Source of the DNA: Candidatus Magasanikiibacteriota bacterium
Lineage (GTDB): Bacteria; Patescibacteriota; Patescibacteriia; Magasanikbacterales; GWA2-37-8
DNA length: 49,773 nucleotides
NCBI GenBank assembly: GCA_046590235.1
Contig: JBKJTY010000021.1
Location: 1 to 49,773 of the forward strand
Direction of reading: 5' to 3'
A program made the translations under genes and the position numbers. Positions 1 to 49,773 of the stretch are shown one piece after another. The notes beneath the pieces were generated by a model. It saw only the letters and a list, made by a program, of their open reading frames with translations, searched no databases and was not told the origin of the DNA. The first letter of the stretch is position 1; every line of letters begins with the position of its first letter.

Positions 1-1
1 C

Positions 2-523
2 CACTACGCGGCACTCATGGTTAAAAAAAATAAAACAGTAGCAGGTACCGTTGGTATTGCTGGACAAACAGCTGTGTTGTTAGAAATTAATGTTGCTGGA
101 ACAGTACATGAAGCTCTGAGTATTAATACCTGGTCACCTGAAAAAAAATTAGTAACGCAACCGATGTGGAAGACAGAGGTGGAATTACAAAATACAGGTA
201 CTATATCTTTGCCTATCACCGGAAAAATACAAATTACCAATTGGCGCGGGCAGCAAGTAGCTGAAGAGCCGCTACAGCTCGGTAACCGGTTTGTGCCAAA
301 TGCAAAACGCGTACTGGCTCCAACCCTTTCCAGTAAACTTTTCTGGCCAGGCCCTTATCGCGCAGATTTGATAGTTACCTATGGCCGGAGCCAAGCGCTC
401 GCTCGCGCCTCACAAACAATCTGGTATGTTCCTTCATGGAGTATTGGTGCTGTATTAGGAATAATTATTGCATTATTACTAGTGCTCAGGTTCGGGCGGA
501 CATCTACGCCAACGTATGAATAA
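2..523 (+). CDS. Membrane-anchored Ig-like/DUF916-like surface protein, C-terminal part (5'-truncated by window edge)
   Basis: Frame is open from position 2 (HYAALMV...). Beta-rich body (LQNTGT...ITGKIQI, GPYRADLIVTYG) and a C-terminal TM helix (WSIGAVLGIIIALLLVLR). Family assignment is by recollection only. Confidence 0.6.
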   Translation, partial: HYAALMVKKNKTVAGTVGIAGQTAVLLEINVAGTVHEALSINTWSPEKKLVTQPMWKTEVELQNTGTISLPITGKIQITNWRGQQVAEEPLQLGNRFVPNAKRVLAPTLSSKLFWPGPYRADLIVTYGRSQALARASQTIWYVPSWSIGAVLGIIIALLLVLRFGRTSTPTYE

Positions 524-3500
524 AAAATTGCCAATACTTATCATCTATAGCGCATTTTTGGTAGGAACATTCCTGCCATTCTTTGCTGTTCAAGCAACTG
601 ATACAACAACAACACTTAATGTCGGGCTTACCATACCAGGTGGTGACGACGATGGCGATAACGATGATGGTGGAGTTAATGAGCAGCCCCCAACTGATAA
701 TGCGCCCTCAATAAGTAATGTGATTGCGACACCTGGCACCACAACAGTTACCGTTACTTGGTCTGCCAGCGACGACAAGGGTATCAGCTCTGTGGCTTTT
801 AATTATGGCACAACCCTTTCGTATGGTTCAGCTGGAACAGTTGGAGAAAATTATCAAACTCAAATTAGTAGTTTACAACCGAGCACGCAGTATTATTTTA
901 AAATCAGTGTAACGGATAGTGTTGGGCATATCACCGAACATACAAGCACTTTCACCACCCAGTCCGCTGCCGACACAACCGCTCCTAGCATTAGCGCTAT
1001 CACCGTGGCTGCCGGTGTCACTACGACTACGATCCAATGGAGCGTAAACGAGCTTGCAACTGGCCAGATCTCGTATGGTCTGACACCGAGTTATGGACTA
1101 AGTGCATTATCAGATAATGGAAGCTCGTTAACGCACACAATTTCATTATCAAGCCTGCTTTCAAATACTACATATCATTATCGCCTGACAGCAACCGATG
1201 CACTTGGAAATAGTAGTTCAACAATCGATGCTACTTTTCTTACAAGTCAAGATATAACACCGCCAGCAAATCCAGGCAACGTCACCGCAGCCACCACAAC
1301 AGATTCCATCGTGCTCAGTTGGACTAACCCGCTTGATAGTGATTTTAGCGGTGTAACAATAGTCCGCAAAACAGGCAGTGCACCTACGAACCGGACTGAC
1401 GGTACAACAGTGTACACCGGTAGTGAACAAGGGTTCACTGATGGTACCGTAAGTGGTAATGTCACTTATTATTATAGTTTATTTTCTTTTGATACTTCCA
1501 ACAATTACAGCTCAGGAGCTAGTGTGGGCGGTCGCGTCACTGTATTTGTCGTCAATGAAATCTGCGGCAATACAATAGATGATGATAGAAATGGCCAAGC
1601 GGATTGTGCTGATAATGTTTGTTCTGCCTATCCAGCCTGCCAACCAAAATTAGAAATTTGTAACAACAGCATCGATGACGACACTAACGGATTAACCGAC
1701 TGTTCTGACCCGGTTTGTTCTGGTGCAAATTATTGCGCAGTAACAAATGAGGTTTGTAATAATGGATTTGATGATGACAGTAATGGAAAAACCGACTGCG
1801 ATGACGTTGCTTGCTTTGCTTTCTCTAGTTGTAAAACTATTATACCAAATGATTATCAACCGCCAACCAGCACCATTTCAGATTTCGCTCGCATCACATT
1901 GGCTGACGTCCAATTTTTAGGAGCAGGCCGGACAGTAGTTCTTCAGCAATCAAATGGTAAGGTCACTAGCTTGGCAGGCACCACTCTAACCACTGGTATT
2001 AAAAAAAGTAAGTTAGCCGGAACGCCATCTAGTGTGGTGCTAGTAGTCGATGGCAGCGATCGCTACCAGATGGCTTTAAACGAAGGTGATCAAACCTATT
2101 ACACTGATAGTATTTTCCCGCGTGCAGGTTTACACATGAGTGGTATCGAAGTTGATTATGGTAGCGGGATCCGGGATAATGTGAGTTTCACCCTCGAAGG
2201 CCTGTCATATGGTACGGTCAAAGCCGGCGATAATCCGCTCGATGGTGCGACCATTGTTCTTCTCTATTCAAACGGAAAAGCAATACCAAACACCACACCT
2301 ATAATGACCGTGAACGGTTTGTATGGCATTGTTGTGCCAAATGGTTCCTATAGCCTGAAGGTAACAAAACAAGGTTTTTACGATCGAGTCAGTCCAACAA
2401 TTGTAGTTGCTACCAATGTCATTAATACTGATTTTAGTTTAATCGAACAACCGCCTGATATACTTGAGGTAATTAGCGCGACGTCAACCTTAGCACAAAA
2501 TGTCGGAAACATTGCTAAAAATATTTCAGCTAAAACAAAAGCTGCAGCAGAGCTAGGTGTGCAAAAATTGAAAGATACAGCAGCGGTTGTTCAAGAGTTT
2601 ACAGAAAATCCGGTCGTACAAGAGCAGGCCAGCCAAGTGGTTGCGCCAACCGCTGTTACCGTTACTGCTGTAGGTACCATCGCGATTGCTTCGTGGGGCA
2701 ACCTCATACCGTTCCTACGTTTGTTCTTCTTACAGCCACTCATGTTGCTCGGCCTCCGCCGTCGCAAGGGTTGGGGTCAGGTGTATAACACTCTCAGTAA
2801 AATGCCGGTTGATTTAGCAACGCTTCGTTTGCTCAACGCGGACACAGGAAAAGTTATCCAATCTAAAGTTACTGATAAAGAAGGTCGCTACGCCTTTGTG
2901 GTTAATCCTGGCAAGTACACCATCCAAGTTGTGAAAAATGGTTTCGCTTTTCCTTCTCTCTTGCTTGGTAACGCTAAAAACGATGGCCGCCGCACCGATA
3001 TTTATCATGGCGAAATAATTGAAGTAACCGCTAATGACGCAGTCATTACCGCTAATATTCCACTCGATCCAGCTGGTGAATATAAAAGACCAGCCCGCAT
3101 TTTCTGGCAGCGACTTGGTCGCACTTTGCAGGTTGCTTTGTCCTGGTTTGGTTTGGTTATCACTGTCGTATCATTATATATCTCACCACTTTGGTACGTT
3201 TGGGTTTTGTTTGGTGTGCACATCTTATTCTTTGTCGTCTTCCATCGCTTGGCTATTCCGAACAAAATCAAAAGCTGGGGTATTGCCTACGACTCCACTT
3301 CCAAAAAACCAATTGGTCGCGTTGTGGCTCGTTTATTCAACTCCGAATTTAATAAAATGGTTGCCACTCAAATTACTGATAGCAGCGGACGTTACTACTT
3401 CTTAGCTAGTGATGACAAATATTATGTTACCTACGACCATCCAGAATACGCCCCAGAAAAGACTAACGTCCTTGATTTGGGCGGTAAAGAAGCGGAAAAC

Positions 3501-3680
3501 ATTGCTGTCGATATCGGGCTTACCAAGGGTGGAAAGACAGCCTTACCTGCAACTCCAGCACCAGTCACCCCAGCTGCAGTGCCAGCCCAAGTGGTTACTA
3601 CTTCGTCTGCATCGAGTGGCGCTCTTCCGACAACACATATTGATCTAAACAACCCGCCTGAACCATCAAGTGGAGCCTAG
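516..3680 (+). CDS. Large surface/membrane protein with FN3-like domains, three Cys/Asp-rich repeats and carboxypeptidase-regulatory-like domains
   Basis: Signal peptide; FN3 motifs (LQPSTQYYFKI, LLSNTTYHYRL); 3x E(I/V)C.N..DDD.NG..DC.D..C; TDKEGRYAF and TDSSGRYYF motifs; internal TM segments. Overlaps the upstream stop. Confidence 0.8.
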   Translation: MNKKLPILIIYSAFLVGTFLPFFAVQATDTTTTLNVGLTIPGGDDDGDNDDGGVNEQPPTDNAPSISNVIATPGTTTVTVTWSASDDKGISSVAFNYGTTLSYGSAGTVGENYQTQISSLQPSTQYYFKISVTDSVGHITEHTSTFTTQSAADTTAPSISAITVAAGVTTTTIQWSVNELATGQISYGLTPSYGLSALSDNGSSLTHTISLSSLLSNTTYHYRLTATDALGNSSSTIDATFLTSQDITPPANPGNVTAATTTDSIVLSWTNPLDSDFSGVTIVRKTGSAPTNRTDGTTVYTGSEQGFTDGTVSGNVTYYYSLFSFDTSNNYSSGASVGGRVTVFVVNEICGNTIDDDRNGQADCADNVCSAYPACQPKLEICNNSIDDDTNGLTDCSDPVCSGANYCAVTNEVCNNGFDDDSNGKTDCDDVACFAFSSCKTIIPNDYQPPTSTISDFARITLADVQFLGAGRTVVLQQSNGKVTSLAGTTLTTGIKKSKLAGTPSSVVLVVDGSDRYQMALNEGDQTYYTDSIFPRAGLHMSGIEVDYGSGIRDNVSFTLEGLSYGTVKAGDNPLDGATIVLLYSNGKAIPNTTPIMTVNGLYGIVVPNGSYSLKVTKQGFYDRVSPTIVVATNVINTDFSLIEQPPDILEVISATSTLAQNVGNIAKNISAKTKAAAELGVQKLKDTAAVVQEFTENPVVQEQASQVVAPTAVTVTAVGTIAIASWGNLIPFLRLFFLQPLMLLGLRRRKGWGQVYNTLSKMPVDLATLRLLNADTGKVIQSKVTDKEGRYAFVVNPGKYTIQVVKNGFAFPSLLLGNAKNDGRRTDIYHGEIIEVTANDAVITANIPLDPAGEYKRPARIFWQRLGRTLQVALSWFGLVITVVSLYISPLWYVWVLFGVHILFFVVFHRLAIPNKIKSWGIAYDSTSKKPIGRVVARLFNSEFNKMVATQITDSSGRYYFLASDDKYYVTYDHPEYAPEKTNVLDLGGKEAENIAVDIGLTKGGKTALPATPAPVTPAAVPAQVVTTSSASSGALPTTHIDLNNPPEPSSGA

Positions 3681-3731
3681 ACATTAAGCTATAGAGGTGC
3701 TACGGTACCTCTAGCTTATTAACCATTTTTT

Positions 3732-4496
3732 ATGTCTATTATGTTCCTCTATCTAGCGTTCTTGGTCTTTCTCGTTATTGCTTTAGGCCTCCGCATCGTT
3801 AACCAGTATCAGCGAGGTGTCGTATTCCGTTTTGGTAAGATCGTTACCACCAAAGAAGCCGGTCTCAATTGGATTATCCCATTCATCGATCAGATGACCA
3901 AAGTCGACATGCGCACGGTTACCATGCCTGTGCCAAACCAGAAGACTATCACTAAAGACAATGTCTCGGTCGATGTATCTGCTGTTGCGTATTATAAGGT
4001 GGTAGACCCGATCAAGAGTATCGTTGCTATTGAAAATGTCATGTCCGCTATCAACCAAATCGCTCAAACTTCCATTCGTAACATTGTTGGTAAGTTCCAA
4101 CTGGACGAAATCCTCAGTGAACGAGAAGCGATCAACAAAGAACTTGCCCACGTACTCGACACACAAACTGAAAATTGGGGAGTGGTAGTACCAATTGTTG
4201 AAATCAAAGATATTGAGCTCCCAGAAGGTATGCAGCGCGCCATGGCGAAACAGGCTGAGGCGGAACGTGAGAAGCGTGCCAAGATTATCGCCGCAGAAGG
4301 TGAATTCCTGGCCTCACAAAAGTTGGCAGACACTGCTGACATCATGGCTGCCCATCCAATCGCGCTTCAGTTACGTAATTTACAGACTATGGCAGAAATC
4401 GCCGTGGAGAAGAACTCAACCATCATTTTCCCAGCGCAGTTTATGGGAACCATTTCAGACATTAAACGATTTATTGCGGACGAAGGTATTAAGTAA
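3732..4496 (+). CDS. SPFH/band 7 (stomatin/slipin) family protein
   Basis: N-terminal TM; YQRGVVFRFGK, TKDNVSVDV, RAMAKQAEAEREKRAKIIAAEGE, ALQLRNLQT. Confidence 0.93.
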   Translation: MSIMFLYLAFLVFLVIALGLRIVNQYQRGVVFRFGKIVTTKEAGLNWIIPFIDQMTKVDMRTVTMPVPNQKTITKDNVSVDVSAVAYYKVVDPIKSIVAIENVMSAINQIAQTSIRNIVGKFQLDEILSEREAINKELAHVLDTQTENWGVVVPIVEIKDIELPEGMQRAMAKQAEAEREKRAKIIAAEGEFLASQKLADTADIMAAHPIALQLRNLQTMAEIAVEKNSTIIFPAQFMGTISDIKRFIADEGIK

Positions 4497-4506
4497 GAAG
4501 AAAATA

Positions 4507-4545
4507 ATAAAAAATCCGGGCAATACTACTCGGATTTTTTATTTT
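4507..4545 (+). terminator. Intrinsic terminator after SPFH gene
   Basis: ataaaaaatccg...cggattttttat inverted repeat with T tract. Confidence 0.75.
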
Positions 4546-4569
4546 GGCTAAGATAAGCCAAAAAAGACC

Positions 4570-4598
4570 TTGACAAAACACGAAAAGTATGCTATACT
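4570..4598 (+). promoter_or_regulatory. Sigma70-type promoter with extended -10
   Basis: TTGACA-17 bp-TATACT with TG upstream of the -10. Confidence 0.8.
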
Positions 4599-4605
4599 AT
4601 ATACA

Positions 4606-4732
4606 TAAGATCTTAGTTACCGCGGTTAACAACCAACAATATTCAAAGGAAGTGTGAAGCGACTCTTGAGTGAGCCAATGTCTTCACGATAGTTCTTTCG
4701 TCGGGTAATTAATCAATCTTATTATTTTTTTT
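4606..4732 (+). ncRNA. Candidate structured RNA / leader (~120 nt rod)
   Basis: Starts just after the promoter. ataagat/atcttat, ttagttacc/ggtaattaa, aaagga/ttcttt and gtgaag/cttcac pair in nested order; a T tract follows. Family not recognised. Confidence 0.5.
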
Positions 4733-4752
4733 GCCAAATTTATTTTAAACAT

Positions 4753-4887
4753 ATGAATACTGAATTCAAAACACATCCATTACTTAAAGAAGTTAGTGAA
4801 GAAGTAGCTGCCGTTACTCTTGGTCTCTTTGTCCTTGTACTCTGGGGCGGTATGTTCCCAATGACTGTCTTTGCGGCGATCTCTTAA
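4753..4887 (+). CDS. 44-aa small hydrophobic protein (not in ORF track)
   Basis: MNTEFKTHPLLKEVSEEVAAVTLGLFVLVLWGGMFPMTVFAAIS*. Host-like AT-rich start context; terminator follows. Confidence 0.55.
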   Translation: MNTEFKTHPLLKEVSEEVAAVTLGLFVLVLWGGMFPMTVFAAIS

Positions 4888-4896
4888 ATCATCATA

Positions 4897-4920
4897 AGCT
4901 GGGCTGTCCGCCCAGTTTTT
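4897..4920 (+). terminator. Intrinsic terminator
   Basis: ctgggc-tgtcc-gcccag followed by ttttt. Confidence 0.7.
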
Positions 4921-4932
4921 AATTCCTATCAT

Positions 4933-5271
4933 ATGCATACTAGCGAAGGAGCTCGTGAATCACGTTGGTTACCGAGTGTTTTTACCAAAACAGAACAATT
5001 AAATAAAGGATACCGACTTAACGAGCCAACAAATCGTGATCAATACGCTGCGCGCGGTTTATCAGTTCCAGAATGCCGTACTTACGCTATCAACAATGAT
5101 ATTGTGGCGGCGGTGGATGATGCCGGCAATATTTCGGTGGTCATGAATAAAAGTGGTGATCAGAACCGACTCGACAGTATCCAGGCAGCCATCGAAGAAA
5201 TCGAACAAATGGGATACAAACAAGCAAGCTTCTATGTCCCGACCTATGAAAAGCCGCCAAGTCAGCAATAA
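4933..5271 (+). CDS. Hypothetical protein
   Basis: 112-aa ORF between two terminators; no motif recognised. Confidence 0.6.
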   Translation: MHTSEGARESRWLPSVFTKTEQLNKGYRLNEPTNRDQYAARGLSVPECRTYAINNDIVAAVDDAGNISVVMNKSGDQNRLDSIQAAIEEIEQMGYKQASFYVPTYEKPPSQQ

Positions 5272-5279
5272 AAGAGAAT

Positions 5280-5308
5280 AAAAAATCACCACAAAATGGT
5301 GATTTTTT
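5280..5308. terminator. Bidirectional terminator
   Basis: aaaaaatcacca-caaaa-tggtgatttttt between convergent genes. Confidence 0.75.
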
Positions 5309-5372
5309 AGTACGGGGCGATGGGAGGAGTCTTATCTCTACCATCGCCCGGGATCGCGGACGTTCGCGATTG

Positions 5373-5873
5373 TTAGTTCGTGGTGGGCGGCTTCCAGCCC
5401 TGGAGCTCGTCCAGCGACGTGCCGAGGCGAAGATCAAACTTCTTGAGGGTCTTCCGGAGTGCCTCTTCAGTTGCCGGACCAAAACGGCGGCCTCGCTTCT
5501 TCTCACCATCCGTCTTCTGGAGGTCGAGGATGGTCTTCTGGATCAGTTCGCCGATGAAGGTGATGCCGAGGCTCTTGCAGACAGCGTGGACACGGTTGTT
5601 CGTGTCGCCGAAGTCGATGCTGGTGATCCTCTGGTTGAGCCTTTCCCAGAGGTTGGCCTGGAGCAGCTCAGACGCGAGCTTCCCCGTCTCTTTGTTCTTG
5701 ACGCCGGACTTCTCGATTACTTCGGCGATGTACTTGCCGAGATCACACTGCTTCTCGAAGGACAGGTTGCCCTCCCAGCTGATTGTCATCGAGCGGCTGC
5801 TGGAATCGCCGATGTCGATGGTAAAGCCGTTGTTGGTTGAGACAGAAGCCTGCTGCGTCACACTGAGCTTCAT
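5373..5873 (-). CDS. Stand-alone protein with RNA polymerase alpha C-terminal-domain-like region
   Basis: C-half NNRVHAVCKSLGITFIGELIQKT..DLQKT...FG...L...DLRLG...WKPP aligns by eye with E. coli alpha-CTD ([28 protein letters not shown]..LG...GLSLG...WPP). GGAGA SD precedes the ATG at 5873. Confidence 0.7.
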   Translation of the reverse strand: MKLSVTQQASVSTNNGFTIDIGDSSSRSMTISWEGNLSFEKQCDLGKYIAEVIEKSGVKNKETGKLASELLQANLWERLNQRITSIDFGDTNNRVHAVCKSLGITFIGELIQKTILDLQKTDGEKKRGRRFGPATEEALRKTLKKFDLRLGTSLDELQGWKPPTTN

Positions 5874-5945
5874 TGGTATCTCCAAAAAATGTACTGCGTC
5901 CAACATTGGACGAGGCCTTGTTTCCGTTCCCGGACAAGACAGATT

Positions 5946-5974
5946 ACACTATCAGTTTTAAAGAGAAATGTCAA
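5946..5974 (-). promoter_or_regulatory. Sigma70-type promoter for alpha-CTD-like gene
   Basis: Minus strand TTGACA-17 bp-TAGTGT with TG extension. Confidence 0.55.
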
Positions 5975-5991
5975 TACTTAAGCGGAAAAGA

Positions 5992-6019
5992 TTGACTTTC
6001 TGGCTCTTTCGGATATAAT
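5992..6019 (+). promoter_or_regulatory. Promoter for tRNA-Ala/ychF
   Basis: TTGACT-16 bp-TATAAT, 14 nt upstream of the tRNA. Confidence 0.7.
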
Positions 6020-6033
6020 GAAGGCACTTTAAT

Positions 6034-6107
6034 GGGCCATTAGCTCAGCTGGCTAGAGCGTCTGGCTGGCAGTCAGAAGGTCGTGGGTTCAAGTCCCACC
6101 TGGTCCA
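6034..6107 (+). tRNA. tRNA-Ala(GGC)
   Basis: Cloverleaf; anticodon loop CT-GGC-AG; G3:U70 Ala identity pair; GTTCAAGT T-loop; CCA not encoded. Confidence 0.95.
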
Positions 6108-6139
6108 CAAACCGGCTCTAAGCCGGCTTTTATAATCCT

Positions 6140-7210
6140 ATGTCATTTTCTATTGGTATCGTCGGTCTTCCGAATGTTGGTAAATCAACCTTGTTTAACG
6201 CACTTACTCGCAGTAAGCAAGCTTTGGCTGCGAATTATCCGTTTGCGACTATTGACCCTAATGTCGGTGTGGTTGAGGTGCCGGACGAACGTTTGGCTGC
6301 ACTCACTAAAACATCCAGTTCGGTTAAAACTATTCCTACTACGATTGAATTTATCGATATCGCTGGTATCGTGAAGGGTGCGTCCGAAGGTGAAGGTCTT
6401 GGTAACAAATTTTTGTCTCATATTCGAGAAGTAGACGCCATCGCTCAGGTGGTTCGCGCGTTTAGTGATGATAATATTATTCACGTGCATAATCGCGTTG
6501 ATCCAAAAGACGATGCGGCGATTATTAATACCGAACTTGCCCTAGCTGACATGCAAACGGTTGAGAAGCGTCTTGAAAATGCGAAACGCATGATGAAGGG
6601 TGTTGGTGTAAAAGAATTTGGTCCGCAGGTGGAGCTTTTCCAGCGTGTTAATGATCAGTTGCAAAAAGGTGAACCAGCTCGCGAGCTTACCTTTACTGAC
6701 GAAGAAATGGTAATCATGCGTGACTTACATTTGCTGACTATGAAGCCGATGTTGTACGTCGTGAATGTTGACGAAGGTGTTGGAAACACACCGCGCATTA
6801 GTGAAGCGGCAGCGCAAATTGAAATCTCTGCAAAGATTGAAGCAGAAGTTGCTGATTTATCTCCTGAAGAAGCGACAGCGTTCTTAAAAGAACTCGGTAT
6901 TACACAAACCGGTTTGGATAAATTGATTGTTGCCGGTTATAAACTTCTAAATCTTGTAACCTATTTCACGTCTGGCCCGGAAGAAACACGTGCCTGGACT
7001 GTGCAAACCAATACTACCGCCCCAAATGCGGCTGGTGTTATTCATACCGATTTCATCAAAGGCTTTGTAAAAGCCGATGTAATTAACTGGAAAGACTTCG
7101 TTGACTTTGGCGGCTGGAGTAAAATCAAGGAAACTGGTAAACTACGTCTAGAAGGTAAAGACTATATCGTTAAAGATGGCGATACTGTCTACTTCCACAT
7201 TAATAAGTAA
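6140..7210 (+). CDS. ychF: Redox-regulated ATPase YchF
   Basis: [49 protein letters not shown]-type C-terminus ([11 protein letters not shown]). Confidence 0.97.
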
Positions 7211-7220
7211 ATTATTTTGC

Positions 7221-7943
7221 ATGGGGATGCATCATAACCCCAACTTCATCCATCACCAGCCAGAAAAGCTGGGAACCTCACTATTACGTGAGATTGTTTT
7301 TGGTATGGAAGATGGAATGGTCTCGACTATGGGCGCGGTGACCGGTATCGCGGCCGCGAGTCAGAATTATTTTGTGGTTGTGTTATCAGGCTTGGTTATT
7401 ATTGCGGTTGAATCGGTATCAATGGGTGTGGGTTCGTACTTGTCTACAAAATCTGAAAAGGAAATTGACGAACGCAAGTTGCATGAAGAAAAAATTGAGC
7501 TTCGAAAATTTCCAGAAGAAGAACGGGTTGAGCTGGTTGGTATGTATGTAAAAGACGGCTGGCCAAAAAAGTTGGCGGAAGACATGGCGCTCGTTGCATC
7601 TAAAAATAAAAAACTCTTTTTACAAGAAATGGCCTACCGGGAATTAAAAGTTTTCCCAGATAAGATGGAAGAGCCTTTGCATAACGGTATTGCCATGGGT
7701 ATTTCCTATGTACTCGGCGGCAGTATCGCGCTTATTCCGTATTTATTTATCAAACAAGTGCATGTCGCGATTCCGTATTCGGTGTGCATCACGCTTGTCG
7801 GCCTGTTTGTTCTCGGCGCATATACTGCCAAGTTTTCAAAACGAAAGTGGTGGAAATCGGGTGCTGAAATGCTAGCCCTCGCAAGTGTGGCGGCTGGATT
7901 TGGGTATGTAGCAGGGCAGTTAGCTGAGTACTTTATTAAATAA
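7221..7943 (+). CDS. VIT1/CCC1 family metal transporter
   Basis: REIVFGMEDGMVST, SMGVGSYLSTKSE, several TMs. Start placed at MGMHH, after the ychF stop. Confidence 0.9.
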   Translation: MGMHHNPNFIHHQPEKLGTSLLREIVFGMEDGMVSTMGAVTGIAAASQNYFVVVLSGLVIIAVESVSMGVGSYLSTKSEKEIDERKLHEEKIELRKFPEEERVELVGMYVKDGWPKKLAEDMALVASKNKKLFLQEMAYRELKVFPDKMEEPLHNGIAMGISYVLGGSIALIPYLFIKQVHVAIPYSVCITLVGLFVLGAYTAKFSKRKWWKSGAEMLALASVAAGFGYVAGQLAEYFIK

Positions 7944-7972
7944 AATTTAGCTGGATATTTATCTAAAAAATT

Positions 7973-8578
7973 ATGAAAAAACTAGTCATCTTACAGATTG
8001 TTGGTTTAATGCTTCTTACCGGAGCAGGTTGTGAAACTCTTCCAGAACAACCGGCCGCAAACCAAACATCAGATACAACAGCAACCGAAGAAACACAAAC
8101 AACTCCGCAAGGACAACAGGGGAATGTGCCTGCTCAAAATACTAATACACAAAATAGACCTTCTAGTGCGGCATCAACTCCTGTAGACGAGGAAGAAGAA
8201 ACAAGCGTGATTGTTGAAGAAAGCAATCAAGAAAGAATTCAGTTTTTTGGTTATAACCCAACTCACCCGCGCAATTACGAAGCGCATCAATTGTTTGCTC
8301 CAAACAGCACACGAATGTCACTCGCCATTATCCGCGCTTCGCCAGCTGGAACAAAATTCTATGAAAAAAGTGCTTGGATTCCGCTCGATGCAGAAGGTTC
8401 TGCAATGGTAAAAGCGGGTGAAGATGCGGCGGCGGCAATGATGGTGGCGCACGAAGCGTTTGAAAATAAAAAAACAAACGCAGGCACTTTGTCAGATAAA
8501 GCTTACGCGGCGGTACAAAAATATGTTCAATCAATTGGGACGTTTGAAGCTAAATGGGGTGTGAGTGGCTTGAACTAA
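7973..8578 (+). CDS. Putative lipoprotein, hypothetical
   Basis: Signal peptide with LLTGAGC lipobox-like motif and a T/Q-rich linker. Confidence 0.7.
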   Translation: MKKLVILQIVGLMLLTGAGCETLPEQPAANQTSDTTATEETQTTPQGQQGNVPAQNTNTQNRPSSAASTPVDEEEETSVIVEESNQERIQFFGYNPTHPRNYEAHQLFAPNSTRMSLAIIRASPAGTKFYEKSAWIPLDAEGSAMVKAGEDAAAAMMVAHEAFENKKTNAGTLSDKAYAAVQKYVQSIGTFEAKWGVSGLN

Positions 8579-8587
8579 TCTTAATAC

Positions 8588-8615
8588 AAAAACCGGCCAC
8601 AGTGGTCGGTTTTTT
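8588..8615 (+). terminator. Intrinsic terminator
   Basis: aaaaaccggccac...gtggtcggtttttt. Confidence 0.7.
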
Positions 8616-8725
8616 AATCCCAACCATTGACGAAACAACGAAAATATGGTGGAGTAAGAGTAGTAACCTGATCAGCGTCAGGGTTTCATGAGGCTCACAT
8701 GGTGTGAGTTTCGACTGGAGGAGTC

Positions 8726-8995
8726 ATGCGTTTTCTGCTTGTCATTTGTCTGGTGCCATCCTTGGTGCTGGCCGAAGAAATTGACAGTGGTACGATTACG
8801 GATTGCCGAACATTATCCGGTGTTTTTCAAAGCATCCGGGTAGTGAGCGACAACGAAGGGTGCAAGGTGTACCGGGTCTACGGAGACAAATTGCCCCAAA
8901 AGATCGCGCAAAATGCCGACGAACTCATGGTATGCTACGAGATCCATGACGGGATCGTGCACGATCTCGAAGAAGACGGGTTCGCTTGCAAGTGA
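8726..8995 (+). CDS. Small secreted Cys-containing hypothetical protein
   Basis: GGAGGAG SD; signal peptide MRFLLVICLVPSLVLA; 4 Cys in the mature part. Confidence 0.65.
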   Translation: MRFLLVICLVPSLVLAEEIDSGTITDCRTLSGVFQSIRVVSDNEGCKVYRVYGDKLPQKIAQNADELMVCYEIHDGIVHDLEEDGFACK

Positions 8996-9062
8996 GCCAT
9001 CCCAACAACCGGGCCCCGGCGATATCAAAAGATATCGCCGGGCCTGAACTTACAACATAATT

Positions 9063-9089
9063 AAAAAACCACCCAAACGGGTGGTTTTT
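9063..9089. terminator. Bidirectional terminator
   Basis: aaaaaaccaccc-aaac-gggtggttttt between convergent genes. Confidence 0.75.
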
Positions 9090-9099
9090 ATTTATGGTA

Positions 9100-10293
9100 T
9101 TATGCTTTGTAGACAAACTTCCAAATCTCGCGTCCGACATGCTGTCCGGCACGTTGATAGAGGACGTATGGTTCTGCAGAACTACTTTTTGGTAAAAGTG
9201 GCGAAGCGGTAAAACCAAGTTTAGATACATTTTCTAAAACTAATTGCGAAGTTCGGACAGTACCAAAGCGTGGAAAGCTGTAGACGACTGTTCCGCCTGG
9301 TTTAAGGATAGTAGTAAATGATGTAAAAGTTGCAGTATAAAGTTCTGACAGTTCCGCCGCGCTTTTTTGTAGTTGGTCTGGAGTTTCGCGGCCTTTAAGT
9401 GGTGGACCCATGTATGGTTCAGAGACAATTGAGCCAACAGAATGCGCGGGAATTACTTTTGGAGCGGTGCGTATATCATGAACAAACAATGTTGATTCAG
9501 GTAACTTTGTGTTAAAGTTTTGTTCTAGCCATGCAATATTTTTCTTGCTATCATCAACCGCCTTTTCACTAATGTCGCTACCAAGAACTGCAGTATAACC
9601 CAGTAATAATGCCTCGGAAACAATCGTACCTGAACCACAGGAAGGATCATAGATAGGTTCGTTTTTCTTGGCACTAGCACAATTAATCATCATGATAGCA
9701 AGTTTTGGGGGAAGCATACCGCTCACATCATCGCGTCCCGGACGACCAAAATCACGATCACTAAAAGCTTCAAACGGTTGGACAGAAATAGTTTTTGCGA
9801 GCGAGTAATTACCGCCTTGGGGAATGATCAAAAATTCACGACCACGATTAATGAGGCCGTTATTAATAACAGAAGCTGATGAAAGCGTGAGTGTGCCGCG
9901 ATTATCAACGTAGCGAACGGAGCGATTTTCTGCCTTCATAGCTTTTTTAATTCGTAAGCCCATGATTGCTAAGTCGCGAGTAGTAGGAAGAGCGCCTTTA
10001 CCCTGCAACACACTTAAACCAAAATGAATTTTACCTTCGACAGTAGCAAGTTCGGTTGTAATAGCTGAAACAAGCTTTTCTTCAGATTGTGGTGAACCGA
10101 TTTCTTCGGCAATTTTAACGATGCCTCCGAGTTGTTTAATGACGAGTGATGGATCAGTCGTAATTTTTGCTTTTGCGATAGATGGAGATATTAATGAAAA
10201 CTCTGCGGTTGGAAAAACCTGGTGTAGTTCGGCAAGAGATAGAAGAGGTTCGTGACCAAGAACAAACCAGTAGGTGGAAGTAGTTTCAGACAT
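9100..10293 (-). CDS. Class I SAM-dependent methyltransferase, Trm11/TrmG10-like (RNA amino-methyltransferase)
   Basis: LPPKLAIMMIN, motif I YDPSCGSGT, GSDIS, and NPPY-like SEPYMG. Confidence 0.8.
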   Translation of the reverse strand: MSETTSTYWFVLGHEPLLSLAELHQVFPTAEFSLISPSIAKAKITTDPSLVIKQLGGIVKIAEEIGSPQSEEKLVSAITTELATVEGKIHFGLSVLQGKGALPTTRDLAIMGLRIKKAMKAENRSVRYVDNRGTLTLSSASVINNGLINRGREFLIIPQGGNYSLAKTISVQPFEAFSDRDFGRPGRDDVSGMLPPKLAIMMINCASAKKNEPIYDPSCGSGTIVSEALLLGYTAVLGSDISEKAVDDSKKNIAWLEQNFNTKLPESTLFVHDIRTAPKVIPAHSVGSIVSEPYMGPPLKGRETPDQLQKSAAELSELYTATFTSFTTILKPGGTVVYSFPRFGTVRTSQLVLENVSKLGFTASPLLPKSSSAEPYVLYQRAGQHVGREIWKFVYKA

Positions 10294-10299
10294 AGCAAC

Positions 10300-10620
10300 T
10301 TAACGTTTCGTCGATGACGGCGTGATAACAGGAATAAAAATGTTACGGGAATTTTTGGAAATAGTACTTGTAGTGTTTTTCAGTGCAACTAACTCGGTAG
10401 CTTTAGCATAAACTGACTGGTTGATAACGGCCAAGCTTGCGCTGGAATTAAGTGCTACAATAGAATTTGCATCATCAAGCGTTTGGTAAACGCTGTCATA
10501 AATAAAGAACGCACTAACAAGAATGCTTCCTGCCATTACACCCATTAAAGCCACGCTAAACAGGCGCCAGCCTAAATAAGGGGTCTTTGAGTTGGGTGTA
10601 AATGATTTAGTTAGCTGCAT
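10300..10620 (-). CDS. Small single-TM protein at end of pil operon (PilP position)
   Basis: One TM; overlaps the pilO stop. Function inferred from position only. Confidence 0.55.
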   Translation of the reverse strand: MQLTKSFTPNSKTPYLGWRLFSVALMGVMAGSILVSAFFIYDSVYQTLDDANSIVALNSSASLAVINQSVYAKATELVALKNTTSTISKNSRNIFIPVITPSSTKR

Positions 10621-11146
10621 ACAGGCTCAGATCAAGATTTAGGTTAACCAAGCTCTTTGATGGATCGGTGCGATCGGTAACTGGGGTAAGCGAAAGGCGG
10701 TTAATAGCGATAAAATAAGGAGCTTGTTCGAGATGTGCCAGGTAGGTAAGGGCATTTTGGTATGTCCCGATTAGACTGAGGGTGATAGTAACGCGCTGGT
10801 TTGTGACCTGGTCGAGGTTGGAGGAGACAATTTTTTGGGTAACACTAGCACGTAATGCCAAATCTTCCAAGAGGGTGATCAGCTTTAGCTCGTTTCCATT
10901 ACGGTAGATATACTCATCAAAAGTTGCCACGTCATTTTTAATTTTTTCAATTTGCTTAACTGATTCGTGAGCATTAACGCTGCGGTCGTACTTTTTTTCA
11001 AGATAAATTCTAAGATTATTGGTGTCTTCGTCCGCTTGTTTAATATATGAAACAGTAGGGATGATAACGCCGGCAAAAATTAAAATAGCGAACGCTCCGA
11101 AGACGCCGATAAAGATGAGTAGCTTTTGATCCTGTTTAAGTCGCAT
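10607..11146 (-). CDS. pilO: Type IV pilus assembly protein PilO-like
   Basis: N-terminal TM, coiled segment, GTYQNALTYLAHLEQAPYFIAI; downstream of pilMN. Confidence 0.75.
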   Translation of the reverse strand: MRLKQDQKLLIFIGVFGAFAILIFAGVIIPTVSYIKQADEDTNNLRIYLEKKYDRSVNAHESVKQIEKIKNDVATFDEYIYRNGNELKLITLLEDLALRASVTQKIVSSNLDQVTNQRVTITLSLIGTYQNALTYLAHLEQAPYFIAINRLSLTPVTDRTDPSKSLVNLNLDLSLYAAN

Positions 11147-11150
11147 AGGC

Positions 11151-11735
11151 TTAGTCGTTTGAAATTGGTGGGCGTGCTGGTTTTGCAGCCGGCTTTAACC
11201 CTGAAAAACCTTTAAGTGTGCCATGAATTTCGAAACTAATATTTTCTTTTTGAAATAATTGCGATATCGGAGCGGAAGTCGTATCAACCCAAGAAACAGT
11301 AGATAAAATATTTTTGAAATCAAGTAATGCTTGGCGCGAGTCCGCAACACCGGCCAGGGTAAAGCTGTTGGTAGTACGATTAATATCAATTGCGCGGAGT
11401 GTGATAGTTGCCGGAATTGCTGTGGTTAGCTCGGTTAGTTTAGGTAAAAAAGTAGTATATTCTTGACCGGACGTAACTATATGTTTTGATAAAGAATTAA
11501 TACGAACTACCTCTTGCTCTACACGGCTTTGCTGGTGATTTACGAGTAGGGTGCTTTGGGCTAAATCAGTTAACGTTTGGCTAAGGACAAGTAATCCGAG
11601 CAAGTTAAATATCGCCAAAATGGCGATAGTAAAAACAGTAAACTCGAGCAGTTCTTTAATAAAAATATAACGCACGAGTTTTAAAAATCGTTTTTTCTTT
11701 TCAGGCGCCAATAGGTTGAGTTGCAAGTCAGTCAT
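11151..11735 (-). CDS. pilN: Type IV pilus assembly protein PilN-like
   Basis: LNLLAPE (INLLP-like) N-terminal motif, TM, LAGVADSRQALLDF. Confidence 0.8.
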   Translation of the reverse strand: MTDLQLNLLAPEKKKRFLKLVRYIFIKELLEFTVFTIAILAIFNLLGLLVLSQTLTDLAQSTLLVNHQQSRVEQEVVRINSLSKHIVTSGQEYTTFLPKLTELTTAIPATITLRAIDINRTTNSFTLAGVADSRQALLDFKNILSTVSWVDTTSAPISQLFQKENISFEIHGTLKGFSGLKPAAKPARPPISND

Positions 11736-11736
11736 A

Positions 11737-12828
11737 TTATGATTCTTGTTGCAATGGATTTTTAGCTGCGCGCAATGCTAAGCCAAGTGCGGTTGTTAGG
11801 GTAAGCCCTTGAGCAGTCTGAGATGCTGTAACGGTGGCTTTAGAAAAGTTTTTCCAAGCATTACCTGGTCGTGCGGAAATTTTTATTTTTTGGGATAAGA
11901 CAGTTGCTAAGTTTGGAAGATCAGCCAGAGAACCGCTCATGGTAATATGGGTAATTGGATTGCTTTTTGTAAAATGGTCACGATAAAAACAAAACGCTTG
12001 TTTAAGCTCAGTTGCTAATTTCTCTAATTGACCATTAACAATGCTAATGTATTTTGGTTGTTGTTTGTTGTACTGCAAGCCTTGCACATTAAGCAGCTTA
12101 GCCGCTTCATCATGAGGGATTTTTAGCCCTACAGAAAGGGCGGTGGTTACAATTTCAGTTGAAAATTGGATACTAGCTGTAAATTGAATAGTATTTTTAT
12201 CGTAAATAATAAGGCTTGAACGAGTTTCGCCAATATCAAATAAAGCACGGGCTTCATTAATGTATTCTTTGTCTTCGGTAATCATAACCCGGGCAATCGC
12301 TTGGGCTTCAAGTTCAAGAGCGAGAGGGTTTAGACCGGCAGCTTCGAGTAAATAGGTATAGGAATCAGCTGTAGTTTTTGAGACGGCGGAAAGAAGAAGT
12401 TCGGTTGAGTTTTCCCCTGGCGTAATAATTTGCCAATCGAGGTATGCTTCTTCAACAACAAAAGGGAGGTGTTTAGCAGCGTGGTATAAAATATCGTCTG
12501 GCAACAAATCTTTTGTCGAGCCGTCAATTTGGATAAGTTTAACAAATGTTTTTGGTTCAGGAAGATTCGCAACTACCCAAGGTGACTTGATTGGTTTGTG
12601 TGTGCCATCACTACCTAGCAGATGAAGGATTTTACGACGAACCACTTCAGGTTGCTCAATCTCACCATTAACAATACAGCCTGGCGGAAGTGTGGTTGTG
12701 CGAGATGCAGAGATAGAAAATGTCGGAGGTTTCAAAAAAGCAACTTGTTTTTTAAGCTGAACAAGTGTTATCGATAAATCGTTGATGTTGAGACCGAAAG
12801 CCCCAGGAAATGGATTGCTTAAAAACAT
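11737..12828 (-). CDS. pilM: Type IV pilus assembly protein PilM
   Basis: Actin-like fold motifs FGLNI, LFDIGETRS, ITMSGS, TALGLALR. Confidence 0.85.
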   Translation of the reverse strand: MFLSNPFPGAFGLNINDLSITLVQLKKQVAFLKPPTFSISASRTTTLPPGCIVNGEIEQPEVVRRKILHLLGSDGTHKPIKSPWVVANLPEPKTFVKLIQIDGSTKDLLPDDILYHAAKHLPFVVEEAYLDWQIITPGENSTELLLSAVSKTTADSYTYLLEAAGLNPLALELEAQAIARVMITEDKEYINEARALFDIGETRSSLIIYDKNTIQFTASIQFSTEIVTTALSVGLKIPHDEAAKLLNVQGLQYNKQQPKYISIVNGQLEKLATELKQAFCFYRDHFTKSNPITHITMSGSLADLPNLATVLSQKIKISARPGNAWKNFSKATVTASQTAQGLTLTTALGLALRAAKNPLQQES

Positions 12829-12835
12829 AGTAGTG

Positions 12836-12863
12836 TGTCATTCCCGCCTTCACGGGAATGACA
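12836..12863. repeat. REP-like palindrome (GTCATTCCCG family), short form
   Basis: tgtcattcccg-ccttca-cgggaatgaca; matches both ends of the element at 47760-47834. Confidence 0.75.
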
Positions 12864-12865
12864 AT

Positions 12866-13966
12866 TTAAACAGCTTGTGAAAGTGAGTACATCGGCATGA
12901 TAACGGCTACGGCCATACCGGCAACCGCCAAACCCATGATAATAATCATGACCGGCTCAATGATTGTTGAGAAATTTTTCATCGTTGCGTCAACTTCTTC
13001 ACCGTAATAATCCGCAAGTTCACCCAACATGTGTTCCATCTGGCCAGACTGTTCACCAACCATGATCATCTGCACTACCATTGGAGTGAAATAGGTTGGA
13101 TAAACTGAGAGCGCCTCAGAAAGCGGCACACCTTTTTTAAGTACTTCGGAAACCGCCATAATGTTTTCTCGATAACGAACATTGCCCTGTACTTGCGCAG
13201 TGATTTTAACCGCATCAATAATTGGAATGGAGCTCTGCAAGAGAGAAGAGAGTGTCATGGTAAAGCGAGCCGTGTTAATTTTCTTGATAACCGCACCAAA
13301 AACTGGGATTTTTAACATCATGAAATGAACTTGTCGCTTAATAGGCGGTTTACGTTCCAACCAGATAAGTAAGCTGGTAAGTAGCGCTATGCCGATCAAC
13401 ATGAACACCCCGTAACTCTGGGTAAAGTTAACAATGGCAATAAGAATTTGAGTCGGAAGAGGAAGTTCAGCATTAAAATCATTAAACATGATAAGAATTT
13501 TTGGCAAAACGAAAAAGACCATTTCAGCACCGATACCGAGCATAGCTGTCATAACAACAGCTGGGTAAATTAAGGCACCTTGGATTCGCGCTGTTAATTC
13601 GTGGCTTTTTTTCATTTGACTATGAACCTGCTCCAGCGCTTGCTGCATGCGACCAGCTGTTTCACCCGCGGCAATCATGCTGACGTAAATTGGCGGAAAC
13701 ACTTTTGGATAATCGGCCAAAACCTCACTTAATTGTCGCCCTTTTTCTACTTGTAATTTAATTTCACCAATAATTTTCTTAAGTCGTCTATTTTCAACCT
13801 GTTCAGATAAAATTCTAAGACCGTCAACGATGGATAAACCAGCTTTGACCATGATAGAAAGGTTGTGCACGAATAGCATTTTCTGGACAAACGGAATACG
13901 AACCAAATGGTCGTTCAGCCAGACCTCTATTGGACTTAGTTCTTTGGCGACTTTTGCTTTTGGCAT
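12866..13966 (-). CDS. pilC: Type IV pilus platform protein PilC (GspF family)
   Basis: MIAAGETAGRM, ALIYPAVV, LPLPTQIL, MVGEQSGQM, IIEPVMII. Confidence 0.93.
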   Translation of the reverse strand: MPKAKVAKELSPIEVWLNDHLVRIPFVQKMLFVHNLSIMVKAGLSIVDGLRILSEQVENRRLKKIIGEIKLQVEKGRQLSEVLADYPKVFPPIYVSMIAAGETAGRMQQALEQVHSQMKKSHELTARIQGALIYPAVVMTAMLGIGAEMVFFVLPKILIMFNDFNAELPLPTQILIAIVNFTQSYGVFMLIGIALLTSLLIWLERKPPIKRQVHFMMLKIPVFGAVIKKINTARFTMTLSSLLQSSIPIIDAVKITAQVQGNVRYRENIMAVSEVLKKGVPLSEALSVYPTYFTPMVVQMIMVGEQSGQMEHMLGELADYYGEEVDATMKNFSTIIEPVMIIIMGLAVAGMAVAVIMPMYSLSQAV

Positions 13967-13968
13967 AT

Positions 13969-15693
13969 TTACTCCTTAGTAACGCGAACAATTTCACTGA
14001 TGGTAGTGATACCCATTTTTGCCTTAACCAAGGCATCCTCGAGCATAGTTAACATGCCATTTTTACGAGCTTGCGCGGCAATCTCGTCGGCTGGTGCGCG
14101 TTTGTTAACCATAGTAACGATATCCGGTGTAATTTCGAGCACTTCGTAAATACCTTGGCGTCCTTTATAGCCAGTGTCACCACAGCGACGACAGCCCTCA
14201 CCCTGATAAAAAGTTACCGCATCTAATGCTGCACCTTTTCCTGCGGGGATGTTTTGTTTAAACAAGTTTAATAATTTAGAAGTATCAAAAATGCGAGCAA
14301 GATTGTCCACTGCCGCTTTATCAAGTTTGTATTCTTTTTTACAAAATTCACAAATTCTACGAACTAAACGTTGAGCGACAATGATGTTCGCAGTATAGGC
14401 AACCAAGAATGGTGGTACACCCATATCTAAAAGGCGAGGTAGGGAAGTGGCCGCATCATTAGTGTGTAGTGTGGAAAGCACTAAGTGGCCGGTCATAGCG
14501 GCATTGATAGCGATTTCAGCAGTTTCTTGATCGCGGATTTCACCGACCATGATAATGTTTGGATCTTGGCGAAGTAGGGCGCGTAAACCAGACGCAAAAG
14601 TGAAGCCAACCTTTGGGTTGATTTGGCTTTGGTTTACTCCCTGCATGCGATATTCAATCGGATCTTCAACAGTGGAAATATTTACGCCTGGTTGGTTTAA
14701 AATACCAAGTACTGAATACAATGTAGTTGTTTTACCAGAACCGGTAGGACCGGTAACCAGGATCATACCGTGCGGTTTTTTGATAGCTTGTTCCACCTTG
14801 GCACGAGCGCTTTCCAAAAAGCCTAGCTGATCGAGGGTAAGCGCGCTCGTACCTTCGTGCAAGATACGCATAACGATCTTTTCACCATCATACACGGGCA
14901 ACATGGAAACACGGAACGCAACACGTTCATCGGCTACCTGGATTTTGAAGCGACCATCCTGAGGAACCATATGTTCATCAAGTTTGGCATTACAAAGAAT
15001 TTTAATACGAGCAATAACGCCGTTCTGTAAACTCTTCGGCAAAGTCATGATTGGTTTTAAAATACCATCAATACGGTAACGGACAGTCAGTTCTTTTTCA
15101 GTTGGTTCTATGTGGATATCTGAAGCACCTTCAAAAACAGCATTTTCCAAAATACTGTTTACCACGTTGATAACATTGACTGCTTCAGCAGCTTTTTTGA
15201 GGTCGCTGCCTACTTCGCCACCGCTTTCACCATCTTGGATAACCTTCAGCTGTTCGGTTTCCAGTTCAGCATGATAACGTCGTAGCGCTTCTTTTAAATC
15301 AGATGGGGCAGTAATGTAGACTTTTGGCTCTAAACCGGTTTTTCTACGTAAAAATTCAATAGTTTGGATGTCAGACGGATCAGTCATGGCCAAACGGATT
15401 TCAGTTTGGCTTTTATCGAAAGCAACCACTTGGTGGGCTCCGGCAAGTGGGCCCGGAACAAGCGCTAGAATATCTTTTTTAATTTCACGACCTTTTAAGG
15501 CCATGAAGGGGATATCTAATTCAGCGCCGATTTTAGTATACAGCTCTTTTTCGTCGACAATATTATCGCCGGTTAAAACTTCCTCAAAGGATTTGTGAAG
15601 TTTAACTGATTTCTCTTCAATTTTACGGATTTCGCCAATCGAAATACTGAACTCTTTTTTGAGTATTTTCTTAAGATCGGCTGTGTTTGGCAT
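13969..15693 (-). CDS. pilB: Type IV pilus assembly ATPase PilB (GspE family)
   Basis: ASDIHIEP, GPTGSGKTTTLY, TVEDPIEY, LRQDPNIIMVGEIRD, tetracysteine motif. Start placed at MPNTAD. Confidence 0.95.
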   Translation of the reverse strand: MPNTADLKKILKKEFSISIGEIRKIEEKSVKLHKSFEEVLTGDNIVDEKELYTKIGAELDIPFMALKGREIKKDILALVPGPLAGAHQVVAFDKSQTEIRLAMTDPSDIQTIEFLRRKTGLEPKVYITAPSDLKEALRRYHAELETEQLKVIQDGESGGEVGSDLKKAAEAVNVINVVNSILENAVFEGASDIHIEPTEKELTVRYRIDGILKPIMTLPKSLQNGVIARIKILCNAKLDEHMVPQDGRFKIQVADERVAFRVSMLPVYDGEKIVMRILHEGTSALTLDQLGFLESARAKVEQAIKKPHGMILVTGPTGSGKTTTLYSVLGILNQPGVNISTVEDPIEYRMQGVNQSQINPKVGFTFASGLRALLRQDPNIIMVGEIRDQETAEIAINAAMTGHLVLSTLHTNDAATSLPRLLDMGVPPFLVAYTANIIVAQRLVRRICEFCKKEYKLDKAAVDNLARIFDTSKLLNLFKQNIPAGKGAALDAVTFYQGEGCRRCGDTGYKGRQGIYEVLEITPDIVTMVNKRAPADEIAAQARKNGMLTMLEDALVKAKMGITTISEIVRVTKE

Positions 15694-15770
15694 ACGGGAT
15701 GCAAATGATTGCGAGACAAGTACGCAATTGTGGATAGTATAGCACATTCCTGCCATTTCCGCATTAGAAT

Positions 15771-15795
15771 GTCATCCTGAGGAATCGAAGGATCT
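15771..15795. repeat. Half REP-like element (GTCATCCTGAG...GAAGGATCT type)
   Basis: gtcatcctgaggaatcgaaggatct shares the GTCAT start and internal layout with the other palindromes. Confidence 0.45.
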
Positions 15796-15842
15796 TCCTT
15801 TCATTATCATTCTTCTATTTTCTTACTGTTGCACAGTCCGCC

Positions 15843-15946
15843 TGTCACTTTTCTTTGTAACCAAAGCAAAGTAACCAAAAGAAAGTTTCGGGGGTGCGCA
15901 AAACTCGCCTGCGGGCTCAAACAGTTGCTTCCCCCCGAACCCCTTT
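15843..15946. repeat. Miniature intergenic multi-hairpin element
   Basis: ctttg..caaag, ttcggggg...cccccgaa and aaactcgcctgcgggctcaaaca. Resembles a dispersed intergenic repeat type I recall from other bacteria. Confidence 0.45.
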
Positions 15947-15965
15947 AGACCATTGATAATAAGTC

Positions 15966-15993
15966 TTGACAAAAACCACTTTTGTGCTACAAT
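15966..15993 (+). promoter_or_regulatory. Promoter of rpsF-ssb-rpsR
   Basis: TTGACA-16 bp-TACAAT with TG extension. Confidence 0.7.
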
Positions 15994-16190
15994 AAGCGCA
16001 CTTTCCATGTCCGTGCCAATTTTTGGCCAGGATGTAAAAAGTGGCCATTGATCTCCCTTTGGTCGACGCACTTTATCTTTTATTCATCCTTCATACCTTA
16101 AACTTGCTTCCGGGTATCTAACGGCTAAGCAGTTTATCCAGTTCGCGGTGCTTTACGACCACTTCGAAAGGTTTGAAACAATGTAGAATT

Positions 16191-16703
16191 ATGCAAAAAT
16201 ACGAGTTATTGCTGATCTTGCCAGGTACCCTCGACGACAAAGAAGTCGAAGCGCGTTCCCAGGAAATCGTCAGTATGGTCAAAGAACATGCTGAAGATGT
16301 AGGAATCGAAAGCATGGGTAAAAATCGTTTGGCGTATCCAATCAAACAGATTCGCTACGGTTATTACTTCGCTATCACTTTCAAAGCTACTTCAAAAGAA
16401 GTTAAAGCTTTGGAAAACAAATTGAATCTGTTGCGCGACGTTTTACGTGCGATCATCAGCCACTTCAATATCCAGATCTCTGCACAACAGAAATTAGCTT
16501 ACACTCAGCCACAAGCTGTTGAAGCTAAAGAAGTTAGTGAAGAAGTAGTACCAGCTCCAAAAGCTGTCGTTACTATGGAAGAAAAAGCAGCAAAGGCTCC
16601 AGAAAGCAAAGTTGCTAAGAAAGCTGACAAACAGCTCGACATGGATCAGATCAACAAGAAATTAGATGATCTGATGGCCGGCGATGTTATCTCTGGTGTT
16701 TAA
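16191..16703 (+). CDS. rpsF: 30S ribosomal protein S6 with long C-terminal extension
   Basis: MQKYELLLIL, GKNRLAYPIK...GYY, VLRAII; rpsF-ssb-rpsR order. Confidence 0.95.
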   Translation: MQKYELLLILPGTLDDKEVEARSQEIVSMVKEHAEDVGIESMGKNRLAYPIKQIRYGYYFAITFKATSKEVKALENKLNLLRDVLRAIISHFNIQISAQQKLAYTQPQAVEAKEVSEEVVPAPKAVVTMEEKAAKAPESKVAKKADKQLDMDQINKKLDDLMAGDVISGV

Positions 16704-16727
16704 TAAACCATTTTAATACCTCGTCCT

Positions 16728-17180
16728 ATGGACCTCAATCGTGCGACAATTATCGGACGTTTAACCCGTGACCCTGAATTACGCAGCCTTCCAAGTGGCC
16801 GTTCTGTTGCCTCCTTTTCGGTAGCAACAAACCGCATGTGGACTGATGCTAACGGTCAAAAACAAAAACAGGTTGAATATCATAATATCGTTGTGTGGTC
16901 CAAACTTGCGGAAACCGCGAGCCAATACTTGAAAAAAGGTTCTCGTCTCTATGTTGAGGGCCGACTCCAGACCCGTGAATGGGCTGGTCAAGATGGCGTC
17001 AAGAAAACACGTACTGAAATTATCTCTGATAATTTCATCATGCTTGATGGCAAACCTGGTGAAACAGGCGGTTACACCCCGGCAACGGGTGGTAGCAGTA
17101 ATGCTTCATACCAAGCTCCAGCCTCCGCTCCACAAGAAGTAATGGAAGAGGAAATTAAAGTGGAAGACATTCCTTTTTAA
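16728..17180 (+). CDS. ssb: Single-stranded DNA-binding protein
   Basis: LNRATIIGRLTRDPELR, VEGRLQTREW, C-terminal EDIPF. Confidence 0.97.
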   Translation: MDLNRATIIGRLTRDPELRSLPSGRSVASFSVATNRMWTDANGQKQKQVEYHNIVVWSKLAETASQYLKKGSRLYVEGRLQTREWAGQDGVKKTRTEIISDNFIMLDGKPGETGGYTPATGGSSNASYQAPASAPQEVMEEEIKVEDIPF

Positions 17181-17185
17181 AATAT

Positions 17186-17419
17186 ATGCTTAATAACCCT
17201 CCTCCAAAAGATAACAAGAAGAAAGCTTGTATCTACTGCACCAACCCAAAGATGGTCGTAGACTATAAGGATATCGGCACATTGCGTCGTTTCGTTTCTT
17301 CTTACATGAAGATCGCTCCACGACGTCGCTCTGGCCTCTGTGCAAAGCACCAGCGCCAAGTTGCGACTGAAATCAAGAAAGCACGCCAGGCATGTCTCAT
17401 GCCTTTCATCGCGCGCTAA
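17186..17419 (+). CDS. rpsR: 30S ribosomal protein S18 (Zn-binding C+ form)
   Basis: CIYC...VDYKD...KIAPRRRSGLCAKHQR...IKKAR. Confidence 0.95.
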   Translation: MLNNPPPKDNKKKACIYCTNPKMVVDYKDIGTLRRFVSSYMKIAPRRRSGLCAKHQRQVATEIKKARQACLMPFIAR

Positions 17420-17434
17420 TCTCCTAGATTTTTT

Positions 17435-17468
17435 AAACACGGTATACGTATTTCGTGTACCGTGTTTT
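17435..17468 (+). terminator. Hairpin/terminator after rpsR
   Basis: aaacacggtatacg/cgtgtaccgtgtttt inverted repeat. Confidence 0.6.
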
Positions 17469-17481
17469 CATTTTAGTTACT

Positions 17482-17566
17482 TGTCATTGCGAGCGAAGCG
17501 AAGCAATCCAACTGTTTTGCAGACAAACTACGGGATTGCTTCGTCGCTTCGCTTCTCGCAATGACA
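17482..17566. repeat. REP/REPIN-like palindromic element (GTCATTGCGAG family)
   Basis: tgtcattgcgag-cgaagcgaagcaatcc ... ggattgcttcg..cgcttcg..ctcgcaatgaca. Confidence 0.8.
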
Positions 17567-17594
17567 GTGTGCAACGCCGCTATTACATTAAACT

Positions 17595-18638
17595 ATGTCT
17601 ACCTGGCTCGACCTCAAAGAAAATCCACGGCTTAACGATATATATCGCACACGTGGTGCGATTATTCGCGCTATTCGTGAATTTTTTTGGAGTAACGATT
17701 TTTTGGAAACTGACACACCGATTGCTGTTCGCTTTCCAGGACAAGAGCCGTATTTACACCCCGTACCAATGACCATTCATGATCCAAACGGGGATGAAGT
17801 TGGAATGCACCTTATTACTTCGCCAGAGTTCAGTCTTAAAAAATTATTGGCGGCCGGTTTTGAAAAAATATTTTCCATTACCAAATGTTTCCGCGATTAC
17901 GAAAGCTTTGGTGGTACGCATAACACCGAGTTTACGATGATTGAGTGGTATCGAGCGCCGGGCATGCTTACTGAAATAATGGATGATACTGAAGCTTTGT
18001 TTAAAGCGGTGGCGAAACAACTTGGTAAAATATCCGTCAAACATGAGGAAAGGGAAGTTGTTATTACTGAAGCCTGGGAACGAAAAACCATGAAGCAACT
18101 TTGGCAAGAACATCTTGGGGTAAACCTGAACAATTATTTAGAAAGCGAACCATTAAAAGATTTAGTTACTAATAAGGGATTACAGGTTGGCATAGATGAC
18201 GAGTATGAAGATTTGTTCTTTAAGCTCTTTCTCAATTTCATTGAACCACGATTGGGAATAGAAAAGCCGATCTTCGTCTACGACTATCCAAAACGAATGT
18301 CATCGCTCTCCAAAACGTGTGCGCATGACCCACGGTATGCCGAACGGTTTGAGCTTTATATCGGTGGTTTAGAAATCGCGAACGCCTTTGGTGAGCTAAC
18401 CGATCCAGTCGAACAAAGAGAGCGGCTTGAAGCGGATAAAGAGCTTCGAAACAAGCTGGGCAAAGAGGTTTGGGATGTAGATCCTGAATTTATCAAAGCT
18501 TTGGCAGCCCTAAACGCTGAAAACCTCCCCGGGGTGTCGGGTATTGCTTTGGGGGTGGATCGTATGGTAGGATTGTTTACCGGAGCGCATGATATCAATG
18601 AAGTTATTTATCAATCAGTTAGTGATCAATTAGCTTAA
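17595..18638 (+). CDS. epmA: EF-P lysine aminoacylase EpmA (GenX/PoxA)
   Basis: LysRS-like catalytic domain without anticodon domain (LITSPEFSLKKLLAAG, HNTEFTMIEWY, ERFELYIGGLEIANAFGEL, GIALGVDRM); adjacent to efp. Confidence 0.92.
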   Translation: MSTWLDLKENPRLNDIYRTRGAIIRAIREFFWSNDFLETDTPIAVRFPGQEPYLHPVPMTIHDPNGDEVGMHLITSPEFSLKKLLAAGFEKIFSITKCFRDYESFGGTHNTEFTMIEWYRAPGMLTEIMDDTEALFKAVAKQLGKISVKHEEREVVITEAWERKTMKQLWQEHLGVNLNNYLESEPLKDLVTNKGLQVGIDDEYEDLFFKLFLNFIEPRLGIEKPIFVYDYPKRMSSLSKTCAHDPRYAERFELYIGGLEIANAFGELTDPVEQRERLEADKELRNKLGKEVWDVDPEFIKALAALNAENLPGVSGIALGVDRMVGLFTGAHDINEVIYQSVSDQLA

Positions 18639-18650
18639 AACACTTTTTAT

Positions 18651-19223
18651 ATGGCAGTTACAACCAGTGATATTCGAAAAGGAGCAGTCATTCGCCACAA
18701 CGGCAACTTGTACGTTGTGGTAGATTTTCAGCATGTTAACCCAGGCAAAGGCGCTGCTTTTACCCGTACTCGCATGAAGGAACTCAGTACCGGCAAGGTG
18801 ATTGAAATTACCTACAAATCCGGTGAAGCAATTGATATTGTTAGTGTTGATTTCCGCACTATGCAGTATCTCTACAAGACAGGCGATAACTATGCCTTCA
18901 TGAATACCTCTACTTTTGAGCAGGTAGAAATGAATGGTGAACTCGTTACTGATGAAGCTAAATATTTAAAAGAAGGTTTGGAAGTTATTCTCGGCCTCTT
19001 TGAAGAGCAGCCAGTTTGTATCCAGCTACCAAAGAAAATTCAATATAAAGTTGTCGAAGCACCTCCTGCAGTTCGCGGCGACAGTGCTGGTGGTAATGTT
19101 ACTAAGGAAATCGTCCTTGATAACGGCCTCCACGTACATGCTCCTATTTTCATTAAAGAAGGCGAAGAAGTCCTCGTTAACACAGAGACAGGCGAATATT
19201 CCGCTCGCGCTGGTAAAGAATAA
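18651..19223 (+). CDS. efp: Elongation factor P
   Basis: HVNPGKGAAFTR with the modified-Lys position; PIFIKEGE, NTETGEYSAR. Confidence 0.97.
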   Translation: MAVTTSDIRKGAVIRHNGNLYVVVDFQHVNPGKGAAFTRTRMKELSTGKVIEITYKSGEAIDIVSVDFRTMQYLYKTGDNYAFMNTSTFEQVEMNGELVTDEAKYLKEGLEVILGLFEEQPVCIQLPKKIQYKVVEAPPAVRGDSAGGNVTKEIVLDNGLHVHAPIFIKEGEEVLVNTETGEYSARAGKE

Positions 19224-19236
19224 AATTGAGGCAATT

Positions 19237-19265
19237 AAAAAACTCCCCACTCGGGGAGTTTTTTT
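19237..19265. terminator. Bidirectional terminator
   Basis: aaaaaactcccc-actc-ggggagtttttt. Confidence 0.78.
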
Positions 19266-19365
19266 ATAGCGCGCCAGAATTGGCTTCAACGTCGAAACCT
19301 TCAAGTTCAAAGGTTTCTTCTTTTTCAGCCTCTACCTCTTCACGCTTAGGGGTTTTGTATGGCAT
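19264..19365 (-). CDS. Possible 33-aa acidic peptide
   Basis: MPYKTPKREEVEAEKEETFELEGFDVEANSGAL* fills the gap up to the terminator. Confidence 0.35.
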   Translation of the reverse strand: MPYKTPKREEVEAEKEETFELEGFDVEANSGAL

Positions 19366-19418
19366 ACGTACAAAGATTGTAAGGAATCAGTGGTGGCACC
19401 GACCCTCGTATAGGTACG

Positions 19419-19739
19419 CTACAGAGATGTTCTGAGGCTGTCAATAGTAGATGCTGGAATAGCAATAAGTCCGCTATAAAGTAGGGCGGCAATTTGTAAT
19501 AGAAGAATTACTATAATAATAAGAAGAAAAGAAGCTTTACGGCTTTTATGTCTGAAAAAATGAATGGCTAATAGTGCGCCAATTGTGCCACCAAGTAGGG
19601 AAAACAAATACAAGGTCCGTTCACGGACGCGCCAAGCCCCACTGGTGGAAGAAATCTTATCTACGCCAAAAATTATTAAGGTAACCAGGTTGATAACCCC
19701 AAAGTATATAAGCAGACCAATTTGGAAGGTGGTGAGCAT
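19419..19739 (-). CDS. DUF1294 family membrane protein
   Basis: FGVDK...AWRVRERTL...LLGGTIGALLA..FFRHKSRK signature. Confidence 0.88.
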   Translation of the reverse strand: MLTTFQIGLLIYFGVINLVTLIIFGVDKISSTSGAWRVRERTLYLFSLLGGTIGALLAIHFFRHKSRKASFLLIIIVILLLQIAALLYSGLIAIPASTIDSLRTSL

Positions 19740-19744
19740 GCTAA

Positions 19745-20329
19745 TTAGCGAGCTGCTTCGGACAAATTCAAAAGTAGTTGGGCGTTAGGCCAAACAAAGC
19801 AGTCGCGACACATTGGGCGGTAGCTATAGGTGCCGTCGTCTGGGATTACCGGAGGCATACCATCAGTAAGCGGGGCAGCATCTTTATAAACCTGCGTATA
19901 GGTAGCATCAAATTTTTTACAACTTTCACAAGCTGCGCGCTTATAGCGCACTTCACGTGGTCCGAGCTCTAAAAGTCGAGTAATAGATGAGAAAAGTTTC
20001 CCACGGTAGTCTGTATCAAGGCCGGAAATAATTACTTTGGTGCCTCGTTTTAGTAGTTCAGCGATAACATCCATATCTTCATCAGAAAACATATGAATTT
20101 CATCAATGCCAATGATTGTATGGTCTTTGTAGAGCAAATCACGGAGTGTTTGGATCTTCTGCGCTTCAAGGTTCACCCCATTACGTGATTGAATATGATT
20201 ATCTCGTACGTTTCGGCTTGACTGGTAGAGGCCAAACGAGGTGTTAGTGTAGCGGAGTGGAGCAAAGTAATTGATGAGTTCGAATGACTTGCCACTTTTC
20301 ATCGGGCCGAGAATAAGAATGAGTTCCAT
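19745..20329 (-). CDS. tdk: Thymidine kinase
   Basis: GPMKSGKS P-loop, IGIDEIHMF, SGLDTDYRGKLF, CESC...Y.PMCRDC Zn site. Confidence 0.93.
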   Translation of the reverse strand: MELILILGPMKSGKSFELINYFAPLRYTNTSFGLYQSSRNVRDNHIQSRNGVNLEAQKIQTLRDLLYKDHTIIGIDEIHMFSDEDMDVIAELLKRGTKVIISGLDTDYRGKLFSSITRLLELGPREVRYKRAACESCKKFDATYTQVYKDAAPLTDGMPPVIPDDGTYSYRPMCRDCFVWPNAQLLLNLSEAAR

Positions 20330-20541
20330 AAGAAAAATAATTACAATATCTCCTCGAATACGAACCCCATCATACCACAGTGTCTCTCGAATTCCTAGCT
20401 CATAAAAATGTGTATAATTTTATCTTCATTTCTAGCAATAAACACTCAAATTTTAGGGTAACAAAAAAAGACCAAAGGTCTTTGTTAAAAAATAAAGGTG
20501 GTGTCCTGGGCGGGTTGAGGCGCTCCAAGACACCGGTCGAG

Positions 20542-20919
20542 CTATTTGCCAAGGCGTTCTCCTAAGAAATCAGGTAGATTTCCTTTATCGGGGTTTGCGT
20601 AGTGCGCTCCAGCGGCTTTGAGCAGCTGCTGGTGGTTTGAGTTGGCTGAGTTGGCAATAATGAGCTTTACACCAAGAGCAACTGCCAGCTCAACCGCTGT
20701 TATAGTATGCGGAAGGGCTAGGTTAGGCTCTTTCAGGTCGGCATCGACAACAAGTGCGTCGATAGCGCTCTGGTGAACATTGATCAAGTTGAGCGCTGGG
20801 GCCAGTTTACGTGCCGTTAGAACACGAATACCAGAATCGGTAAGTACTTCTTGATAGACGTCGCAGATCGATTCGTCGTCCTCGATAATTAGGACTAGTG
20901 GTTGGTGATCCGTGCACAT
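20542..20919 (-). CDS. Stand-alone response regulator receiver (CheY-like)
   Basis: VLIIEDD, phospho-acceptor-like VVD, IIANSAN, AAGA....K. Confidence 0.75.
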   Translation of the reverse strand: MCTDHQPLVLIIEDDESICDVYQEVLTDSGIRVLTARKLAPALNLINVHQSAIDALVVDADLKEPNLALPHTITAVELAVALGVKLIIANSANSNHQQLLKAAGAHYANPDKGNLPDFLGERLGK

Positions 20920-21111
20920 GTTGTAATCCTTCGGTTATGTGGTTGGATGTGTTCGTTCGCCATCTCCTTGGTAAGTTATGGTTAAAAAAGAACAAAATAA
21001 ATAGCTCTATAGTTACTATAGCAGATTAAAACATTAAACAAAAATGTGATTATGTGGATAATAAGTGCATACGTTGTACACCTCCTACTCTCATGCTATA
21101 GTACGATTTCT

Positions 21112-21546
21112 ATGAAGAAAAAATTTGCTATTACAATCATGAGGCCAAGCGGGAGTGCTATGGAATTGCCAATGCTGTTATCGAGATTATCAGCTGGTTT
21201 TCCGTCCCCAGCTGATGATTATATTGAAGAAAAGATTGATCTCAATAAATTGCTCGTAAAAAATAAACCCGCCACCTATCTCGTCCGGGTGAGTGGGGAT
21301 TCTATGATCGGGGCAGCGATTTGTGATGGTGATATTCTAATTGTAGACGCATCGCTTCGCCCACGACATAATCAAATCGTAGTCGCCTGCGTTGATGGAG
21401 AATTTTTGGTGAAACGTTGGTGTAAAGAAAAAAATGGCACATTCCTAAAATCTGAAAACCCGGTGTATGCGCCGCTTCGCATCAATCCAGAAGATGACTT
21501 TAGTATTTTTGGTTTGGTAACGGGAGTTGTCCGTCAAGTAAGGTGA
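21112..21546 (+). CDS. umuD: DNA polymerase V autoproteolytic subunit UmuD (S24)
   Basis: SAGFPSPADDY cleavage site, VSGDSM catalytic Ser, LVKR catalytic Lys. Exact start uncertain. Confidence 0.93.
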   Translation: MKKKFAITIMRPSGSAMELPMLLSRLSAGFPSPADDYIEEKIDLNKLLVKNKPATYLVRVSGDSMIGAAICDGDILIVDASLRPRHNQIVVACVDGEFLVKRWCKEKNGTFLKSENPVYAPLRINPEDDFSIFGLVTGVVRQVR

Positions 21547-21549
21547 TAT

Positions 21550-22809
21550 ATGAGCAAAATCTACGCTCTCATGGATTGCAACAATTTTTTTGTCTCGTGC
21601 GAACGAGTATTCCAGCCGGCACTTGAAAAAGTTCCGGTGGTTGTGTTATCGAGCAATGACGGGTGTGTTATTTCTCGTTCACAGGAAGCAAAAGATTTAG
21701 GTGTGCCTATGGGCATCCCATATTTTAAATGGAAAGATCTATTGGAAAAAGATAAGGTAAAAGTTTTTTCATCAAACTTTGAACTGTACGGGGATATCTC
21801 AGATCGTGTTATGCAAATACTTCATCACTTTAGTGATGAAGTTGAAGTGTATTCCATTGATGAAGCCTTTTTACAATTCGAAAAAAACGCGATTACGCTT
21901 GAAGAGTTGCAGCGCATGAGAAAAACCGTACGACAATGGACGAGAATACCAATTTCAATCGGGATCGGCCCAACTAAAGTATTAGCAAAACTCGCTAATC
22001 ATATTGCTAAAAAACAGAAGCAGCATAATGGTGTGTATGAAATAACACCCGACCGGATTGATGAACATTTAGAAAATGTATCGGTAGGCGAGGTTTGGGG
22101 AATTGGACGTGCATCTGCGTTTGCGCTACAGAAAGAAGGTATTAAAACCGCCCTACAATTTAAAAATGCACCTGACCACTGGATAAAAAAGAACTTCACT
22201 GTTCGAGGGTTGGCGTTGGCTACCGAATTACGTGGGCGGCCATGCTTTAGTTTTGATGATGCACCAACTCCTAAAAAAGGATTGGTTTGCTCCAAATCAT
22301 TTGGCCAAGCGGTAACAACGTTCGAAGAATTACGGGAAGCAATTGTAACGTACGCATCTCGAGCGGCAGAAAAATTACGAAATGAGAAAGAACGGGCTTC
22401 GTATATCTACATCTTCATTAGAAGTAGTCGGTTTAAGGAAGAGGGGAAATTTGCAAAAAGCCACGGCATAGAATTAGCAGAGGCAACATCATTTACACCA
22501 ACATTAGTAAAACAAGCAGTCGAATTATTAAAACAAGCTTACCAGCCAGGTGTCCGTTATACTAAAGCTGGTGTTGGTTTATCACACTTGTCTCCGGAAG
22601 GAACGGTGCAGCCAACTTTATTTAGTCCGGCACGGCAAACAACGAAAGAAAAAGAATTAATGATCATGCTCGACAAGCTCAATCAGCGACACGGCCAAGA
22701 CACAATCATGTTAGCGGGTTCTGGAATCAAGAAAAAATGGTTATCCAAAAGGCAGTTCCTTTCGCCGTCTTTTACCACATCCCTTGAGGATTTACCGAAA
22801 GCTTCATAG
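21550..22809 (+). CDS. umuC: Y-family DNA polymerase V subunit UmuC
   Basis: DCNNFFVSCERVF, VVVLSSNDGCVISRS, YSIDEAF, C-terminal W..KR..LSP.FTT. Confidence 0.95.
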   Translation: MSKIYALMDCNNFFVSCERVFQPALEKVPVVVLSSNDGCVISRSQEAKDLGVPMGIPYFKWKDLLEKDKVKVFSSNFELYGDISDRVMQILHHFSDEVEVYSIDEAFLQFEKNAITLEELQRMRKTVRQWTRIPISIGIGPTKVLAKLANHIAKKQKQHNGVYEITPDRIDEHLENVSVGEVWGIGRASAFALQKEGIKTALQFKNAPDHWIKKNFTVRGLALATELRGRPCFSFDDAPTPKKGLVCSKSFGQAVTTFEELREAIVTYASRAAEKLRNEKERASYIYIFIRSSRFKEEGKFAKSHGIELAEATSFTPTLVKQAVELLKQAYQPGVRYTKAGVGLSHLSPEGTVQPTLFSPARQTTKEKELMIMLDKLNQRHGQDTIMLAGSGIKKKWLSKRQFLSPSFTTSLEDLPKAS

Positions 22810-22844
22810 TTTTAAGAATCCTTACTAACGTACGTGCATTTTTT

Positions 22845-25304
22845 TCATAAACGAGCCATCTTATCAAGAGCGATTTTCAAGTCTGCCTTAAATTTAAATA
22901 AGTCTTGCCATAGGTCACCCATCTTTTCAAGACGTTTAAATATGGTTTGTATGGTAAATTTGCTTGGACTAAGTCCTAATTTTACTTCTTTCCACAGAAG
23001 AGGTGTGGATACAGTCGCATCGGGCACCGGACGTAAGCAGTAGGGGGCAGCCATGGTTTGCCCACGACGGTTTTGTAGGAAATCTAAGTACACTTTATCC
23101 AGGCGTTTCGCGGGGCTTCGTTCAAGACTGGTAGTATCGGGAAGCTCTTTGTGTACAAAACGCATCAAAAGCTCTGCAAAACTTTTTACTTGTTCGTGCG
23201 TATAACGCTGCTCAATAGGTATATAAATATGTAAGCCTGTTTTGCCTGAGGTTTTACAGAAAGACGGAACTTTAATAGCGTCGAGGAGTTGCTTACTTAC
23301 TAATGCGGCCTTAACTACTTCATCAAAAGAAATGTCACCAGGATCAAGATCGATAACTAAATAATCCGGGTAATCAAGTAATGGAACGCGCGCATTCCAA
23401 ACATTAATTTCTATACAGCCAAGGTTAACCAGATAAAGAAGGCTTGGTAAGTCGTTGCAGATACTATAATTAATAACTCGTTCTTCGCTGTCTGATTCAA
23501 CTGGTACGCGAGGGATCCAGCTCGGCATATCGTCAGTAGTATTTTTTTGAAAAAAACTTTCTTCGTGAATTCCGTGGGGGTGACGATGAAGAGATTGTGG
23601 GCGATCTTTTAAATAGGGAAGTATATATGGTGCGATCAACCGATAATAATCAAGCAAGTCTTGTTTGGTATAACTGTGCTCCGGCCAGAGCACCTTACTC
23701 ATATTAGTAATGGTTAAGCGTCGTTTATTTACGTTAATATTTTTTTTCTCATCTAGAGTAGTTTTAAAAACTGTTTCCGGCTGTTCCGCTTTTTCATGGC
23801 GAACGGTTTTGGGCGGGCGATCATCGCGTAGTCCTAAAAAGATTGGTTGACGCATACTTCCATCATTGGTCCACTCAGAAAATTGTACATCGCAAACGTA
23901 GTGCGGTTCTACCCAGTGAACAGGCGCATTCGGGATAGGTTTGCTTTTAAAGGGGGAGGATGTTTGCTCAAATGGTTCGAGCATCTTCCGCAGTGACTTA
24001 AGTTCGGCGTCATCAATGCCGCCACCCGTATGCCCGATATAGATAAAGTCATTCCCTTCGTATACTCCTAAAAGAAGTGCTCCTAGTGCTTTTCGACTTC
24101 CGCGCGGTTCGGTAAAACCACCAATAACAGCTTCTTGCCGACGAAGATGTTTTATCTTCAGCCAATCTTTAGAACGCACGCCGGGTTGGTAGGGACTATT
24201 CTGTTTTTTAGCAATAACACCTTCAGCCCCTTCGAGAATGGCGGCATCAAAAAAGGCAATTCCTTGTTCCCGTATATAGTCACTGATTTGAACGTGTTCT
24301 AATTTTGGAAGTGTGGCCGATAAAAGCTTCCTTCGTTCAAGCAGGGGCAGTTTAGTAAGATCTCGGCCATCCAAAGCCAGCAAATCAAAAATAAAATAGC
24401 GTAATGACCCTATAGGTTTTTCATTATAATGTTGTAGCAACTGAAAGCGCGATCGTCCTGCTGCATCGAGGACAACAATCTCCCCATCAATAATGATAGA
24501 TTGTTTTATTTTACTCAAATCCACCACAATGTTCGGATACGAATCGACAAAGGATGTCTGCTTACGAGAGTAGAGCGCGATTCCGTCCGAAGTGACTTCA
24601 GCTATAGCTCGGTACCCATCCAACTTTAGTTCAAATAACCACTCAGGATGATCAAATGGTTTATTAATCGCTGTGGCGAGCATCGGGGACATACCTTCCC
24701 CTTTGAAAGTCTTCGGCTTTGATTCCCGTATAGGATCATCTGAAGTAAGATCGTTTAAATGGCGACCGCTACGAACAGAAGTATCAAAGCGGGAAACTGG
24801 TTTAGCAGATGCATAATCATCAGATTGTTTAATGAGTAGCCAGCTATTTTTCTCATCAATCTTAACTAAAGAAAAGAGCCCTTTAAGGCGTGTCCCAGAT
24901 AAAACAAAAGAAAGATGGCCCTTTGCTAAACCTTTTCGCATATGTTTAGCGCTCAGGGCTGGATCACTTGTTTCGGGTGAAGAGTACGCCCCTTCATCCC
25001 AGATAATAACTTCACCAGCTCCGTAATTCCCCTTGGGAATAATCCCTTCAAAATTGCGGTATTCCAAAGGATGGTCCTCAACCATCATCGCGAGACGTTT
25101 ATCTTCGGGGTTCATGGACGGTCCTTTGGGGGTTGCCCAGCTTTTCAAAACACCATCCAGTTCAAGACGAAAATCAAAGTGAAGATGGGAGGCGCGGTGC
25201 TTTTGTACTACAAAATGCAAAACCGGAGAGGTTTTTTTAGTTGTACCGACTGGTTCAGGGGTACGTCTAAAATTTCGTTTAGTACGATAATCCTTGAGAG
25301 GCAT
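22845..25304 (-). CDS. ligD: Multifunctional DNA ligase D (phosphoesterase-ligase-polymerase)
   Basis: PE domain (QKHRASHLHFDFRLE, SWATPKGPS); ligase (ELKLDGYR, EGVIAK, WLKIK); PolDom (DLDP, KTSGKTGLHI, DFLQN). Confidence 0.96.
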   Translation of the reverse strand: MPLKDYRTKRNFRRTPEPVGTTKKTSPVLHFVVQKHRASHLHFDFRLELDGVLKSWATPKGPSMNPEDKRLAMMVEDHPLEYRNFEGIIPKGNYGAGEVIIWDEGAYSSPETSDPALSAKHMRKGLAKGHLSFVLSGTRLKGLFSLVKIDEKNSWLLIKQSDDYASAKPVSRFDTSVRSGRHLNDLTSDDPIRESKPKTFKGEGMSPMLATAINKPFDHPEWLFELKLDGYRAIAEVTSDGIALYSRKQTSFVDSYPNIVVDLSKIKQSIIIDGEIVVLDAAGRSRFQLLQHYNEKPIGSLRYFIFDLLALDGRDLTKLPLLERRKLLSATLPKLEHVQISDYIREQGIAFFDAAILEGAEGVIAKKQNSPYQPGVRSKDWLKIKHLRRQEAVIGGFTEPRGSRKALGALLLGVYEGNDFIYIGHTGGGIDDAELKSLRKMLEPFEQTSSPFKSKPIPNAPVHWVEPHYVCDVQFSEWTNDGSMRQPIFLGLRDDRPPKTVRHEKAEQPETVFKTTLDEKKNINVNKRRLTITNMSKVLWPEHSYTKQDLLDYYRLIAPYILPYLKDRPQSLHRHPHGIHEESFFQKNTTDDMPSWIPRVPVESDSEERVINYSICNDLPSLLYLVNLGCIEINVWNARVPLLDYPDYLVIDLDPGDISFDEVVKAALVSKQLLDAIKVPSFCKTSGKTGLHIYIPIEQRYTHEQVKSFAELLMRFVHKELPDTTSLERSPAKRLDKVYLDFLQNRRGQTMAAPYCLRPVPDATVSTPLLWKEVKLGLSPSKFTIQTIFKRLEKMGDLWQDLFKFKADLKIALDKMARL

Positions 25305-25306
25305 AC

Positions 25307-26116
25307 TTAACGAGTTTTATGATGTTTCTTTGATGATTTTGTCTTCTTGCCTTGTTCAGCTTCCAAGCTGCGGCGCAAGGTGGCCATAAGATCTCTAACG
25401 TGAATCGGTTCTGGTGCAGTGCCATGTGCTTTTGGTGTGCGACCTTTGGCTTTGGCTTCAATTATTTTTTTCAGCTGGTCCGTGTACGTATCGCTGTAAT
25501 TGTCAGGTTTAAAGGAAGTGGAAAGTTGATCGATAAGCTGAAGAGCCAGATCAATTTCTTTTTTTTGAGATGCTGATTTAGCGGCTGTCTGCAATCCTTC
25601 CGGCTTACGTATCTCTTCTGCAAAATGCATTTGTTCCAGAACGATCAAATCACCATGTGGTCGAATAATGCCTAAGTGTTCTTTGCTACGTAAAACGTAC
25701 TTTGCTACACCAACTTTTTTAGATTTTTTTAAAGCATCGAGCAGTAAGGTGTAGGGCTTTTGTGTTTTTCTATCCGGCTCGAGGTAGTAGGGCTTTTCAA
25801 AAAAAATAGGATCAATTTCTTTTTCATCAGTAAACTGAATAATTTCAATCGTGCTATTTTCTGTTACATTAGCCTTCTTAAAATCTTCATCAGTCATCAC
25901 TACATAATCTCCATCGTGATATTCATAACCCTTCACAATATCTTCATAAGCCACTTCACTACCTTCGGCGCGACAAACTTTGGCAAAACGGATAGGCGAA
26001 AGATCCTTCTTATGCAATAAGTGGAAAGATAATTCTTTTGGTTGTAGGGCGCTGTATAGTCGTATAGGTATAGTCACCAACCCAAAACTCAGCGTTCCGG
26101 ACCAGATTGCTCGCAT
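25307..26116 (-). CDS. ku: Non-homologous end-joining protein Ku
   Basis: MRAIWSGTLSFGLVTIPIRLY, IVKGYEY, PYYLEPD, DLMATLRRSL, basic tail. Confidence 0.96.
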   Translation of the reverse strand: MRAIWSGTLSFGLVTIPIRLYSALQPKELSFHLLHKKDLSPIRFAKVCRAEGSEVAYEDIVKGYEYHDGDYVVMTDEDFKKANVTENSTIEIIQFTDEKEIDPIFFEKPYYLEPDRKTQKPYTLLLDALKKSKKVGVAKYVLRSKEHLGIIRPHGDLIVLEQMHFAEEIRKPEGLQTAAKSASQKKEIDLALQLIDQLSTSFKPDNYSDTYTDQLKKIIEAKAKGRTPKAHGTAPEPIHVRDLMATLRRSLEAEQGKKTKSSKKHHKTR

Positions 26117-26159
26117 ATGCTTTGAAAAATAAATGCAGCCTCGCGGCTGCATTAGTATG

Positions 26160-26261
26160 TTATGGTTCTAGCTGTTCTTCCTGGTTTGAGTCTGTCTTCT
26201 CTCTACGTTTCTGTTCTTCCTGTTCCTGATTCTGGTTTTGCTTTTTTTCATCTGCAAACAT
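26160..26261 (-). CDS. Possible 33-aa Q/E-rich peptide upstream of ku
   Basis: MFADEKKQNQNQEQEEQKRREKTDSNQEEQLEP*; internal repeat caggaagaacag x2. Confidence 0.4.
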   Translation of the reverse strand: MFADEKKQNQNQEQEEQKRREKTDSNQEEQLEP

Positions 26262-26358
26262 AGGATTAGTACTTATGGCGTATGCAACTACGCTCACAGT
26301 ATCAGACGTATGAGTTACCAAGGTATTGCAATGGTTGTTTCTAGGCTAAGTAAAACAT

Positions 26359-27519
26359 TTAAGTATGAATATCTTTTGAAGTATCTGTTTGTAAACTGCA
26401 GTAAAAGGCTGCTAAGAAAGTGGTGAGCGGAACAGCAATTACTAAAACCGAACTACCAACTAATGTGCGGACAATTTCTTCACCGATAAAATTACCGTTA
26501 AGTGTTACCCAGAGAGGCAGTGATTTTTGTGTAGTGTAAAGCAGAAGTAAAGGGAAAGAAGCGCCAGCGTAGGCTAAAACAAGCGTGTTAATTAGCGAAG
26601 CGATATGTTCGCGCCCAATGGAGATACCACGACGATAAAGCTCTTTGTAGTTGAGTGATGGATTGGCATGGTGAATTTCCTCGATTGCGGCTGATTGGCT
26701 CGTAGTAACATCATCAAGAACACCGAGCACACCTATAATAATACCGGCCAGTAAAAGACCCTGGAGATTAATAGAGGTGCTTCCGAACTGGAGAAAGAAG
26801 GCTTCTTCCGTGCCGTTGCCGGCTAATTTTGCAAAATGTACAAAAGCCCAATCGATACCAACCGCTAAGCATAAAGCGCCTATTGTGCTGACCAAAGCGA
26901 TGGTGGTTCGACGATTAAAACCGTGTGAAAGATAGAGTGATACAAAAAGAATCGCAAAAGAACCGATGATCGCGTACAGGAACGGATCTCCACCTCTGAC
27001 GATATTTGGAATAACAAAGTAAAAAATAATAAGAATACTAAACAGCAAACCTATAATGGAAGTAAGTCCGCGTTTTCGGCCAAAATACAAGGCTAGCACA
27101 AAAAATATCGCAACTAATATGAGAATATTATTAATGCGGTATTTATCAACAATATAATAGTAATCCTGTTTAGCTCCCATACCAGTGTCGGTAGGTTTCA
27201 CAACAACCACTGTTTCGCCCACTGATACTTTTTGAAAAGATTGAATAGCAAAAGAACCACCATGATCAATTATGATACGCTTACCAACTTCATTTCCATT
27301 CTTAATTTCTAATTCTAGCTTTTGATGGTCCTGCATGACGCCATCAACATTTTTTTGCCCTTCTTCCAAAATAGAAATCACTTTTGCTTTATAAAACGTG
27401 TCTAGTGTTTCCGTATAGGCAGGTGTTTCATCGCTAGATTCAGCTGTTTGGGCAAAAGCTAACGAAGGCGTAGCGAGTGAGAGTGCCAAGCTTAAGATGA
27501 TGAAAATTTTTTTAAACAT
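26359..27519 (-). CDS. YibE/F family membrane protein
   Basis: GIIIGVLGVLDDVTTSQ, GREHIASLINTLVLAYAGAS, EEIVRTLVGS. Confidence 0.92.
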   Translation of the reverse strand: MFKKIFIILSLALSLATPSLAFAQTAESSDETPAYTETLDTFYKAKVISILEEGQKNVDGVMQDHQKLELEIKNGNEVGKRIIIDHGGSFAIQSFQKVSVGETVVVVKPTDTGMGAKQDYYYIVDKYRINNILILVAIFFVLALYFGRKRGLTSIIGLLFSILIIFYFVIPNIVRGGDPFLYAIIGSFAILFVSLYLSHGFNRRTTIALVSTIGALCLAVGIDWAFVHFAKLAGNGTEEAFFLQFGSTSINLQGLLLAGIIIGVLGVLDDVTTSQSAAIEEIHHANPSLNYKELYRRGISIGREHIASLINTLVLAYAGASFPLLLLYTTQKSLPLWVTLNGNFIGEEIVRTLVGSSVLVIAVPLTTFLAAFYCSLQTDTSKDIHT

Positions 27520-27603
27520 AAGTGATATAAAAAGTAGTGTAATTGTAGAGGATTATCATAGTTATGTCTACTTATGTTTTGCCACCAAGTGTCAGCTTGC
27601 CGC

Positions 27604-27655
27604 TTGACATAAGGGTTGTAAGGCAGTAGTATAGTATAAATGCAACACAGTTGCA
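27604..27655 (+). promoter_or_regulatory. zur-znuACB promoter with putative Zur/Fur operator
   Basis: TTGACA-17 bp-TAGTAT (27604-27632), then the palindrome TGCAAC-ACA-GTTGCA (27641-27655). Confidence 0.7.
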
Positions 27656-27668
27656 CTATGTTATTACT

Positions 27669-28106
27669 ATGGATCTCAATCAGCACATCAAACAACTTAC
27701 AAACAGTGGTGAGCGTTTAACCGCTGTCAGGCATGCTCTTATTGAAATTTTATCGCATAGCCACAAACCATTGGCTGTTCAGGAGTTGCTTAAAGCTCTT
27801 GATAAAAAGAGGCTTTCCGCTAATAAAACCACTGTTTATCGACAATTAGCGGCTATGATGCGTTCTAACGTTATCGAAGAAGTTCGTTTAACTGACCGAA
27901 GTGTTCGCTACGAGCTGGCAGAAAACAAACACCACCATCACCTCGTTTGTCTAAAATGCCACAAGATAGAAGATGTAAGTTTTGATGAAGACTTTGGACG
28001 CCAAGAAAAAATTATCAAGAAAAAAACAGGTTTCACTATTACACAGCATTCATTAGAATTCTTCGGACTTTGCGCCGAATGTCAAAAGAAATATGCAAAA
28101 AAATAA
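27669..28106 (+). CDS. zur: Fur-family regulator, probably Zur
   Basis: TTVYRQL, HHHHLVCLKC, FFGLCAEC; first gene of a znuACB-like operon. Confidence 0.85.
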   Translation: MDLNQHIKQLTNSGERLTAVRHALIEILSHSHKPLAVQELLKALDKKRLSANKTTVYRQLAAMMRSNVIEEVRLTDRSVRYELAENKHHHHLVCLKCHKIEDVSFDEDFGRQEKIIKKKTGFTITQHSLEFFGLCAECQKKYAKK

Positions 28107-28998
28107 CAAACATATTAGTTTAATCATAATCGGAGTCTTATTGTTATCTGGCTGTGCCCATAACAACGCTGCTTCTGATGGAAAATTACGGGTGGTCACA
28201 TCATTTTACCCGCTCTATTACTTTGCTTCAGAAATAGCTGGAGATAAAGGTGTGGTAAGAAATATTACCCCTGCTGGAGCTGAGCCGCATGATTATGAAC
28301 CGACCGGTCAAGATGTCGCGGCTATTGAAGATAGCCAATTGTTAATCTTAAATGGTGCCAAGTTGGAATCATGGGCCGCAGATATACATGAGCGTGTAGG
28401 TACTAAAACGGAGATCGTTACTGTGGGAGACGCCTTGGCTACGAGAAAAATTGAAGAAGATGGAGAAGTGGTTACAGATCCGCACATCTGGCTTGATCCA
28501 GCACTCGCTAAGCAAGAAGTCGCCACAATTTTAGAAGGATTTTTACGTGTTGATCCGGCCAACCAAGAATATTATAAAAATAACGCAACAAAGTTATTAA
28601 ATGAGCTTGATGCTCTAGATTCCAGCTATAACGCTGGGTTAGAACACTGCAAAACAAGAGATTTAGTCACTTCGCATGCCGCTTTTGGCTACTTAACAGG
28701 TAAATATAAGCTTAACCAGATTTCAATTTCAGGCTTATCGCCCGATGAAGAACCGTCAGCAAAAAGATTGGCAGAAATTGCTGAGTATGCCCGAAAGAAT
28801 AACGTAGGTTACATTTTTTTTGAAAGCCTCGTAAGTCCGAAATTAGCTGAAACAATCGCAGAAGAAGTTGGTGCTAAAACAATAGTGCTTAACCCACTTG
28901 AAGGTTTGAGTGGTGAAGAAATTAATGTTGGAAAAAATTATCTAACCGTTATGCAAGATAATCTTGCTAATTTACGAACTGCACTCGCATGCAAGTAG
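28093..28998 (+). CDS. znuA: Zn/Mn ABC transporter substrate-binding lipoprotein
   Basis: LLLSGC lipobox, EPHDYEP, DPHIWLDP, TSHAAFGY. Confidence 0.92.
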   Translation: MQKNNKHISLIIIGVLLLSGCAHNNAASDGKLRVVTSFYPLYYFASEIAGDKGVVRNITPAGAEPHDYEPTGQDVAAIEDSQLLILNGAKLESWAADIHERVGTKTEIVTVGDALATRKIEEDGEVVTDPHIWLDPALAKQEVATILEGFLRVDPANQEYYKNNATKLLNELDALDSSYNAGLEHCKTRDLVTSHAAFGYLTGKYKLNQISISGLSPDEEPSAKRLAEIAEYARKNNVGYIFFESLVSPKLAETIAEEVGAKTIVLNPLEGLSGEEINVGKNYLTVMQDNLANLRTALACK

Positions 28999-29750
28999 AT
29001 CATACGCACAATATAATTGAAGTTAACGATGTCTCTTTCGGTTACACCGACGAGCTTGTGCTTAAGGATGTCCAACTAAATATTCATAAGGGAGACTATG
29101 TTGGCGTCATAGGACCAAATGGTGGGGGAAAGACAACCTTGCTTAAGGTAATGCTTGGGCTTATAAAGCCAAAAACAGGCACTGTAAAATTATTTGGTAA
29201 AGATATTCGAACCTTCAAAGATTGGACTAAAATTGGGTATGTACCGCAAAAGGCGGTTCATTTCGATGCTCAATTTCCAGCCACAGTAGAAGAAGTGGTT
29301 GCTATGGGACTCTACGGTAAAGTTGGGTTATTCCGTCGTCTTGGAAAAGAAGATAAACTAAAGATTCAGTCTGCCTTAGATTCGGTCAGTATGACCGAAT
29401 TTAAAGAAAGACTCATTGGTGATTTATCGGGCGGACAACAGCAGCGCGTATTTATTGCTCGCGCACTTATTTCCGATCCGGAAGTTATATTTCTTGACGA
29501 GCCAACGGTTGGTGTCGATGTGCATGCACAAGAAGAATTTTATCGCTTGCTTGAAAAACTTAACCACGAAATGAGCTTAACTTTGGTCTTGGTTTCCCAT
29601 GACATCGATGTCGTGGCTAACGAAGTAACTGAGTTAGCTTGCGTGAACCAAACTATCGTTTATCACGGTAGTCCAAAAGAATTCGTAAAAGGTGATTACA
29701 TTAAAAAATTATACGGTAAAGACAGTAAGTTTATCTTACACGACCACTAA
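28989..29750 (+). CDS. znuC: Metal ABC transporter ATPase
   Basis: GPNGGGKTT, IGYVPQ, LSGGQQQRVFIARAL, LDEPTVGVD. Confidence 0.93.
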   Translation: MQVDHTHNIIEVNDVSFGYTDELVLKDVQLNIHKGDYVGVIGPNGGGKTTLLKVMLGLIKPKTGTVKLFGKDIRTFKDWTKIGYVPQKAVHFDAQFPATVEEVVAMGLYGKVGLFRRLGKEDKLKIQSALDSVSMTEFKERLIGDLSGGQQQRVFIARALISDPEVIFLDEPTVGVDVHAQEEFYRLLEKLNHEMSLTLVLVSHDIDVVANEVTELACVNQTIVYHGSPKEFVKGDYIKKLYGKDSKFILHDH

Positions 29751-29753
29751 AAT

Positions 29754-30551
29754 ATGCTTAGCTTTCTTCAGTATGGTTTTATGGTGCGAGGGCTCGAAGC
29801 AGGGCTTCTGATCGCTATTATTGCCCCGCTCATTGGTATATTTTTAGTGTTACGCCGCTACTCGCTTATTGCTGACACACTGGCCCATGTATCATTGGCT
29901 GGTGTAGCAGTGGGTTTGTTAATCAACGTAAATCCACTTATTACAGCAATGGTAGCAACGGTTAGTTCGTCAGTTGCTATCGAACGACTTCGTCTCAGCA
30001 AACGCCTATACGGTGAGACAGCTTTATCTCTGTTCCTATCGGGGGGGCTCGCGACAGCAGTTGTTTTGATTAGTTTGGCAAATGGTTTCAATGTCGATTT
30101 ATTTAGTTACTTATTCGGAAGTATCGTAACAGTTAAAAAAGCTGATATTAACCTTATACTTGGCCTTAGCGCCGTTGTGATCGGATTATTATTTCTCTTT
30201 TACAAAGAATTAGTATACATTTCGTTTGATGAAGAGGCAGCTCGCGTTAGCGGTATTCCAACTACTTTCATTAATACAGTTTTCATCATGTTAGCGGCGA
30301 CTACGGTAGCACTAGCTATTCCAATCATCGGTGTTTTGTTAGTTTCTGCGCTAGCAGTCATTCCGGTGGTAAGCGCACTCCAGCTTAAAAAGAGTTTTGT
30401 AAAAACGATAATCTGGGCAGAAATATTTTCTATCTTTTCTGTTCTGTCGGGCATTATACTTTCATTCTATTTCAACATATCTCCGGGTGGCACAATTGTC
30501 TTAATCACCTTGGCAATCTTTGTTGCTATCCTTATCAGTCGAAAAAAATAA
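29754..30551 (+). CDS. znuB: Metal ABC transporter permease
   Basis: SLIADTLAHVSLAG, YLFGSI, SFDEEAARVSG. Confidence 0.93.
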   Translation: MLSFLQYGFMVRGLEAGLLIAIIAPLIGIFLVLRRYSLIADTLAHVSLAGVAVGLLINVNPLITAMVATVSSSVAIERLRLSKRLYGETALSLFLSGGLATAVVLISLANGFNVDLFSYLFGSIVTVKKADINLILGLSAVVIGLLFLFYKELVYISFDEEAARVSGIPTTFINTVFIMLAATTVALAIPIIGVLLVSALAVIPVVSALQLKKSFVKTIIWAEIFSIFSVLSGIILSFYFNISPGGTIVLITLAIFVAILISRKK

Positions 30552-30553
30552 AT

Positions 30554-30586
30554 AAAAAAGACGTTGCCTAAAGCAGCGTCTTTTTT
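30554..30586. terminator. Bidirectional terminator
   Basis: aaaaaagacgttgc...gcagcgtctttttt between znuB and msrA. Confidence 0.75.
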
Positions 30587-30594
30587 ATTTCCAG

Positions 30595-31128
30595 CTATTT
30601 GAGAAGGTGAGTGTATTTCTGTCTGAGCTTAGCAATCTTTGGGTTAATAACTGCCTGACAATATGGTTTGTCTTTATTTTGTTGATAATAATTTTGGTGG
30701 TACTCTTCAGCTTGGTAAAAAGCCCCAGCTTCTTTCATCTCTGTAACAATTGGCTTAGAAAATACCCGGTCATCAGTTAATTGTTGTATAAAAGACTCAA
30801 TCGCGGACTTTTGTTTAACTGAATCAAAGTAAATCGCTGAGCGGTATTGTGTACCGACATCAGCGCCTTGTTGGTTGAGTGTGGTTGGATCGTGAGAGGT
30901 GAAAAAGACGGTTAATAGATCGTTCAGAGTTATTATTGTAGGGTTAAAGTCAACTTTAACCACTTCCGCATGGCCAGTTAATTCGGCGCTGACTTCTTCA
31001 TATGTTGGATTTGGCCGACGTCCACCGGCATAGCCAGAGGTAACAGAGACAACGCCTTTGAGCATTTGGAAGACCGCTTCCATACACCAAAAACAGCCGC
31101 CACCAAAAATAATGGATTGAGTAGGCAT
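30595..31128 (-). CDS. msrA: Peptide-methionine (S)-S-oxide reductase
   Basis: GGGCFWCME, SGYAGG, HDPTTLNQQG.DVGTQYRS, AEEYHQNYY. Confidence 0.97.
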   Translation of the reverse strand: MPTQSIIFGGGCFWCMEAVFQMLKGVVSVTSGYAGGRRPNPTYEEVSAELTGHAEVVKVDFNPTIITLNDLLTVFFTSHDPTTLNQQGADVGTQYRSAIYFDSVKQKSAIESFIQQLTDDRVFSKPIVTEMKEAGAFYQAEEYHQNYYQQNKDKPYCQAVINPKIAKLRQKYTHLLK

Positions 31129-31131
31129 AGA

Positions 31132-31503
31132 TTAGACTTTTGGATTTTTAGGGATAAATTTTAACGAGACTGAATTGACGCAGTGGCGGGTATTTTTCTC
31201 GGTAAATCGTTCACCAACAAAGACGTGACCCAAATGTGCTTCGCAGGTAGCGCAGGTGATTTCGGTGCGACTACCATCAGCATCGGTTGTACGTTTTACC
31301 GCGCCAGGAATCTCTTGATCAAAACTAGGCCAGCCGCAACCCGAATGGAATTTGCTGGTGGATGTATAAAGCGGGGTTGAACAGCGACGGCAAACGTAAG
31401 TACCTTCAACAAAGAAGTCGTCATACTCGCCAGTAAAGGGCGATTCAGTGCCTTTTTGTTCGATAACACGCGCTTCTTCGGGGGTCAGAGGATTTAGTTG
31501 CAT
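31132..31503 (-). CDS. msrB: Peptide-methionine (R)-S-oxide reductase
   Basis: [30 protein letters not shown]; two CxxC. Confidence 0.97.
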
Positions 31504-31509
31504 AACCAA

Positions 31510-34053
31510 TTATTTTTTCTTATTAACAATGATAAGTATAATAACTCCGGCTAGGGTGAAAGTACAGAGAGCTGCAAGCGTAGCACCAATGGCTAATTTA
31601 TGCTCAGAGATAAACGTGAAGATTGAAAATGCTTTTTTGAGAGGTAAGACGGCAGGGCTAGCTCGAAATGGAGAGGCGGTGGTTGGGGTGGAGGTACTAA
31701 TGCGGGTAACAGGTGATATGCGCTCAGCAATCCAGCTAACGACAGCTCCTTGTTCGGGAGAAACAGCGGTATTCGCTATGCTTGCTGGAGTAGACCGAGC
31801 AATGGTGGCTGTTGTGCGTGGGCGCGCGGCGGTTCGGGTTGATCCAGTGCTACCACCACTTGATACTCGGGGAGCTGGTGCGAGTGGGGAATCTGAAGAT
31901 TCGCTGTCAGAACTAGAATCATCGGACTGGCTATCGCCTAGACTAGCATCATCAGAAACGTCATCATCAGCGTATTCATTCGAAGTATCACTGCTGCTTG
32001 TGTCAGTATAGTCGTCTGTGTCTTTCGGCACTTCCTCAGAAACATCAATGTCATCAGCGTAACTCGAGTTATCACTAATAGGATCATCAGAAGAAGTATC
32101 TTCGGCTTCATCATCATCCTGGTCGATGGTATTTGATGGGACATCATTATTTGCACTGTATCCACTGTCATCAGCGTCGTCTGCTTCGTCAATATTTTCG
32201 TTTAGCTGAGCAAAGCTCCATGTTTGTTGTTTAGTAGTGTAACGATAGTTACTATCGTAACAAATAAAGGTAAAATTGTGAGAACCGCTAGGTACGACTA
32301 CATCGGTCATTTCATAAATGTGTAGACCAGCTGACTCAAATTCACCTGCATCTTGGTTATCAATTAAGGCGCCGCAGGTTAAGCTATCAGTGTTACCGCC
32401 GGTTGCATTGATAGTAATCGTAAAAGGATTGGTGTCGGAACCGCTGCGGCTAACTGAGTTAATAGTTGGGCTTAAAACAAGGTTTTGCGTAGTAGGGGAA
32501 GCAACAGTGACTTGCTTACTGCCTGAAGCCGAAACACCTGCTGCATTAGTACATTTTACTACTACAGCATGAGTGCCTGTAGTGAGGGGTAATGATGTAG
32601 AGAAGACGCCAGTATCAGTACCTGTTTCATTCATTACACCTTTATTTGTTCCATTAACATAGACAGCGCATTTTTTTTCGAGTACGGAAGCGCTTTCATT
32701 ACAAAAAGGCGCAGAAGCTGAGATGGTCCATTGACCAGCTGAGTTACTTGCGGCGTTAACAATAACGGAAGGGGTTGGTGCCGCCGTCCAATAAACTGAA
32801 TCCGAAGCGCTATTACTATAATAATCGTAGCAATTAACAATTGCTTCGTGTTCACCGGTGGTTATATTTGTTGTGAAAGTAAATGCTTTGCGATTTAAAG
32901 GTGCACTTGTACTTTTTATCATGGCGACAGCCTCAGCACGGTCAATCCGCAAAGAACAGTTATCGGTGTTTAAAGATGTGATAACGGTTAGCGTTCGGCT
33001 ACCTATATTTTTACTATCAATTGTTAAGCCATAAGTCTGATTCCCAAATTCTGTTTCCGGAACACTTGTGGCAGTCCAATTATAATGTTTGACAGCACCG
33101 TTACTCAATTGATCATAGCATTGGACTGTCGCCTCATTGCTGCCAGCGGCAATAAAAGTAGTTAACGAAAATAGTGCTTTACCGGTTGAAGGAACGGTCG
33201 AGCTTTTCTCCATCGCCCGGTCAGTGATATCTGGACCGTCGTTGTTGCTATAGCGGAATTTACATGAAACGGTATTAGCAGAAACTTCAGCATACATTAT
33301 TTGGTTAAAGCTAGATTTTTGATTCGCAGGATATACTTTATAAATAGTAACACCGCTATCATCAATTACTGGTGGCGGGGTAGATGCGGGCGCTGTAGCA
33401 ATCCAGTCATAATGTCTTACTGCCCCATTACTGTAATAGTCATAACACTGCACTGTTGCTGAGTGATTTCCTGCAGCAATAGTGACTGCTTTAGTAAATA
33501 TAAACTTACCATCAGTAGGGGTTGATTTTTTTATCATAGCCCCATGATCGGTACTGTCGATTCGCAAATTACAGTTATTTGTATTTAAGGCTCCAGCAAC
33601 AGAAAAAGTTCGAGCACCAGGAAGTTCGCTATCAATTTTTACAGTATAGATGGTAACACCAAATTCCATTTCAGGCGTTTCAACCGCTTTCCAGTCATAG
33701 TATTTTACTGCGCCATTACCAAGCTGATCATAGCATTGCACAGTCGCAGAATTACTACCTGCCGGTATAAAAGTGGTGAGTGAAAATAGTAATCGCCCAG
33801 GTTGAGGAATTGTCACGCTTTTCTTCATTGGAACATTGCCGCTGTAAGAACCTCCATTATTTTTATATTTAAAGTTGCAAGAAACGGTATCACTAGAAAC
33901 TTCAGCATTAACAACCTGGCTAAAACTTGCGTTCAGATTTGCGGTGGAGACACTATAAATCACCACATCCGCTTGAGCCGGCTTAGAAAGTGACAGAAAA
34001 AAGAGTGTAAATAAAAAAAACGCTGATTTTTTAGACCAATGAGAAAAAAACAT
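31510..34053 (-). CDS. Large surface protein with repeated 2-Cys beta modules, acidic stalk and C-terminal TM anchor
   Basis: Signal peptide; ~100-aa modules ending ATVQCYD..SNGAV..Y.W; D/S-rich region; TM followed by NKKK. Confidence 0.8.
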   Translation of the reverse strand: MFFSHWSKKSAFFLFTLFFLSLSKPAQADVVIYSVSTANLNASFSQVVNAEVSSDTVSCNFKYKNNGGSYSGNVPMKKSVTIPQPGRLLFSLTTFIPAGSNSATVQCYDQLGNGAVKYYDWKAVETPEMEFGVTIYTVKIDSELPGARTFSVAGALNTNNCNLRIDSTDHGAMIKKSTPTDGKFIFTKAVTIAAGNHSATVQCYDYYSNGAVRHYDWIATAPASTPPPVIDDSGVTIYKVYPANQKSSFNQIMYAEVSANTVSCKFRYSNNDGPDITDRAMEKSSTVPSTGKALFSLTTFIAAGSNEATVQCYDQLSNGAVKHYNWTATSVPETEFGNQTYGLTIDSKNIGSRTLTVITSLNTDNCSLRIDRAEAVAMIKSTSAPLNRKAFTFTTNITTGEHEAIVNCYDYYSNSASDSVYWTAAPTPSVIVNAASNSAGQWTISASAPFCNESASVLEKKCAVYVNGTNKGVMNETGTDTGVFSTSLPLTTGTHAVVVKCTNAAGVSASGSKQVTVASPTTQNLVLSPTINSVSRSGSDTNPFTITINATGGNTDSLTCGALIDNQDAGEFESAGLHIYEMTDVVVPSGSHNFTFICYDSNYRYTTKQQTWSFAQLNENIDEADDADDSGYSANNDVPSNTIDQDDDEAEDTSSDDPISDNSSYADDIDVSEEVPKDTDDYTDTSSSDTSNEYADDDVSDDASLGDSQSDDSSSDSESSDSPLAPAPRVSSGGSTGSTRTAARPRTTATIARSTPASIANTAVSPEQGAVVSWIAERISPVTRISTSTPTTASPFRASPAVLPLKKAFSIFTFISEHKLAIGATLAALCTFTLAGVIILIIVNKKK

Positions 34054-34117
34054 ATAAAAAATAAAAGCTAAAGCTAGTCATAGTATAGCATTTAACAAGA
34101 GTTTTTAGTACATACGA

Positions 34118-34190
34118 TAAAAAGCACACCATCTACAAAGTAGTAGATGGTGCGTGGCCTTTAGTAGTAACGCCTTTCCAATTACGTTAC
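34118..34190 (-). ncRNA. Candidate Zur/Fur-regulated small RNA (~72 nt)
   Basis: Lies between a strong promoter and a 12-bp terminator stem with U5; 5' hairpin GUAACG/CGUUAC; no credible ORF. Confidence 0.55.
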
Positions 34191-34196
34191 GCTTGT

Positions 34197-34225
34197 AGTA
34201 TATGCAACTGAGTTGCACTTGTCAA
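34197..34225 (-). promoter_or_regulatory. Sigma70 promoter with putative Zur/Fur operator in its spacer
   Basis: Minus strand TTGACA-agTGCAACTCAGTTGCA-TATACT (17-bp spacer). Confidence 0.75.
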
Positions 34226-34290
34226 GGAGCGCTGTGGACAGTATTAAACTGCAAGCTTATACGTCTATTATAGTGATTGACACTATATAT

Positions 34291-34680
34291 ATGAAAGGAC
34301 ACATCATTAACATTGACGAAGCTACTAAAGAAAATACAGACTACCGTCGTGTGTTGTTTACGACTAAGAATAGCCAATTAGTAGTAATGAGCCTTAAGCC
34401 GAAAGAAGAAATCGGGATAGAAGTGCATCATCTCGATCAATTTATTTACATTGAGGCTGGTAGTGGAGTTGCAGTACTTGGTGGCGTTGAGAGTAAGATT
34501 AGAGAGGGGGACGCTGTTATTATTCCACAAGGTGTTGAGCATAACATTATTAATACTGGTCAAAATGAACTTAAAATTTACACAGTGTACGCACCGCCAG
34601 AACATAAAGATGGGGTGGTGGAAAAAACTAAAGCTGATGAATACGAGGAACACTTTGATGGAAAAACAACCGAGCAATAG
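34291..34680 (+). CDS. Cupin domain protein
   Basis: YRRVLFT, QLVVMSL...EEIG.EVH.LDQF, IPQGVEHNIINTG, YAPPEH. Confidence 0.9.
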   Translation: MKGHIINIDEATKENTDYRRVLFTTKNSQLVVMSLKPKEEIGIEVHHLDQFIYIEAGSGVAVLGGVESKIREGDAVIIPQGVEHNIINTGQNELKIYTVYAPPEHKDGVVEKTKADEYEEHFDGKTTEQ

Positions 34681-34763
34681 GAGTAACTATTGTCCAAAAA
34701 AGCATAACCGATCGTCTAATAGATAAAAGGGTGTACACCCATTTATATTTAACTTATACTCAT

Positions 34764-34880
34764 ATGCCAAACAGAAAACGAGGTTCTGCGGCAATGGACA
34801 GAAGTAAAGTCCGAGAAATTGCTAAAGGCGGGCGTTCACGTGGTGGTAGCCGCGGACGTTCTAAGAACCAATCACGATAG
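34764..34880 (+). CDS. 38-aa KGG-motif general stress protein (YciG/GsiB-like; not in ORF track)
   Basis: MPNRKRGSAAMDRSKVREIAKGGRSRGGSRGRSKNQSR* matches the RGFA.MD..K.REIA.KGG pattern. Confidence 0.7.
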   Translation: MPNRKRGSAAMDRSKVREIAKGGRSRGGSRGRSKNQSR

Positions 34881-34927
34881 GCGTAGTAAAACCAACCTTG
34901 GTGGGTTGGTGGTGTTTACAGATAAAG

Positions 34928-34956
34928 AAAAAAATCCGCTCAATAAGCGGATTTTT
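34928..34956. terminator. Bidirectional terminator
   Basis: aaaaaaatccgct-caata-agcggattttt between the KGG gene and tRNA-Gly. Confidence 0.7.
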
Positions 34957-34964
34957 AATTTACT

Positions 34965-35039
34965 TGGAGCGGGCGACGGGAGTCGAACCCGTGTCACCAG
35001 TTTGGAAAACTGGGATAATAGCCGTTATATGACGCCCGC
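34965..35039 (-). tRNA. tRNA-Gly(TCC)
   Basis: gcgggcg...ccagt-TT-TCC-AA-actgg...gttcgactcc...cgcccgc-T-CCA. Confidence 0.95.
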
Positions 35040-35044
35040 ACTTT

Positions 35045-35073
35045 GTCCGCCATAGCTCTAAAGCGAAGGCGGA
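35045..35073. repeat. REP-like hairpin (TCCGCC.TAGCT..AGCGAAGGCGGA type)
   Basis: tccgcc-atagctctaaagcgaa-ggcgga in the tRNA leader. Confidence 0.5.
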
Positions 35074-35087
35074 ATAATTGTTCCGTC

Positions 35088-35115
35088 ATTATACTAAATT
35101 ATGCCATTATGTCAA
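35088..35115 (-). promoter_or_regulatory. Promoter for tRNA-Gly(TCC)
   Basis: Minus strand TTGACA-16 bp-TATAAT. Confidence 0.75.
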
Positions 35116-35240
35116 TCTGAAGCCGTGGGCGTGAACGCTGTGCATAACTAAGTAAAAAAAGTATTGTAAGGAAGTAATATTTTTTATATACTTGCCGCAG
35201 CATTTATTTCACATGCCCCTGAAAAGGCACTGGAGGCCAA

Positions 35241-35513
35241 ATGAAGATGGAAATCCTCGAAGAGGAAGTACGCGGTGGCACGAAGCGCAAGCGCATTGTG
35301 TTCGAGAAGGACAAGGTGGATGCGCTCCACCTTGCAGCCTTCGCCGAGCAGTGCGAAGCGATCTACAGTGGTACGATTTACGTTGAAGCAGTGGCCAAGG
35401 GTGGCATGCACTACAAGGGTGAGCTGCCGATCTACCGCATCAAGCGAGCGCTGAACCGATGGTTCGACAAGATCTCAAGTCGTGAGCCGTCGGAGGTGAT
35501 TGCCACTGCTTAG
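35241..35513 (+). CDS. Hypothetical protein (GC-rich orphan)
   Basis: GGAGG SD before the ATG; G/C-ending codons; no motif recognised. Confidence 0.65.
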   Translation: MKMEILEEEVRGGTKRKRIVFEKDKVDALHLAAFAEQCEAIYSGTIYVEAVAKGGMHYKGELPIYRIKRALNRWFDKISSREPSEVIATA

Positions 35514-35671
35514 CAGTGAAACAAGAAATAATGCGACGGAACGGATATGAGAATGTTGTTGTTTAGGCAATCCCGCTCCGTCCCGTCACTCGTGTACACA
35601 ACTTATCTTGCGTCCACCAGAAGAAAAAACAATCCGCCACAAGCGGATTATTTTTATTGCAAAATGTATGA

Positions 35672-36094
35672 TTACCTCCAGACCGCCAAGATGCCGCTGA
35701 TGAGAAGGAAGTAAACGAGGAGGTGTCCGAGGCTGATGTAATAAATTTTCCAAGGTTTATTTTCCCACAGCACGCTGTTAAGAAGGAGTGGAGCGGCAAA
35801 ACCAAGCCACATCCAGAAGCCGCCCTGCAAACCCTCTGTAAAGGTTTGTGCATTGAAGGCTGCCATAACGTGCGCCATCACATAGGACAAAAGGAATGAA
35901 CCAAGAAAGGCTAAGAAATAATATAATCCCATGAACTGGTTAGCTCTTACCGATTGGTTGCCAATTCTTGATTGTAGGAACGCCAGCCAAGCCGTTCCAA
36001 AGAGTGGTCTGGAAAACCAAATCATGCCGAGCGGCATGTTAAGCAGTGCGCACACGAGTACCGCCCAGATATTCACGGAAACTTGGAGTATCAT
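35672..36094 (-). CDS. DUF1761 family membrane protein
   Basis: VNIWAVLV...GMIWFS.PLFG.AW, GGFWMWLGF, LWENKPWK. Confidence 0.85.
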   Translation of the reverse strand: MILQVSVNIWAVLVCALLNMPLGMIWFSRPLFGTAWLAFLQSRIGNQSVRANQFMGLYYFLAFLGSFLLSYVMAHVMAAFNAQTFTEGLQGGFWMWLGFAAPLLLNSVLWENKPWKIYYISLGHLLVYFLLISGILAVWR

Positions 36095-36239
36095 ATATGA
36101 TAGTTAAGAGTATAAAGATACAGTACCACGCTTCAAGGGATTGTAAAGGCTAGAAATGGCCAGATAAGGCAAAATATGTTACCTTTAAAAGCACTAACAC
36201 GTAATCTACAGTAAGAGCCTTTAGCTCAATAACCCTTGT

Positions 36240-36818
36240 ATGCATACACCAGAGGACATTCAATTGGTCGCACGTGCGAAAGCAGGTGACAAGACCGCTT
36301 TTAGCGAACTGTACGATAAGTTCATTAAACCTATCTATACATTTGTCTATTATAAAACGCATCATAAAGAAACTGCGGAAGACATCACCAGCCAAGTCTT
36401 CATGCGAGCGTATAATAGCTTGAAAAATTTTGACCAAGAGAAGGGAACCTTTTCCGCCTGGGTCTATCGTATCGCGCGTAATGCGGTTATTGATCATTAC
36501 CGCAGTGCTAAACCAATGACGGATATTGAAGATGCTTGGGACTTGGCCGGCAATGAAGATGTCGAACGTGACGCTCATACAAGAATCGAATTAGCTAAAG
36601 TTGAAGTCTACTTAAAAGAATTACCAGCCGAGCAGCGTGATATTGTCATCATGCGTGTCTGGCAAGAAATGAGTTATGCGGAAATCGCTGAAGCACTTGG
36701 TAAAAGTGAAGCGAGCTGCAAAATGATGTTTTCGCGCACCATAGCAACGCTTCGTGAGACCATGCCACTGCCAGCATTATTACTCTTTCTCTTCAGTACC
36801 GGAAAAAATATTCTATAA
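36240..36818 (+). CDS. ECF-type RNA polymerase sigma factor
   Basis: GDKTAFSELY, AEDITSQVF, FSAWVYRIARNAVIDHYR, MSYAEIAEALG. Confidence 0.93.
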   Translation: MHTPEDIQLVARAKAGDKTAFSELYDKFIKPIYTFVYYKTHHKETAEDITSQVFMRAYNSLKNFDQEKGTFSAWVYRIARNAVIDHYRSAKPMTDIEDAWDLAGNEDVERDAHTRIELAKVEVYLKELPAEQRDIVIMRVWQEMSYAEIAEALGKSEASCKMMFSRTIATLRETMPLPALLLFLFSTGKNIL

Positions 36819-36829
36819 TTAATTTTTAT

Positions 36830-38371
36830 ATGCAATCTAAACAAAAAATTCTTGAGGATCTTTATCTGATTGATCCAAGCCTCAAGGCACATGAACAAAA
36901 ACTTATCACCCTCATTGATGAATTAATGAAATCAAAACCAGACACACATTTTGATGAATCATTCGCACGTGAACTTAAGAAAAAATTACTTTTACAGCCT
37001 GCAGCAGTTGCTGAAAAAGCTTCATTCTGGTCATTTTTAGCCATGCCTCGTTTGGCATTCACCGGCGGCGCATTCGCGCTCGTTCTCGCTGTGGCAGTTT
37101 TGGTTAGCCAACCCGATCCAAGCTCGTTGCAAGTCCAATTTGGCACCGCTGAAGTAAGCCGAGTAAAGTCACAAGCCTTCGGCTCTTTGGGTGGAGGTAG
37201 TGCAACAGCTAATAGTGCTACTGAGGCTACCAGTGCCCCAATGGCGTATGGTATGGGTGGTGGTCGTGGTGGCGATGGAGCCGGAGCGGCAACAATGTTA
37301 GGACAGCCGGACGCGATCAGTTCAAAAATGATAGCTCCAGGCATCGTTGCTCCTTACTATAGTTATACTTTTTCATATAAAGGCGAAGCCTTTGATTTGA
37401 AAGACAAAACACTTGATGTCTTCAAGCGTACAAAATCTGAAAATGGTGATATGGGCTTGGCCCAAGCACTCATGGGCGCCTCCCTCAATGGTATTAACTT
37501 ACGTTCATTTGCTAACGCTGGTTTAACCAGTTTTGAATTAGCGCAAAGCACACCGGATGGTTATTCTATTAGTGTCAATTTACGTGAAGGCACGATTGGT
37601 ATTAATGGTGGTAATAATTATTATCGAACGATGCCAGCGAACTGTGATGCGAATGGTTGTACTGAACAATATAAACCACTTACACTCGCTGAAGTGCCAG
37701 CTGACAGTAAGTTAATTGCTGTCGCTGATCAATTTGTAAAAGACCACGGAATAGATATTAGTTCTTATGGTACACCTGAAGTTGATAACACATGGCGTGC
37801 ATATGCTTCGCAAGGCGAACAAATGTATGTCCCTGATTCTGTTAGTGTTCGTTACCCGCTTCGCTTAAATGAAACAATGGTGTACGATCAGGGTGGAAAT
37901 AAAACAGGAATTACTATCACAGTAAATATTCGTGAAAACAAAGTAATGGGTGCTTGGCAGATTCAAAACCAAGACTACCAGGCCTCTGCTTACGAAGCTG
38001 AAACAGACGCTGCTCGAATTATTAAATTGGCTGGAAGCGGCGGAAACGGTGGACGATATTACTATGGTGGTGATACTAAAAAAGTTGAACTCGAACTCGG
38101 CACTCCTGAAGGTGTTTACATAATGATGTGGAACTATAAGGATGGTATCTCCAATGAATTGTACGTTCCTGCACTTCGCTTTCCAATTACCAACGCACCA
38201 GAAACACTCTATCAGAAAAATGTTATTGTTCCATTGGCAAAAGATTTGATTCAAGACGGAACAAGTATCCCACCAAGTCCGATCATGTATATGAAAGGAT
38301 CTGAAGGTGTGAGTGGTCCAGCCATTGATCTTATTGCCCCTACACCAGCCGTTGCTCCAAAAAAACAATAA
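36830..38371 (+). CDS. Membrane protein, putative anti-sigma factor with large extracytoplasmic domain
   Basis: Directly follows the ECF gene; short cytoplasmic N-terminus (PD..F..ELKKKL), one TM, large C-terminal region. Confidence 0.65.
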   Translation: MQSKQKILEDLYLIDPSLKAHEQKLITLIDELMKSKPDTHFDESFARELKKKLLLQPAAVAEKASFWSFLAMPRLAFTGGAFALVLAVAVLVSQPDPSSLQVQFGTAEVSRVKSQAFGSLGGGSATANSATEATSAPMAYGMGGGRGGDGAGAATMLGQPDAISSKMIAPGIVAPYYSYTFSYKGEAFDLKDKTLDVFKRTKSENGDMGLAQALMGASLNGINLRSFANAGLTSFELAQSTPDGYSISVNLREGTIGINGGNNYYRTMPANCDANGCTEQYKPLTLAEVPADSKLIAVADQFVKDHGIDISSYGTPEVDNTWRAYASQGEQMYVPDSVSVRYPLRLNETMVYDQGGNKTGITITVNIRENKVMGAWQIQNQDYQASAYEAETDAARIIKLAGSGGNGGRYYYGGDTKKVELELGTPEGVYIMMWNYKDGISNELYVPALRFPITNAPETLYQKNVIVPLAKDLIQDGTSIPPSPIMYMKGSEGVSGPAIDLIAPTPAVAPKKQ

Positions 38372-38375
38372 TAAA

Positions 38376-38403
38376 TAAAAACGACCATATAATGGTCGTT
38401 TTT
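38376..38403 (+). terminator. Intrinsic terminator
   Basis: taaaaacgaccat-ata-atggtcgttttt. Confidence 0.75.
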
Positions 38404-38491
38404 ATTTTTGTCATAGTAACGGTACTCATCCGTCACTATATTGTCAGGAACTAGGGCCTATGTCATACTAGCGATCATAATGAATTTACAT

Positions 38492-38905
38492 ATGCCATTA
38501 CAATTTATCAAAGAATTTAAAGAGTTCGCCGTAAAGGGAAATGTTGTTGATTTAGCAGTTGGTGTTATCATTGGTGGGGCGTTTGGAAAAATAGTGTCAT
38601 CGTTGGTTAACGATATTATTATGCCACCAATTAGTGTCTTAAGTAATGGTGTAGATTTTAAGAGTTTAAAAATCATGTTGAGTAAGGGTGTTGCAGGTAA
38701 GCCGGATATCACACTCAATTTCGGAAGCTTTATTCAGAACACGATTGAATTTCTCATAATTGCCCTGGTAGTATTCTTAATGATTAAGGGGATTAACCGT
38801 TTGAAACGTAAAAAGCAGGAAGAGCCAGTGCCGGCAAAGCAGACTTTGACGAAGCAAGAAGAGGTGCTAATTGAGATCCGCGACCTCCTAAAGGCTAAGA
38901 AATAG
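38492..38905 (+). CDS. mscL: Large-conductance mechanosensitive channel
   Basis: [50 protein letters not shown]. Confidence 0.97.
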
Positions 38906-38935
38906 GGTTTTTGTAGGAAGGTGCCCAGCTGTTTA

Positions 38936-38964
38936 TTGACAAAATAATGAACATTTTGTATAAT
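38936..38964 (+). promoter_or_regulatory. Consensus promoter for tRNA-Gly/tRNA-Met
   Basis: TTGACA-17 bp-TATAAT. Confidence 0.85.
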
Positions 38965-39010
38965 GTCAGCACTAAAGTCACTTACGCATAAAGCTTAAGT
39001 TGGCCCAAAC

Positions 39011-39084
39011 GCGGTAGTAGCTCAGTTGGCTAGAGCGTCTCCTTGCCAAGGAGAAGGTCGCCGGTTCAAATCCGGTCTGCCGCT
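39011..39084 (+). tRNA. tRNA-Gly(GCC)
   Basis: tctcc-TT-GCC-AA-ggaga anticodon arm; U73; CCA not encoded. Confidence 0.95.
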
Positions 39085-39142
39085 CTCATTTATTGTGAGA
39101 GCGTGTTACCAAAAAAACAGCTTATCATTCTCGGTGAAATAT

Positions 39143-39216
39143 AGCGGGGTAGAGCAGCCCGGCAGCTCGCTTGGCTCATAACCAAGAGGTCATTGGTTCA
39201 AATCCAATCCCCGCAA
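39143..39216 (+). tRNA. tRNA-Met(CAT), initiator-like
   Basis: agcggggtagagcagcccggcagctcg fMet-like 5' half; 1:72 mismatch; CT-CAT-AA loop; CCA not encoded. Confidence 0.9.
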
Positions 39217-39448
39217 CTAGAATACAAAACATACCAATAAATTGGTATGTTTTGTTTTTGCATTAGCTATGATGGATTTGAACAAGGGGGGTGGTGGGCC
39301 TGTGCCCGGAGGGGTAGGAAGTATTCCCCCATATTGCGGAGGAAGGTTCACGGAAACCCGAACGGTTTCCGTGGGAGGAGCGGAGCGACGACTCAACTCC
39401 ATCCCCGCAACTCGGATCAAAAAACACCAATTATAATTGGTGTTTTTT
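39205..39448 (+). repeat. tRNA-linked repeat element with duplicated tRNA 3' end and terminator
   Basis: atccccgcaact occurs at the tRNA end and again at ~39401-39412. Each copy is followed by a related accaat/attggt terminator. Confidence 0.65.
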
Positions 39449-39467
39449 GTTTATGTCTAATAGATTT

Positions 39468-40535
39468 TTATTTATCAGTCGCTAGTTCATCAAAGTAATA
39501 ATTCTCATACATCTCCCAAAGTGACAGGAAGAATGCTGCGACGATCGGGCCGATAATGAAACCGGAAATTCCAAAGAAGGCGATACCTCCAAGTGTTGAA
39601 AACAGAATGAGAAGTGGATGCATTTGTAAATCTTTACCAATAAGCATTGGTCGAAGGAAGTTATCGAGGATGCTAATGAGCCCACCACCAATAATAAGTG
39701 TCGCACCAGCACCATAGCGCCCGAGGATAAGCATGATTATGCCAGCTGGCACAAGAATGATTGTAGAACTCGTTGCGGGGATAACAGATAAGATCACCAT
39801 AATGATGCCCCAGATAAACGCGCCAGGTACGCCAGTGGCGGCCATAAGCAGTCCGCCGACAACACCTTGGATAAGACCGATAACCAACGTGCCTTTCAAA
39901 GCAGCTCTGGAAGTAGAGGTAAACTTTTTATATAAAATCTTTTCGTATTTATCACCAAGCGGTAATAAAAACATTGCCTTTTTAAGCATCTTTTCACCAT
40001 CTTTCAGGAAGTAGAACAAAGTGTACAGCATGATGACGAACATCACCACAAAGGTAAAAGAATTTTGTGTGAAGTCTTTTGCAAAGGTTAGGGTAACGTT
40101 AAGTAAATATGTGCCACCCTCAGAAATTCTTTGAGTAATGGTTTCTTGGTTAAACAACTCATCTTGGCTTAAGAAGCGAGTTAAAACCGGTTGGTGGTTT
40201 AAGTATTCAATTGCCTGTTTAACACCAGTCATGATTTCGCCTTGCTTGTCATTAACAGAATTATACAAACTTACTGACTCATTAATCAACAAGGCTGATG
40301 TAACGGTAAGGGGGAAAATAATAATGATTGTAACTAGGCACAATGTAATAAATGAGCTTAAATTAGGACTTTTGAGGCGTTTGTTAAGTCCTAAGAAGAA
40401 TGGGTAAAAAACAGCCGCTGCCACAGCTGCCCAAAATATTGGGAAGGCAAACGGACGTAATAAATAGATAAACATGACTGTTGCGCCGATCAACAAGCCT
40501 AAAAAAAGATAATTACGAAGTTTGGAAAAATCCAT
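39468..40535 (-). CDS. AI-2E family transporter (PerM/YdiK-like)
   Basis: FYFLKDG, DNFLRPMLIG...MHPLLILFSTLGGIAFFGISGFIIGP. Confidence 0.92.
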   Translation of the reverse strand: MDFSKLRNYLFLGLLIGATVMFIYLLRPFAFPIFWAAVAAAVFYPFFLGLNKRLKSPNLSSFITLCLVTIIIIFPLTVTSALLINESVSLYNSVNDKQGEIMTGVKQAIEYLNHQPVLTRFLSQDELFNQETITQRISEGGTYLLNVTLTFAKDFTQNSFTFVVMFVIMLYTLFYFLKDGEKMLKKAMFLLPLGDKYEKILYKKFTSTSRAALKGTLVIGLIQGVVGGLLMAATGVPGAFIWGIIMVILSVIPATSSTIILVPAGIIMLILGRYGAGATLIIGGGLISILDNFLRPMLIGKDLQMHPLLILFSTLGGIAFFGISGFIIGPIVAAFFLSLWEMYENYYFDELATDK

Positions 40536-40570
40536 AAATATAGGTTAAATACTCTTCTATAGTAACAGAT

Positions 40571-41998
40571 TTAGACCGCATCTACAACTTTAGTTCGAGA
40601 CAGGAGGCTTTTAATTTGGTCAAGAGTAGTAACGCGGAGTACGATGATTAAAACGGTGTAGCTGAGAGCGCCAAGAATCATAGATGACCAAAGGGGAAGT
40701 GGTTGTAGTGTGTAAACCACAGTACCCATAACTGTGCTAGCTAAACAAATTCTGAAAAAGATTGAGAAAGAAAATTTAGTTTTAGAATAATAGAGTGTAA
40801 GAATCGTATGCCCCAGTCCAGCGTAAATCTCAGAAAAAATGGTTACCCCGACTGCGCCCATCCAGCCGTAGCGCGGGATGAAAACTAAGTAACCAACTAC
40901 TGAAAGGATAGCATTAGTTAGGTAAATCCATAGAGCTTCGCGTTGGCGGTCGATAGCCAAGATGATATGGCCAAAAGCCATGCCAAAACAAATACCAAAA
41001 ATACATATACTCAACCAGCGGAGCATAATACCGGCTTCAGCAAAGGAAGGACCGGCAGTGAAAAGCATGATTTGTTCCGCCAGAACAAAAATACCAGCAA
41101 GCATTGGAATTATGACAAGTGCAAGCATGTTTAAGCCGAGTTGCGCACGCTTAGTAAACTCTGTCTTATCGCCACGTGACCAAGAATAGGTGATAAGGGG
41201 CATAACAATGCCCATGATGATCGCTGATGTTTGGATTATAATATCTACCACGCGGTAAGCAGCACCATATAAGCCCACCTCACTTTGTGAAACGTAGAGC
41301 GGTAAAATTACGCGATCACCTTGCAGGTAAATAGCGTTAAAAATAATTGATAACGCCGTTGGCCACATTTTTATAAACAAAATCTTTGAAATGGCACGGT
41401 CGATCGAAAGCTTGATGCTCGGCATACGTGACCACAAGTAAATAGTGCCAACTAGTGAAGCAAAACTAATCGCTCCCATCATAGTGATAAACCCAGCTTT
41501 GGTATACCAAGCAAATGCAACACCAGCAACCAATAATACACGTGCTACGATATCTGCAATTGTTGGGATTAACATTTCTAGTTTTTGCCTATAATAACCA
41601 ACAAATACTTGTTGAAGGGTAAGAGCAAAAAAGGATAGGCTAACAACTGCTACGGCCATTTTAATTTCCGATGGATACGGAAAGAGCAGGAAGACAAGTG
41701 GTGCCAAACCTTGGAAAAATAATGCGGTAATGAGGCGCCAAGTAAAAGCTGTATTAAGCAATTTCTGTTTATCGTATTCTGGCTCAGAAAGCATGTTTGA
41801 GGTTGTGACAGTAAAGCCAAAATCACTCATGATGCCAATAAATTGCAAAAATCCGCTTGCAGTAATGTACCAACCAAACTGTTCGGTACCAAGACTGCGT
41901 GTCATGAAAGCTATAGCAACAAAACCGAGTAGGGTACTCAGTGCTTTGCCGGCAATTTGAAGGGCGGCGCTATGTGCAAGTGTGCGATGGAGTGACAT
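40571..41998 (-). CDS. Polysaccharide flippase (Wzx/MOP family)
   Basis: Many TMs; RSLGTEQFG.Y, DFGF, VGLYGAAYR, IPRYGWMGA. Confidence 0.9.
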   Translation of the reverse strand: MSLHRTLAHSAALQIAGKALSTLLGFVAIAFMTRSLGTEQFGWYITASGFLQFIGIMSDFGFTVTTSNMLSEPEYDKQKLLNTAFTWRLITALFFQGLAPLVFLLFPYPSEIKMAVAVVSLSFFALTLQQVFVGYYRQKLEMLIPTIADIVARVLLVAGVAFAWYTKAGFITMMGAISFASLVGTIYLWSRMPSIKLSIDRAISKILFIKMWPTALSIIFNAIYLQGDRVILPLYVSQSEVGLYGAAYRVVDIIIQTSAIIMGIVMPLITYSWSRGDKTEFTKRAQLGLNMLALVIIPMLAGIFVLAEQIMLFTAGPSFAEAGIMLRWLSICIFGICFGMAFGHIILAIDRQREALWIYLTNAILSVVGYLVFIPRYGWMGAVGVTIFSEIYAGLGHTILTLYYSKTKFSFSIFFRICLASTVMGTVVYTLQPLPLWSSMILGALSYTVLIIVLRVTTLDQIKSLLSRTKVVDAV

Positions 41999-42018
41999 AG
42001 GTCGGAAGCGCCAGGAAG

Positions 42019-42564
42019 TTACGGTTTTTCTGTGTGATGATGCTTGGCGTCTTCAACAGCGAGGTCGAGAATGACTTGGCGTAATGTTTCTGGATGAGGA
42101 ATTTTCATGACAATAAATTTTTCTGTTGCACTCGCAGTCTGTATTTCAAGTGTGCCGTAGTTAAAAAGTGATGGAAAGAAACCGTGTACTTCAGAAGTAA
42201 CATCTTGCACTTTATTCAAATCAACTTCTGAAATAGTGCGAGCAAATAAATTCTGTTGTTGAATGTGAAGCAAGCGGTCGTTCGTAATAATCAGCAAATC
42301 AAGATAAAAAGTGACAAAGTAGGTGTAAAGAAACAAGCCAATGGATAGATAGTAGAAGCTTGCCAACAAGATAAGTACCGGCATTGTTAGCTGTCCGTCT
42401 AAGATAGCTGGAGCTATTGAGCTGAGTAAAAAATACAATCCAAACGGTGCGGCCGCTAGCGCTAAAAAGCCAATAAAAATTGGTACTAGTGTAAACGGAT
42501 GTTTACGAATTTCATATTCAATCCGTTCGTATGATTTTTGATGGATAAATGTCCCTAGTGTCAT
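42019..42564 (-). CDS. Membrane protein with bacterial PH domain
   Basis: Two TMs; IITNDRL, L.KVQDVT....G....FNYGTLEIQTA. Start placed at MTLGTF. Confidence 0.8.
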   Translation of the reverse strand: MTLGTFIHQKSYERIEYEIRKHPFTLVPIFIGFLALAAAPFGLYFLLSSIAPAILDGQLTMPVLILLASFYYLSIGLFLYTYFVTFYLDLLIITNDRLLHIQQQNLFARTISEVDLNKVQDVTSEVHGFFPSLFNYGTLEIQTASATEKFIVMKIPHPETLRQVILDLAVEDAKHHHTEKP

Positions 42565-42565
42565 G

Positions 42566-42838
42566 CTAGTAAGGTTGGTTGAAAGATGCTGCACCGCTTA
42601 GCCAAGTTGGATTCCAGATAGTTACTTGTTGCTGCCAATCAATCTCAGCAACTTGAAACCACGTAAGGCCAAGAATAATGACTGAATAGGTAATAAATAA
42701 AAAGGTCGCGGCAAAGCTGGTAGTTGTAAAAGTGCCGGTCGAAACCAAATGACCGATATTGATCATGGTAAAAATCAAAAACGCCAACAAGAAGAAGGCG
42801 TAAAGAAAGAGGATGACGTAAAATGAGATAATAATCAT
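42566..42838 (-). CDS. Small membrane protein
   Basis: Two hydrophobic helices; abuts the next gene. Start uncertain (42856 or 42838). Confidence 0.6.
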   Translation of the reverse strand: MIIISFYVILFLYAFFLLAFLIFTMINIGHLVSTGTFTTTSFAATFLFITYSVIILGLTWFQVAEIDWQQQVTIWNPTWLSGAASFNQPY

Positions 42839-42916
42839 ACGAGATAGAATAACCATAGTGTATCAGAAAACTACGGTGGTAGCAATTTATCACGTATATG
42901 TTACAATGCGCACACT

Positions 42917-43471
42917 ATGCAACGAGCGGTAAATATTAAAGGTAAAACAATCGAGTACACACTTCGACGTCGACGTGGTACAAGGCGCGTTTCTATTTCA
43001 CTCCATCCTGAACACGGAGTTATTTTGTCCTTGCCATGGTATATACCAGAGGCAGCAGGCCAAGATTTTCTAAAAAGCAAAGCCGAATGGATTGAGAGTA
43101 AAATGGCTTGGCTTGCAAAACATCCGGTTAATAAGCTGGCCATACCAAAAGCAGATAAACCAAGACTTAAACGCCTTGCGCTGCAGCTGGTGCGTGATCG
43201 GTTGGCCTTTTTCAATCAGCATTACGGCTTATCATTCAAAAAAATTAGTATACGACAACAAAAAACACGGTGGGGCAGCTGTTCTAAAAGTGGGACAATC
43301 AGTTTTAATATTAAACTGGCAATTATTGATTCAGCATTGGCTGACTATGTGGTGGTACACGAGCTTTGTCATGTGCAAGAGATGAACCATTCTGCAAAAT
43401 TCTGGGCGCTGGTAGCGCAAACTATTCCAGACTATAAGGAACGTCGAAAGAAATTGAAAAGCATACATTAA
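42917..43471 (+). CDS. YgjP/DUF45-like zinc metalloprotein (M48/SprT-like)
   Basis: QKTRWGSCS, DYVVVHELCH, MNHSAKFW. Confidence 0.9.
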   Translation: MQRAVNIKGKTIEYTLRRRRGTRRVSISLHPEHGVILSLPWYIPEAAGQDFLKSKAEWIESKMAWLAKHPVNKLAIPKADKPRLKRLALQLVRDRLAFFNQHYGLSFKKISIRQQKTRWGSCSKSGTISFNIKLAIIDSALADYVVVHELCHVQEMNHSAKFWALVAQTIPDYKERRKKLKSIH

Positions 43472-43498
43472 AAAAGAACCGCATAACGGTTCTTTTTT
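43471..43498. terminator. Bidirectional terminator
   Basis: aaaaagaaccg-cataa-cggttctttttt. Confidence 0.75.
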
Positions 43499-43500
43499 GT

Positions 43501-44088
43501 TTAGCGTTTAGCGAGGAGTTGATCGATGTATTTGGCTAACATATCGAACTCAACACTGATCAAATCGCCAACCTTTTTACGAGCGAGGTTTGTTTCTTTG
43601 ATAGTATACGGAAGAATTTTTACTTGAAAGTTTTTACCTTTAACGCTTGTAATCGTGAGGCTAATACCATCAAGGGCGATGGAACCTTTCTCGCTGATGT
43701 AGCGAGCCATAACGGGTTTAGGTAGGGCGATGGTGAAGACCGTGGAATCGCCTTCAGGAGTAATAGCAGTAACGGTTCCAGTCGTATCGACATGTCCTTG
43801 CACCATGTGGCCACTCAAGCGATCACCGAGGCGTAGGGACTGTTCTAGGTTGACCCCGTCACCGACTTTGAGAGAACCGATTGCGCTGCGTTTCAAACTT
43901 TCCGGCATGTATTCAAAAATAAGTTTCGTAGTTCCAGAAACAACTGTAGAGCAGACGCCATTAATGGATATGCTTTCACCTTTGTAGGTCTTCCATTTTT
44001 TAGGTCTGATGAGAGCGATGGTCATGCCGCCGTTATGTTTTTCAATGGACGCAATTTTTCCCTGCGCAGTGATAATACCGGTGAACAT
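43501..44088 (-). CDS. ribE: Riboflavin synthase (alpha chain)
   Basis: MFTGII N-terminus, SISINGVC, VNLE.SL, GHMVQGHVD, KGSIALDGISLT. Confidence 0.95.
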   Translation of the reverse strand: MFTGIITAQGKIASIEKHNGGMTIALIRPKKWKTYKGESISINGVCSTVVSGTTKLIFEYMPESLKRSAIGSLKVGDGVNLEQSLRLGDRLSGHMVQGHVDTTGTVTAITPEGDSTVFTIALPKPVMARYISEKGSIALDGISLTITSVKGKNFQVKILPYTIKETNLARKKVGDLISVEFDMLAKYIDQLLAKR

Positions 44089-44091
44089 ACG

Positions 44092-44556
44092 TTAGACGAT
44101 CGGTTTATTTTTGTGGAGCGTAACACGTCCATGGATAAATAAGAGGGTAGATGTAGCAACAGAGGCAAGACAATATTGGCACCAAGCCTTAAGTACGAGC
44201 CATTGTAGGCCAAAGAAATACATTGAAGCAAGTAAGCCAAGTATAGTCGCTTGGGCTAGTCGTTTCAATAAAACATCGCTCTTTATATCTAAGTACACGA
44301 AGGTACCGAGTAAAATAGCGAGATAATAAGCTGCGCCATACAGAGCAACGGGGACAGGGCCAATAGTCGAGTACTGGCTCGTCAAAACAGTTTCACAACC
44401 ATGTGCCACAGAGCACGGCGGGATCGTTCCTTGGAAGTGTTTGATAGTTAAATAGGTAGCGTCAAGAAAGCCGAGCAAGCTGAGAAGTATAAAGCCGGCT
44501 GCTTGTAGTTTATTTACCCTGGAGAGCGTCTTTGATGGCTTGTTCGAGATCTCCAT
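44092..44556 (-). CDS. Vitamin K epoxide reductase (VKOR) family protein
   Basis: CSVAHGC..VLTSQYS loop cysteines, CQYC active site, TMs. Confidence 0.92.
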   Translation of the reverse strand: MEISNKPSKTLSRVNKLQAAGFILLSLLGFLDATYLTIKHFQGTIPPCSVAHGCETVLTSQYSTIGPVPVALYGAAYYLAILLGTFVYLDIKSDVLLKRLAQATILGLLASMYFFGLQWLVLKAWCQYCLASVATSTLLFIHGRVTLHKNKPIV

Positions 44557-45151
44557 AAGATTGGAGGTTAGTTAATTTTTTACCGTTCAAGAAAAACGTT
44601 GGTGTACCGTCAACATTAGCACGATTGCCGGAAGCAATATCGTCAGCAACTTTTTTCTTGGTTTCACTGCTGTTAATATCTTTTGCGAATTGTTCGGCAT
44701 TTAAACCAAGTGATGCTGCGTAGCCATTAAATAACGGTAGTGGATTTGAAGAGCCACTCCATTTACTCTGGTTAGTGAAAAGCAGGTCGTGCATTTCCCA
44801 GAATTTATTTTGGTTACCAGCTGCTTCAGCTACACGTGCTGCTAAATCAGCATGGCGATGCATTGGTAATGGGTACGCGCGATAAACAAATCGTACCTGG
44901 CTACCATAAGTTTGTTTGAGTGATTCAAGAACCGGGAAATATGAAGCGCAAGCTGGACATTCGAAATCACTATACTCCACTAAGGTTGTTTGCGCCATAA
45001 GCCCCCCACGTTGCCAATCACTAGATGTGACAGGATCAGCGTCGAGTGTGCCCTCAGAAACAGTTGGTTGAGCTGCACCAAGCAAAGCTAAGCCCCAAAT
45101 CATAGCGCCAAGACCGAGTATGACGGCTAACCAGATGAGCAGTCGTTTCAT
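44510..45151 (-). CDS. DsbA/BdbD-like thiol-disulfide oxidoreductase
   Basis: N-terminal TM, EYSDFECPAC, GTPTFFLNG. Confidence 0.92.
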   Translation of the reverse strand: MKRLLIWLAVILGLGAMIWGLALLGAAQPTVSEGTLDADPVTSSDWQRGGLMAQTTLVEYSDFECPACASYFPVLESLKQTYGSQVRFVYRAYPLPMHRHADLAARVAEAAGNQNKFWEMHDLLFTNQSKWSGSSNPLPLFNGYAASLGLNAEQFAKDINSSETKKKVADDIASGNRANVDGTPTFFLNGKKLTNLQSYGDLEQAIKDALQGK

Positions 45152-45183
45152 ATAAATCAGACAAAGAGTAAACGGTTTTTACG

Positions 45184-45798
45184 CTATTTACTTAACGCTT
45201 CGTCAACAGCTTGCTTGAAGACGCTGTATGGCTGTGCACCAACGATAGCCTGGCCGTTAACAAAGACAGTTGGTGTACCGCTTACACCAAGTTGCTCGCC
45301 TTCTTGTTGTTGTGCGGCAACTTTTGCTGCGTATTTACCAGAATCAAGACAGGTGTTGAATTTACTTGTGTTAAGACCAATAGCGCCAGCCCACTGCTTC
45401 AATGCGCCAAGGCTAAGACTAGTTTGGTGTTCAAAAGCATAATCATGGAACTGCCAAAATTTACCTTGTTCTGCAGCGCATTCGGAAGCTTCAGCAGCTT
45501 TTGCTGCGTTTGGGTGAAAGCTAAGTGGGAAGTGTTTAAATTCAACACTAATACGATCGCCATATTCCTGAATTAATTGTTTGATAGTCGGGTAAGCGCG
45601 TTCACAATATGGACATTCAAAATCAGAGTACTCTACTAATTTTACTTTAGCATTTTTATTACCTGCGATGTGATGATCTTCAGGGCCGCCAAATGAAACA
45701 TTAGTAACAGCCAATACGATACCGCCAATAAGTAAGCCAACTGCTACGGGAGCTAAAAGTGCACCTAAGAAAATCTGTTTTGTTGTTAATTGCTGCAT
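45184..45798 (-). CDS. DsbA/BdbD-like thiol-disulfide oxidoreductase
   Basis: N-terminal TM, EYSDFECPYC, GTPTVFVNG, GAQPY. Confidence 0.92.
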   Translation of the reverse strand: MQQLTTKQIFLGALLAPVAVGLLIGGIVLAVTNVSFGGPEDHHIAGNKNAKVKLVEYSDFECPYCERAYPTIKQLIQEYGDRISVEFKHFPLSFHPNAAKAAEASECAAEQGKFWQFHDYAFEHQTSLSLGALKQWAGAIGLNTSKFNTCLDSGKYAAKVAAQQQEGEQLGVSGTPTVFVNGQAIVGAQPYSVFKQAVDEALSK

Positions 45799-45866
45799 AT
45801 AGAGTGATTAATTATAGTCTTTACAGTATGCCATAGTATATTTATTTTGGCTAGTGTCTTTTAAAC

Positions 45867-45897
45867 AAAAAAGCACTCATTACTGAGTGCTTTTTTT
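45867..45897 (-). terminator. Terminator after recA
   Basis: aaaaaagcactca...tgagtgctttttt. Confidence 0.75.
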
Positions 45898-45899
45898 AT

Positions 45900-46985
45900 T
45901 TATTCTTGTGGAGGAGTTTCATCATCTCCGCCGACCGGTACATCACCAGCTGGAGGCTCTTCTTCAGGTGGAAGATCGGCTCGTTTAGAGATTTCCATAA
46001 CCTGTTTACGAATCTTATCAAGTGTTTTTGGGTTATCGCGCAAGTATTTTTTGGCTGCTTCGCGGCCAACACCAAGTTTTTCTTCGCCGTAGAGATAGGA
46101 GTTACCTTTCTTATCAACGACACGATAAACTGTTGCGGTGTCGAGTGTATCACCAGAGATAGAGATACCTTCGTTATACATAATATCGAATTCAGTTGTA
46201 CGGAATGGGGCAGCGACCTTGTTCTTCACGATTTTAACCTTCACGCGGTTACCAATAATTTTATCGCCCTGCTTGATTTGAGCGGCGCGGCGGATTTCGA
46301 TGCGAACGGAAGAGTAAAACTTGAGCGCTACACCACCGGTAGTTGTTTCTGGGTTACCAAAAACGATACCGATCTTCATGCGTGTCTGGTTAATGAAGAG
46401 AACAATGGTTTTTGACTTGCTAACAATAGCGGTGAGTTTACGTAATGCTTGGCTCATGAGACGAGCTTGTAAGCCCATGTGTGAATCACCCATTTCGCCT
46501 TCAATTTCAGCTTTAGGAACGAGAGCAGCGACAGAGTCGATAACCACGATGTCGACAGCATTGGAACGAACTAATGTTTCTACGATTTCAAGTGCTTGTT
46601 CACCAGTATCTGGCTGGGAGATGAGCAATTCATCAACATGCACACCAATTTTCTTAGCATAATCCGGGTCAAGCGCGTGTTCAGCGTCAACATAGGCAGC
46701 GATACCGCCAAGTTTTTGGATTTCAGCTACGATATGTTGAGCGAGGGTAGTTTTACCACTGGCTTCTGGACCGTAGACTTCAATCACACGTCCGCGCGGT
46801 ACGCCGCCAACGCCGAGAGCGATGTCCAAAGACAAACAACCGGTGGTTACTGCGTCTACTTCCATAGCTTTAGCTTCACCAAACTTCATGATTGCACCAT
46901 CACCGAAACGACTTTTTATTTGATCGATAGCGCTTTCAGCGGCTTTCAATCGATGTTTAACCTCCTCAGAGACCTGCTTGGCCAT
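45900..46985 (-). CDS. recA: Recombinase A
   Basis: [47 protein letters not shown]. Confidence 0.98.
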
Positions 46986-47056
46986 ACAATTTCTGTTGCT
47001 ACAGTTTTAGTGAATAAACAGTACGCTATCAGACCAGACTTCAAGAAATAATAAAA

Positions 47057-47752
47057 CTATTTCAAACTAATCAGATCTTCGGTAACGTTTTGCTTAACCA
47101 CTAAATGGCGGACAATTGTCGTTGTTTTCCCATGTTTTTTGATAGCTTCAATGGTAATAGTATTAAGGCCGGTTGATAACCCCACTTTAGCTTCAAATTT
47201 ACCTTGTTCGTTAACAACAATTTCCTTACCGTTTACGGTTAGTTTAGTTTCTTTTTGCGTTTCGCCGGTAATAGTTGCTTCAGGTTTGTCATACACCACA
47301 CCTTCTTGCGGGGAGTAGAGGACTAACTTCGGCGGTTCAAGCACCCCCTTGACCTGCCAGATTAAATAAAAGGCAAATAAGGCTGCTGAACCGGCCATCA
47401 AAGTGTTGCGGACAAAGATGGAGATAGAAGCAAACGGAAAAAGTCTGATCGCTTGGTAGGGATGGATAGTTGGAGAATCATCTAAACCATCTTCGCAGTG
47501 GAGTTGTGAAGCGCAGACAGCAGGTGAGAGGCCTACCTGTGAAGCGTATTCTTTTATATACGCTAAACGATGTGCTTTTGCTTTAGGCAACACGTGATAG
47601 TCGTTTCGTTCGATAGCTTCCAAGTACTTGAGCGGAATACGAGTTTTGTCGGCAACCTGCTCTAAGCGCAAGCCGAGTGATTCTCGTTTCTGCTTTAGTT
47701 GGTCTCCGAGACGAATTGCAGCATCAATTTTCTTATAGCAAAAGATGGACAT
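47057..47752 (-). CDS. RodZ-like HTH membrane protein with Ig-like C-terminus
   Basis: LGDQLKQKRE..G..LEQVA..TRI..KYLEAIE, one TM, GLNTITIEA; lies between ftsK and recA. Confidence 0.8.
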   Translation of the reverse strand: MSIFCYKKIDAAIRLGDQLKQKRESLGLRLEQVADKTRIPLKYLEAIERNDYHVLPKAKAHRLAYIKEYASQVGLSPAVCASQLHCEDGLDDSPTIHPYQAIRLFPFASISIFVRNTLMAGSAALFAFYLIWQVKGVLEPPKLVLYSPQEGVVYDKPEATITGETQKETKLTVNGKEIVVNEQGKFEAKVGLSTGLNTITIEAIKKHGKTTTIVRHLVVKQNVTEDLISLK

Positions 47753-47759
47753 ATGTATT

Positions 47760-47834
47760 TGTCATTCCCGCGAAGGCGGGAATCTAGGATACCAACGTAC
47801 CGTGTCCTGGATTCCCGCCTTCGCGGGAATGACA
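47760..47834. repeat. REP/REPIN-like palindromic element (GTCATTCCCGCGAAGGCGGGAATC)
   Basis: tgtcattcccgcgaaggcgggaatc and its exact inverted copy gattcccgccttcgcgggaatgaca. Core fits ATTCCC-N8-GGGAAT. Confidence 0.85.
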
Positions 47835-47839
47835 CTGTG

Positions 47840-49771
47840 TTACGTTTCTACCTCTTCCTCGGCTGTTTCTTTTTGTGGAGCGTCAAGCACAGTTCCGCCC
47901 GCATCCATGGTTTGCTCATCCTCATCCATTTCTTCTTCAGCGCGTAAATGTTCAGTGAAAACATCACGAGGTTTAGCTCCATCGGCTGGACCTACTATAC
48001 CAGCTTCCTCCATCTCGTCAAGGAGACGTGCTGCACGAGCGTAACCAACTTTCATGCGGCGCTGCAACAATGATGCTGAAGCTTTTCCAGATTCCAAAAC
48101 AACGCGTTTTGCTTCATCAAATAATGGGTCCTGGTCGTCCCCGCCGTTGAACATATTCATTTGTGTGCCGCCCGTAGCGCCAGCATTTTTAGAAACAATT
48201 GAGTCATCATACACTGGAGGTTCGTCACCCTTTAGGAAGTTTATAACCTCTTTCATTTCTTCTTCGGAGACGTAAGCACCTTGTAAACGTTTTGGTTTAG
48301 AAAGATCGGAGGTTAAATACAACATATCACCACGGCCAAGCAATTTTTCCGCGCCACCACAATCAAGAATAGTGCGTGAGTCCGTTAGGGAAGCTACTGA
48401 GAAGGCGATGCGGCCAGGGATGTTGGCTTTCATCAAGCCGGTAATAACATCTACACTAGGACGCTGTGTGGCGACAATTAGGTGAATGCCAACAGCGCGC
48501 GCCATCTGTGCTAAACGAATGATGCCAGCTTCTACTTCAGAAGCGGCGGTTGCCATTAAGTCGGCAAGTTCATCCACGATAAAGACAATGTATGGCAATT
48601 TTTCAGTCGCGGTTTTATTATATGAACCAATATCCCGTTTGCCGACCGCAGCCAAGACATCAAAGCGGCGTTCCATTTCGCCGATTGTCCATTTGAGTGC
48701 ATTAACTGTTTTTATAGCATCGGTAATAACCGGTGTAAGCAAGTGCGGGATGCCGTTAAACATAGTCAGCTCAACGCGTTTAGGGTCGACCATGATAAAG
48801 CGTAATGTTTCAGGAGTATTCTGGTAAAGCAAGCTTAAAATGATCGTGTTCATACAGACGGTCTTACCAGAACCAGTCGTACCTGCCACCAATAAGTGCG
48901 GCATCTTTGGTAAATCAGCCATGTACACATTGCCCGCCACATCTTTACCAACACCAATCTGCATGTTGTGCTCACGAGTCTTAAATTGTGGTGATTCCAA
49001 TAATTCACGAAGCGACACCATAGCAACTTTCTGGTTTGGTACTTCAATACCAACCAGTGATTGGCCAGGGATAGGAGCTTCAATGCGAAGGGGATGTGCT
49101 GCAAGCGCAAGTGCGATATCGTTAGATAGGGCGGTGATGCGGGTTAATTTAACACCCTTCTGTGGTTTGAAAGAATATTGAGTAACTGTTGGGCCAACGC
49201 GAACTTCGCCCATATCAACTTCGATACCAAAGTTATGCAATGTATCGCGAATGGTTTCAGCGTTGCCTTTAATATCACCCGAGGTTGGCTTGCTCTTATT
49301 TTGTTGTAATAATTCAACCGACGGCATTTTATAATTCATCACTTTAGGGATGATTGGCATGGTTTTTTCTTTTGGCTCAATAACCGGTGTCTCTTCTTCG
49401 TCCTTTTGAACCTCTTTTTTCTTCACGATAGTACGGTGTTGAAATACAGGTGCGTCTTCATCCTCATCAGCTTCCACAGTTTCATTTTCTTCCTCGCCAC
49501 CTTCGGCTTCATTGCCAGCAGCGTATTCACCTTTAATTTTGAATTCAACTTTTTCTTCACCCTTCTTAAACGAGCCAAAGAAAGCGATAATTTTTCTGCC
49601 TACCCAACCAAGGGCCATGAAAAATGCTTTGTGCATGGCAACAATCTGCGCTAGTGAAGTATTAAATATAAAAATTACTGATACTAAGAGTAGGCCTGCT
49701 AAGATTATTGTTGTTCCCCAGTAATTAACATAGGTGATGCCCGGCCACGCCAAGGCTAAACCGACAAAACC
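47840..49771 (-). CDS. ftsK: DNA translocase FtsK/SpoIIIE (5'-truncated by window edge)
   Basis: MPHLLVAGTTGSGKT, VDELADLM, ATQRPSVDVITG, GAEKLLGRGDML, gamma domain SLLQRRMKVGYARAARL. Frame open to the window end. Confidence 0.97.
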   Translation of the reverse strand, partial: GFVGLALAWPGITYVNYWGTTIILAGLLLVSVIFIFNTSLAQIVAMHKAFFMALGWVGRKIIAFFGSFKKGEEKVEFKIKGEYAAGNEAEGGEEENETVEADEDEDAPVFQHRTIVKKKEVQKDEEETPVIEPKEKTMPIIPKVMNYKMPSVELLQQNKSKPTSGDIKGNAETIRDTLHNFGIEVDMGEVRVGPTVTQYSFKPQKGVKLTRITALSNDIALALAAHPLRIEAPIPGQSLVGIEVPNQKVAMVSLRELLESPQFKTREHNMQIGVGKDVAGNVYMADLPKMPHLLVAGTTGSGKTVCMNTIILSLLYQNTPETLRFIMVDPKRVELTMFNGIPHLLTPVITDAIKTVNALKWTIGEMERRFDVLAAVGKRDIGSYNKTATEKLPYIVFIVDELADLMATAASEVEAGIIRLAQMARAVGIHLIVATQRPSVDVITGLMKANIPGRIAFSVASLTDSRTILDCGGAEKLLGRGDMLYLTSDLSKPKRLQGAYVSEEEMKEVINFLKGDEPPVYDDSIVSKNAGATGGTQMNMFNGGDDQDPLFDEAKRVVLESGKASASLLQRRMKVGYARAARLLDEMEEAGIVGPADGAKPRDVFTEHLRAEEEMDEDEQTMDAGGTVLDAPQKETAEEEVET

Positions 49772-49773
49772 AC

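Follow-up and report, generated by a model that had tools for sequence, protein, structure and literature searches.

The window analysed here is the whole 49,773-nucleotide stretch of contig JBKJTY010000021.1 from a Candidatus Magasanikiibacteriota bacterium. On its minus strand, between a divergent cupin gene and the gene for an 847-aa surface protein, it carries a short unit made up of a promoter (P1), an operator-like palindrome, a predicted RNA without an ORF and an intrinsic terminator (Table 1). The 847-aa protein combines a signal peptide with repeated domains that contain Cys, a region rich in Asp and Ser, and a membrane anchor at the C terminus; used as a query, it found no homologue in five relatives.

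Table 1. Features of the unit and of its surroundings in the window
Feature	Position	Strand	Basis and remarks
Second operator copy TGCAACACAGTTGCA	27641..27655	.	Sequence scan; at the zur-znuACB promoter
847-aa surface protein gene, then msrB, msrA	31510..34053	-	ORF and domain searches
P2, extended -10 (TGCTATACT), for the downstream gene	34082..34090	-	Read from the sequence
Predicted ~72-nt transcript without an ORF	34119..34190	-	Start placed from related promoters; 3' end set at the U-tract
Predicted intrinsic terminator: 12-bp stem, 6-nt loop, C + U5	34119..34154	-	Fold and terminator scan
12-nt single-stranded linker UACUAAAGGCCA, candidate seed	34155..34166	-	Fold prediction
5'-terminal hairpin, 7 bp, loop AAUUGGAAAG	34167..34190	-	Fold prediction
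P1 -10 hexamer TATACT	34197..34202	-	Sequence and promoter scan
Candidate Zur-type operator TGCAACTCAGTTGCA, 7-1-7 palindrome	34203..34217	.	Fills the P1 spacer; same register before Fur-family genes elsewhere
P1 -35 hexamer TTGACA	34220..34225	-	Sequence and promoter scan; kept in the family and order promoter pattern
Upstream element TGTCCACA, DnaA-box-like	34233..34240	-	Read from the sequence; 7 nt upstream of the -35
Divergent cupin gene, Pfam Cupin_2	34291..34680	+	Neighbour; probably outside the unit

P1 comes close to the sigma-70 consensus: it consists of TTGACA (34225-34220), a 17-nt spacer and TATACT (34202-34197), with 11/12 consensus matches in a promoter scan. The spacer contains the perfect palindrome TGCAACT-C-AGTTGCA (TGCAACTCAGTTGCA, 34217-34203), so that an inverted repeat of the 7-1-7 form overlaps the core promoter from within. 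Every sequence statement that the preliminary description had made about this promoter and the operator-like palindrome in its spacer was confirmed by reading the sequence and by the promoter scan. Upstream elements such as the one listed in Table 1 recur: of 122 distinct Zur-box promoters, 13 have TCC[AC]CA 3-10 nt 5' of the -35, compared with 22 of 1883 control windows.

The palindrome is rare. With at most one mismatch allowed, TGCAACN3GTTGCA matches twice in the window where 0.21 matches are expected, and two matches were reached in 3/100 shuffles. Exact matches number three in the 917-kb genome, compared with 0.048 expected from base composition. The third genomic match lies within an rmuC-like coding sequence and is kept in G001 and G003, two genomes of relatives; it is conserved because it is coding (it encodes ATQLQ). 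A scan of this kind, extended to relatives, had been proposed at the outset; beyond the three exact genomic matches, it found the box recurring at the Fur-family genes of relatives.

Because related promoters point to leaderless mRNAs (see below), we place the start of the P1 transcript near 34192-34188. The region 34192-34115 (78 nt) is predicted to fold with -29.2 kcal/mol (z = -5.1), and none of 200 shuffles was as stable. The terminator stem, CGCACCATCTAC/GTAGATGGTGTG, is GC-rich, has 12 bp (34154-34125) and is followed by CTTTTT. Over 82 nt, all three reading frames were closed or lacked a start codon. The ~72-nt layout first proposed from the letters (a hairpin, a linker, a 12-bp stem, U5 and no ORF) therefore holds in the fold, in the terminator scan and in the frame check. 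The locus at 34225-34119 has what is expected of a small RNA gene, namely its own promoter and an intrinsic terminator 50-300 nt apart with no ORF. This combination is uncommon in the genome: a perfect-stem terminator lies 25-110 nt after only 6 of 257 strong promoter-like sites, three of the six being tRNA genes and one being the unit described here.

Searching Rfam, which had also been suggested, assigned the unit to no family. The window yielded only tRNAs at gathering thresholds, and the unit region, searched at E values up to 10, gave two meaningless weak matches, to a snoRNA and to an XIST repeat. No Rfam riboswitch matched the unit.

The Fur-family regulator and the box-in-spacer promoter

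A second copy of the box had been reported at the zur-znuACB promoter, and it is indeed there: TGCAACACAGTTGCA occupies 27641-27655 and begins 9 nt past the -10 of the zur promoter (TTGACA-17-TAGTAT, 27604-27632). On the plus strand, both boxes read ATGCAAC-NN-AGTTGCACT. The operon that follows the second box encodes, by domain search, FUR (27669-28106), ZnuA, ABC_tran and ABC-3, and its first gene is the single Fur-family gene in the whole genome. The motif thus accompanies both the gene of the regulator itself and genes for metal uptake, those of zur-znuACB in this genome and ZnuA-, ZnuC- and ZIP-like genes elsewhere.

Which metal does the regulator sense? We call it Zur because its gene shares an operon with znuACB, a context from which Zur is probably what it is; going by sequence, the protein cannot be assigned to Zur, Fur or PerR. 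It is unlikely, in our estimate, that the protein senses iron, manganese or peroxide instead, in which case the RNA would join another stimulon. Some observations point that way: the NCBIfam models for Fur and PerR score above the Zur model (all three far below cut-off), ZnuA-family binding proteins also carry Mn or Fe, and the protein, as the sole member of its family in the genome, may combine several roles. However, the regulator gene heads an operon that also encodes ZnuA, ABC_tran and ABC-3; His occupies the three metal-ligand positions of the ZnuA-like protein, which we take to be typical of zinc-type members; and at other loci the box stands before genes for ZIP-like transporters and His-rich secreted proteins, as judged from translations. 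The question of the metal concerns the signal and not the nature of the unit, and a non-zinc sensor would be compatible with any of the other readings considered below.

We surveyed relatives for the pattern TTGACA-N3-GCAAC-N3-GTTGC-N-TATANT with at most one mismatch, using the reversed pattern as a control. Among 100 genomes of the family it occurred at 16 places in 15 genomes, and among 240 genomes of the order at 29 places in 28 genomes; the reversed control occurred at none in either set. An exact and slightly narrower pattern found 58 loci among species-representative genomes, the window's own genome being left out, and 115 stretches in metagenomes. Eighty of these 115 were examined as loci and contained 81 promoters, three of which had less than 80 nt of downstream sequence. 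The titles of the 58 loci are largely of Patescibacteria type (Gottesman-, Levy-, Shapiro-, Falkow-, Komeili- and Magasanikii-bacteria, Microgenomates and 'Patescibacteria group'). A good many of the 58 have titles of other kinds.

Judged from translations, the promoter mostly stands directly before a Fur-family gene, both at the 58 genome loci and among the 81 metagenome promoters; the other genes that follow it are ZnuA-like, ZnuC-like, ZIP-like or ParA-like. The first long ORF begins 5-10 nt past the -10 at 39/58 genome promoters and 54/81 metagenome promoters. Because the ORF starts so close to the -10 in most of them, box-in-spacer promoters are predicted to produce mostly leaderless mRNAs. 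As far as the surveyed sequences go, the box-in-spacer promoter is a standard Patescibacteria design, used mostly for leaderless zur genes. And because it precedes the Fur-family gene in most of the promoters surveyed, the palindrome in the P1 spacer is very likely an operator of the genome's single Fur-family protein. Patescibacterial zur-znu promoters are built in the same way as P1: TTGACA, 2-3 nt, a 15-bp palindrome and an abutting TATAMT. What differs is what comes next: they lead directly into a coding gene, whereas P1 leads into a hairpin and a terminator. The census thereby establishes how Zur-type operators and promoters are arranged in Patescibacteria, with mostly leaderless mRNAs, and should be useful for annotation.

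ORF-less units in related genomes

Units comprising the promoter, a hairpin and a terminator, but no ORF, are present in seven of the 100 family genomes and in three genera: the window's genome (G000), G001 and G002 belong to genus g1, G009, G074 and G075 to g7, and G076 to g28. Every unit has a 5' hairpin, an A-rich linker and a terminator, and all are predicted to fold into two hairpins, with z scores from -3.6 to -8.0. The terminators of G000, g7 and g28 have GC-rich stems of 10-15 bp and end in U5-U7. Five sequence types, spread over the three genera, have this two-hairpin architecture in common, while the RNA sequence differs between genera. Thus, of the conservation of motif and structure on which the preliminary description had staked its proposal, the promoter with its box and the two-hairpin architecture were borne out (in these seven genomes of three genera), but the RNA sequence is not conserved from one genus to another.

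Searches by sequence reflect this. A BLAST search with the G000 unit matched its promoter part alone, in 3/60 relatives, and a search with the g7 RNA matched three g7 genomes only, its other matches being of 16-26 nt and attributable to chance. Neither a looser search for the box and the -10 without a -35 nor a search allowing up to three mismatches added an ORF-less unit to the seven of the family set; in 93 of the 100 genomes, the same-genus genome G003 included, no unit was found even at three mismatches. The 58 genome loci yielded no new unit, six of them being units already known, and the 81 metagenome promoters (from 80 of the 115 stretches) yielded none. A metagenome scan for the box, the -10, 85-112 nt and TGnTATAMT gave no match.

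Do the five sequence types share anything in their RNA beyond the architecture? A AAAGGCCA-like word, with at most two mismatches, stands just before the terminator in all of them. This is weak evidence: 3% of shuffles also produce three or more shared words, and the U-tract accounts for one of the three found here. In a MAFFT alignment of the units, the 3' arms of the terminators fall out of register and hairpin 1 of g7 falls into gap columns. A covariance model of one hairpin and a U-tract would mostly retrieve terminators.

In G001 and G002 the unit is flanked on one side by the ribE terminator and on the other by the stop codon of a gene that converges on it and encodes a YgjP-like metallopeptidase; no gene in its own orientation follows. 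The same ribE/ygjP junction in G000 (43469-43512) has one terminator and no unit. Since the junction carries the unit in G001 and G002 and a terminator only in G000, the ~170-bp unit is, on the evidence of these loci, a separable module that occupies different places within one genus. The promoter-driven, ORF-less unit that had been proposed for the window thus recurs in relatives, twice without a co-oriented downstream gene.

G001 and G002 also allowed the conservation of the unit to be compared with that of its surroundings. Over 3 kb the two genomes are 81% identical, while the promoter is 97% and the 72-nt RNA core 95.8% identical. Without the terminator, the core still has 91% identity, compared with 58% for the adjoining ribE terminator region. 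No more than 5 of 2965 comparison windows reach the identity of the RNA core, and all five overlap it, making it the most conserved 72-nt stretch of the 3-kb locus. The terminator of the unit is bidirectional in G001 and G002 and also serves the convergent YgjP-like gene, which explains part of its conservation there. In g7, the flanks of G009 and G075 barely align (43% identity overall), while promoter and RNA are ~70% identical, and the terminator stem shows one compensatory change from G-C to A-U. The unit is therefore conserved beyond the neutral rate and independently of its neighbours, although its sequences cannot be aligned between genera. We conclude that, at the level of these sequence comparisons, the unit is under purifying selection.

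The reading that we tentatively favour, and hold with a confidence just short of even, is that 34225-34119 on the minus strand is a stand-alone Zur-repressed small RNA gene.

Neighbouring genes and alternative readings

The layout downstream of the unit suggests another interpretation. Five of the seven units are co-oriented with a secreted- or membrane-protein gene and lie 24-38 nt upstream of its TGnTATACT promoter, from which a ~22-nt U-rich leader leads to the gene. In G000 this promoter is the TG-N-TATACT that had been assigned to the 847-aa gene, and we find it as described (TGCTATACT, 34090-34082); TGnTATACT also follows the terminator in G009, G074, G075 and G076. The gene downstream is that for the 847-aa protein in G000, and yibE/F in G009, G074 and G076; in G075 a gene for a small secreted protein comes first and yibE/F next. 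The g7 unit itself follows two genes for His-rich secreted proteins beside zur.

Perhaps, then, P1 is the metal-regulated promoter of the 847-aa-msrB-msrA operon, with a terminator that lets part of the transcription pass, or that is overridden in certain conditions, and with P2 providing a basal level? The operon would then gain a metal-dependent increase on top of what P2 supplies. This leader or attenuator, the alternative that the preliminary description had named, is the main rival of the reading that we favour; we regard it as possible but rather less likely. In its favour, besides the co-orientation of the five units, the G000 yibE/F gene adjoins the other Zur box, divergent from zur, and two further promoters of the same type have a leader that contains a hairpin and a terminator-like hairpin: one in G163, before a ZnuA-like gene, and one at L187, 59 nt before a long ORF. 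A Zur- and Fur-controlled 5'UTR RNA, S1077 of Staphylococcus aureus, is known (PMC13586535). If the unit were such a leader, the short RNA would be a by-product of premature termination, perhaps acting further in the manner of S1077. The small RNA and leader readings are not mutually exclusive.

Several features fit this cis-acting leader poorly. A terminator does stand 5' of a co-oriented gene in five of the seven units, but a second promoter intervenes, and the remaining two units have no downstream gene. That each co-oriented gene owns a TGnTATACT past the terminator is what one would predict were P1 transcripts to end there. The terminators are strong in G000, g7 and g28 (see above), and inspection of the G000 sequence revealed no convincing antiterminator pairing. 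The unit is strongly constrained in G001 and G002 without any co-oriented gene behind it, and where there are downstream genes they belong to different families. Finally, ~70 nt separate the promoter of the G000 yibE/F gene (27570-27542) from the box, a distance at which repression of this promoter is not evident. Should the unit nevertheless prove to be a leader, it would define a recurrent layout in which a regulated promoter, a terminator and a constitutive promoter succeed one another before envelope-protein genes.

Since a palindrome has no direction and this one lies in a divergent intergenic region, it could instead mainly control the cupin gene (34291-34680, plus strand), the minus-strand transcript being incidental. 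A weak plus-strand promoter, TTGTCA (34219-34224)-17-TATTAA, can be made out by eye beside the box, though it is absent from the scanner list. We consider this very improbable. The box-in-spacer geometry and the consensus hexamers point to the minus strand, and the other units have no divergent gene. Searches of G001-G003, genomes that have units or Zur promoters, did not find the cupin gene, and the copy in G009 lies on a different contig and lacks an upstream box; on these grounds we rejected the cupin gene as the true target of the box.

Alternatively, the unit might be a relic or an insulator: a metal-regulated promoter that was orphaned when genes were lost or rearranged and is closed off by a terminator, with a functionless transcript. 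The region is variable: the 847-aa and cupin genes were not found in same-genus genomes, and msrB-msrA is preceded in G001 and G002 by a different gene than in G000. The distribution of the unit is patchy, its position varies within one genus, its RNA sequence is not conserved between genera, and no targets were found. Yet in the G001/G002 locus it is the promoter, the box and the RNA core that are best conserved, next to a plain terminator whose identity has dropped to 58%, and the two-hairpin architecture persists in five sequence types from three genera. The genome is ~91% coding by crude ORF calls, and genomes so small and dense are unlikely to keep seven relics with perfect promoters. We therefore give this explanation only a small chance.

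Possible mode of action and known metal-responsive RNAs

How might the stand-alone small RNA gene that we tentatively favour work? The metal-loaded repressor would sit between the -35 and the -10 of P1 and block RNA polymerase. Upon zinc shortage P1 would fire, giving a ~72-nt RNA that ends at the terminator. The 5'-terminal hairpin and the strong 3' hairpin would stabilise this RNA, leaving the linker and the hairpin loop free to pair, and most likely it would pair in trans through one of these without Hfq. A look-up of sequencing runs covering 31000-36000 turned up one DNA run, which may be the source sample, and none recorded as RNA. We infer that the unit is transcribed, that it responds to zinc and that it has a zinc-sparing role; that the ~72-nt RNA would act in trans is suggested by the analogous Fur- and MntR-controlled small RNAs and by ZinS, which are considered below.

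Profile searches of G000, which is 95.6% complete, for Hfq (PF17209), ProQ (PF04352) and CsrA (PF02599) found none of these chaperones, which are not obligatory in all phyla. Some metal-sparing small RNAs need Hfq or FbpABC; no chaperone gene was found in G000.

Target prediction had been recommended; in simple scans it yielded no signal beyond chance. At translation starts, complementary 10-mers and 9-mers did not exceed shuffles once a self-antisense artefact was removed, and long-duplex target energies were dominated by that artefact and by loose duplexes. The short RNA pairs with its own downstream 5'UTR better than shuffles do in only one of five units. As to a seed, we are left with the weak shared linker word described above, with no enrichment of 9- or 10-mers and with no conserved candidate target. 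One candidate, a histidine-kinase gene (contig C21) whose start codon is spanned by a 9-nt match, was dropped: relatives share the kinase domain only and have no matching start region. We likewise dropped, as unsupported, a proposed antisense relation between the linker and a start codon followed by Ala/Thr-Phe codons; a start-like triplet arises from three of the four bases by chance.

Small RNAs that respond to iron or manganese starvation are textbook regulators, and RyhB, PrrF and FsrA are metal-sparing RNAs under the same type of control. Like the unit, such RNAs have a metalloregulator operator that overlaps the small-RNA promoter, and they are released on metal starvation. Across phyla they are analogous and not homologous, which matches the fast turnover of RNA sequence among the units. 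They differ from the unit in their seeds, which are typically C/U-rich and pair with ribosome-binding sites, whereas the exposed parts of the unit are A/G-rich. IsrR and RsaC are Fur- and MntR-controlled members of this class (PMC13586535).

The closest precedent for zinc is ZinS of S. aureus, described in Nucleic Acids Research in 2026 as the first Zur-repressed small RNA (PMC13586535). Its expression, targets and zinc response were shown there, and it is proposed to drive a zinc-sparing response (PMC13586535). ZinS is like the unit in being a stand-alone RNA gene with a Zur box in its promoter and an intrinsic terminator at its end, and like the G001 and G002 units in sharing a bidirectional terminator with a convergent gene (PMC13586535). 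It differs in length and coding content, being 274 nt long and encoding the 34-aa ZinP where the predicted unit RNA has ~72 nt and no ORF, and the host phyla differ (PMC13586535). The comparison with ZinS was made through coding content and Rfam: the unit has no ORF and no Rfam match at E values up to 10. On these grounds, the unit resembles a metalloregulator-controlled small RNA gene and, having no ORF and no detectable similarity, does not appear to belong to the ZinS family.

S1077 offers a second comparison. It is a 220-nt RNA derived from the 5'UTR of the S. aureus cnt operon and controlled by both Zur and Fur; its authors leave the origin of its 3' end unresolved (PMC13586535). Like five of the units, it has a metal-regulated promoter in common with the genes downstream and ends before them (PMC13586535). 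For cnt, no separate second promoter is described (PMC13586535), whereas the G000 unit shows a canonical terminator and P2.

The ZinS authors leave open whether other bacteria have such RNAs (PMC13586535). Our literature search, which covered its sources in part, surfaced no described regulatory small RNA or Zur regulon for Patescibacteria or the CPR.

We also entertain a wider proposal, which we regard as doubtful: CPR genomes without Hfq, ProQ and CsrA might carry fast-evolving, two-hairpin riboregulators of 70-85 nt under a single Fur-family sensor, released by zinc starvation, acting in trans through the A-rich linker and travelling as a mobile ~170-bp cassette. If this wider proposal were right, the CPR radiation would gain its first regulatory small RNA whose regulator is defined, and would be only the second lineage known for a Zur-controlled small RNA. 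The locus in the window is a concrete candidate with clear sequence bounds, in a distant lineage with a minimal genome and few regulators. Its host is a tiny soil bacterium.

Regulator genes behind Zur boxes and their neighbours

Zur-box promoters (-35 and -10 hexamers with the 7-1-7 operator in the spacer) were surveyed across the Patescibacteria at loci L059-L196, where the first long ORF is mostly a Fur-family gene. The distance from the -10 hexamer to this ORF was only 5-10 nt in 39/58 and 54/81 cases. Hence, these Fur-family regulators are evidently produced from leaderless mRNAs.

Zur boxes were repeatedly adjoined by genes for YibE/F-family membrane proteins (see the table). In the genome of the window, G000, this gene is divergent from zur. 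Genera g7 and g28 carry it immediately downstream of the unit, the ORF-less promoter-hairpin-terminator element. This recurrence next to Zur boxes suggests that YibE/F may play some part in metal homeostasis. In the g7 genome G009, two His-rich secreted proteins are encoded between zur, which has two boxes, and the unit. Neither has a Pfam match, and both are candidate extracellular zinc-binding proteins.

Coordinates of features in the window, in other contigs of its genome (G000) and at related loci (L)
Feature	Location	Strand	Also at
YibE/F-family gene	window 26359-27519	-	L011, L012, L020
Two secreted His-rich proteins	L011 (G009) 383-1039 and 1121-1483, reverse-complement coordinates
847-aa protein gene	window 31510-34053	-
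Putative variable insert (847-aa gene, unit, cupin gene)	window 31500-35040
DnaA-box-like word T[AG]TCC[AC]CA, full form TTATCCACA	window 34233-34240	-	L026-L031, L034; G000 contigs C5, C7, C19, C21, C24
Exact operator copy in rmuC-like gene	G000 contig C32 37804-37818		L035, L037
Promoter and perfect-stem terminator	G000 contig C32 ~22870-22990	+
Promoter and perfect-stem terminator	G000 contig C24 ~4607	+

The 847-aa gene and its surroundings

The 847-aa protein carries about six repeats with a TVQCYD-like motif, a long acidic Asp/Ser-rich stretch and a C-terminal anchor. Its only domain matches, Big_13 and Glucodextran_B, were both sub-threshold, and the protein was not found in five relatives searched. 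Since its gene overlaps the start of msrB, we conclude that the 847-aa gene, msrB and msrA probably form one operon. A different gene precedes msrB in the congeneric genomes G001 and G002. Together with the unit and the cupin gene, the 847-aa gene seems to make up a variable insert, flanked by msrB and a tRNA gene (34968-35039).

Further motifs and promoter-terminator sites

Of 122 distinct Zur-box promoters, 13 carry a DnaA-box-like word 3-10 nt before the -35 hexamer; the word occurs in 22/1883 control windows. Several TGnTATAAT promoters in G000 also have this word upstream. Among its 139 copies in that genome, 24 are intergenic, while non-coding DNA accounts for 9.5%. The word could serve as an upstream promoter element particular to this lineage, or as the site of a regulator.

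The operator copy within the rmuC-like gene supplies codons for ATQLQ and is kept in the congeneric G001 and G003. It is probably a coding coincidence, though the repressor could still bind there.

Two more G000 sites have a strong promoter followed within ~120 nt by a perfect-stem terminator. The one on C32, of ~70 nt and with no obvious ORF, could represent a further small RNA or the junction of two convergent genes.

This ~0.9-Mb genome also encodes, at window 25307-26152 (minus strand), a Ku-domain protein, a marker of non-homologous end joining.
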